From contig OZ287071.1 of the NCBI GenBank assembly GCA_965645245.1, positions 2,046,001-2,110,000 of the forward strand: a stretch of 64,000 nucleotides of DNA, in the 5' to 3' direction. A program made the translations under genes and the position numbers. Shown here piece by piece: positions 1 through 64,000 of the stretch. The stretch's first letter is position 1. Each line of letters starts with the position of its first letter. The DNA is from Massalongia carnosa. Taxonomy: Eukaryota. The notes beneath the pieces are model-generated. The model saw nothing but the letters and a program-made list of their open reading frames with translations, was not told where the DNA came from and ran no database searches.

Positions 1-1704
1 AATACCAGTCCATGTGTTACCAATCCATCGCCGCATGGTGGGCTCGTCCACAATCTGATCCGCCCAAGTGGTCAAAGAATTCAGTACCTCATCGGGCATT
101 ATCAATGATGGGAAGTATCGCATATGTGAATTTGGGAACTTTTCCTGCGCCTTGGCCTCCCTCCATTCTCGAAGTTTAAGGGTGAACCAAGGCCGCCTAG
201 ACGAGTCACGCTCGGCCGTTCTATTTAACATCTCATTGGCGGCTGTTGATGTCTGAAAACTTGGATCGCAAATTGAACAGCAAGGTTGCGGCTTAACATA
301 GGCCGACGTTGGATACACTTTATCATTGAAGAAATTCAAGCCAATACCTCGAACGCAACCATCTGAAGGCACATTGATTATCTCCCAAAGACCCGGTGGC
401 ATATCTCGTCGCCGATCAGCATCCTTTTGATTGATGCGGCGTTTACTGGCCTTGGATTCAATCTCGATTCCCGCGTCATATCCGTCCTGTTCGTCCATTT
501 TTGATCCGCTTCTTGGACCCATGCACCAAGAAGGATGCAAAAGAGTAAAATGCGCCTGTCCTCGACCGCAACGCAAAGCACGACCTAAACGTTGGTATAG
601 CTTCGCCATTGACGAGGGTAGCAGCCATTGCGTAACTCTCATAACGTCTGGATTATCAATACCAAGCCCGTATGCATCCGTTGCGATCAGGATTCGAGGA
701 AATTTACATTGATTCGAGGGCATTTCGAAGCGAGCCGCAATCCTTTCTTTGTCTTGGGTGGCCATGTCGGAAAAGAAAGGCGCGACCCAACTAGCAGCCT
801 CAATTGGATAGGACAATTGATTCATCCATACTTTCATTAGCGCACACGCCTTTTTGATAGATGAAATTGAATCCATGAAGATAATCGTTTTCGGAATATC
901 AAAAGGACTCTCAGCCCGTGTTGGTAAAAGATGTTGAAGATCGATCATGCTGTTCATAGGCCGCTGTAGACTGCTTGTCTGTATGTATATCCCTGGACGA
1001 TCAAGCGCTGTTTGAATAACAGTACTTTCGTTATCAAAGCCACAGCGATCTTTAACGCTCTCTAGGGTTCTTGGATCCAGCGTTGCAGACGCACCCAGAA
1101 AAGGAATACCATCTGGTAATCGTGTACGAAGCACACCGAGATTGAAGTATTCGGGCCGGAAATCTCGCCATTCGGATACAAGATGCATCTCATCAAGAGC
1201 TAAAAGACATAAATTCAAGAAGAAACTTGGATGCCTCAGAACCTCCTGATTAAACAGCTTTGACGTCGCTATCTCTGGGCTAGTAAAAACTATTCATATT
1301 AACGAGTAAGTTTTTATATTTATCTCAATCATAATTTGAATACACACCATGCGTATAATTGTTTTCACGAATTAACTTTAAATTAGAAGAATTATTACTA
1401 TCACCGTCCAACACGAAAGGCTTGCATCCCTCGATAACGCTCAATTTCTTGCACTGTTGAGCTTCTAAGGTCTTGAGAGGCATGATAATTAAAGCGATCT
1501 TAAGACAAGAGAACATTAATGGCATAGCTTGAAAGATAATACTCTTTCTAAATCCAGTCTTGGCGATAAATATCAGATCCTTTTGATCTTGTGCTAAAGT
1601 CATGATAGCGTCAACTTGCTCATTCTTTGGATAAAAGCCGAATTTACTTAAAATCACGGTCGTCACCTGCTCGCGAGTTATCGACGCTATAGGATCGTCC
1701 ATTT
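1..1704 (-). CDS. RecQ-like superfamily-2 helicase (3' end outside window), probably transposon-encoded; Walker A altered
   Basis: Exon 1 MDDPIAS..EQVDAI..AKTGFRKS..IMPLKTLE; intron ~1291-1347; exon 2 reads open to the window edge with SPE, LALDEMH (motif II), SAT (III), ATDAYGLGID (V), QRLGRA (VI), a Cys-rich Zn segment (CVR..CCSIC) and an HRDC-like LREWR segment. Confidence 0.85.
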
Positions 1705-2160
1705 CGATGTGTTCGCGAGCGATATTCGACGATTCGCGAGTTGGATTCTTAGCCCGCAAAACGCACATCAAGCAAGTTCATCACATTCAACGATTTTAGG
1801 CTTTCGAAAACAACGCTCGGAGGATCAGATTAATGATCAGAAGCGCCGACAATGAAAAACTGGAGCTAGTGACCCGTTGAGTCTGCTGTGGTGGTGTCGA
1901 AATTTCGAGTCAAAGTCGAGTCCTCGTCGCGAGATCGATATTGCGACTCAATTTTGCATCGATATGTAATTAAAATATTGATTAATCGATAGAATGTATA
2001 TCAAAGCATCATTTCTATTATTACATAATTTATGAAATGTCGTTGCGCGTTGTTGATTCCGCCGTCAACTTGATTCTTGATGATTTTTGAGGTTAAGCCA
2101 AAAATTTGTATGAGCGCGCACCAAAATAAGCCGGATCTGACAAAAATACAGAGTTTTGCG

Positions 2161-2304
2161 CTCAGACGTGCCGCCCGTAGCATGCGTAGTCAGCTAAAGG
2201 GCCGCTAACCCGAAGGGAATTAGCGACGCTAACCCGAAGGGGCTTAGCGAAAATAGGCTAACCCGGAGGGGCTTAGCCGGCTCATAGAGCCACGCACGTC
2301 TGAG
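2161..2304. repeat. Three 21-bp imperfect palindromes enclosed by an 11-bp perfect inverted repeat
   Basis: GCTAACCCGAAGGGAATTAGC 2204-2224, GCTAACCCGAAGGGGCTTAGC 2228-2248, GCTAACCCGGAGGGGCTTAGC 2257-2277; CTCAGACGTGC 2161-2171 / GCACGTCTGAG 2294-2304. Confidence 0.9.
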
Positions 2305-2694
2305 GTACTGAGGCAACAGCTTTGTCAGAATCTCATTAACTAAATCGAGTTTAGACCCCTCTCAACGGCTTCAGGTCAAAGCTGTACCATCACCATCAAA
2401 GCGTACCAACGACAGGAGAACCTCATCTCCACCTTTTATCGTCTAACACCTCGTCAAACCTTCGTGCCGTACGTCTCCTAATAGGGGGAGATGAATACTG
2501 ATCGAATCTTCATGCAAAGGGGTTCGAGACAAATATAAAAGGAAGGACAAGTTAATTAGATACTCGTATTCACCCCCATTTGCAACACACCCCCATTTGC
2601 AGCACGCTAGTTAGTAAGCACTCGCATTAAAGTCCGCTAACTCCGGTATATCAAATTTTTTTCATTTCTCCCTCTTCTATCTGCATTGTCAACT

Positions 2695-3182
2695 TGTCAT
2701 GGAATTACCTCGCACCCTCCCACGTTTCCTGATCGGGTTAGTATTTAACAGGCTCTCTTGCCGTGAAACCTGCCCTGCATGTTGAATAGAACCGTGGCTC
2801 GTTATTCCGAACTATCCTTAAAACCTCACCCCATGTGTTCAGACCTTCTTCCGCTGCCTTCAGTGCACTCCCAAACTCCTACATCCCGAATCCAATCTCA
2901 ACGTCTCCACTATCCAAGCCTACGACTGGGATTGCCCAGCAGAGAGAGATTGCTTCGGCATGGAGAAAGGCGGAACAGGTCAAAGCGATCATGGTTAGGA
3001 AATTAGAACGAACAGAGATGAGGGCAAGTCAAGAATAGGGGAGTTGGAAGCCATGGCTATAAAACCTATGTGGTTTCTCAGGTGTTTGGAGCTCTTCGTC
3101 GGACGTCTTGTATACTATCCCTAGACCTAGCTTTCTAATAGTAACTCTTGCATATCTCCCTATCTGCACCTTGTCCGTGACA
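2695..3182 (+). mobile_element. Solo LTR (488 bp) inside the Fot1 5' region
   Basis: TGTCATGG...CCGTGACA termini; 5-bp TSD CAACT at 2690-2694 and 3183-3187; TATAAAA at 3058. Confidence 0.9.
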
Positions 3183-3200
3183 CAACTCAATTAATTCATT

Positions 3201-5044
3201 ATGAACTCAGCAGACGAACTGCCCAAAGAGGAGCGCATTCAGCTTGCTATTGCTGCTTATAGAGAGTCATTTAATGACTGGGAAGCCGGTCCCAAAGCTC
3301 TCGAAGACAAGCCATCCGTTCGAAAAATCGCCCGTAAGCATGGTATCATTCATTCCACCCTTACTAGACGACTTGCAGAAACGAAAACTCATAAAGAAGC
3401 TGCTCTATTGCAGCAGCGATTACTTCCGGAGGAGGAATCCGCTCTCGTGGACTGGACAATACAAATGGAGGCATGGGGCTGGCCTCCTCGTGTAACACAA
3501 CTTCGCTTTATGGCGTTAGAAATGCTGATAAAGCGAGACGATCGCAACGATTTGGGTATCAATTGGGTGAGCAAATTTTTATCCCGTCATAAAGAGTTGG
3601 ATACTGTGTTTTGTCAGGCATTGGACAAGGAAAGAGCTTTAATGCATAATACGGAAATGCTCAATCAATGGTTTCAGCTGTACGCAAAGAATTTTAATCA
3701 ATACAAATTCAATGAGGAGGACTGCTACAATATGGATGAAAAAGGATTTGCTATGGGACTAGTGGGCAAGCTCAGAGTAATTTGCTCTAAGCATTATCGA
3801 CCAGCATTATTGACTCAATGCGGTAATAGAGAATGGGTTTCTCTGATCGAATGTGTATCTGCTGATGGAGCGGTTCTTAAACCATGGGTTATTTTCAAAG
3901 GTAAACAACAGCAAAAGGCCTGGCGTTCATTTATCAAGAAGGTGGTCACATTGCTCTGAGTGAGAATGGATGGACAAACAATGAAATCGGTCTGGATTGG
4001 TTAAAGCAGTGTTTTGAACCGGAAACACGAAGCCGTTTAAAAGGTCGCTATCGTCTTCTTATTCTCGATGGACATGCTTCTCATCTTACTTCAGAAGCGA
4101 TTCAGTTTTGTAAGGAAAAAGACATCATTCTTTTATGTCTTCCTTCTCATTCAACGGACATGCTTCAGCCTTTAGACGTTGGTGTTTTTTATCCATTGTC
4201 TACAGCCTATCGGGTGGAACTGGAGAAGTATATTAGACTAGGAGTTGGTTATTCAATTGATAAAGCAGACTTTCTGCTTCTTTATCAAAAGTCTCGAAAC
4301 AGAGCTTTATCCACTCAAAATATTCAGCATGCCTGGTCCAAAAGTGGGTTGTTTCCATTCAATCCTGCTATAGTTCTTCAAAAACTTCCTAGTCCACCTC
4401 ATCCTTCTACGCCTCCGAAAATGACAGTCACGAGTTCAAATGATGTCTCTGTTTCAGTGGCATTTACTCTAGCAAATGCTGATCAAGTCAATACTTTGAT
4501 GGAGCAATTGACTGACAATGACTCAAATCAATTGATTCTCGACAAGCTTGGAAAGGCCTGCAAATCCGCGTTGGCAAGCAGTCATCTTCTCAGGATTACA
4601 AACGAAGAACTTCTTGTAGCTGCTCGTCGTAAACACGAAAGAGCAAATCGAGCGAAGGGACATTATGGTACTGCTAGAATCATGAATTCGGAGGTTCTCG
4701 AGGAACGAGAGCAAAAGCTAGCTAGCAAAGAAAAGGAAAAGATTGATAAACAAATGACCAAAGAGTTCAATCTTTTGGTGAAATCTTTCAACAAACTCAG
4801 TCCCGATTTATTCATGGAGTCAAAACAACGCAGTCCCATCAAGAAAGCTCTTCAAAGGCCTCCGATGCTTCCTCCGCCTTCGGGTTCAATCATACTTCTC
4901 TCGCCCAGTCCTATCAAGAAGCGATCAAGAGGAAATTCATTGCCAAAAAAGACTTTCATGATTGGGCCGGAGGCGAATAGAATGAAAGAAATGCGCATCA
5001 GTCGAAGTGGTAGGATAATAAAGCCGTCGCAAAGGCTTGATTAA
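3201..5044 (+). pseudogene. Fot1/pogo transposase (HTH + DDD) with one frameshift near 3925-3935
   Basis: HTH/CENP-B-like N-terminus, NMDEKG; the shifted frame gives SENGWTNNEIGLDWL..LILDGHASH..QPLDVG and joins ORF 4160-5044. Confidence 0.9.
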
Positions 5045-5724
5045 AGAACTAGAAACTCGCCTCGTACGCATGATCCTCCTCCTCCTAGCCAATAAAAAGT
5101 CTCTGTACGTATAAATAGTCCTTTCACAAGTTCATTTGCCCTGAGTTTATCTGTCAAATGATGTTGATGGGACTTCAGGACCTATCCTAAAAATTCCCTC
5201 CGATCCAACACAAGCAACGCCTTCTTGATCAACAGTATCGCTTTTTCGAAGCTCAAACTGGAAGACCTCGTTGATTAGAGGACATCGATTGGTCAAGGGA
5301 AAGTTATTAGGACAGTCTGCTGCTGTCAGACAGCTGGAAAGTAGGAGTGAAAAGATGAGGTTTAAACGTACATACAAAGCTCAATTCCAGTTCTTTTGAT
5401 GCAGCCATTGGGTTATATTTAAGGTCAATAAATGTTCAGATTATTCCGAACCGACTTCATCAGTTGGCTTGCAATTACTAGCAATTTTGGTGGCATGCGA
5501 AGCTGAAAGGTAAAGGTTTTTAGGATTTTGGTGGGGTGCTTACTAACTAGCGTGTTGCAAATGGGGGTGTGTTGCAAATGGGGGTGAATACGAGTAGTTG
5601 ACTCCTTGTCCGACGTCTTGTATAGCAATCCATCACCTAGCTATAGCCTTATTAATAAAGACATCTTGATCACCCAAGCCAATTCCTAGGAACATTAGTT
5701 CAATCCCCTGCCCAGTCCTTGACA

Positions 5725-6314
5725 GCTCGGATGGGGTTTCGTACAATTCGAACTAATCTTTTAGAGTTTCAGAGCTGCCAGCATCCTTTCTGGATCGATC
5801 CAAGTTTCTAGTGTATTTGATTTTGCATTCAAGATGCCTGTTTAAGAAATTTTTGTACCAATGCTGACCCAACGAATTCTTGTCCCCTTTGGCCTCCAAA
5901 AGACTATTAGCCATGCCTTCCAAGTGTTGAATGCGAGGTGGCCAACCCTATGCAGTCATCCGCTCTATCTAATCAATCAAAGCCTGTTCTTCTTGTACAT
6001 TTAGCCTTTGAGTGGCTTGATGATAATGCTCTGCGGCCCGTCTGCCTTTGAGCCTGGCTTGTAAAGTCGACTGAGGAACTCCGTAAAGGCGCGCTATTTC
6101 CCGCTGCGAAACGCCCGGATTTTTAGCTAATTCTTCGATAGCCAACTGTAATCTAGTTGCAGGGTCATGTACGGATATATTTACAAACATTTTTATATAC
6201 AAATAATAGATAAATGAATAGTGGTGGTAGATGGGGAGGAAAGAATTTTTTTTGTTACTAGATTTAATAGGGTGACCCGATTGGGTGGCTGACCCGAATG
6301 GGTGGCTAAGACGT
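5725..6314 (-). mobile_element. Truncated Fot1/pogo remnant (one TIR plus decayed transposase N-terminus)
   Basis: Minus strand TA|ACGTCTTAGCCACCCATTCGGGTCAGCCACCCAATCGGG end at 6314; HTH ORF 5969-6202 continues through TAG stops (ID*IERMTA*GWPP, KD*FELY). Confidence 0.85.
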
Positions 6315-6332
6315 TATGCCGAAGGCGGGATC

Positions 6333-7444
6333 TGTCACGGTTCTACTCGGCACTACTTTGGTAGACCGGAGCGGAACAAGTGTAATAGGGTAGGCCTAGT
6401 ATGCGTTCGTTGAACGTAAGACTGGCCTATGTGGCTATGTGGGATACGTACAGCCAAAACAACCACCAAGACAATAATGTCCCGCCTAACCCAGTTAGGC
6501 ATAGTGTGGGGACTTAACTTATTATGGAGGAGTTTTCGTAGTACACGAAGTATCCCCTCGCCTCGCCTCACCTCCCCTAGCTCACCTGCCTAGTCTTATC
6601 TACCCGTGTCTTTCGGTGTCCGAAGTTTTTCGGAGTCCGAAAATACCAGGTAGTATGGGCAAGGTATGGAAGAAGAGCTTAGGTTATGGATTGTCCTATC
6701 CTATATAGATCAATGATCAAGCACTTTAAAAGGGTAGCATTTAGTCTACACTTTGACCCGACCGTACCTATTTTGTACCTCTATTGTGACCATCACGTTG
6801 TGTAGCCCCTGTGGATCCCATCTTCCAGTAGTGAATGCCTGCTGGGAGAAGGTCTCCCCGTTTCAACAAGCCACAGGCCGAAGTCACGGGATCGCGTATT
6901 ATGGTAGGGCGACATGTGTCATCTATGGTCAGGTGACATGGCAGGCCTGTGTGGGGATAAAACGGGTTTTTTGCTGGCGTTTTTCTTCATCATCTCCGGA
7001 CATCATCTTCTATCACCTACGCTGTCATCATCATCGTCGTGTCACGTAGTCATCGACACACGTTTATTTCGTGCATCAACTAGTCGTTCATTCGCTCAGT
7101 CGTCGACTTCTTTTCATATCTATGCAGTCGTAGGTCCATTCAGACGTTTGTGTGTGTGTGTATGTTCACTGCTCAGTTCGCCATCTATCATCACGTACCA
7201 CTACCTTCCATTAGCACGCACGAATACCCTTCTTTAGTATGCGCGCTAGACTTATCGCGGCATTCACGGTTTCCATAGCTGGTCAATGCTCGAACCTTCT
7301 AGATCCTTCCACGAGTCGGTTGAGGGCTAGGGGCCGCTGGACTATATAGGGGCGAGATTTGTCTTTCAATTATTCTTTTCTTCTTTATCTTGATTGTATT
7401 CGTTTCTGGTGTCCCTATGGCTAGTCTCTAGGTAGATCATAACA
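6333..7444. mobile_element. Solo LTR-like element (~770 bp without its nested insert)
   Basis: TGTCACGG...TCATAACA termini; 5-bp TSD GGATC at 6328-6332 and 7445-7449. Confidence 0.75.
6900..7236. mobile_element. Solo LTR family B, copy 1 (termini mutated TG>TA and CA>TA)
   Basis: Colinear with 10553-10899; 4-bp TSD GTAT at 6896-6899 and 7237-7240. Confidence 0.85.
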
Positions 7445-8337
7445 GGATCGTAATATCCGGTAATTGTGCTAGACTACTTTCGGAATAAAGAGAGCACCCC
7501 TTAGTGCTTACCGGCTCAAAGACGCATTTTTCAACTCCTCAAAATTTAAAAAAAAATCAGACCTCCATGAAAAGACGTCCAAATAGCTTCATTTCGGGTT
7601 TAAAATCTACGGCTTAGTCTGTTCTACAAACAGGCTCTGCCCTAGTAAAAATCGGGCGTTGTATAACTGGGTTGATGAGGCCTTTTTCCCTTTATAAGCC
7701 TCTCTTTGTTCCTTTCGTCTAGCCTTTCTTTTTTTTTGACGAATTGAACATAATTCTCTACATTGAATTACTTTTATGACTCCACCCTTTGCAGCTACAT
7801 GACCCACGAGAGCGGCCCGACTTTTACGCGATGTGGTAGCTTTTTACACTTGCTGAAGGTCCCGCGTAGTCAAATCTAGGGTGTTGGCGGAGGTGATGGA
7901 GGCCCTAATAAATTTCTGAAAACCGTCTACTTTTTTTTATTTATCTATCTAACAATCGGCCCAGCCGCGGTCAATGCCCTTTGCAATTTGTGACCGAGTT
8001 TTCTGATTGATTCGGGGCCTCAAGGGGTGCCCTCATGAAATTGAAGAGATGCGGGGTTCGGGATGCGGGGTTCATTCATAATTTCCAAGGCTACAGCTTA
8101 CTTCTGACGAATGACGTCGAGTACCATGTTCGGATAGAATGGGACAATGCCGGTGGTCCTTAATGCATGACGAATATTAGATAATTTGAATGTCTTATTG
8201 CGAAATTCCTAGAATGCGGCTACAAATTCCAATTTTCCAAATTCCGTGTCTCCTATTCTTATCGCATGATCAATGGCCTCAGCATAATAGTGTTTGTACG
8301 GCTGAAAAATACCCAATTCTAACGGCTAAGTCCAATG

Positions 8338-8508
8338 TGTGACGAAGCGAGATAGTGAATAGATTTCTACCATTGCGCCACCTATCCTTCCCGACCAAAA
8401 GGCACAATACTTAGTTCGCAGACCAAGCTCTATTCTACTATAACTGGGTCTCCTGCTATATTCGCTGTAGATCCTGCCGTCCGCACCACGCTTGGTCGAA
8501 CCGTTACA
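8338..8508 (-). mobile_element. Solo LTR family A (171 bp), copy 1
   Basis: TGTAACGG...CGTCACA on minus strand; TSD CAATG at 8333-8337 and 8509-8513. Confidence 0.9.
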
Positions 8509-8588
8509 CAATGAGTAGAATGTGCTGGAAGACGAAATAGAACGATCTGTGACGAAGCGAGATAGTAAATAGATTTCTACCATTGTGC

Positions 8589-9156
8589 TGTCACGGTGCG
8601 AGGTCTGGTAGGAATTCAGGTGGTGCAAACTTATTACTTGATTGTCTAGCTAGGTAGACAAGACGTTCGACAAGGAGAAAAGAAACAGAAATTCCAACGT
8701 GGGCGAGTATAAGACTCTGGCAAACGGAACTAGTCCTAATCCAGCCGTTGATCTAATTTCCCAAGTCCCTGGCATATATAACGGTTCGACCAAGCGTGTT
8801 GCGGACGGCAGGACCTACAGCGAACATAGCAGGAGTCCCAGTTATAGTAGAATAGAGCTTGGTCTGCGGACTAAGTATTGTGCCTTTTGGTCGGGAAGGA
8901 CAGGTGGCGCAATGGTAGAAATCTATTCACTATCTCGCTTCGTCACAGCATAAACTATCGCTATGACACTATTGATAGTCCGAACACTTACCTTAAGCCG
9001 GAACACTTACCTTTGCCCTGACTGAACCGGATTAAGCTTAGTTCCTTTCGGATCGGCTAGCCCGCTAGTGCTTCGTTCAAGCAGCTAAGGTTAGTTCAAT
9101 TAAACTAAAGGTTGATTCAATGAACTAACTGGCAGGTGCCTAGTCACTCCATGACA
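8589..9156 (-). mobile_element. Solo LTR (~390 bp without nested insert)
   Basis: TGTCACGG...CCATGACA termini; TSD TGTGC/TGCGC (one transition); carries CTCCTTGTCGAACGTCTTGT motif on minus strand. Confidence 0.8.
8777..8947 (+). mobile_element. Solo LTR family A, copy 3
   Basis: TATAACGG (TG>TA)...CGTCACA; TSD GCATA at 8772-8776 and 8948-8952. Confidence 0.9.
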
Positions 9157-10016
9157 TGCGCCACCTGTCTTTACACAATACTTAGTTCGCAGACCAAGTT
9201 CTATTCTACAGTACTAGGTCAAAAGTTTCCGACAACTCCCCATCAACTTTTTACCCCCCCCACTGCTTTGAATTATCAACAACCAAGTTTTTATTTTATG
9301 CCTTGAAACTTGGTACGATGATTACATACATTCTAGCAAGGAATTTGGGATGAGAAATATCTTTTTAATATTTCGTATACCATCCTTTCGATTGGATGCA
9401 AGCTTCAATCCTCCTTTCCATGCTCTCTATTAAACTTCTCAACATTTCCTCATCTATCAAGGTCTATGCTTCTTCCAACGCTTTCCAAAGTACCTCGCGG
9501 ACCTTATCATCACTACCAGTCACCGAATCGATGTCCGGATTGACTTGATAAAAGAGCTGTTTGAGCACATACCAAACGTGCTTGATGGGGTTCAAATCAG
9601 GAGAATAAGGAGGCCAATCGATGATTGTTATACCGTTTTCATCGAACCATTTCTTCACCTTTTTGGCAGTATGAAGCGGTGCATTATCCTGTATGAAAAT
9701 GAAGCCCGGTTCCCAAATTTCAAGCAGATTATCGTTCAATAATTCCAAATATGAATTCGCGGAGTACCCCATCTTCTTTGCTTCGAAATCGCGGGCCAAT
9801 TTGTAAAGATCTGACCTTTCTCTCATACACAAAGCCCCCCATACCATAACCTTGACCTCCTTGCCTTTGGCGTACGGTTGTATCATAGGTTTTTTCCATT
9901 TTTCCTCCGGAAATCTGAACATCCATTGACGCTATTTTCCTGACCCCTTTTCCACCGAACACTCGTCTGACCATATAATTTTTGACCATTGCTCAGAAGT
10001 CCACTCACGCCGAAGC

Positions 10017-10187
10017 TGTAACGGTTCGACCAAGCGTGGTGCGGACGGCAGGACCTACAGCGAACATAGCAGGAGTCCCAGTTATAGTAGAATAGAGCTT
10101 GGTCTGCGGACTAAGTACTGTGCCTTTTGGTCGGGAAGGACAGGTGGCGCAATGGTAGAAATCTATTCACTATCTCGCTTCGTCACA
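10017..10187 (+). mobile_element. Solo LTR family A, copy 4
   Basis: TGTAACGG...CGTCACA; TSD GAAGC at 10012-10016 and 10188-10192. Confidence 0.9.
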
Positions 10188-10552
10188 GAAGCAAGCACCA
10201 TTCTAATCTCCTCTTTGCCACCTCGGGCGTCAATAAAGGCCGCTTTTAGCCAGCCAGTTTGTTATACCGTAGTCTCTGAGCGTCCGATAGAGAGTGGATC
10301 GACTGCATTGCACCCCGGCCTCCGTACGCAGCTGCGCATAGGTGATGCGTGGATTGATTCGTGTAAATTTGATGATACGTCTTCTATCGCGATCCGAAAA
10401 TATTCCAGGCCGACCTGATCGCGATTTAGACTTTTCGTTGTTGCGTTCTGAGTGCTTTTGAAGAGTGTAAATGACGGTGGTTCGAGGCACATTTAATGTC
10501 TTTGCAATTTCGGCCGGTGCATGCCCCAACGCCTGGGCTCCAATAATCATAC

Positions 10553-10899
10553 TGTGGTGGGGCGACATATGTCATCTATAGTCAGGTGACATGGTATGCC
10601 TGTGTGGGGATGAAACGGGTTTTTTGCTGCCGTTTTCTTCATCATCTCCGGACATCATCTTCTATCACCTACGCTGTCATCATCATCGTCGTGTCACGTA
10701 GTCATCGACACACGTTCATTTCGTTGCATCAACTAGTCGTTCAGTCGTTCAGTCGTTCAGTCGTCGAGTTCTTTTCATGTCTATGCAGTCGTAGGTCTAT
10801 TCGGACGTTTAAGTGTGTGTGTGTGTGTTTACTGCTCAGTTCGCCATCTATCATCACGTACCACCACCTTCCATTAGCACGCACGACTACCCTTCTTCA
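10553..10899. mobile_element. Solo LTR family B (347 bp), copy 2
   Basis: TG...CA termini; TSD ATAC at 10549-10552 and 10900-10903; removal restores the transposase frame QRG-MIIGAQALG. Confidence 0.9.
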
Positions 10900-12478
10900 A
10901 TACCTCTTTGACATTGATTCAATATGGTATTACGAGGCTTATTACCAGAAATTAAAGCCAACGGAGTGCGTGGCTTAGTGAAATGATGAGGTCAAAGTTG
11001 ATGGGTTGGAGGGGTTGAAACGCGAAATCACGAAAATCGCGGGTAGAGTCGGAAACTTTCGACACGGGACTGTACTATAACTAGGACTCCTGTTATGTTC
11101 GCTGTAGGTCCTGCCGTCCGCACCACGCTTGGTCGAACCGTTACACGATCTGATTTTCAGTGGCCAGCTTCAAAAACGGAATAGTTGAATGAGACCCAAA
11201 CCCGTCGATGACTAGAAGTAGCCAAGCTCCACGTCTTTTAGTCCGTGTATACTCGATGAAATGACGAAGCCAATCCATGGCTAAATTGTCATTTGAATAA
11301 CCGGTCTCTCTGGTCCCAATCAACGTCTCTCCGTCGATATCGTTGCGTTGACACTATTTATGAAGAATATGAATACCCGAAAGAATAAGTAATAGTAGAA
11401 TAACGTCACCGGCCGAGCTGATGCACTCTACAGAAGTAATATAGTCACGATTATCCGGATCAGTCATATGAAGAGGCTTTCGTGGGTCCAAGGTGATTAC
11501 TATATGAGCTCGTCCGTATCCAATTCGAAAGCCTGTTTCGTCTATATTCTATATATCTAACTCCGTTATTCCCTTTTCCATCATCAACCTTTCTAACTTG
11601 CTAAAATGTTCAACTATATTGTTAACGTCGTGACTATTTTTTCGATCTACTGCGAGAGGCTTCTGTTTTCGTACATGAAGCTCGGGATTTCGATCAAAGA
11701 GATCGCTTCAGCCACTGATGACCAAGAGTACGATTCTCAAACGAATCAGATAATTTGCAGCCCCCACGATCAATTTGGGTCGCAAACACATGTTGGCCTT
11801 GTCCAATCGCTCGATGTAGTCACGAACAGCTTGTTCTTGCTCATCCGTCAGAGCTTTGTTTGTACTAGGTCGATTGCTTTTGGAGTTGCCTCCATTCTAT
11901 CGTTTTTGAACCGTACGAGGGGCAACGTCAAAAGCTATAGCTGCAGCTCGACAATTAGTATACAAACCATCGTGTAACGCGTCAATTGCACTGTCAATTC
12001 GATCCTCGATAGCTGAATATGAATTGACCATTACGTTGTTGATTGTTGACGTGTCGAAGTTGAGGTGTAAAATGTTGTGTTAAATTGCACTGCCCTAGTT
12101 CTGGAAGTTTCTATGCTTAGTCAGCTGAATGTATATTAGCCGCTCTTCTCCTATAGAACAATCAACCGTCTCAAGTTTCAACATGTTGAAAATGCGTCTT
12201 TGAGCTGGTAGCGTCTTTGAGCCGGTAAGCACTGAGGGGGCGCTCTCTGCATTCCGAAAGTGGTCTAGCACGATTACGGTCGAGGCAAGAGAACTTTTGG
12301 TCCTGTCCGCACGACGTCCTCTCCGCATTAATCGGTAATTCAGTAGTATATAGATAGCCGAGTCTAGCCCAAAGTGGCTTAATCCACACATTACCTTATT
12401 CGATGTGTTGGGTTGCAAAACATGTCTCAAATAAGAATCTAATAAAATATAGGAAGCTAGCACCCAACATTCAGAGGC

Positions 12479-13795
12479 ATGGTGAGAAAAAGCAAACTCT
12501 TGGCCGCACTTGACGCACACAAAGGCATAGACCACAAATTGGAGAGGCAGAAAAAACTGCAAAAGCAAGCGGCGAAAAAAAAGAGATTGAGCCAACGACC
12601 AGAAGACAGGCACGACGATATTTCGGTAACTGGCGAGATACAGGCGCACGTGTTCAATTCTCAGCTGGAAGAGATAGAGAGTGATGGGTGGGAAAGCGAC
12701 GAGAGCATGCACGTAGTGCATACAGCTGTAATATACCCAATCTGAAGGAATGGTGCCCCAGATTTATTAACCAGATACCTCTAGGTTGACATATCGCATA
12801 TTGATGATAGCGAGAGCGAGAGTGACGAAAGTCTGCAGGATATTCGGGTGAACCAAAGGCTCTTACCATTGGCCAGCGGCAAGGATGAGGGCCATGCGCA
12901 TGACAAGGCGGACGAAGACGATGGAATACCATTATCCGATACGGAAATTCTACCTGATGACGAGCGAGATGACCTAGTTCCCCACCAGCGGCTTACCATT
13001 AACAATAATTCGGCCCTCCTAAAGGCCTACAACTCTATCGCTCTCCCGTTAGCCAAACTCCCATTCTCCGAACATCAGACGATCATCTCCACCGAGATAA
13101 TCCCCATACAGGACATCAATGACGATCTGACCCGCGAGCTAGCGTTCTACAAGCAATTGCTCGATGCAGCTCAGGAGGCAAGAGTTCGGTTGAGAAGAGA
13201 AGGCGCTCCATTCTCCCGGCCGACGGATTATTTCGCGGAAATGGTCAAGAGCGATGAGCATATGGGGAAGATCAAGCAGAAAATGACGGATGAGGCCGCG
13301 AACAAGCTAGCCGCGGCAGAGGCGCGCAAGCAACGAGACTTGAAGAAGTTTGGAAAGCAGGTGCAGATTGCGAAGCTACAGGAGCGTGACAAGTCCAAGA
13401 GGGAGACACTAGATAAGATCAATCTCCTAAAAAGAAGTTCGTCTTTTCCCCCAAAAAAACGCCCGTGATCGATTCATCTTACTGACTCATGTCCAGAACG
13501 GAGGGATACAGTTATAGCAACAGCACAAGAGGAAGAACTCTTTGACGTGGCTTTGGAAGACGCCAGCAAAGCAGGCAAGCCGGCAGGATCTGCCCGGAAT
13601 GGCGCTAGATTGCGGACGCAGAGCAAAAGGCAGAAGAAAGATGGCAAGTTTGGGTTTGGCGGGAAGAAGAGATTCTCCAAGAGCGGGGACGCTGCTTCAT
13701 CCGCCGATCTACGTGGATTTTCATCTAAGAAGATGAAAGGACAAAAAAAAGTATCCCAACGATTAGGAAAGAGTAAAAGGACCAAACAGTCGTGA
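12479..13795 (+). CDS. EBP2: rRNA-processing protein Ebp2 (3 exons)
   Basis: DDLTRELAFYKQ, RPTDYFAEMVKSDEHMGKIK, KKFGKQVQ, KFGFGGKKRFSK. Confidence 0.93.
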
Positions 13796-14073
13796 AATTT
13801 GGGTTGTAAAGAGCTTTATGCGCTTCAGGCCCGCTATGTTCATGTTGATACCCAATGGATTAACTGCTGCCCTCTTCTGGCATCGCCTGCTTGACCTTGA
13901 TTAATGACCATCCAAAAGTATTCATAAGCCAGCTGTGCTATCTCAAGGCTTGCGAAATCATAACCAAAATGCACCAAAATCCCAAGATACTTTATCATGT
14001 CCTAAAAAATACGTCCTCATCAATGGCTCTGTAGCGATGGGTATCAAAAAAAGTATCAACCAAAAACCCCTAA

Positions 14074-15796
14074 TTAAAACCTAACCTGAATGGGATAACG
14101 ACGCGTACCCATGTCTTCTCTAACACTTTGTCCCGACTGAGGAGCAAGGGATTGAATTCGCCGTACAAGATTCCTAAAACCCAAGTCAGAATCCCCGCCC
14201 CTAATCATTAAGAATCAAGGCAAGCATACCCAACGGGAAGATATGGGCGACTCTCCTTGTAGGCAAGCTCGATCTTTTCTTGCGCTTGGTGAGTGTGAGT
14301 TTGGAAGTGCGCCTTGATCCTCGCCTTTCCGTTCGAAGTTGTACCTCCCCGTACTCTGTGGCCGCAAGCCTCAAACTCGCAGGTCCAGAGATCATCGAGA
14401 CCCCCTTGAGGCTGACCGGACGGGAGATCATAACTTATCACCCTGACTCCGAGATATCGACCCGGAGGATAGTCATGGTAGGGAGTGTGGCTTGGATTTA
14501 GTGGTTGGTTGGCGCGCGTGTTTGATCGGAGATGTTCAAACTCTTGGTGATGCGCTGGTGGGAGGGGCGACTCTTCTTGCAGGGCCGCAATATCGTTTTC
14601 GGTGTCTACTTCACCGTTCTCGGACTCATGTTCGATCATCGGAAGGCTCCTTCGGCGACCAGCGGCCTTTTTCGAATACTTGCTGCCGGTTGGTTGTAAG
14701 ATTGATCGTCGTTTTCGGTTAGTTTGCCCCGGGCCCCCATCACCCTCATTTTCAGATCCATCCCCTGAGACGGAAGTATCTCCGTCTATTTTTGCTTCTA
14801 CTCTTATAGGAGTTTTGGGTGCTAACGGTTGTGGATGGCGAGTAGCTTTCGGCTTCCGGCCCCTTTTCACTCCCCCTTTTTCTTTTCGAACAGAACTTGC
14901 CTTTGGATCTTCTTTCACAGTCTGAGATACAGCCTTGGCGGGGTATATGCGTGCTTCAATCATCGCAAAATCGTCCTTGTCATGTTCAGCAGTTTTTCAT
15001 CAGCGTTTAGGTTAGGTTTAGTCTGACTGGAAACTTGAGTTTAAAATACCGCAGCATCGGCGAACTTTGCCATTGTAGACCCTCTTGGCCTTCTAACATT
15101 GATGTAATCAAGAAAGCACTATGCTCATGAAAACCAGCACAGACATCATCAATGTTTACTCTTCGAGGCTTATTTTTTCCACGCGAGAGATACTATATCA
15201 TGTTAGAAACCCATAGCATTCGCGTCTAAAAATCCAGAACCTAAACCTACATCTTTGAAAATGAGGGTCATATAATGTTCGATAAATTTGGCAGAAGAAT
15301 TGGAATAACTTTTGCGAGCTCGTCTCAGTTTATCTACCAGCATATAAAACATCGATGCAGCCTCATTCATCATGTCGAAGCAGCGCTGGAAAGGGGTCGT
15401 AGGGTTTTTAATCTCGAACCAGCCCGCCTTTCCCGCTGCCCAGAATCCATAAGAGCCATCCTTAAATTCGGCGAAAGCGTACGTGGTAATGTCGGTCAGC
15501 TCGATAGCTTTGACTTGGTATTTTACATCTCGAACTAGAATCCGGTCAACGATCAAGCTTTTTGAAGGGGTGGATGATTTTAGAAGATTACCCAGATGTA
15601 GCTGCTCAGCATCAATGGTCTCCAAATAACCGATCACCTTGACAGGATTGTCTTTGTGAGCCGTAAGAAGGCTTACCGGTAGTCCGGTTAGTTGTGACGA
15701 AATCTCAATGTTTTGTAGGGTGTATGTAGGCCAATCATCCCAGTTCTCAATTAAAGAATCTTTGGGCAAAAGGATATCCACTTCAGGCGTAGTCAT
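14074..15796 (-). CDS. RFTS (DNMT1 replication-foci-type) domain protein with C-terminal C2H2-like finger; Raf2/Dos2-like
   Basis: N-terminal DDWPTYTL..SLLTAHKDNPVKVIG..GFWAAGKAGWFEI; AT-hook-like KRGRKPK; WTCEFEAC..IKAHFQTH; about 5 exons; 3' end approximate. Confidence 0.65.
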
Positions 15797-16080
15797 GATG
15801 CGATGCGATGAGGAGAACCACGTTGAGTGTTGTCCGATTCACTGCCGCCACAATAACATCGGATTACTCGAAAGCTAGCATTGAAATAGATAAGATAAGA
15901 TAAGATCTCTAGTGCTCTAAGATAATTTTTAATCTCTCCTTTCAAATTGTTTTCGTGTGAATCATTGAGCAGAAATCCTATCAACGTACCGACTTGTCAT
16001 TTCTCTTCCATGCAGGTACAACTACAGCGTACTTTCTCAGAGTTAAGAGGCGCGCGTACCTCTCAATTCTTGACCTTATC

Positions 16081-17346
16081 ATGTCTAATACTCGAACATG
16101 CCAAGGTGTTTTTGGTAAGTCATTAATTTCTTATTCTGATGTTTCAATACAGCAGTATTAATTGTTGCTGTCGGATCGACTAGCTATCAACAAACCCAAA
16201 TCAATTTCCTCGGCTCAAGTACTCCGCGAATTACAGAAAGCTTTCAATCCTTCCAAACTCTTTGCTCCTTGGCTAGAAGCTGAAGCCGAAAGTCGTGCCA
16301 GACTTAACAAGACTCAACGAAGGAGACGCAAGGACAAATTCCTTCAAGTCAAACTCGGTCATGGAGGTACTTTGGACCCAATGGCCACGGGGGTGCTCAT
16401 TGTTGGCGTAGGCAGTGGCACAAAGTACCTTCAAAGATTTCTAAAATGCACAAAATCTTATGAAGCTACAGTGCTTTTTGGCGCAGCAACTGACACTTAT
16501 GATATCCTTGGCAAAGTGCTTAGCAAAGCCCCATATTGCCATGTCACCGAAGAATCCGTCGAGGAAGCTCTGCAACATTTTCGTGGAAAGATCATGCAGA
16601 GACCACCCATTTACTCAGCACTAAGGGTTCAAGGCAAACGATTGTACGAGTATGCAAGGGAAGGTCTAGAAGTCCCAATAGAGATACAAAAGAGGCCTGT
16701 TGAGGTTGAAGAGCTTGACATCATGCGCTGGCTAAGGGAAAAAGACCACAGTTACGTCTTGCCGGTAGAAGAGGCGCCAGATGACGAAAAGAGAGTGGCT
16801 GTGAAGGTGCTTCATCTTGATGATGTGACCATTGCGCCAGCTGCCATCATAAGGGAGACTGCTAAGACTCAGGATGGGCCTGCACTTGGAAGTAAGCGGA
16901 AATGGGAGTTAAACGACGATCATGATGTAGTGGCCGCTGAAGTGCCACCATTGAAGCGACAGGATGATCTACTATACACCATGTCCGGGGGCTTGCCATG
17001 CCTCGATGAGCCCAAACCTATATCGCCGACAAGTTTCGAACATGAACCGCCTATCGTTGATATACGAGCGGATGAACAACCACTGACAGATGAACGACCA
17101 CCCGCGGTAAAGCTACGCATGACTGTGGCTTCGGGGTTCTACGTTCGATCTTTGAGTCATGACCTAGGAAAGAAAGTAGGCTCTTTAGGGCTCATGAGCG
17201 AACTGGTGCGGACCCGACAAGGAAATTTTAGGCTCGGACAGAATGTCTTAGAATATGAGGACATCAGCAAAGGTGAGGAGATTTGGGCACCGAAAGTGCA
17301 GCAAATGCTTGAAGAGTGGCAGACAAGGACTTTGAGTGAGGATTGA
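16081..17346 (+). CDS. PUS4: tRNA pseudouridine-55 synthase (TruB family)
   Basis: GVF/AINKP across intron 16115-16182; GHGGTLDPMATGVL, PPIYSAL, GFYVRSL. Confidence 0.92.
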
Positions 17347-17651
17347 CGCAATATTGACAAGGAGCGTCGAACGGACATTGCCCATCAAAAAGAACCATCC
17401 AAATTCTGAAATAAGTATTCAACGAGGGGAAATTGTATACTAAAGCGAGATTGTAGCTTATGGCGCCAAATTTCCATTCAAATGGTAAACAAAAAGGTCG
17501 TCCAGCTATTATGAACTTTTCTTAGATAAGGGGAGCTCCACTCCGTCTAAAATTGAAGAGATTCGACTTCTTGGAATCTTGGAGACTTCTGATCGGTAGG
17601 CATACCAAACGCATCAGCATTGATAATAACTCCTTACATCATCAGCTCGCT

Positions 17652-19273
17652 TTAAATCCCGGTTCCTTTTTTACTCTCGTGGTTGACGAAAACAAACGAC
17701 AAGAACACAATTCCCGCACCAGCCCAGTACAGTATGCTTGGATTCTGCGCGTTGAGGACGATTTGTCCGACAAGTGACAGCGGAATAGTCAGGCTCAGCC
17801 CAACGGTTACCACAAGCGGTGACGTCAGTAGCATAGAGTAAGCCCAACACACGTCAGAGACGAGCGAGATTGCCGAGTTGATCTATTTGGCGCGTAAGAC
17901 TGTGTTAGTGTTATATCATTTTGTATGGTGGTCCACTTTACCAGGAGAATTGCCACAATACGTTGAGTGGGAGGAATTTCAAATCTCTCAATGCCCGTAA
18001 TATGCAGAATGACGATGCCTGGCCACAGCATAAATATGGTGAAAAGACCCACGAATCCGAAGAATAGTGACATGTTGACTCGCTCCACATTGCCCACTTG
18101 CTTCTTCAGCACTGTAGTGTAGATCCCATACATAACAGCACTTGCAAATGCAAGTGCGTCTCCACCAGCAATTTCTCTCTTGGTTTTGTGGGGAAACGAT
18201 CCCCGATTCTTGTCGCTGTCATCGGAGATATCAATGCTAGATGTCATAACTACTCCACAGAGAGTAGCCAGTACACCTAAAAATTTCTTGGATGTGAAGC
18301 TCTCTACACCCAGCAGCGCGCCAAACATTAAGGTCCATATTCCTGCCCATCTTAGCTCATAAATTCTACTTATGAGTTATGGGCAAAAGTGCTTGACCAA
18401 CCACTTGTTGCGGTCAATACTGTTGCGCTTGCAACAGTGGTAAATTCTAAGCCTGCAGCGACAAAGTAATTGGCCTGGGAAAATAATAAGATTTCACTGT
18501 TTGTACTTGGAATCAGGTTTGGACATACTAAAAACTAAAGGAAATTTAGCTTTCGAGTTCCACACTCTCTGATTAATAGGATAAAATCATACCCAAAGCA
18601 AACAGAACTCGAAACCCAACAATGCGGTCTCGCGAACATTCAGTATATCCTTAGCCATATTGTTTTCTGTGTTGGAGTCAGGTGGTAAATGAGCACCTAA
18701 TGACCTCGAAGACTGGGCTACTTCATCTTGGGCCAAAGGAGAATATGGGATTTTGAGTTTATTTCCTGCGAGATTCCGCAAAGTGAAACGACGAGTAGCC
18801 CCAACCCATCGAATGGCAGATACAAGAAGAAACAGAGAAAAGAATGAGGAGTTGATATAAGTGACAAAGAAAGGTTTGGAATAGGAGTTATCAGCAAAGA
18901 GAGTCTAGAAAGGGGGTTTCATAGGTTTTTGTCAGCGACAGATGCATATGAAGCATCCAAGGAAACCTACGCTTGCCAAGAAATTCGACGCAGTAAACAG
19001 CACGACTGTGACTAAAAGGAAGAAGATCCCAAGCGTATAGCGTACAATCGTTGTCTTCGATACCCGATGAAGTAGTCTTGTGGTAGGCGAGGCAGAACTT
19101 CTTCCCTCTCTCGAAGAAGTTACTACATTCGAGCTTGGGACAAGACTGTTTCGTCTCTCGTAAAAAAACACGGCTGAGTCCGTTGAAACAACATCCATAG
19201 TTTGTTGCGCCTTTGGATTAGGCCAGATGCTTTGAGTGGTCGACATTACTCCGTAGTTAGTATTTCTTGGCAT
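17652..19273 (-). CDS. DMT/EamA-type multi-pass transporter (SLC35F5/Thi74/YML018C-like)
   Basis: YSKPFFVTYINSS, FFGFVGLF, LTSPLVVTVGLSLTIPLSL; several introns; start uncertain. Confidence 0.85.
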
Positions 19274-19547
19274 CGGGCTGAGTCAGTAAAAAAAGGGCTG
19301 GCATAGTAGATAGTAGACAATACTCAACTCCTACTAATTTTACATAGGGAACCAACAAACAATCAAGAGAGTTCATATCCCAACTGATATGTACCTCTGA
19401 GTCTAGTCATTGCGCAAATATAAAAAGCTTGACATAGCAGTTCGCGTTACTCCCTGCCATTACTGCTTGCTTTTACCCTTCGGTGTACTGGCAAAGCTCG
19501 CCAATTCATCCTTCGTGAGCCAATTTGCTCCATCTAATTTTGGCATC

Positions 19548-20453
<906 letters not shown>

Positions 20454-21228
20454 GTACAGTTCGTGGCGGCTACTGAGAGGAATAATTACCTGGCGCCCAA
20501 GGTTTATCCAGATCTACTTCGTGCATTAACTCAGCATTTCCCAACAGCGTTTGAGATTTGATATGTGGGCTACTTGCATTGGCATGGCGTTCATCTCTAT
20601 AACTCGTTGTGTTTTTTAATAGAGCCCCAAGCAGGCTTATACGTTTGTATTCTTTGTAGAAACACGATTATTACGAGACTTGAGTCCGAAAGTGGTATCC
20701 GCTGTCAAAAGTAAAGATGCAGGCTCTTGAAATTCGATAATAGGGGGTTAAACTATACTGTGAGGAATCGGTTGCCAAGCAGGGTGCTGCGAGGGGTCTG
20801 TACTCTCTCTCATATATACCCATTATAAGGCATCCTTCAAACAATCCAGCAGACTAGTGAACTTATTGACATTCGCTATGTATGGCTAGTTAGTTATCGT
20901 TGACCAGTTTCCTGCAGCCCATCATTCCCCATTTGCCTTATCGAGAATATTTACATGTTTACCTAGTACATAGTACACTTCAAACCTCCACGCAGTCCCA
21001 AAATCCCAAACAAACATCATCCACCACAAAGACCATATGTTTTTTATATTCAATCCCAAACCCCAAAAGGAACCACCCGCCTGCCCAACCAATCACTCAT
21101 TCATGCTAGCTAATTACATGATCCATACCTACCTATAACTTACTCTATCTAATCTAGATAGCTACCTAAACCAAGCCGAACAAGTTAACCCATCAGGCTC
21201 GGCACCCACAGAGAGAGAGAGAGAGAGA

Positions 21229-22153
21229 ATGTCGTCATCCTGGCTACATGAGTACCTGCTCGCCATAGAAGAGCGTGACCAAAACGAAAAAGCAAACGAG
21301 GCTTTATACAAGACCTGTATGCACATATCTCAGTCTTTCTTTTTCTCTTACTCTGACTTAATTAGGGGTTGTCTACTAATATCCAGGGCCAAGATACCCG
21401 CCTAGCGGACCGGACATCCGGCCTTGACGCTCGGCTGCAGCAAGAGGAACCGGCCAAAGCACAGACGACGAAAAAGAAGGAGCCCGCCCTTCCCTCCTCG
21501 CAGGTCGACAAACCCCCCGCCGTCCCAAAGAAGCCATCGTCGTCATCATCATTATCGTCGGCGTCGCCGAGGACTCCCGACAATGCTAGTAACAACAAAA
21601 ATATCAATACTAACAAAAACAACAGCAACAACACCACCACCTTAGCAGCTATTCGCGTAGACCTGAGCGAAGCGCAGCGCAGCCGCGAGGCCATGCTAAC
21701 GGAAACGCAAGCCCTCGCGGAGGAAATACACAAGCTGCAGGCGCAGACGGGGCAGGACCGTAAGCGCATCGGGGAGCTGGTCCAGGAGCGGACGGGGCTG
21801 GCGACGAGGATGAGAGATAGGGACGAGGAGTTGAGGGGGAAAGCTAAGCTTTTGGAGGTGGGTTGGTGCTTTTTTCTAGGGTTTTGCTGGGTGTACCCAC
21901 TTTTCCTTGTCTTGGCTTGGCTTGCTTGGGGGGCTTCGTTTTTGCGGGGTGGGGAGGGAAGGAGGGGGGCGTTTGCTGACGGGTTTTTTCCTAGCATGTG
22001 CATGATGAGACGGTGTCTTTGACGCTTCAGCTTAATATGGCCGAGGAGCGGAGTCGGAAGCTGGAGCGGGAGAATCAGGAACTGGTCGATCGCTGGATGG
22101 CACGGATGGGGCAGGAGGCGGATGCTATGAACAATGCTTCTAGGTTCTCCTAG
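21229..22153 (+). CDS. ATG16: Autophagy protein Atg16 (3 exons)
   Basis: [17 protein letters not shown]; coiled coil [46 protein letters not shown]. Confidence 0.88.
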
Positions 22154-22373
22154 TACATATTGCGTATCTACCATACACGACGCATTTGAAACATGGAGAT
22201 GCACTTCCCGCCTGAATGCGATATCCTAATCAAAGTATCGGGGTATCTAAAGCTCCATTTAGATGCACAAGGAAACGCTAAACCTTCAGCAAACAAAATA
22301 CCCCAAAAGCGGGATTCCTAGGAGATGGATATGCCCCTGTACAATCATGAGCTTATGATAATCTTAATCCGGA

Positions 22374-23907
22374 TCATAGCTCGTTCGCAAACAATTTGAG
22401 CTTCGAGCTGTCCTTCGTTGAGACATAGTAGGTACCAGGCGCGTCAGTCCAGCTCACGCATCCTGAATAATACCGCTTCTCAATCACATCGAGTACGTTG
22501 CAGGCCCTGTAGAGATTCCGCGAGGTGATTTTATGCCCGCTCGGGACAAAAGATTTCAGGGAAACGATCTGGCATCCTTCCTTCAGATCAAGGAACAGGC
22601 TAATCAAGCCCTCGTTCAGTTCGGGCGTAAAGGCCTGATTGTTCACCAGGACAACATCGGCCCTTTGCAGCACTTTGCCAATCGCGGGGTTTTCTAGGAA
22701 GTCGCCCCGTTCGAGGTAGACTGCGCCTGCGGAGAGCCCCCATAGGCGGCAACGTGCCCTAAATTCGCATTTCTGTAGATCAGCAAGCTCGCATGCATTT
22801 TCCATCATCTCACATCCCCAGCTTTCGCATCCGATCTCTAAAGCTGCCTGTAATACCACGTTCCCCACACCCGAGCCAAGGTCAACAAACACATGACCCG
22901 ATTTCAGTTTGGTATCTTTTTGGAATATGGTCGAGATAAAATTGGGAAGGAGCTCGCCGTAGACATTATCGGTCCCATTTTCATACTGACGTAACAAACC
23001 AACCTGAAGTGAGACTGTACGCGAATAGGTTTGAGTCAATATGCGCTCAACCAGTTTCAGGTCCAACCTGGTCATGCCATCCAGAACCTTTCCTATTGCC
23101 CCATTCTTTCGTAGCTTGGCGATTGTATTGTTCCACTCCTCGATGAGCTCGACATAGTCGTCACCTGAGCGTCGATCAATAGCTCGTTTAAGTTTTCGAA
23201 GCAGCCCGTTGCTATCGTCTTTCAAAATCATGGCTTCATTTGTAGGGAGGTAGCGGGTTGCTACAATATCAAGAACCTCCTTAATATCTTCAAGGGGTTT
23301 GAAGTCATTAGACTGGACGGGCGTGACTAGCTCATACCTGGTTTCATTAGCTTAGTCCGCAGACCCTGAGAGAGGCGAGGCGGAGCTACCTTTCCATAAT
23401 TGTTTCTGACGGGTATTGCAAGAATATGTCGGTTACTTGAGGATCGTCAGGAAACGCTGCCTTATACTTTGTTGGCCAATTAAGCGTTGCAATCTCCGCT
23501 GCATGAACCATGTGGCTGATTTCTTCACCATTTTCGGACAAAGGCTTGCTGCAGCGTATCTGACGATTGGTGTCTACCTCAGCACTGGCGGTTGCTCTCG
23601 ATCGCTTGCTCAAAGCTTCCGAGGCCTCATCAGAATCCTTTTCATCGCTATCAGATTCCAGGCGGGGTTGGGCTGACCGGAGTCTTTTTCTTGGTCTTTG
23701 ATTACGGGACTCCGAGGGATGTAAAGAAGCAGGGTTTAGTCTCTTGGGTGTGTTTCCTGACACTATTCTACTTTTCATCCGCTGAGGCTTGAAATTCGAC
23801 GCTTTCTGGAGATCAAGAGGCGTGGAGACGAATTCCTTCCTGGTCTGCGCTTGCTGTGGCTTCAAAGCCGCTGAACCTTTCTTCTGAATATAGTCAAAGG
23901 GACCCAT
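22374..23907 (-). CDS. DOT1: Histone H3K79 methyltransferase
   Basis: [44 protein letters not shown]; intron ~23338-23389. Confidence 0.95.
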
Positions 23908-24272
23908 GCTATTGCCCCCTTATAGATAAGTGAAATGATAGGATGCAAAGCAAACGGGTATTCAAAAGATAGTGAGTGACATGAAAGAAATCTGTCTTTA
24001 AGTAATGTGAACGATAAGATTGCTGTATTCAAAGAATGCGCTCATCAATGTCTTGTATGGCTTACATACTCGATACAGAACCTTAATCACATGACATTAA
24101 TTTCATGTTCACTTTGACTCTAGATATTACAAACTTCTACAGAGCACTCTGTAGTTCATATTCAATCAAAGTCCCGGTCTATTCTCACCACTGAAAATAT
24201 GACCGTTTAAGCCAGCAGTACAGCTTTTTCGTTAGATCTATCCACCTTTCGGGCCAATCGCAGACACTAGCA

Positions 24273-25534
24273 ATGGACGAAGCAATCAAGGATTTAATTA
24301 CTACATATCAGGAGCTCAACGGAGAAAATATTGATGAGCTCTCTGAGCTTCCAAGTCCTCTTGAATTTATGAAATATGTCTGTAGAGGACGGCCCTTCGT
24401 GGTTAGAGGTGCGGTTTCGGAATGGCCAGCAATGCACTGGACTGTCGAGTCTCTGGAGAAGGCTATGAATGGCAGTCACGTTCAGGTTGCCATCACACCT
24501 TCTGGGTAAGGGATCTGATCCGTATGGTATTCAAAATTAAACCGGAACAGGCAGCATGCTTAACATTTATAGCAATGCAGATGCTGTAGTGGTAAACCGC
24601 GATGATGCACGGCAATATTTTGTCAAGCCTTTGGAGACGGACGAACCATTTAAGAATTTCATCCGATATATCAAAGATCAAGAGCATATAAGTTCGAAGG
24701 CTGATAATAGGGATGTGAAATATTCCCAAGCTCGTAAGTGGAACGTAGCGTTATCCCAATAGTGGATGTGTTTTTTTTAATCCACATGGTCCAAGAAAAT
24801 GATAATCTACGTGGAGAGTATTCGCCACTGTATAAAGATGTCGATAAAGAGATTCCATGGGCCAGGATTGCCTTAGGCGGTCGAGATCCTGATGCCATTA
24901 ATCTATGGATTGGAAACAGTAGAAGTGTCACGGCTCTTCATAGAGACAACTATGAGAACATATATTGTCAAATAATTGGCTCCAAGCACTTTGTTTTGTT
25001 GCCACCTACAGAAATGGCGTGTATAAATGAGAAAATGCTGCCATGCGCAACATACACACTTGATGCTTCGTTCGTGAGTCTGCCCTCAATATGACTTATA
25101 GCAGGTATGTAATCCAGTGAGCTTATGCAAGATATCAGAATTGGAATTTGTCCACAGAAGATGAGACGATTCCCTTCGCTATATGGGATCCCGACAAACC
25201 CAATGAGCAGAAAACACGTTTTTCACATCTCAGCAAGCCGTTACGAGTATCTCTCAACAGCGGGGACTTGTTATATCTGCCAGCATTATGGTTAAAGTTG
25301 GAATTCCACACAGAAAATTTAACCTACTAAGTGAGATAGGTACCACAAAGTCTCTCAAACCTGTTCTGACCAAGGCATTTGCTGCGCTGCCAATTATTGG
25401 TAAATAAATCTTAGCTACGAAATTCCTTGGATATGCACTTAAAGGACTTTGATAGGTATGACATGGATCTTGAAGGTATGAATTATGCCTCCACGACATT
25501 CATTCGGAAGCTAGCAACCATGAGTGGGGAATAA
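24273..25534 (+). CDS. JmjC/cupin-8 2-oxoglutarate oxygenase (JMJD7-like)
   Basis: VAITPSG/NADAV, DAINLWIGNSRSVTALHRDNYEN, GDLLYLPALW/YHKVSQ, ANYW/YDM; about 6 exons. Confidence 0.88.
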
Positions 25535-25592
25535 ATGAAATCTGTTCGAGGGAACAAGGGTATCTACTATAGAATTAAATTTGTCATCTATA

Positions 25593-28323
25593 TCAACGTC
25601 GTTTCTTTGCAAGCCTTTTCTCGGCCCTGACATCTTTCTTTAAACGAGCATCAACGATCTTGTATTTGCCCTTCACTCCTCTTGGCCGGCCTGATATGCC
25701 ACGGTTGCCGCCTCTCGCTACCACAAGCTTCACTTGCTGTTTGGGCTTCTTCCTTGCAGCTTTGCTCATTAGTGTCGCAATACTCCTAGCTTTGTCTTTC
25801 TCCGAAACGCCGTCCTCGTCCGCCACCAAAGCAGACTTTTTGCGAAGTTTCTCCATTCTTTGGGCAGCTTTAAACTTCTTACGATCCTTGGCCTCTCGCA
25901 CCTTTTTGATAGGCCGCGCGTTCAGCGCTCGGAGCTTTTCCTTGATCGCCGCCGCACCTGCTGCTGTGATAGGACGATGCGGCTTGCTGTGCTTACCTTC
26001 ATCATCCAAAAACCATTCGGGGAGTCCGTCTCGATCATGGAAAGTGTACTTATTGAATCCTTCGTCCACCAAATCATATGCTGATTTGGCCCCTGAAGCG
26101 ATCTGTTGAGCCAACGTCATAGCTTCGGCCGTTACTATGTTGATGTCTAGTTTTGTCATTAGGCTAAAACCAAAAGGTCAAATGGCCAATTTTACTTACC
26201 GAGCCGGCCGTCTGTCCGCGGTTCACCTTGTTCTTCCCAAACACTTTTTCCAACATCTTGGACAACTTCAAACTCGTTATTATCATCGTTCGCATCCAAG
26301 ATCTCTTCATTGAGCTCTGAAGTAACCTTGTACTGAGAATCTTTAGCCCCTCCAGCTAGGTTTTGTTTGTCCAGATGCGTTCCCCCTGGACTCTCCAATG
26401 TCTTCTTTGGAGTAAGATTGTTCAGTAGTAATTGCTTTTCCTGTGGTGAATCAGGCATGCAAGGAGCCGGTGAATCATAAGATAAGTCTTTATTGGCAAT
26501 GCTATTATCGTCAAGATCATAATCTACAGCACCAATGTCCTTGAAGATGTCCTGCTCGAAGAAGTTAGAGGCCCGGCTGGTAAGAGAGACATGAGTCTCC
26601 CCCCAGAGAGTATTATCGGTTGAAGGCTCTGGTAGAGTCTGGTCCTCATCGTCATCAGAAGAGACGCCGGATACTTCATTCGCATCAGATTTTTCGCCAC
26701 CGCTTTCCTTGCCTTCTGTGAACCCCTCCCAATCACCATCATCATGTTCCTTTCGTGATTTCTTTGCACGGTACTTTGCGTCTGACTCTAGCTTTCGTTC
26801 TTGATAATCACTGTAGAGCGCGTCGAGTTCTCGATCCAATCTGTCCTCCTCATTATCGCTTTCTTCATCTGTGCTGCTCTCGTCGTTGTCTTGATCACGA
26901 ACGTGCAATTCAACGCCCATATGACCATTGACAACCGACTCAGTTGCACCTGCCTTGTCGACAGCAGTCAGCGCAAACATTGAATCCTCGCCGTTAGGGC
27001 CCTTCTGCTCTAACCCAATTTCTGTTGGGGGCATCATGTGCATTTGCATTCGCACTACTTCCTTCTGTTTTCGCTCATTCGCACGTCTCTTCTCTCTTCT
27101 CTTTCTAGAAGATTTACTCTCATCAAGCCTCTGCAGTTCTTCTTGGATCTTTAGCTCTTCATCCATCGAGCCAACCTCTGTAATTTCTTCACCGCCTGTT
27201 TCCTGGGAACTTTTTTCCTTCAAAGCGAACCCAAATTTTTCACGGGCCTTTAGCCTCCACCGCAACAACATACGAAATTCTTTACGGCCGAGTACTTTTA
27301 GATCAAGACAGCACTGCATAATCTCAGCAGTTGTTTCCGGGAGATTCTTAAGTGCTGCGAGCGCTATGTCTCCGTTCGTTTTTTGTTCAAAGGTAAACTT
27401 GTTCAAGCTGCCTAGCATAGCAATAGGATCCGTAGTTTGGATGAAGTCACTAGCAGGAACTTCCTTAAACTGAATGTAGTCTCCTTCCTCATAGCCATCA
27501 CGTTTTCGCTTCTTTTTTTCAGGATTAAAGACCTTAGCCTCATTGTTGGGAGTTGGATCGGAAAGCTCTGCAAAAACAGAACGGGGATCTAGAAACTTAG
27601 GATCTATACGTTTCGGGGCTTTGAATCCTCGACATACAACAAATATTTCGGCGGAAACGTTTCTGGACGAGGGAGGTTTGGTAGCTTCAACTCTGTTAAA
27701 TAGCTGGTTGAATATCCAAAGCAGGGCGTTATAATCTTTCGATCTGAATACCTTAGTCACAAAGGTCCCGCCTTCGATAAGAAACTCGGTGGCTAGTTTA
27801 AAAGCTTCGAGGACTAATTCCGCTTGTGAAAATGCATCTTGCACCCACGCAGTCCCTACATTGGGCGCCCCATCGTGAAGAACAGTATCGGCTTTCCAGG
27901 ATTTAAGGTGCTGCCTAATGGTAGCACGGCACTTGTCGGTTGTGATGTCACTTTGAAACGTTATTGTTCTCGGTATAGGTTTAATAGGAGCCAAGTCAAC
28001 CCCGATGATGAGACTGCTGGCCGGCATGGTCTCTGCTGCCACTTGACACCATGACTAAACTCGTTAATGATGTACCTCTATGAAATGGCAAAGAAACTGA
28101 TTACCCCCGGAGCTGCGCAGAGATCCAATAGCACTTTACTTTTCTCAAGAAAGCCATATCTTCGATTGAGCTGAATAAGCTTGAACGCTGCTCGTGCCCG
28201 GTAACCCTTCTCTTTCGCAAGTTTATACCACTTGTCAAGCCGCCCTTTACCATGCTGTGATACAGTCAGGATCGGTCTATGAGAGACAGAAAGGTTCCCA
28301 CGTACTTTTTTTTGGATACCCAT
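25593..28323 (-). CDS. SPB1: 27S pre-rRNA 2'-O-methyltransferase Spb1
   Basis: [45 protein letters not shown]-terminal [21 protein letters not shown]. Confidence 0.96.
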
Positions 28324-28627
28324 CTCAAGTAAGAGGGAAATGGAGCGAGATTTGATAAGATATACTCTAAATGCACCCTACAATTTGTTTTGTTAGCTTC
28401 GCATAGAGCTGCGGACTAGAACTCGTTGCAACAGCGTGCCTCAGTAGATACAGAAGTGCAACTGAGCGGTCTATTACTTTTGGTAAACTACCGTAAACAT
28501 TCAGAAATTACGTTGCCGAAGATTATCTCGTTAAATGATTGATAAGATAATATTAATGCACGATATGAGTGGACCAAAATTGTCGGACACCAAACTTTCA
28601 CCACACCAAAAAACCTTCCATCATTTA

Positions 28628-30758
28628 ACGTAATCGTCGGCCTCGCTTAGCTGCCTCCACCACCTATTTTGCAGCTTTTTGCAACACTTCTCGACCGCAA
28701 CCTATGACCGTTAGCTGTTATTATTCATACCATAGATAGATATCAACTGCACATCCTAACTGCTCATTTATCAACCGGGAATGCATTATATTTTTTCCAA
28801 TTTCACCAGTTTTATCACCTATTTACAACTCATTTGCGACGCCGTCTCATCATTTTTTTTATTATTAATAATTCATTAAGCGTATGCATCCTAAGGATAT
28901 GACGCTGTGACTGCTATTTATGTACATAAACAACAGTCAGGAAGTGGAAACCTGGCCCCCAGGGTAAAACCACTCCCTTGTTCCATGTTGAACGCAACGA
29001 GACCGTCCTTCTACCACGCGGTGCGTACACCCAGATCTTCAAGCGCTAGGAATCCTATAGACTCGATGAACTAGACAGTGTATTTTCACACGTTCGACGA
29101 ACGTTCTCTCTCTTTAAACGTTTTGATTCAATGGAGGAAAGACTGGCCGTGATCGAGGGCAGATCGTGGTGTCGTATAAATGAAGCCGTCTCATCATGAT
29201 TTGCTACCTTCATTTACTTTATTTTCAACCTCATTTGCAAATATTATTAAGTAGATATATATCAATTGTGCGTTCTAATAGTGACTCCTAGTCTGACGAT
29301 AGCCCCCTTGATAAAAGTTAAACTGCTCATCCTCATCACCCTCATCACCCTCACCACCCTCATCATTCTTATTGTTCTCAGTGTTGATCTCTGCAAGGAC
29401 ATCTTGGATAGCCTTATCATGCCAATGCTTATAGGGTTGAAATACGCCCACATCAAGCGGTTGCATACAATGAGTCAGTTGTGGTATCAGGGGGAGAGGG
29501 CGAATGTGATTTTCATTGGCAAGCTTTATAAACTCAGGGGTGCAATGAGTCCCATGATTATCCATGAGCATCAATTTCTACTGCTTTGTAGGCCCCGAGT
29601 TTGTATTCGCAATGAAATGCTTCGAAAATTCAATGGCTATTTCATCGGTGATGAACCCACTTTCTGATACTTCAATCAGAGTCCGTAGGCAGCCCCTCTT
29701 GGAACCAGTTCTGCATTATTCTACGACCTTGCATGATTAAAACGGGAGAAGGTGGTTGATGACCGGCGGCGTTGATGCTTTCGATTATGATGAGAGATTT
29801 GCGATTTTCTGGACTGATTGAATAGAACTCCTTAATATCTGAGGGAACTAGAATTTCATGACCCTTCATACACTCAACTCGAAATCCTGCTTCATCAAAG
29901 TTCCAGATATCTTGTGAATGAGTTATCCCCAACTCTGCAAGAACCCGCTGGTATCGATCAAACCATAATCTTACATCTGACTCCTGAGCCGTAGTATATC
30001 GAACAACTGCCAGCGGCTTAGTCTTTATCTTGTGCAGGCCATTGTCTTTCCACCATTGCCTAAACCACCGCGGACTTGGATCATTGAATTCGGCATCTTG
30101 AGCACGTTTCAGAGTCTTAATGGCAGCAAAAACCACTTTATGAGTAGGTTCAATGCCATACGCAATCAGAGATCGAATGAATTTGTGAATGGCTCTGACC
30201 TGATGCTCCTCCAGTATTTTGTTCTACCCTTCAATTTTCTTCGGCGGCGTCTTTTCACGTTCAATTGAACTGTATAGAGTGATGTCGACGAGGTTGAAGA
30301 TTCGAGCAGCGCAAACGATGCTCTCCTTGGGGTTTTCTAATAAAACAGCTTAGCATTTTGCACGCGCGTTGCAATAGAATCACTAGTTTTAATAAGGTTC
30401 TTATTCATGATGCTGCTACTATTCATGATTGAGGTGGGGAGCGGTTGATGAAATAGGGAGAGAGGGATTGACGAAATAGGAGGCATGCAACTGATGCGGT
30501 CGCGATTGAATAAAGGTGAATATCCCGGTTAATCAATGAGTAGTTAGGATGGGCAGTTGATATCTATGGTATGAATAATAACAGCTAACGGTCGTAGGTT
30601 GCGGTCGAGAAGTGTTGCAAAAAGCTGCAAAATAGGTGGTAAAATGGGTGAATTTCGACAAATCCTGAAATTGAAACTACGCAGACCGCTTGCCTACGCA
30701 GACCGCTTTCCCCGACTAGAGGCCTCGTATGGAGGCAGCTAAGCGAGGCCGACGATTA
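28628..30758 (-). mobile_element. Decayed Fot1/pogo element with long bipartite TIRs
   Basis: TA|ACGTAATCGTCGGCCTCGCTTAGCTGCCTCC matched by GGAGGCAGCTAAGCGAGGCCGACGATTA; inner IR 28659-28780 / ~30525-30640; broken transposase ~29275-30408 with WNFDEAG, MDNHGTH, QPLDVG. Confidence 0.9.
28854..29184 (-). mobile_element. Short retroposed insertion, probably a 5'-truncated LINE 3' end
   Basis: 13-bp direct repeat GCCGTCTCATCAT at 28841-28853 and 29185-29197; minus strand ends TAATGAATATTATTAATAATAAAAAAA. Confidence 0.7.
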
Positions 30759-31041
30759 GATTTTTTTTTGTCCACCGCGTGCGCGTAGTTAGTTAATTAT
30801 CTTACAGAGTACAGAATACTCTATACGAACTGTCAACCACAACGGTAAAGATTATTAATCTACCAGATAAGGCTGTGATCAGACATCTGTTATTTACTCC
30901 CAGCTCTGACCGTAAAATACTCGTTAATCTGTATGGAATATACTGTATCTCCCTATGAATAACTGTGATAACTAACTCCCGGGTGCCCCGTCAGTACTTT
31001 GCGCTTCATGCCCGCAGCTTTTTGGCTGTTGTGAAATATTT

Positions 31042-32852
31042 ATGTCACCAGCAAGCAATCGGTCCCAGGAGGCTACCGTGCAAGACAGTGATAATGAAGA
31101 ACAATCCACTAACTATACAACGCCATTGCTGAAAGCATCAGATTCGCAATCTTCCTCAATCCTCCAATCTGTAGGCAAACTTTTGCAGGACTGGTGGTTA
31201 TGGGAAGTAATCGCGTCCCTTACTTCTCTTTTGTCAATAACTGCTATAACTGTAATACTGATAATCTACAACTCGAGCTCACTTCCTGATTGGCCTTCGT
31301 TTTTGACGGTCTGAGGATCCCGGATGATTTCCAATGCTTTATGTCAGTGGCGCTGAATCCGATTTCTTTAGATCAACTCGGTCATCTCTGTATTTGCAAC
31401 GATCGCGAAGCTTTCCCTAGGATCCGTTGTGGCTGCCGGTATCAGTCAATCGAAGTGGCTTTGGTATCGACAAGAGCACCCACGCCGGCTTCAGGACTTA
31501 CAGCTCTTTGATGATGCTAGCAGAGGACCATGGGGCGCAGCACATTTATTGATTAGTCTGCGGGCAAGGTGAGCTACAAAATCAGCTTTAGGTGGCTAAA
31601 GTGTTGCTTATCTCATAATTGTAGACATCTAGCATTCATAGGTGCCACAATCACTGTTTTAACCTTGCTATTCGATCCCTTTATCCAGCAAGTCGTGGTC
31701 TATCCAAATCGCTTAGTGCCAGCAAAGATAAATGCTACAATTGTTCGTGCTCAACATTACGAAGCTCGAAATGAAGGTCTCCATTTGCCTTCCGTTGTTG
31801 ATCTTTCCATGAAGGCTGCTGTATATAATGGAATATTTGATACCCAAGAGAAAGCAAATTTAGGAATTACATACACGTGCTCGAGCGGCAATTGCACGTG
31901 GACACGGTTTTCTTCCTTGGCCATCTGCACCCGGTGCGTTAACATTACCTCCTACGTGAAAAAATTGTGTCATCAGACTAGATGCCACGAGTTCTCTTTA
32001 CCTGGTGGCCCCACGATATCTGGCCAGGTTGGTCAGATCAATTCTAGCGGGACTAGTATTGCACCAAGCCTAAAAGGAATACAAGCTTCAGTAGTTCAGT
32101 TCTCATCCCTCACTTCCAAGAGTCGAAACAATTCTATTAAAGTCCTTGCGGTTGAGTGCGCGATGTGGTATTGCGTTCAATCATATACTGCGTCAGTTGA
32201 TGACGGGGAACCCTCTCAAACAGTGATTTCCTCCTGGCGTAACGACTCCGCTGGTCTATTAGAATCATCCGATCTTTACTACAACCCGCCGCCATCGATT
32301 ACTGAAACCCCTCAAAACGCCAGTACGTTCAAAGTTGCACTTTCAACCGCGACAGCACTGAATAAATTCATGAGTGAAAGTTTTACCGGAAGTGGTGGAA
32401 TGAATCGTTCTGGCTCTGCTTTCTCCTCCGATATTATGCAAGCACTCTACAAAACCGAAAATCTGACGTCGAGGATGCAGAATCTAGCTATTTCCATGAC
32501 GAATAACATACGAGAGCACAACAGTACTTCGTCCAACCTTGCATTGGGAACTACCTGGAAGACGGAGACGTATGTTCATGTTCGGTGGGGTTGGTTTGCG
32601 TTCCCTACCGGTCTTTTGTTGTGTACGCTATTGTTCCTCATTGGTGCCATATTTGAAACGTCTCGCCGAAAGATTTTGGTCTGGAAAGCAAACGACCTTG
32701 CAATGCTCTTTCATGGCCGTGGACTCAAGCTCACGCACGACGAGAGCAAGACTGCTGTTAATCGGCCAAGCAATCTAAGCCAGCAGGCGAAGGACATGAT
32801 GATTGAACTAGTTGAGATACACAACAATGATTGGAGATTAATTCAGAGATAA
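31042..32852 (+). CDS. DUF3176-type fungal membrane protein (3 exons)
   Basis: WWLWE, ISQSKWLWY..LQLFDDASRGPWGA, DPFIQQVV, CSSGNCTW, ETYVHVRWGWF. Confidence 0.88.
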
Positions 32853-33041
32853 GGAGATCGCGTGAGGATGGAAGTGATCCATCATAGAAGACGTCCAAAG
32901 CTTCCCAATTCATCTAGTACTGTCTTTCCATGACTGGTAGTTATAAAGTACTAGTACGTAGGTTAACCACCTTTTGTTGAAACGTTCAAAGATATCGAGT
33001 ATTGTATACTATGTAGTTTGTACACTGTACATTGTACAATG

Positions 33042-33430
33042 TATTCTATATTCTGTATTCTGTATTCTGAATTCTGTATTCTGTATTCTGTATTCTGTAT
33101 TCTGTAAGCTGTATTCTGTATGCTGTATTCTGTATTCTGTATTCTGTATTCTGTATTCTGTATGCTGTATTCTGTATTCTGTATTCTGTATGCTGTATTC
33201 TGTATTCTGTATTCTGTAAGCTGTATTCTGTAAGCTGTATTCTGTATTCTGTATTCTGTATTCTGTAAGCTGTATTCTGTATTCTGTATTCTGTAAGCTG
33301 TATTCTATATTCTGTATTCTGTATTCTGTATTCTATATTCTGTATTCTGTATTCTGTATTCTGTATTCTGTATTCTGTATTCTGTAGTCTGTAGTCTGTA
33401 GTCTGTAGTCTGTAGTCTGTATTCTGTATT
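33042..33430. repeat. 7-bp tandem satellite (TATTCTG)n, about 55 units
   Basis: Direct reading; variants TATGCTG, TAAGCTG, TATTCTA, TAGTCTG. Confidence 0.98.
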
Positions 33431-33994
33431 GTGTACATGCATTTACATGATGAGTGCAACGGATTCCAAGGTCATCTGGACTTTAGATAAATGGGTGGAT
33501 GGCCAGGCTCCTGTCGAGTGTCAAAACTGATTCTCGATCGAGCCCTAACCCGTTCGAGTAACAACCATAAAGTGCAGCTGTCATTACGAGTCGTGTGCCT
33601 TTCCTTATCTTCAGCGTGGTCAAGAATGCCTATCGCTGGTCTTCATTTAATCTTTATCGCATATTCTTTTTATTTCACCCCCCCCGCATGCGCATCCATC
33701 ATGGCGCTCCCCTTCCCAGTGAAACCATCTCATCCTCTGCGCCGACTGGCTTCTTCTCTTCCTACGTCTCCCTCTCATTCTTTCTTCTTTCTGTCTCCCG
33801 GTACATCATCGTCCCGCTCATGCCGAGTTTGCTCCGAAGGCTTTTCTAACCACTATCGCACGTCAGATAGATTGGCCCGTAGGTGCTCAATGTAGCCTAC
33901 CAAACCACAATACCCCATTTCATGTCCGAGTGCTTTTCTCGCCTGGGGCCGAAAGTGTTAAATAGAATAGCGCTCTAAACCTTTCTTGAGCACT

Positions 33995-35422
33995 ATGATG
34001 ATGATGCCCCGGGTCTATCTCTTTACATCCCCCGAACCCTCCTCTCCCCCAGAGAAACCCAAGGAACAGAGAGAGATGGTCGCAAGATCAAAAGAGAAGG
34101 CGCATAAGGCTATGGTGATCAAAGATCCATCAACAGGGGCAAGGAAACCTGCGAAGATTTCCAGTCCGCCGCCCGCCTCTCCTTCGAAGCCAGTTGTCAT
34201 CCCGGCTCGCCCGGGAATTGGCGGGCAACGCCGGAACAAGAATCAGATTTCCAAAATCAAAACAATACCGGAGGATGGTGATATTCTGCATGATTCACGC
34301 TCAATAGCCCCTTGTACTACAGCATTTGTGGCAACTACATCTCTCCCCAACTCAAGGCGCGCTTCGGACAGCCAACCTAGGTCTTATCGCCACGGGTTCA
34401 TAGATGGGAATGGAATGTTAATGGATTTAGAGGCGAGCAGAATTGCGTTGTCATTGTCCAGTCCCCAACCGTGGGGCGTCTTGTTGAGTCCACCAAGTGA
34501 CTCTTTTCAGGATACAGTAAGTATAAATAGCGACTCAACGCTGGATCAGTTGTACTCTATAGCGTCGGTCTCAAGCGAGTCCATACCTTCTCTCGAGGCC
34601 GATGTTGAATCGTCAAGTTCTATCGGTAATTTGTCAACGCCTCCGATACCGACTACAAGATGGAGCTCTTCTAATAGAAGGATTAAGACTCTCTCGTCCT
34701 TCGCGAGCGAAGACTGTATGTCAGATCATCCTCTACTTTCAGAATTACCACAAATGATTCCGGACTTTGATACTCCGTATATCGAGCCCCTGAAAGGAGA
34801 GATCCGGCTATTGACAAACTCCAAGGCAGTACTTCGATCAAATCTGAGTGCTTCTATCCGCATTTTAAAGACAGCAGCGACATCGTTCTCCACCTCTACA
34901 GCGCCCGCAAGGGAACGTGATGATGACTACTTTACGCGCTCTTTGCTATCAGTATCTCCACAATTCACAGATGAGAGACGACCAACGCCTTCCGCCACAG
35001 TTCCGGACCCTGTGTTGCGAAGATACCTCAATCCCTTCACTGTCTCCCCTGCGGAATTGCATTTTCACCATAACCACCATTCCGGGGCAAAGTGCACCGC
35101 GTCGATTCAATTACAGACCTACAAGAAAACACCACGATCGTCCAGAAAAGCTTCTGCACCTCCGGTATTTGCTTCGCATCCGTTGACTAGATCGCCCGCC
35201 GAGCTTCTCACTGTGTCGTCTTCGTCACGGCAGCGTGAACCTCGAGAGAACAGCGACTTTTTGCGAGTCATCGTGCTGGAAATGAATATGCGCAAGGTTG
35301 GGAAGCTGAGTGATGCTTCGCCCGGTAGAGCCAAGCTATGGCTCCCGGCAAGGCAGGGCGCAAGTCATACCGAGGTCGAAGAAATTGGAGTACCAAGGCG
35401 ATGGGCTGGTACAAGTTCCTGA
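33995..35422 (+). CDS. Ser/Pro-rich fungal protein of unknown function
   Basis: 478-codon ORF with conserved-looking blocks PQFTDERRP..LRRYLNP and RQREPRENSDFLRVIVLEMNMRKVGKL; start uncertain. Confidence 0.75.
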   Translation: MMMMPRVYLFTSPEPSSPPEKPKEQREMVARSKEKAHKAMVIKDPSTGARKPAKISSPPPASPSKPVVIPARPGIGGQRRNKNQISKIKTIPEDGDILHDSRSIAPCTTAFVATTSLPNSRRASDSQPRSYRHGFIDGNGMLMDLEASRIALSLSSPQPWGVLLSPPSDSFQDTVSINSDSTLDQLYSIASVSSESIPSLEADVESSSSIGNLSTPPIPTTRWSSSNRRIKTLSSFASEDCMSDHPLLSELPQMIPDFDTPYIEPLKGEIRLLTNSKAVLRSNLSASIRILKTAATSFSTSTAPARERDDDYFTRSLLSVSPQFTDERRPTPSATVPDPVLRRYLNPFTVSPAELHFHHNHHSGAKCTASIQLQTYKKTPRSSRKASAPPVFASHPLTRSPAELLTVSSSSRQREPRENSDFLRVIVLEMNMRKVGKLSDASPGRAKLWLPARQGASHTEVEEIGVPRRWAGTSS

Positions 35423-37174
35423 CTGAAACTTATTAGCTATTTTTTGTTTCATGGCTCCTTTTTTCTAATCTTAATATATACCTGCATCTTCCGATGTACA
35501 GAATAGAATTTATTTATTATCTATTGGCCTTTTTCGATTTCTTTCGCTTTGCAGATGATTTCAAGCGATGTCATGGCCTATTCCAAATCAAAGTGGTGGC
35601 AATCCAAAGTTCTTCGGGAGGACCTGCAGACGGCATGCAGACCCAACGCAAGCGCACGTCATGCAGCCACGAATTTAGTTAATCGGAGAAAAGGGAAGCC
35701 ATGCGGTGGTTGACCTACAACAATCTATCTGCATCTCTTTGCAATTTCCCTAGTCAATGCATCTCTGTATATATCCCATGCGCTAGATTCTCGACCTTTT
35801 TCTAATCGTCTTTCTTTTACCTAGTAATGCGCAAATCCGACTACATGGACGACTGGAGGGTGACTGACTCTCTTAACCGTTTCTATCTTCCGGAGCAAGA
35901 CGGGCGATAAGGAGTTCAGAACTCTGGTTTCCCAATGTACCTATCTACCTACCTACCTACCTAACTACATTTCACGCACAACCTTAATCAAGAATCATCC
36001 GAGCGACGACCCATCCATTCATCATACTCCACATAGCCTCATACCAACCCCAACCAACCCCCCCCCCTCCACTACAACATACACACCACAGAACAAACAA
36101 TAATCAACCCCAATAGTCAGTCCTCTCTCTATCAACCCATCCATCCATCCATCTAGCGCTTGCGCAACCGACAATTCCGAAACCGAAATCCTCGTAACAG
36201 GGCAATTATGTATGTATGTATATATGTACCACCTCAAGCCCGGAGAGCTTAGCCCCAGGATCTCCCAGAGTTCCAGGGGACAGAGAGAGCGCTGGCTTGC
36301 GTTGTTGCTTAACATGTTGGAGATTTTCATTTGTCAAGCAAGCTCTAGCCATTTCAGCTAATGGACGGGTGGATGGATGGGCAAGTAGGTGGATAGATGA
36401 ATCCATGCTAACAAACCCCGGGTTTCTCGACGACGGGAATCTATCTGTCTTCGCCATTCTTTTTCGTCTCTCGTAAAACTATCTTGTATAGATAGGTGGG
36501 TATCTCATATCCTTTGATTAAGGAATACTATGACACTCACATGTTGTATAATATCGTGAAACGGGGGAAGATGGAAAAAAAAATTTAGTGCAGATTTTCG
36601 GAGATCTGCGGAAAGTATGTATGAGTGTATGTGTCTATTAGGAGTAAAGGGCGCAATTGCAGTGGCCAATTCGAATCATAATCCTACATAAGTCTTGCAA
36701 GCATTGCCTCACATAATCTTGGTTACCAGCTCAACGCTCCTAAAGAGAAAATACCGTCCCAATTTGTAGTAGCAAATAGTAGTCGTTGATGTTAATGTTT
36801 TTCATCTGCACCACGGAAGGTATTATGGAGACGAAAGTGTTTGGTAGCATATAGGCTGAATATCCGTTTGGGTTGTGTTGCAGCTGATATTTATTATTTA
36901 TTTTTAGCAAAATGGCAACAAAAAAATAGATAACTAGATACTAGATCTTATAGTGATGGAAGTAACGGTCATTATGGTGCTGGGTCGGTATTGCAGGGGC
37001 TGTAGCTGTGCGCAACAAAGGACTTTTAGTTGTAGGTAGGAAGGGATGGACTTTTGAGGTTGCGCGGAAGGCTTTGAAGGTCACAGTGCTCTGAACGAGT
37101 ACTCCCTGAGATGAGTGACTCTTGCCTATGGTTTTTGTGCGCCACCTCGTTTACCAGCTCAGATAGTATCCAGC

Positions 37175-40100
37175 TCACAGAGGCGCAAAACCTAACGATA
37201 CCGCGTCAGCGATTTCTCCGCAGCCAACCCCTTTAATACCCACGTTCTTCATCCAACAACGTCTTCTCGGCCCAACTTTGCTCTATCCAGTCGATCGTAA
37301 CTATTCGGGGTAGTCGGCTACGTCTACCACAAAACATTAGAGCCACTAGCCTCGACAAATAAGAACCGAGGAGTTTGCAGACCGGGAAACAATCTCTCTC
37401 AAAGACCTTGTTGCTCGACCAGATGCAGCGAGAACATGTGTAATGTCTAGGTCGGCAAGATTGTTTGAGAGCCTTGCTCCTGCAAACTTTGCCGTATTGC
37501 AAGCTAGTCTCATTCGGAGGAAGGGCCCCTCAAGCGTTCTTTGCTCGTTAGATAAGGAACTATCTATGCTGGGAAGCTCCGGAAAATCAGCATAGAGAAG
37601 TACGCCTTCAAACATCCGTCCAGGTACTTGATCAAAACCATCTTGATCTCCGAAACCTGTCCTGATGCTCATTGCATCAGATGACTTCTCACTTTTCCCT
37701 GGCATCGAATCAAATATCTTTAGTGCTGTTAAAGTGGCCCTTCGTAAATCTATATAGAAGACCTACTTCTCTAATCTCGTCGACACTCGCATCTCTGGCA
37801 AAACTATCTCCCCAGTTGTCCACATTGCCCTCAATTCTTTCCTCGGAGTCCTTGGTGAGGAAAAACATATACCTATCAGGAGTGAGTCTATTCGTAAGCA
37901 TCCAGAGCTAATTGTAACGAGATCTACCGTGGCTCAAGCGGCAGAAGCAAGTTTTCCTTGCCTATATCAGACTCTCCTTGCCGAACACAAGCGAGTAACC
38001 ACGAAGGCCGAACAATGTCGACTTCACCATGCTTGATGAGTGATGCAACCTTGACCGTTCCTAATATCAATTAAGTCCGGTATTCGGATACTTAAGAGGT
38101 TCCAAGCTCACTTCGATCACCTACGCAGATTGTGTCAGGCGCAGCATCATGCTTTTGGAAGATATTGCCACCATTGTCTTTGATTAGTTCTTCAAGTTCG
38201 GCTTTCGATTTCTTCTCTGGTGACAAACAATCGCTCATGACATCTATAAAGTTAATGATACAATAAGTATCAGGAACGCTGAGATCTTACAGAAACTCAA
38301 ACTTTTGAACACACTAGTCCCCTGACCACCATATGCCGCTTTGAGTGCATTGTTATATCCAACAATAGTCAACGGCTTTTTACGAGATGCCCTTTGTCTC
38401 TTCCTTTTGTCATCATCAATTTTGAACTTCTTATCATTTTTAGCTATCTCGACACCCTTTTGTAACGCTTTGAACTCTGAAATAGATAAAGCAGATTTCC
38501 AGTCACGATCTGTACGAAGTCTCTTAAATCTCGGGAACCGCAATGTATTGCTTGTTCTGAATTGATCGGTCGGAGTAACAGAGGCTGCTTTGACAGAAAG
38601 CACGACTGATTCATCCGGCCTAATCCATACGTCGGGACGTTCGTATTGTAGAGACCCTCCAGCCAATTCTATGAAATCTACAGGAGGACGCTTCGGGTTC
38701 CAATCCTTCCACTTTCCCTCTGTGTGATGCCTGATGCTCGCATAATCGGCTGCTGTAAAGCCACCCCCAACTTTGAAGAATGAGTGACATTTCATCGGAT
38801 TTGATCCACTTTGGATTTCGTTTACGTCAACCCTTAGACCACACAGAAAACTTGATAGACGACCCCCACGGCGTCCCGAACCATAGTACCCACCGACAAT
38901 AATGCAATCAAGGGATTCGCCAAATTCGGTCATGTATTCAGGCTTGACTTTCATCCAATCATCATTGCGCTCGTTGAGCCGATACGGTGATCTTGGGTTT
39001 TTCAAAACCAAACCCTCGGAGGCTTCCTGCACAACTTGAAGTAGCAGCGGTTCAACCTCAGTGAAGCTCTTTGCCTCCTTGTAAGTATGTACTTCCATCC
39101 AGCGAAAAACCGTGATGACGCTTGCTTCCAGCGCTCTCCTACGATCTCGGAGTGTATAATTTGCCAGCGCTTGTCCATTGAGGTAAAGAATATCGAACAC
39201 TCGATACAAAGGGCGTTGCCTATTGGAGTTCTCATCTTTCTGTAAATTGAGGGCCGCGGTTTTGAGTGTGCCAAAAGGCACCATTGCATCCTCCTCTGGA
39301 TCCCAAGTAATCATTTCCCCGTCGAGGATGATGTTGTCAACACCTTCATGAAACGCGTCTTTGATGTGTCGTGTCAGAGCACCTTGTTCGTCATAAAATC
39401 CATTGCCATAAAGATATGTATAATCCTTAGCTTTACGTGACCAAAAGCTGAATCTTTTGCCTCCTGCAACAGTGTTGTCGGTGACCATGTGAAGTTGCAT
39501 TCTTTCCCCATCAAGCTTCTCTTCAATCCAAAATACAGGATCCTCCTCTGTAGGCCTCATTCTCTCCACCATTTTCTGAATTGAATTCATTTGAAACTGG
39601 GCCAATTGCGGTTGAAAGCACTGCATTAGCTTGATCCCTCGATCATCATCTTCTAAGCGAACAGACTGATCATAAAGTTCCCAACAGACACGACGCAGAT
39701 TGGATGATATGTTGAAGAGGTTTTCTGCATCTGGGTGCCAAATGTCGAAAAACGTCTTTTCAGTTGCACCCACCTTCATTTGGCGCAAAATAACCCGAAT
39801 TACCCACATCATTTCATCCGCATTCATGTTCTCGTATAGCCTCTCGATAATAGGTAGCTGAGTCTCTTCTTTCTGTGCTGCCGACAGTTGGTCGAGAAGA
39901 TCGTTGACTTCTCCGATGGACAGGTCTCCCACATGCGTCTTTATCGGCCGCTTGCTAATAACTTCAAAACACCTACCTGCAAAATCTCCCGCCATCTTGC
40001 TTATTGTATTCTGTCCCGGCTGTTTCCAATTGAGTAAATTGTAGCCATCTTCGGAGTCTTTGTTGATCTTCATTACTTTGATGAGAAGTTTCCCGATGGT

Positions 40101-40523
40101 TTTTTCCTTAAGCCCATACATTGCACGTTCTCTATCTTTCTCCGGAAGAATCAATCGAAAGGCTGGATAGATGTCGTCCCCGACTTCCTTCCTCCACCTT
40201 GAGATGAATCGCTCAATAATATTCTGACGAACCTCATGGGGTGAAAGATTGGACGGTCCATGAGGTCCTTGTTTTTTCCTTGAGACAGTCGGACCCGTGG
40301 GTTTTTTCTTATTGTTGTTCAAAGGATTGAAAAGAGTTAAAAATAGGTCATGAAAGGGCAACGTTTTTGAATGATTGAACGGTCGGTTAGAATGACTAAA
40401 GGCCGAGTAAGTGAAGTATAGGCATAGCTACGGAATATTGATTCTCTCGTACTTTACGTCCAGAGAGGCCCCTTCTGTCGATTCAAGCCTAGAATGGCAG
40501 CCGCCATTACTCCCATTGTCCAT
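37175..40523 (-). CDS. LIG4: DNA ligase IV (NHEJ) with C-terminal BRCT repeats
   Basis: EEKLDGER, ILDGEM, EGLVLK, WMKVKPEY, TLRFPRF; BRCT exons toward 37175. Confidence 0.95.
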
Positions 40524-40992
40524 TATCTCAGAATGATTTGGGCTAATAGTATTCTGGACTACTTGGGTTAAATAAAGATGCCTGCACCTTTCTGGATAGG
40601 CAGACTTGCAAGTTCTATGGCTGTGGCCCATGAATATGCATCATCAGGTGTCTGTTATTGATTGAGATTAGCCATTAGTGTAGGAATCGAGTACCTGACC
40701 AACGGGCTATTTCGACAAGAAACCGTTTGCTGAGGGTCAGAACGATGAATCGGGCTGTGACGCGGAATCGTCAAAGCCCCAACGCGCGTTCATGAACTTT
40801 TGCGGATTCAAGTCGCATCCTCGTGATGTCATTACCCGCAGAGGGTGTGCATAACTACGCCCGTGCCTTGCCGGGTGCACCAGTTAGCGTCATGCACAAC
40901 CGGCTACTAAGAATAGCCTCTTCAGGCTTTATAAGATGTAACACTACCGATTACAGAGGCACAGAGCACATTAAAAAAATGCCAACAGGCGT

Positions 40993-42786
40993 ATGTCCTA
41001 CTCTACGGAATGTTCTCCGTCGAACGACTCAAGATTTCTTCTACAAGCTAACACCAGAAAACCATCTGCAGCGCTTTTAGGGGCCTCTTATGCTTTTTCA
41101 CCGTCTCCTGTCCCGGCAAACCCGATAACAAACACATATAGCGGGCTTAATGGGGCTCTTGCGGCTGCTACCTTTGCTGGCAGCAGAAAGCAGGGGCAGG
41201 AGAAGAAGCCAGGGGATTTAAACCCGGTTTATGGCAAAGCTGAGCAGTCTCTCGGGCTTGAAAAGCCATCAACGACTAGCTTTCCGAGGAAAATCGATTC
41301 TGATAAATCAGAAAAGGAAGGAGGCCTGGGGATGTCCGACAAGGCCCGAGAACAATCACATTCATATATTGCTGCTCTGGCTGCTACGAAAAGGCCCTCG
41401 CCCCATCGTCCTGGGCCGTCTACACAACTCATGCAGAGTGATCGTAGCGACCTACGGTCAATTATGCAGCATACGGAGGATGCCCCCATTTTGCCTACGA
41501 AGGCGTTGATAAAAATATTCGAACTGCAGGCGGATAATTTATCTTTACCATCAGAACCACACAGCTCTTCTAATGCGAGTACTCGTACAAGTGTCGGGAT
41601 CGCGGGAAGACCACCTTCCCAGCTATTGCCATCCTCCAAGCGCACAGATATAGCTAGAATCAAGAATTCACCCTCGAAAACGCAGTGGCAAGATGGGACA
41701 TTAATTTCTCAACCCAAAGTGGGTCCACGCATAGTCGCGCCGATCTCGGAATTGCCTGCGGCACAGTTGGAAAGATCAAAATCAAGAGCAAACATAAAGG
41801 GCGCACCACCTACACCACCTCCCCAACGTGGATCAGGCAAGAATCATAGCCTAGTAAAATTGGAAGAGAAGGAAAGCTTTAGCTTTTCCAAGAAGTCTGA
41901 TGAGAGTTCCTCTGCATCCTTTGGGGTGCCATTGAATGGCAGATGGCGGACCGCTGAGACCGCTCAACCCCATAATGAGGGTAAATGGTCGTTTTCCTTG
42001 GACGCTCCCTCATTCTTGCCTCACCGACCGTCACCAGGAGGAAGAAGTGGCTCCGAGAAAGCCAGCATTCCCGGACTCCAGAAGCCGAGTAGGGAGGGGC
42101 CTCTTCTTGCGCATAGTCTCACGCCACAATTAACGGCTGACTCGCTTGCGAACGCCATGATTGCTTCGTCTCTCGCATCGTCACGGGCACCATCTCCCAG
42201 CAAACTTCTTCCACCCCCGGCGCGCCATCAACCCAGACCACGTTTACGGTTCAGGAGCCAAAGCCATGAACAAGGTGATTCTCGGACCTCCAGCCCCGGA
42301 AGGCCCATGAGACAAACTATGCGGGAGTCTCCGAAACCGGACGACGACGACGACGAGTACTACTACAAGAGGAAGGGTGGCCACATTCTCAAAAAACACC
42401 CCAACAAGCACCACGAAGGCGACCGCAAACGATGGCGAGACCAAATCACGGAGCGCGAGCGCAAGCGCTACGAAGGCCTCTGGGCCGCAAACAAGGATAT
42501 ATTCCTACCAGTTGGAGGAGGAGTCCACACCGCTGGCACGGTGCTCGACCTCGTGGTCCGCGATATCTGGCGGCGGAGCCGCCTGCCTGATGATGTGTTG
42601 GCCGAAGTGTGGGATCTCGTGGACGGGCGAGGGCGCGGGGCGCTAGGCAAGGAGGAGTTCGTCGTGGGCACATGGCTCATCGATCAGCGGCTCAAGGGCC
42701 GCAAGCTGCCGGTCAAAGTTTCGGAAAGCGTGTGGTTCAGCGCGCGCGGGTTGAGCGGCATCAAGGCTTCGAAACGCCATCGGTAG
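40993..42786 (+). CDS. IRS4: Irs4/Tax4-like protein with C-terminal EH domain
   Basis: KHHEGDRKRW..ERKRYEGLWAAN, DIWRRSRLP..VWDLVD..EEFVVGTWLIDQRLKGRKLP. Confidence 0.8.
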   Translation: MSYSTECSPSNDSRFLLQANTRKPSAALLGASYAFSPSPVPANPITNTYSGLNGALAAATFAGSRKQGQEKKPGDLNPVYGKAEQSLGLEKPSTTSFPRKIDSDKSEKEGGLGMSDKAREQSHSYIAALAATKRPSPHRPGPSTQLMQSDRSDLRSIMQHTEDAPILPTKALIKIFELQADNLSLPSEPHSSSNASTRTSVGIAGRPPSQLLPSSKRTDIARIKNSPSKTQWQDGTLISQPKVGPRIVAPISELPAAQLERSKSRANIKGAPPTPPPQRGSGKNHSLVKLEEKESFSFSKKSDESSSASFGVPLNGRWRTAETAQPHNEGKWSFSLDAPSFLPHRPSPGGRSGSEKASIPGLQKPSREGPLLAHSLTPQLTADSLANAMIASSLASSRAPSPSKLLPPPARHQPRPRLRFRSQSHEQGDSRTSSPGRPMRQTMRESPKPDDDDDEYYYKRKGGHILKKHPNKHHEGDRKRWRDQITERERKRYEGLWAANKDIFLPVGGGVHTAGTVLDLVVRDIWRRSRLPDDVLAEVWDLVDGRGRGALGKEEFVVGTWLIDQRLKGRKLPVKVSESVWFSARGLSGIKASKRHR

Positions 42787-43690
42787 AAAAAGTTGCTGGC
42801 TGACCTGAATGTAGGTAGACGTGGAATATTTCTGTTATTCATTGATGAGGGTTTTTACCCCCTAATTCGTAGAATACATATATAATCATTAATTTTGGAG
42901 GTAGGTATGTAGCTATAACTCATATGTATATGTATATAACCCATATACAACTAGGCAATGTGATGGCTTATGGAGCGAGCACTCGTCAGTTTCTTTTCTT
43001 CTTCTCTCCTCGAATCCCTACGATTGCCAAACCAATCAACAGGCAGGTAGGTAGATGGAAATTGGTGTGTGCCATGTACAAATCAGTTACCTAGTTGACT
43101 ATCTATTTGCCTAGCTATGGCCCTGCTAGTTTGTAGGTACCCTACCCCACCATACCTACCCACATACGTTCCCTATCCTAGAACGCAACCCGGCCACTTG
43201 CCGTAAAAAGGCCCTTTCTACAATCATAACACATCACGAAATCCTCCCCCATGAACACCGAAAAAACTAGATTACACGACGGGAACGCAGTAAACACCCT
43301 CATAGGTATTTCCCTTTTTTATAAAAAAAAAATCTGGAAAACCCTTGTGCGAGCTGTTTTTACTTTGTTCGCTCGCTCGACGAGGTCCAGGAACAAAAAG
43401 GAGGAAGGAAACAAGTCGTAAGTGAGTTCGTTCGTCGGCGAATGGGGGGACAGAGACCGTTTGTCCTTGTGGAAAAATTGGAGGGAAATAAAAACACGGA
43501 CGATTGATTCCGTGGACTGGTTCCATGCAGCCTCCTCGACTGACTGCTCATCGCCAAAGGCCTAGTTGCTACTGTCGTTCATCGCTCTATTCAGGACGAG
43601 CGGCTCAGATATTCAACAAGAATTTAGGATGATTGTACAAAAGGGGGGAAGGGGGGGGATGATGGTGTTCGCCAGCCAGCAACCAAAGCT

Positions 43691-46156
43691 TCAAAAGGCC
43701 TCGTCGTCAGTCCAATTGGCATCACTCTTCGCCGGCACGGACCCTTCACTCGCGTCCTCGATGATAGTTTGAGGATGACCTCCAGCACCGTACAGACATT
43801 TGAACTTCTTCCCCGGTCCGCCACGAGGAGGCGTGTGTCCACCTTCGGGCGTGAAGCGCTTGCCATTCTTGGCGGCTCGAAGTTTGGCGTGGTAGGCATC
43901 GCTGACATCGACCTCAGGCTCCGAGGCATCATCAAAAGTTTCCCAATTCTCGGAGCCCGACGCTATGGTGGTTACGGTGGAGGTAGCGGATATTTGCCTG
44001 CTCTCAGCTGCAGGAATATGTCGATCGTGCTGCTGATAACGACCGTCATACTTTACAGATGCCTGAACATCGCGATAGTTTTGCGGCGTGTTCTGATCTG
44101 ATTGGGCTGCAGAGGAAGTTACGTATGACATGCGTTCTCGATCGTCATAGACATCCTCGGGAGAGATGTGTCGTACGCTACCCGTCCCGGTCGATGAGGC
44201 AGAGCTTGCGCAGCGCGCATTCTCAATATCGTGATTGCTTATTGGCGTTGCCAATGGAGGAACAAAAAGATCTCTCATCTTTGGTGGAGGTGCTCGCGCC
44301 GGGGGACCCATCTTGCGTAATGTATTTGTATCATAAGACGGTTCTATCGGTGCGCGTCGTTCTGGTGAGTTATTCCCGTGTTGCATGTGAGACAACGGTA
44401 TGCGGGCCGGAATTTTTGATGGTGTCCGTCCTCCCGCGGTTGAGGTCGAGTTGGCCAGGGGATTGCGCCTTAATGTACCGTTAGGGGTTTTCGCACCAAA
44501 TCGAGACGGCGGATTTGCGCGCATCACGCTTCCAGCGCGTGAAGTAGCAGTCGATGGAGCAGCTTTTATGGACTTCGTTGAGGGTGGCCCTGATGGCGTT
44601 TTAGAGCGAGGGAGGCAATTTGCTGCAGATACAGCTAACTCGTCCAGATATCGTACCCCGTGAACCATGAACGGTCGGCCGTACTCGTCTTCCCATTGCT
44701 CCAGGGTCTTCTGAAGCTCAACTTCCACCTTCGGCAGATCCTTTGCAATTCTCTTCCTCATCTTTTCTTCTCTCAGCAATCGGGTTGGGTCACGCTTTTC
44801 TCCTTTGCTTGACTTAGCCAGCAGCCGTGAAGCATTTTGGCTGGATGCTGCGAGGTCTTCACGATCCTTGATTATTGAGCGGTGTTTATCAATGAGCTGC
44901 AAGGTAGGCGCGCGCTGTTCCTTCAATGCCTCCAGACGTTCGATTTCCCCTTCATGGGCAGACAGTAAAGCGTCGCTATACACATCCGAGAACGCTGGGG
45001 TGAACTCGAGCATCTCTTCTTCTGAGAAGTAAAGACCATCCCAAAGTTCCTGCAGCTTGTACCTTGCATCCTCCACAAACAAATGTAAATTCTGTCTTTT
45101 CAACTCGGTTAGTCGATCCAACTCTGCCTCATATTCGTTGATAGCTCTTAATCCACAGCCTCTATTCCCAGACACAAACCTCTTACGATCTGGTTCTTCC
45201 ACACCCAAGCGATCCCATAAACCTTCCACGGTAGCTTTTAACTCCTTTAGTTTCCGTTCACGATTGCGTTTTTCTTCTATCAGTCTATCTCGACGAGTCT
45301 GAAGTCTGTCAATGTCGTTTTCATGAAGCCCTAATTGCTCTGGGGCTTCTCGGTAGTACTTGACTACAGTGCTCTCTGTTTGCGCTTGCGGTGTTCCGAG
45401 TTCTGCCCATAGATTTACAATATCTTCCGAGAGCGCTCGGACTAAAGAGACTCGTCGCGTGTATTCTTCGTATACACGGGAAAATTCGTTATCTAGCGAT
45501 GTCACATAGGCAGGTGAAAGGTCGAAAGTTGGAGAAACCGAGGCATTATGAGCCGTTGGGGGTAAAGTGATCTTAACAAAGGATGGCTCTAGATGAGATG
45601 AATACGATTCGAGTGCTTGTACAAGTTCTGCTACGGCTTAGCAAAACTCCACAAACAAGGCAGCAACTCTTACTTTTAACTTGGTCGAATCGTTCGCGAT
45701 GGACTTTCGTAACAGAATTGTGCTTCTCCTTTAACCCTTGCAAGCAGCGTACCAAGGGAACTGTGACTTTCAGACCTTTGTCGTCCAGCTGATAGGTATT
45801 GTTGAGCTTTGGGTCCTCTAGGGAGGCTTCCATCTGCTTGATTGTCTTGATTATGCGATGCGCCTCCTCAGTAAGCTCATTCTTTTCCCTTCTTTGTGTT
45901 AATCTAAAGAACAGGTTGAAGCGGATTTGGGCGTGCAACTCACGTAGTAACTATACGAAGATGATTGTGCAATGTTTCTGAGAGAGCGGTAAACAACTGT
46001 CGACAGAATTAGTACATTGGTGATATCAAGGAAAGACCCGCTAACCTCTAATTCTCGTGCCTCCCTCTCATGATTAGGTACCCCGATCTCATCAAACAGA
46101 CCATGTAGTTGCCCAACTATTGTGGAGACTTGTGTAGTGAGATAGCCTGTATCCAT
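43691..46156 (-). CDS. ASE1: Spindle midzone microtubule bundler (PRC1/MAP65 family)
   Basis: LHGLFDEIG, LWAELG, LQELWDGLYFSEEE, RLLREEKMRKRI; 3 introns. Confidence 0.93.
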
Positions 46157-46620
46157 GTTTGAACTTGAGGCACTGCTGCTACCCAGATGCTGAGAAAAGT
46201 TGAAGTTAATAAAGACGGTAGCAACCTCATAAAACTCAGCGCTCGCTTAACCACCAGTTAAGGGGAGTGATCAATAGGAACGAAAATGAGCTTTCATGAA
46301 TAAAGGAATGGTACTGCTAAAACAAGAGAGGCTCATAAATGTCGAAGGTAGGTACGCGGCTCACCCAACCATCATGGGTTGTGGGTCTGATGCAAGGCTT
46401 GTTGATTATTGTGGTTGCTATGGTGCTCGGCCCGAGCGGGTAAACGTTAGCTAAAGTATTTCGTGCCGACGGTGCCAAGACTTTGCATTTTGCTATTTAT
46501 ACAACGTAGATACCGTCTTGTTTGACATTTGCGATTCAAAATAATGTGCTCATACGAGATCACAAAAGCGCTTTATGATCAACTGGAAAGCTGTTAGTGA
46601 GCCATCCAAAAGCTGTTATC

Positions 46621-47677
46621 ATGAACGGTGCACAGAAAGCATGGGGTAAGACAGCGCTTGTCGATAGCTGGTTGCGGTTTCTGCTTATGGATAACAGAGC
46701 TCGAGAACTCGGTCAAGTTGGTCGATCCTCATCGCGATGCCCTCTACAACTACGATGATGCCGAGCAGAAGCTTAATCGGGATGATGAGCCTTGGAAAAG
46801 AGATCCCCATTGTTTCAAGAAAGTGCGCATCTCTGCCGTTGCCCTCCTAAAAATGGTAATGCATGCACGATCCGGAGGATCTCTTGAGATTATGGGCCTG
46901 ATGCAAGGCAAGCTTGCGGGGGACACTTTTATCGTCACGGATGCTTTTCGGTTACCCGTTGAAGGCACAGAAACGAGAGTTAACGCTGGAGACGAAGCTA
47001 ATGAATACATGATTCAATACTTGGACTTATGTCGAGAGAATGCGCGTCAGGAAAACGTTGTGGGATGGTATCATAGCCACCCAGGCTACGGCTGTTGGCT
47101 GTCTGGTATCGATGTCGACACTCAGATTGCGCAGCAGCTTCAAGGTCCATTTCTCGCCGTCGTAATAGATCCGGATCGTACTATATCGGCGGGTAAGGTC
47201 GAAATCGGGGCATTTCGAACCTTCCCACCAGACTACAAACCGCCAGCGGCCAGAGGAGGGGATGAGTATCAGACTATTCCGCTGTCAAAAATTGAGGACT
47301 TTGGTGCCCATGCAAGCCAGTATTATCCTTTGGAAGTTTCTCATTTTAAGAGCACACTTGAATCTCATCTGCTGGAATTGCTATGGAACAAATACTGGGT
47401 ATCAACGCTGAGCCAAAGCCCTCTTTTCACTAATCGCGAATACAGCAATAAGCAAATATTAGATTTGAGCCAAAAAATCCGAAATGCCGAGAAGGGCGTG
47501 CAAGCAAACTCACGGAGCGGATCGAACAGGTTGGGAGGCAAGGACATGCAATTAGAAAAAATAGTTCGCGACTGTAACAAGATTACGAGCGAGGAGGTCA
47601 CGGGTTTGCTGGCTGACGAAATCAAGGCGAAGTTATTCAACGGCGTGGGCGCTACAGCAAGAGAAGCTGGGATTTAG
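46621..47677 (+). CDS. CSN5: COP9 signalosome subunit 5 (JAMM deneddylase)
   Basis: [43 protein letters not shown]; intron ~46646-46698. Confidence 0.96.
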
Positions 47678-47828
47678 CAGCTGTTAGCTAGGAAGCTAAT
47701 AGATTTAAAAATCTTAGTTCAGAGACTCTGCTGCATGACAACCATCATGCTGAGACCTTAGTTCTCTCTCATATGTCGTCCCGATTTTATTATTCTATCC
47801 AACGGCGGCATTCATTGGCGGAGAGGTT

Positions 47829-49972
<2,144 letters not shown>

Positions 49973-50221
49973 TTATGATTGATGGATTCAGGGTGAGAAA
50001 ATCCGTTTGTGTTTCCCTTTGGCGTCAAACCTTGTGGATCTGACCCTTTTGGCAAACTCATACCAAAGAAAAAATAACCCGGGACTTATGATACTTTCCA
50101 TCTTCCTCATCCTGACCTTTTTTAGGTCATTATCTCTAGGAAAAGCTATTTAGCTCCAATTATGTCATAACGCAGATGATAAGCTACACCTTGTCCACAT
50201 CCCTTCTCGCCAGTCTGGAAG

Positions 50222-51730
50222 AGTCAGTATTATTTTCTTATATAAGTTAACGCAAACTGCTGATTGATCCAGTGGACGGCTCTGCAAAAGAAGTCGATCT
50301 CTACGGTAGCTTGTTACTCAGCTTTGCATGTTGGTGAGAACTGAGTTAAATGTAGATCTCCTGGAGATCGAGAGAAGCGCAAGCAAGATAGAGATCAAAA
50401 AAGCTTACCATAAGGTCTTTTGCCCTCTATCTTTTAAACTCTGTACTAAACAGTTTAGGCAGCGCTTTCAAGTCATCCTGACAAAGTTGCCGAAGGTGAT
50501 CGTGCCACTGCGGAGATCAAATTCAAATCAGTGAGCAAAGCCTACGAAATCCTCTACGATGACGACAAGAGAGATCTCTATGACACGCATGGCATGGCCG
50601 CGTTCGATGCTAGCCATGGCAGTGGAATTGGTGGAAGTATGGATCTGGAAGAGATGCTACAGCAAATGTTTGGTATAGGAGGTGGAGGGCCCCCGGGATT
50701 TGGCGGTTCAAGTGCGCGAAAACAACGCAAAGGGGATGACGAGGAGCATCCGTATCACGTCACATTAGAAGAACTATACAAGGGCAAGACTGCAAAATTT
50801 GCTAGTAAAAAGAATGTCATTTGCAGCCATTGCAAGGGCAGTGGCGGCAAGGACAAGGCAAAACCAAAGCAATGCGTATCGTGCCAAGGACGAGGTATTT
50901 AGTGGTTCTCCTGCATTCTTTACACCTGTCAAACTAACGAATCGTTTCAGGCTTGAAGCAGGGATTGAAATCTATCGGACCAGGGTTGGTCACCCAAGAA
51001 ACAGTTATATGTACTTCTTGTAAAGGCACCGGAACTGTTCATAAAGAAAAAGATCGATGTAAGAAGTGCAAGGGCGCTCGTATTACAGAAGCTCGTAAAG
51101 TTCTTGAAATTTATATACCACGGGGCTCGAGGCAAGTTTTGTGGTCTCAAAGCCTCATCTTCTCTAATAATTGATAGAGAAGGAGACAAAATTTTATTAG
51201 AAGGCGAAGCAGATCAAGTACCCGATCAAGAACCCGGCGACATCATCTTCAACATTGTGGAGGCCGAGCATTCTGTCTTTCGACGAACGGGGGCAGACCT
51301 GTCTGCGGATATAGAAGTGACACTTGCTGAAGCTCTTTGCGGATTCTCACGGGTCATTGTCAAGCATCTGGACGGTCGAGGCTTGCATATAAACCATCAT
51401 CAACCCAAGGGTCATATTTTGAACCCAGGTCAGGTGATCAAAATTACAGGCGAGGGTATGCCGTTCAAAAAAAGCGACTTACGAGGAGATTTATACCTAG
51501 TAGTGCGAGTCAGGTTTCCGCAAGATGGTTGGTTTCAAGAAAATGATACGCTCGCGAAACTACAAGAACTACTACCAAGACCTGCAAGCCCCATCAAGGC
51601 GGACACGGTTGACGATGTGGAATATGATGAGACTGCAAGTATCGACGATTTTGGGGCAGGTACACAAAGCGGCGATGCTTGGGAAGATGCTGATGAGGAT
51701 GAAAGCGAACCCCAGTGTGCTCAACAATAG
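50222..51730 (+). CDS. XDJ1: Type I DnaJ/Hsp40, Xdj1/Ydj1-like, with CaaX box
   Basis: J domain HPDK, G/F region, four CxxCxGxG repeats, C-terminal CAQQ; ATG inferred to be split by an intron. Confidence 0.8.
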
Positions 51731-52151
51731 ATTTTTTTTTCTGTTTATTTTAAGGCGTACAGCAATTGCGAGGAGTCTAGCCGGCATCCTCCCAAATAAG
51801 TTTTCAGCATATTTTTCATAGCCACTGTTCCGACCACCCTTTACCTAATTTTGCCTCAAAATTCATATTTTCACAACAAAGACCAAAATCAATATGGTAC
51901 AAGGTGCTTAGTTAGGTACTTCATTGTGGGTCAAAGCCAAGAAAGGCACGGAGGGCTAGGAAACCAATAGCCCTATATGTTCGCTTAATATATGTTAGCG
52001 TTAACATAAACTGTATACCACTCCCACCACATTTGTACTTCGTAGATTCAATCCATTCAGCAGCGAACATATCAAGGTGGGAAGCAATAACCTCTTACTA
52101 TTTAGATTTTGGATTTGGTTTGCATACAATCACTAATATAGTCAACCATAG

Positions 52152-52914
52152 ATGGTTGCCGCAAAGAAGCACATAAAGATCGTGAAGAAGCGTACGTTCA
52201 CCTAAAGCGCCTCCCGCCGTTGTCAACCATACGTAACTGCCTAAATCCCATCTAGGGGAACAAAACCGGAAGATTCATGCTGAAATAAGAGATTTGTAGA
52301 TACGAAGCGCTTCAATCGCCATCAAAGCGATACATACAAATGCGTGGACCAGAGCTGGAGGAAACCCAAGGGTATCGATAATCGGGTCCGAAGACGATTC
52401 AAGGGACAGGCTGCTATGCCATCGGTAGGTCCTTCTTTGCTGAGAAAAAAAAACTCTATCGATTCTCTACGCGCCAACAACTGTGGCTAGCGAAAGCTGG
52501 AAACTTCCGCCCGGAGCCAAGTTCAATCAGAAGGGCATCAGTTCCAGGAGCTTGGCTGTTATTACAACCATCTAATGCTTATGATGCTGATGGATTCTGC
52601 ACGTTCTAGATTGGATACGGCTCCAACAAGAAAACCCGCCACCTAATGCCCTCGGGCCACAAAGCCTTCCTTGTCCACAACTCCTCCGATGTCGACCTCC
52701 TTCTCATGCACAACAAGACCTTTGCCGCTGAGTAAGATTCACTTCTCATATGCTTCAAATAAAGTTTTTCGAACTGCCATAGCATGTTTTGCTAACCTCT
52801 GCCAGGATTGGTCATGCGGTTTCCTCGAGAAAGAGGGTTGAAATAGTGGCCAAGGCAAAACAACTGGGTGTCAAGGTTACCAATGCAAAGGCGAGAGTTA
52901 CGACGGAGGCTTAG
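52152..52914 (+). CDS. RPL32: 60S ribosomal protein L32 (eL32), 4 exons; absent from ORF track
   Basis: [54 protein letters not shown]. Confidence 0.97.
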
Positions 52915-53235
52915 GTAGAAGTGGGACGTAGTTTTCACATGATAATCGAACTCTTTATGGCAAAATCTTGGTGCGGCTTCAATTCTTGAACTGTTCTGCG
53001 TTGTTCCATCTAACGGCATGCTCACAAAGACCTTGAGATATGCCTATTTTACATTAACTTCCCTGATAACCTGTATGCGAAAACGCGACTTTGGTTCTAA
53101 CAACCACTGCCCTCGGCTTTGTGCAAGACCAGCAACTCGTATGAAAATAATTCTTCTGACTACTGGAAAGATTATAAACAGGTAGTTACCAAAAAAATGG
53201 GAGAAAACTGCAGGACTGGAGGTGAATTTCCTTAT

Positions 53236-54734
53236 TCAGGATTCGACTTCTGATAATTTAATGGATGGATTTGTAAGACTGTAATCTTCACAGGCTTCCC
53301 CATTTCCCTCTTCTCCAATCTGCAGCTCCTCAACCTTTTCAGCCAGCACCATCGGATCGGTCTCCGCGGTCGCAACTACAGGTCCAACCATTCCCGCAGG
53401 CGGCAACGCCCAAGCCGGGAGCAAGGTTTCGTAATCCCACTTTCCGTTCTCGCACGCATACCGCTTGGCGTGCAAGTAAATGCCCAATTCATGCGCTCCA
53501 GGATCGCTGTACAGCGGGGTATCGCAGATATCGCACAGCTCCCCAGTCATTTTCTCTGCCTTTCGCTTGTTGTACTCCTCCATAATGTCGTCATGATAGG
53601 CCATCGCTTCTGCGACTTCGGACTTCCCCATTTTCGACAAGCGCGAGATGATGTCCTCATCGTTGTCGGACGCGTCGTCGCCAGCCGCCAGGGAGGAGCC
53701 GAAAACTTGCTGGTTGCAGTATATCGGGTCATTGGAAATCGGATGCCCCAGGTACTGAAGGTGCACGCGGATCTGGTGAGTGCGTCCGGTTAGAGGGAGG
53801 CAGCGGACGATGGAATAGCCTTCTTTGGATTTCCAACCCATTTTGGAGTCTCGAGTTTTCTCCTTGTCGGTTCTGTTATCTTTGTTGATAGCGTGTCCAG
53901 TGGGAGGATAGTATGCTAAGCGTTTGAATATAGTCCGTGCGTCCTTTCCACTCGCCCTTGCTCTGTTGAGCCCCAGTTTTGGACTGATTTGCATGATGGG
54001 TTGCTCACAGATCACCTCTCCTTCAGGAAAGTCGCCTATCACGCGAGCTACATACTCCTTTTTAACCGTCCTCCCTAGAATTTGCTTGCAAAGTTTCTCG
54101 GCCGCTTTGGTGTTTTTGGCGACAAACATGATGCCGCTTGTGAGTCTGTCCAGCCTATTACATGGAAGTGGATTCCATGCGTAGCCCCGCTCGGCGCGCA
54201 TGATCTCTACTATAGAGTTATAGTTGTACCGACCTGCTGGGTGAACGGGGACACCGGCAGGTTTATTAATGACAATCATATCGTTGTCTTCGTGGACGAT
54301 ACCAATCGGTTGCGCGGTCACAGGAGGTTCGTGTCGATGCAAGGTATGAGAGATCACGTCGCCGTTCTTGATGATTTCTCTAACCGTAGAGACTTGCTTT
54401 CCATTGACGACGACTTTCCCCTTCTCTATAGCTTCTTTCTGCGCCGAGTTAGTTTAGGGATACTGCATGGCCCTGAAGTGCATCTCACGTAGTAGGATTG
54501 TGGTCTATCTCTAAATTCTGTGGCGAAGATATCAATCAATTCTCTTCCTCGCCACCGCTCTTTACAGTAAGTGTTATAGGTAAAATGATAGGGATATACC
54601 TTCCGAAGGTCATCTTCTAGGAAATACGGCCTAGGCCAAGGATCACAGGGGGTGGTGATAACCCGGGGAGGAGGCACAAAAACATTGGCCTTGGGCTCTG
54701 CAAATGGCAATTGCTCGGTAGTAGTAAGCGCCAT
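53236..54734 (-). CDS. RluA-family pseudouridine synthase (Pus9/Rib2 N-terminal-like)
   Basis: [51 protein letters not shown]; intron ~54431-54490. Confidence 0.9.
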
Positions 54735-55017
54735 CGACGGCGAACGGCCACGCCGCGCAAGAAAGGATAGAACGCGAGCCGAAGGAGCCAGAGGGACAGT
54801 GCGCTGTGGGCTTGAACAACGATGAAGAGGCAGACGAACAAAAAGTATTAAAGATCTTTTTCAATTAAGGTTAAAATTATCTAACCGAGATCTTGATCCA
54901 CTAGTGGTAGCGAGACCTCTAACCATTTCTATTTTAATCTTCCAGATTACTAGCCTTTCATTCCTCAGCTGTTAGCTCTTCATTTGTCCACCTTTGCATA
55001 ATTAATCTGCACCGAGA

Positions 55018-55587
55018 ATGTCGATTATCCAGCTCAGGAAGCGCAAGAGGAATGATTATAGTTTTCATCTTGAATATCAGACTAGATGGTAAGATATGCG
55101 GAATTGCGATGGAACTGAAACAATAACTCACAAAAGATTCAGGTCAGATAACGACCAATATTTTCATCTGAACAATAGCGTTTACAACAATCTGTATCAG
55201 CACAGATGCAGTCATAGTTGGAGCCCATTCTAACAAGTACATAGTTTTGACGCAATAATCAATACGTATCTGATTCAGCATTGTGGTCTTGAACCCTCAA
55301 AATCATCATGTATTGGACTTGTCGTCCATGCCGAATGCAATTATTTTGGTTCTGTTGCTTTCCCAGCCATTGTTGATCTTGGACTCAGAGTTAGTAAGTT
55401 AGGGAAGTCAAGCGTTACCTATGAAGTTGGTGTTTTTGAACAAGGCCATGAGGATGCTCGTGCTGTGGGAGGGTACACTCATGTCTTCGTAGACCGAGAC
55501 AACCAAAGGCCTCCCGGGAATGGTATTCCTGGTGAAATCCGGAATGGTTTACAAAAACTAGTGCGATTCGAAAATTCCAAGTTATGA
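55018..55587 (+). CDS. 4HBT/YbgC-type hotdog acyl-CoA thioesterase with peroxisomal SKL (3 exons; absent from ORF track)
   Basis: YQTRW/SDNDQYFHLNNSVY/FDAIIN..LGLRVSKLGKSSVTYEVGVF..THVFVDR..ENSKL*. Confidence 0.88.
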
Positions 55588-57262
55588 ATATGAACTTAAA
55601 GATGTTGTTTCTTTCCGCGGTCAGATTCCGGCTCCCTACGGCCTCGGCAGAGAAAATACGGTGGCAAGAAAGTAATGCCACTAGAGCTACTCGGTCTAAG
55701 GACCCGTTTGGGTTATCCAGCTATTAGCCTATATCAAACTCTATATTTGGTAGGGTTAGTTGGCTTCATTTTCCTGGCTCGGAGTCTCGATATACTATGA
55801 ATGATACGACTGCCCGCCGAAAAGCCTAATAAAAAAAACTCCGGACGAACGCAAACCACAGTCACTCGGTTTTTAACCCAGGGTTTTCTAATAATGTTCC
55901 GGCGTTATATTCAATGAAACCGTTTCCAAATGCTACTCAACTAAAGGACAATACTTCACAAGAACAAACAGTTCTGTGGGGCGGTTGAAGTCAGATAGCA
56001 TTTGTCTTACCGGATCATTCGAGTTTACTTGGCCTCTTCGGATCTTCTCACACGCTTTTTCCGATTAACCGGCAAGTTCTCTTTAAGGCCTTTGAGACTT
56101 CGCTCTTTAATATAAAGTATCAGCCCTATACAGATTTCATTCGGGAAATCAGGAAGCTTACTCAATAAGCCCAATATAAAATATATCTGGAGATTTTTCT
56201 CTCTATAGACCAGTCCGCAAACGAGATTATCCGTTACTCGTTCTATTTCTATTTCCGAAAGAATAGCGAGATAGTGTTGTTTTTGTTTACCAACTCCTCA
56301 CAGAAATAATGACAGCCCAAAACCATGCTATTAGAAGGTGTCTAATATCAGTGTCATGGTCAACTTCCAGCTATCATCTTGACATCATGACACCTTTCGA
56401 GCCCCATGATTGTCCGCCGGCAGCGGCGCACGGAACATATTTTATTTCTTCAAATTGATAGACGCTGTTTCTTCTTGCCATGATGCTTGCATTCTGCACC
56501 ATCAGACTTCTCGTACCTCAATCTCCTTATCTACCTGGTTCGAAGTGCATATAAAATGTACATACATACATAGTCCTACGTTACAATAACACATACTCAA
56601 CAGCCAAACCCCCCCCAAAACCATCTCCCAAATGACATAACCACTACAGAGTTTACAAGCTCCCGGCCACCCAATCTATAACCTCTCCCACTACAGTCCT
56701 CCCTCCCAATATCCCGCACTCAAAGCCCTGAAATCTCTCTCTCTGTCTGTGCTATAGACGCTTTTGATCGATCCACAGCGAATCCCCCCTTCCCCCCTAC
56801 TCTATTTACCATAATACTCCGCTGAGACGCCCCTCCTGATAACTACCCTGATCCATCCACGCACACACATACACACACTCTCTCGACCTAAACAAGTTGC
56901 CGTTCTCACCAGCACGGGTGTAATGTATTGTGCAGGCAGGCAGGCAGGCAGGCAAGTAAACAGGCAGCTACTTAGTCCATCAGTCAGTCAGTCATGGAGT
57001 AAACCAGTCATTTTCAGGTCAGTCAATCCAATTCATCCATCCCATGCACACATAACCATGTGGTCCAAACAAAGCCTCTCCTAAAGTCTAAGTCTCAATC
57101 ATCCGACCACCCGCCCATCTATATATCTATCAGGAAAGACACAGACCAACTATAAAGGGGGGCACCCCTCCCTTCCCCATAACCGACCGTCCAAAAAAAA
57201 GCCCAACCCCCATTCTCCCCCCCTCTCCCCCCCCACGAAACATACAGAGGCAGGTACTTTCT

Positions 57263-58153
57263 TCAAAACACAACTTTCCTCACAACCATAACCGCCAGCC
57301 CGGCCACGAGGCCTACGATCGTCCTGTCGATCCATGCGGGGATTGCCTCTGAAGGGGGGGAGGAGGAGGAGGAGGGCGCGAGAGGAGGTTGAGAGGCACG
57401 CTGGGGCGGAAGGAGGGAAGGTGGAGGTGGAGGTTGCGATGCGGATGAGGGGGCGGGGTTGGGTGGTGTAGCCAGGGATCCGTTCCTCCCCCCCGGCGCT
57501 GTAGGAATATCCGGCCCCGGCTCCGGGTTCCCCATCTCATCGCGAAAGCCAAAGCGCAACTCCTCCGGCACGAATTCCGGCTCCCCGCCAGGCAGCCCAA
57601 CGCGGTCGCCATCCCCCCTCTCCCCCTCACCCGCCGACGACAACAACAACAACACCTCCTCGTTCGTCCTCCCGCCGCAACAGCCGGCCGCGCAGCTCCA
57701 CCGGCGACTCTCGCGCGCGAGACGCTCCCGCTCCCCAGCCGCCATCTCCATGCCACCGACCTGGCCCTTGGCGTCGCCCGCCATGAAGGCCCGCAGCGCC
57801 CACAGCGCGGTGCGGATCCCCCACGCCGGCTGCCACGTCTCCTCGTGGTGGCCGCTGATGCTCAGGCACAGCTCGCGGTTGACCTCGAAGCGGCCGGACG
57901 GGGTCAGGAACCGGAACGATGGCGGCCGCAGCGGGTATGTGGCCGGGAGCACGATGCGTCCGTGGTAGATCCCGTGCGCGTACGGCGTGCTGGGTGGGCC
58001 CTGGAGTGTGAAGTGCCATTCGAAGAGATCGCTGTCGAGCGGGCAGGCATGCAGGGTGGGGTCCGCGGCGCGCGAGAGCTCCGAGGCTTCTTTGAGGATG
58101 CGCTTGATGGTGGGCGATTTTGTGTTGAATTTGGTGGGAGAGGAGGGGGACAT
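57263..58153 (-). CDS. Tail-anchored ubiquitin-conjugating enzyme, UBE2J1/Ubc6 class
   Basis: FEWHFTLQGP, YHGRIVLP..YPLRPPS..TPSGRF, CLSISGHHEETWQPAW, C-terminal TM helix. Confidence 0.92.
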   Translation of the reverse strand: MSPSSPTKFNTKSPTIKRILKEASELSRAADPTLHACPLDSDLFEWHFTLQGPPSTPYAHGIYHGRIVLPATYPLRPPSFRFLTPSGRFEVNRELCLSISGHHEETWQPAWGIRTALWALRAFMAGDAKGQVGGMEMAAGERERLARESRRWSCAAGCCGGRTNEEVLLLLSSAGEGERGDGDRVGLPGGEPEFVPEELRFGFRDEMGNPEPGPDIPTAPGGRNGSLATPPNPAPSSASQPPPPPSLLPPQRASQPPLAPSSSSSPPSEAIPAWIDRTIVGLVAGLAVMVVRKVVF

Positions 58154-58749
58154 TTTTTAGGGAGGGGGGTGGGGGGTTTGAGAGGTTAGGTTAGGTAGGT
58201 GGTGGTGGTACGGAGCATGTGCTATGAATGTGGATGTGGGAAAGGGGGATAGGATGAAATAGAAATGTGGACTTTTGACTCTCGCGCTTACTTTAGAAAC
58301 AAGAAGTTCACACTTATCCTCGTATACGCTTATCTACATACCTATTACTCAACATGTGTATTGCATATAGATAATATCAAATGGGTTTAAAAACCTTGAA
58401 CCATCACACGAGATTCTTCAACGAAGACATCGTGATCGTCTGCTGCAAGGAAACCTTTCGAAACACTGATTTTCACTTCAAATGTGATTTCTAAATAAAA
58501 TATACGCGTTTTCACAAATAAATAAACAAACCCATACATCTCATCGTCGTGGGATTCCATAAAGTAAGGTGTCCCTGATTGTTTGCTCGTCTACGCTGGT
58601 TTCTATTGCGTAGTTTGTGATGTTTCGTTAAAACTACACTCATGCTGCAAGAAGGGGTATCAATATGACCGAAAACAAAATTCCACCCACATGACCTTCC
58701 ATACCACCCATATCATCGAAATGAAACGAAATGATAGCCCCTTGAGACA

Positions 58750-61700
58750 TCACCTCTTCTGCACGACCCTAGCTGCATCCTCGGCCCTCTCGCGCCTCGC
58801 CTTTCTTCGTCTATCGAGTTCCCCTCCCCCATGCCCCTCCCCGAGGCACAGCCACCACCACTCCGCTAGCGCAAAGCCCGTGGTGCCGGCCCGGCTCACC
58901 ACCTTCGCCCGTAACATCCACTCGAGAATGAGCTCTACCTCCCAAAGCCCCAGGCTCGGCTGGACGTTCGTGAGCACCACCTCCGCCGCGACGCCGGGTC
59001 GCTTGGACAGAATCGTGAGGATGCCCGCTACGGCGAGTTCCCACATCACGGGCACGGCGCGACCGTGGACGTCGTACCAGAGTGGGATCTTCGCCATCGG
59101 ATCGTCCAGATGCGCGCACGGCGGGGGGGGGAGAGGCAGGAGCGGATTGCCGGCGAGGTAAGTCGGACTCATGCGAATCTCAACGTCGAAGTTCAAGCGG
59201 GTTTTGTCCATCCGGCGCGTTTGGTATCCTCCGTCAGTCAAGCCGAACTTGTTCATGGGCGGATTCTTGGGTTTAAGCATGATACGTTCGGTCGCGGCCA
59301 TGTTCAACAAAGCTAGCATGTCGCCGTTCTCCGCCGAGCTTGAATACTCGACAGAATCCTGCCCGCTGAACTCGGCATCAAGTTTCCGCTTGTACCTCAC
59401 GGCTTGATGGAAGGTGGAGGAGTCGAGCTTCTTCCGCAGGCGGTGGAGGAAGTATTCGGATATGTCGTAGTTTCGCCCCGGGACCAGGCGGCCTTTGTTC
59501 TGCTGCGTGATGAGCCGGCTTGTGATGAGTTCTTGCAAAGCAAGGTCTACGTTGGACTCGCCAATCGAGAGGAGCTTGGCTCGAGCTTGATCGGGGCTGT
59601 ACGTAGCTTGAGGAGTGATGACGTTTGCACGGATCCATGATTTGGCAATGGCAACTTGTTCCGCTTCTGCGGGAATTGGGCTCCGGCGCTTGGGTTCTGC
59701 TGGAAGGGCGAACGATGCTTTGTTCAGCACGTCTTCTCGACGTTGAATAACGGCAGTCATATCCATTTCATAGAAGTCGCCCATGTCGAAGCTACTTGAC
59801 TCCCGCAGATCAAAGAAACAGTCAAACTCCAACCGTTTCACAGGCAAGTAAGGCAAGGACTCTTTCGATGTGTCAATGTTCTCCATCGCCCAATCGACAA
59901 GCCCGACCCAGTCATACGCTTCCAGATTATCAAAATCAATCGTTGGCATTGCGCCATCCTCGTAGGCCTTTGCGAAATTGGTCTGGAATCGGGCTTGAAT
60001 CTGGTCTACCTGGAGCCGAAACTTTTGCAAGACATGACTCCATCGCTTTTGAATGTAGTATTGACTGTATTTAGGCTGAAAAAGGTTGGCCACAAGAACC
60101 CAGTCAATATGCTTCTCCATTCCGCCCGTCAAGGTGCGAATGACCATTACGGCTACAAGGAGCCGTCTTTCGTCGTCCTCGCTAAGGTGCTCACCAGCGT
60201 GTGGTCCGCGTATCCTTCGGAGCTTTGTCGGTCTGCTATCAAGAGGAGCTTCTTGTGGTCTAGCTAGCATACCTCGTTGCTCACGCACCTCTTGAACACG
60301 TGGATGCTGTCGTTGAGTAGGTTTCTCTTTCGGATGAGACGTAAGACTCCGCGTTTTGAAACTAGTTTTTACCTCTTCACGTTTCCGTTTAAGGCCCCGC
60401 TCATGGGTACCAGCAGGTACCCGCTGGTCCTTCTTAGCAAAAGTACGATCTGCAACGCGAGCTCTGGGAATAACCGTTGCAAATCTTGGCCGGTTGGTAG
60501 TTGATAGGGTCTTGCGTGAAAAGTACACATCAAAATCCGGCTTGATCTTGTACTCGGCGTCGCTGGCGCGTTCATGCATATGTGGAAACAGGTGGGTTAT
60601 AAAAGGCCAGTCGCTGTGGTCTACATCAAGAAAATCGACGTTCGTCAATTCCCAGGCCAATAAACCATCAACTTCAGCGTTAAATCCGGTCTTCGCCGCT
60701 TCCGCAACTATTTTTCTTTGCGTGCTCCGAGGTTTTCGAGCTCGAACTTCAAGTCCAGAAAAAGTCACGGAGAAAGTGCCTGTGGAATGATGGAAGTCAT
60801 GCCCTGGATTCATCGTTGTCGAGACATAGCGGCCTTGATCCAAAGCGTTTATTTTCCGCTTGAGCTGACTTGCTGTAAATAGGGGTTTAGCAACTCGCCT
60901 TCGTTTGGCTTGTCTCGGAATAGAGGACAACGAAGAAGTATGAACTCCGCCCTCTCTAGTGCCTCCAAAATGATCGTTAAGAAAACGTTCAAAATCCCCG
61001 GAATGCTCGTTACTAAGGCCCTTGCGTTTGCCCCTGACCGATAAGTTTTCCTCCTGTGCACTCGAATATCCGCGGGCCCATGAGATTCGAGGCTCGTTCC
61101 TAGTCCCTAGTTTGTGTAAATTGAACAAGCTACTACTCACAGGGTTGCCTATAGTGTCGCTGTGTCTCCGGGACACATTTCCATGTCTATATCGACTAAA
61201 CTCATCTAGAGATGGCCCTCTATATTCTAGAGTTGGCGAGTGTGAGCGTGGTCTGTTATGCAACGAATGTCGCGTGTAGAGCCCCAGAGCGGCCACGTCA
61301 GCATCTTCCGCAGGATCCAGCCATGCAATTCGTCGCCGCGAGCTTGGTCCAAACTTGAAGCCATCATTCAGCGCAGCTATCATGCCATAAGCTTCACTTC
61401 CAGGACGTTTCCTTATAGTCGCAAGACGTTCAACTTTCCGCGCGGTCTCTCCTTTTTTGGCATACCGTTGGTTTCCGAGCTTTTCGGAATCCAAGAATCC
61501 CTGCGATTGAGACAAGTCAGCATGATTCTAAGTACACTCGACCATCAAATCGAGAGTTCTCACCGACAGCCCTATTCTAGCCACCCGCATTGCTATCTTT
61601 TCCAACTTCTTGACTCTCAACGTTTCCAATCTTAGCTTGCTCCTCACTCGCTGCTCTTCATATCGAATGTCATAGACAGACTTATGTTGTAGCTGAACTT

Positions 61701-64000
61701 GATCTTTCTCCTCGATCTCTAAATCCTCAACGCCTCTGTACCGCCCATAGTTCCCGAGATAAGATACATTGCCCCGTGTATCCTCCAAATATTCGGCATC
61801 TGGTGGGAAATAGAAGTTTGGATGACTAGATATCATGTTGTCTTGAATCTCCTTCACTCTCGGATCGGTAGGACTAACATCGATTGCTGTCGCCATTGTT
61901 TTTGTAACCATTACGCCTTTGGGAGTCATGAAACTGAACGTTAGCTGCCGAAGCTTGCCAGCTTGAACAAGGTATTTGTAGGCAGCTTGCACTGTCTTCG
62001 CGTCCGGTCTTCCCGCTTTCCCTAGCTTTATCCATGCGGTCACAAAGGGAGGAACCAGCTCTCTGTCACTGGAATAGACGCCGCCACATTTCTGAACTAT
62101 GTCCATGATGATTTTTCTTCTCAAGACGCCCACGGAGCCACCCCCTGAGGCTGAGTGTCTTATGGAGGTGACTTTCCGGATTTTCCGTGTAACAGGAGTA
62201 GGGACAACGGCGTCCTCAGTAGAAGGAAAAGCTATATTTGGTGGCTGGAGAGAGGATAGTACCATTGATGGGCCGTTTCCGGGCAGGATATCAGCTCGGA
62301 CGAGGTCCGATGGAGAGGAAAGCTCTGCGTTGTTTGCGGCGGGCATAAGTTTCGAAGACTTTGGTGGCCCAGAAAATGTTATTGCTGCTTTAGGTGTTGC
62401 AGATGTCTGAACCGGGGCTAGAGGTTCAAGCTGACCAGTGATGGCTCCTTCAGATCTATTGAAAGACCCACGCTCAAGATAAGTTGAATGACATTCTTGC
62501 TGGTAATCCGGCCGTTCTTTAGCTGTAAGTATCTCGCGATTTGATACGCTTGAGGATTTTAGCATAGCATAAGGCTGATCTCTTGATGAAGATTGATTTT
62601 CGCTGGCTGTCCTTACGGATCCAGAGTCGATGGTGATGAAATCCTTTTGCGAGGTTGTAGGGAGGATTCCAACAGATGGCTCAACGGAATCTGTAGACCC
62701 AGAACTGGTGGGTTTTCGAGGCGATGCAGCAGAAACCTGATTGACCGCGGTAAATCTCAATATATGTGGACCCACGACCGAGACAGTCTGTCCTTCTGAC
62801 TGTAAGCCCGTGAATGTTTGGTCAACGACCGATCCGCTGTTTTCTAAGGATGAGACATGACTGGGTTTGGTACACGTAGAATCGGCAAATAAACCGTCTT
62901 TCCCGGCTGTCTGAGGCGTAGATGGCGAGTCTTTACTCCTCTTAGTTAAATTGTACGGCGAAATAGAAGCCGAACTGAGCGAGTAACCTAGGGTTAGTAA
63001 TGATGCCGAGTTTTCTGGAGCTTTTGACAAGTTTACTTGTAGCTCCGGCAAGTAAGATGAGTTCGCTTCACCAACTGCAGCATCCTGAATAATACTGGAA
63101 TTGACCTTTTCAACAGAGGTTGCTTTCTGCTCGGGTGTAGCGGCTTTTTTCAAGAACCATGCGTTTTCATTCAAGCGATCGGATTTGAAGATCACAAGCC
63201 GACACTTCTTGGTTCGACCCCTTTGACCAAGAACCCTTGCACGCAGAGCATCATGGCCAATAAATACACCGCTACCAGCCCTCTCAATCAGACCCGACTG
63301 CTCTTCGTAAGATTTTTCCTTCAATTCATGAAATTTTAGTATTGCTAGATTCTTCCTCTGGCCTCCACCGACCAGTTTTTTCTTAGTAGGACGGATAACA
63401 CTGTGGTCAGGGCTATAGGGGGGTGGCGAATAGCTCGTTGCTGAGGCACCCAGAAGCGGTTGCGTATGCGCTGCGACGGATGGCAAGTAATGAAAGTTGG
63501 CTAAATAGTCAGCTCTGGACCCATCGTCTAAGAGTCTTTTCCTTTTGCGACTCGACGTGTCTAATAAGAACGAGGACTTCGCCTGTCGAGGCTGTAAGTG
63601 GGTAGCCTCTGGCGCTAGGATTTTCAATATCGCCCTTTTATTGATTTTGGGCGGCCGACCTCGCCCACGTCTCGTCCCTATGGCTACCGACTGTAAGGAT
63701 TGGTACCATGACATCAAGTAGGGCGCCGAATGCGCCGCAACAGAAGGCAAAGAAAAGATGGAAGTTTTTTGAGCGAAATCGTGAGTGGCAGCTGAGGGAT
63801 CTTTTGCTTGACCAATCGTATCTGTTAATGGCAGAGTGGATGAAACAAGAAGCGACTGGGTGTGGGCCGCAATGGATGGCATATAGGGTATGGGCTGCTT
63901 TTTAGAAAGCTTTCGCGGCTTTGGTGGGCTAGCAATTTCTTTCAATATAGAAGGAATTTCATCCCCTGCCTCCAAGTACTCTGCGGTTATTTCTGAAAAC
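58750..64000 (-). CDS. TFC3: TFIIIC B-box-binding large subunit (Tfc3/Sfc3-like), 5' end outside window
   Basis: Two long ORFs joined by intron 61501-61563; LRRKIIMDIV..CGGVY, RTLTGG..IDWVLV, AKSWIRANVITP, KGRLVPGRNYDIS, KIPLWYD, EWWW; AT-hook RGRGRPPK. Confidence 0.8.

Follow-up and report, generated by a model that had tools for sequence, protein, structure and literature searches.

Eukaryotic DNA transposons are mostly known to recognise a short consensus at the cut site when they insert. In yeast, retrotransposons are steered by host factors, and the host-steered or targeted systems include Ty3 with TFIIIB, Tf1 with Sap1, and Tn7 with TnsD, Tn7 having its own target-binding protein. Among cut-and-paste elements, the P element makes an 8-bp target-site duplication, as does the element described here, and to our knowledge P element, hAT and Transib/RAG1-type elements carry no RecQ helicase. 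A helicase of this kind is a hallmark of AcademH, whose target duplication measures 9-10 bp and for which duplication length within Academ has been linked to the presence of a helicase versus a nuclease (PMC10045372).

The window analysed here comprises 64,000 bases of Massalongia carnosa contig OZ287071.1. A 6,025-bp cut-and-paste transposon reaches into it from the left, its right end filling the first 2,316 bases. What it shares with AcademH is a fungal setting, inverted repeats, a long duplication and the pairing of a putative DDE transposase with a helicase of the DEAD/Helicase_C type (PMC10045372 and PMC10799480). In addition, 9-bp duplications were found in two complete distant relatives with the same termini (L179 and L199). 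The first-pass annotation had called the element AcademH-type. A RecQ-like SF2 helicase beside a transposase of predicted DDE/RNase H fold agrees with that assignment; the 8-bp duplication disagrees with the 9-10 bp described, and the copy number is high whereas AcademH is low-copy according to PMC10799480. The TT..AA ends, a target motif at a fixed distance and a PhyH dioxygenase in a sub-lineage also set it apart. The comparison, made with published descriptions, partly supports an element that works like AcademH. Because the published duplication length does not match, we do not file it as a member.

Other known systems were compared as well. KolobokH elements make 4-bp TTAA duplications (PMC9587614), in contrast to the 8-bp duplications without consensus seen here. 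The P element, Hermes and Transib/RAG1 share an RNase H fold with a large helical insertion, and hAT elements share the 8-bp duplication (PMC12730594); however, identity to these transposases is only 5-11%, and Pfam detected neither a hAT dimerisation nor a THAP domain. Zisupton/KDZ elements also make 8-bp duplications in fungi and some carry a dioxygenase (PMC12730594), but no KDZ domain matched here, and the dioxygenase of the sister family B matches PhyH rather than TET/JBP. Finally, integration that keeps a constant spacing to a site occupied by a protein (here a candidate site), and not to a consensus in the duplication, resembles Ty3, Tf1 and Tn7; those are retrotransposons or bacterial, whereas this is a eukaryotic cut-and-paste element associated with a Yap response element.

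The element, its copies and its two genes

The element occupies contig positions 2042292-2048316, and the 3,709 bases that extend to the left of the window contain the left inverted repeat and a two-exon gene, on the plus strand, for an 871-aa DUF6589 transposase, convergent (tail to tail) with the helicase gene. A comparison of 18 copies defined a common stretch from -3708 to 2316, that is 6,025 bp with 95-bp inverted repeats, the right one of which starts TTGCCTCAGTACCTCAGACGTG and contains CTAA-N11-TTAG palindromes (Table 1).

Table 1. Features of the window; positions are those of the 64,000-base stretch.
Feature	Position	Strand	Evidence or remark
Right 2.3 kb of DNA transposon	1..2316	.	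copy alignment
Helicase exon 2	1..1289	-	open past base 1; motif II DEMH 1194-1183; motif VI QRLGRALRCG 594-565
Helicase intron, 58 nt, GT-AG	1290..1347	-	predicted from sequence; homologues read through junction
Helicase exon 1	1348..1702	-	ATG 1702; Walker A 1561-1541
Subterminal module	2161..2194	-	Yap-like word GTAGTCAGC (2186-2194), 21 bases from internal GTCTGAG
Right terminal inverted repeat, 95 bp	2222..2316	-	99% identity with left repeat
8-bp target-site duplication CAGCTTTG	2317..2324	+	same word at left end
Right half of ~260-bp multi-copy repeat (insertion target)	2317..2500	.	empty copies L039, L087, L127
Pogo/Fot1-like element	2561..5596		61-bp inverted repeats; DDE_1 + HTH_Tnp_Tc5; frameshift near 3950
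Further Tc1/mariner-like fragments and inverted-repeat pairs	5969..12240, 28631..30758		pairs 7497/12239, 8338/10187, 28631/30758
Tandem array	32923..33519		14-bp period, about 600 bp

The proposal, made from the window's sequence, that one end of a helicase-carrying mobile element lies here was borne out: extension to the left revealed the matching terminus in inverted orientation, 3.7 kb beyond the window, together with the predicted DDE-fold transposase, and the element exists in at least 30 copies and is flanked by duplications. The position of the junction had to be corrected. The terminus, placed at 2310 in the first-pass annotation, is ..GAGGTACTGAGGCAA at 2316, and six of the nine bases of the proposed duplication AGGCAACAG (2311-2319) belong to the element, the actual duplication being the octamer in Table 1. 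Instead of the YR termini named there, the ends read TT..AA (TTGCC..GGCAA). Among 94 end pairings, which include cross-pairs of nested elements, an exact 8-bp duplication was present in 63, a 7-bp one in one, a 9-bp one in one (a cross-pair) and none in 29, and the duplicated words have no consensus. Shifted termini giving a 9- or 10-bp duplication were considered and rejected, as the junctions do not fit.

A search with bases 1-2400 gave 49 matches from the best 40 of 389 candidates. At least 30 near-identical copies, the window copy included, span bases 1-2316 at 96-100% identity in the 52-Mb, 25-contig genome, and 33 of 43 matches to the left 3.7 kb cover it end to end. The mean difference among 27 aligned copies is 0.34%, and both reading frames are intact in seven of them. 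The genome has 309 occurrences of the 22-base terminus when up to two mismatches are allowed, many of them belonging to MITEs of about 682 and 215 bp. Family copies are dispersed and interstitial, the window copy being separated from the closer contig end by 0.87 Mb. Any RIP is weak, with 130 of 281 substitutions being C>T or G>A and CpA showing a mild excess. This is a young, recently active cut-and-paste family of AcademH-like lineage, with MITEs. Contigs of two public runs omit about 6,033 bases, equivalent to the element plus one duplication; since the flank is a multi-copy repeat, these contigs show empty targets and not polymorphism at the window locus. The neighbouring Pogo/Fot1-like element has TTAGTAAGC at both ends, and the helicase element is inserted beside TTAGTAAGC in another copy (L044). 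At L064:400-6946 the copy of the flank beside an element is inverted instead of direct across about 235 bp; alternative transposition may have caused this rearrangement.

The two-exon RecQ-like helicase gene recognized from the sequence was confirmed on the minus strand, as was the absence of in-frame stops from exon 2 within the window. Its product matches Pfam DEAD and Helicase_C. Against the PDB, by sequence and by fold, it resembles RecQ, WRN and BLM most, with RECQ5 also among the closest solved structures. The short N-terminus also stood: Walker A starts 47 codons past the ATG, versus residue 943 in the 1429-codon frame of the host Sgs1-like gene. Exon 2 further encodes the zinc cysteines announced at first pass (C313, C338, C339 and C342, at least 90% conserved across 30 aligned proteins) and the HRDC-like helices, which are weakly supported, Pfam HRDC matching two of the 30 proteins with a best E of 0.002. 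What that reading missed is that the window copy is damaged in its helicase, its transposase frame being intact. Walker A reads KTGFRKS, versus KTGFGKS in the 19 other scorable copies; the change is private, base 1549 differing from 26 of the 27 aligned copies, and four public runs carry the common base. A frameshifting 1-base deletion 169 bases to the left of the window leaves a helicase of 606 aa, compared with 705 aa in 12 of the 27 copies (seven of the 27 being unscorable).

In a quick tree of 47 rows, none of them a TLH reference, 42 element-type helicases grouped to the exclusion of both RecQ genes of the host and of three RecQ-like outliers with an SH-aLRT of 100, although branches were long. 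The separation from the host Sgs1-like gene that had been expected was thus recovered. Of 85 loci tested, 24 gave helicase matches. All 24 belong to the 80 DUF6589 loci from metagenomes, a set in which many members are not long enough to include a helicase, and these helicases were opposed to the transposase wherever orientation was shown.

The left gene encodes 871 aa in 18 of the 27 copies, among them the window copy. DUF6589 is its only Pfam match, and named homologues come from lichen-forming ascomycetes and Fusarium. Four residues, the candidate catalytic ones, are nearly invariant in the alignment: D298 (38/38), D454 (48/50), H490 (48/49) and E711 (49/49). With the model of a full-length homologue, P0047 (pLDDT 87), the first seven Foldseek rows were P element, RAG1, Transib and Hermes, none below E 0.001; in a wide structure search P element (Z 9.9, rmsd 5.5, 331 aligned), Hermes (9.3) and integrases ranked at the top, within ties, and 7q5b (Ty3 with TFIIIB) was among the rows. 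The model assigns DUF6589 to the DDE transposases with an RNase H fold and a predicted helical insertion, and we infer that DUF6589 is the Academ transposase. For the N-terminal portion of P0047, a feature search of the Atlas yielded nothing usable. In L047 (3007-5703) and L050, the stop within the in-frame 63-nt transposase intron is lost, leaving an 898-codon open frame.

A palindromic motif at a fixed distance from the insertion

A Yap1/AP-1-type site accompanies 44 of 56 independent insertions, always on a single side and 17-18 bp beyond the duplication. The motif, TKASTMA or the 8-bp TKAYRTMA with at most one mismatch, was set on the first sites, and new sites were then collected; counted at the T of TMA, it stands 20-21 bases ahead of the duplication. 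The counts leave out seven sites that were redundant, four that were self-nested, and pairs that lacked a duplication or had short flanks. The motif was present at 30 of 34 training sites and at 14 of 22 held-out sites, where control offsets gave a mean of 1.55 and a maximum of 6 (p about 1e-11). It never occurred on both sides (0/56) and was missing at 12 sites of the 56. Positions beyond the motif definition also follow the palindrome (K in 42/44, C in 32/44), and two adjacent offsets took 31 of the 33 exact hits in the range -28 to -13. Genome-wide, with ends not de-duplicated, the exact heptamer was found at 49 of 263 ends at the two offsets, versus nine over 30 control offsets. Full-length family A carried the motif at 18 of 19 sites, A-like short elements at 23 of 29 and B-type elements at three of eight, with no bias of orientation (transposase end 8, helicase end 10). 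For the window copy the motif is TGACTAAGC, in the left flank, outside the window. Insertion is non-random: the element lands 17-18 bp away from this palindromic Yap1/AP-1-type site, to either side of it and in either orientation. The first-pass annotation had considered the helicase element the most unusual component of the window; the element is real, but its most unusual feature, this fixed-distance target motif, was not noticed there.

Repeats or transposon ends make up many of the targets, and the ~260-bp repeat that received the window copy was hit at differing positions across copies, each time 20-21 bases from one of two Yap-like words; in one repeat, different copies show insertions on both sides of the same word. 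A resemblance of the target to the element's terminal word was considered and rejected, as none of 112 half-flanks matched exactly; 11 of the 112 are within one mismatch of GCTAAG, and the half-site TAAGC also occurs in inverted-repeat arrays. Searches on host-factor targeting of DNA transposons and on AcademH, partial in coverage, returned no published description of this target rule, so that a prior description is possible.

The motif agrees with the characterised Yap1 sites. MTKASTMA, which it also matches, is the Yap1/Cap1 consensus, with six tested heptamers and with 7- and 8-bp forms (PMC3111461), and mTTAsTmAkC, which the insertion flanks match, is listed for Cad1 in Table 1 of PMC2174516. 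The six published heptamers, which were not fitted to our data, occur at 30 of the 56 sites and 8-base forms at four more, against a background of 51 heptamers in 64,000 bases. The host genome encodes a Yap1 orthologue, which has both a bZIP and a PAP1 domain, as well as two more Yap-like basic regions; with at least three Yap-like bZIP genes, it offers several candidates for the steering factor.

The element also carries the word within itself. In all seven element ends examined, TKACTA[AC] lies 20-21 bases before an internal GTCTGAG, which is a copy of the element end sequence, and this spacing equals that of the target sites. This arrangement explains self-insertions. Self-insertions or tandem ends were observed at L037:9788-9898, L051:6399-6600, L085:301-1671 and L070:1870-2551; several of these events sit at the internal GTCTGAG, at a distance of 20-21 bases from the Yap-like word that the element itself carries.

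Relatives and the sister family B

Relative families, about 30% identical, were found by the terminal pattern TT[AG]CCT[CT]AG. In relatives L146-L148 and L201 duplications are unreadable, and their flanks may derive from collapsed copies. Of 34 ends found, 31 were kept after removal of repeats. A Yap-like word lies 26-27 bases from the end in eight of 26 (control mean 1.1, max 5), and the remaining five, all of one family, have no Yap word and show CACGTG, with at most one mismatch, at 27-30; the distance range and the E-box were both picked post hoc. These ends (L136:1104, L137:5044, L138:8616, L144:2359 and L150:7467) include three whose flanks run on with RGTA and a run of T. As a lead from sequence comparison, a Yap word or an E-box may stand at a similar distance from the ends of these relatives.

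Family B, in the same genome, has an 18-base terminus and the 8-bp duplication in common with family A and carries a PhyH dioxygenase in addition. All B copies examined are internal deletions, lacking either the helicase or the transposase. The exact word occurs at three of 41 B ends versus 44 of 177 A-type ends (p 0.012; ends not de-duplicated, B older), a lower rate that could reflect age or a different preference. The idea that B lacks a helicase, so that the helicase would pick the target, was dropped, as L110 and L259 do have a helicase, with 55-73% identity across the pieces aligned, and the B copies examined are internally deleted. PhyH-family dioxygenase genes were located at L102:7422-8519, L131:7218-8318 and L135:582-1361, inside family B and in two relatives from metagenomes with identities of 63% and 41%. 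A hAT transposase (DUF659 plus dimerisation domain) is nested in a family B copy (L102:1044-3053), and a related one adjoins a family A copy (L033:2690-3733).

Candidate readers of the palindrome and their significance

Taken as a whole, the explanation that we consider probable is that of a young AcademH-like family with insertion spaced from Yap sites and steered by the host. For the steering itself, agreement with known factor sites inclines us, slightly, towards a Yap-family bZIP of the host. A bZIP dimer on its response element would hold the transposition complex, and the bound dimer would set the cut about 25 bp away, centre to centre; the same factor probably occupies the element's own subterminal sites, where the spacing is equal. 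The helicase might act after strand transfer, unwinding or clearing the gapped product, a role that we put forward tentatively; bridging to the target would be an alternative role. When the transposase was modelled together with two host Yap1 bZIP chains, without use of an alignment, the score of 0.00 weighed neither for nor against a complex.

The palindrome could instead be read by a protein of the element, either the helical N-terminal domain of a transposase dimer or the basic helices at the helicase end, which would resemble the arrangement of Tn7. The word at target spacing inside the seven element ends keeps this reading alive, the transposase model offers a helical region (residues 63-232) and a helix-turn-helix-like part (237-284), and the helicase has conserved basic helices at its C-terminus. 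A variable element domain could also give the E-box of one relative family despite its similar termini. However, CACGTG, the alternative word, is likewise a classic host-factor site, and the motif mirrors host-factor specificity in its 7- and 8-bp cores, its TGACAAA and TTACAAA variants and its 5' M. Pfam finds neither bZIP nor bHLH in the transposase or the helicase, although other domain types are possible, and altogether we regard an element-coded reader as unlikely.

An indirect effect, in which Yap binding opens or bends the chromatin and the transposase inserts into DNA made accessible beside the site, without protein contact, would fit the identity of the motif as a host-factor site, and its one-sided use would fit a boundary; the near-fixed spacing, with almost all exact hits on two adjacent offsets, appears tighter than expected of an open region, which makes this effect quite improbable. 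Several insertions do share target repeats, so the bias might be thought an artefact of duplicated flanks or of repeated insertion in a few repeats, but the held-out signal persisted after removal of redundant and self-nested sites, the same repeat was hit at different positions at the same distance from a motif, and the word recurs in distant families; we give this reading very little credit. Least credible of all is that the gene is a housekeeping Sgs1/RecQ or telomere-linked helicase: the RecQ-like sequence and fold would suit either, but the dispersed copies within inverted repeats with duplications, the Sgs1-like gene of the host at a separate locus outside the 42-row clade, and the distance of the window copy from the contig end all speak against it.

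Steering by host factors may extend to the whole transposon lineage: the family described here would dock on Yap1, a regulator of the oxidative-stress response, and integrate at ~25 bp from its site, and one relative would have switched to an E-box factor and kept its ends; target choice would then be swappable, possibly coupled through the RecQ-like ATPase. We offer this broader view with less than even confidence.

In summary, what is new in our finding is the target choice, a palindrome at two and a half turns' distance whose sequence agrees with a stress-factor site. With a young family in which seven of 27 aligned copies keep both frames intact, the role of an AcademH-type helicase becomes directly testable. 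If a host bZIP steers the element, its insertion would be tied to stress-responsive DNA and to the ends of other transposons. A site-directed eukaryotic transposase with an exchangeable target would serve genome engineering.
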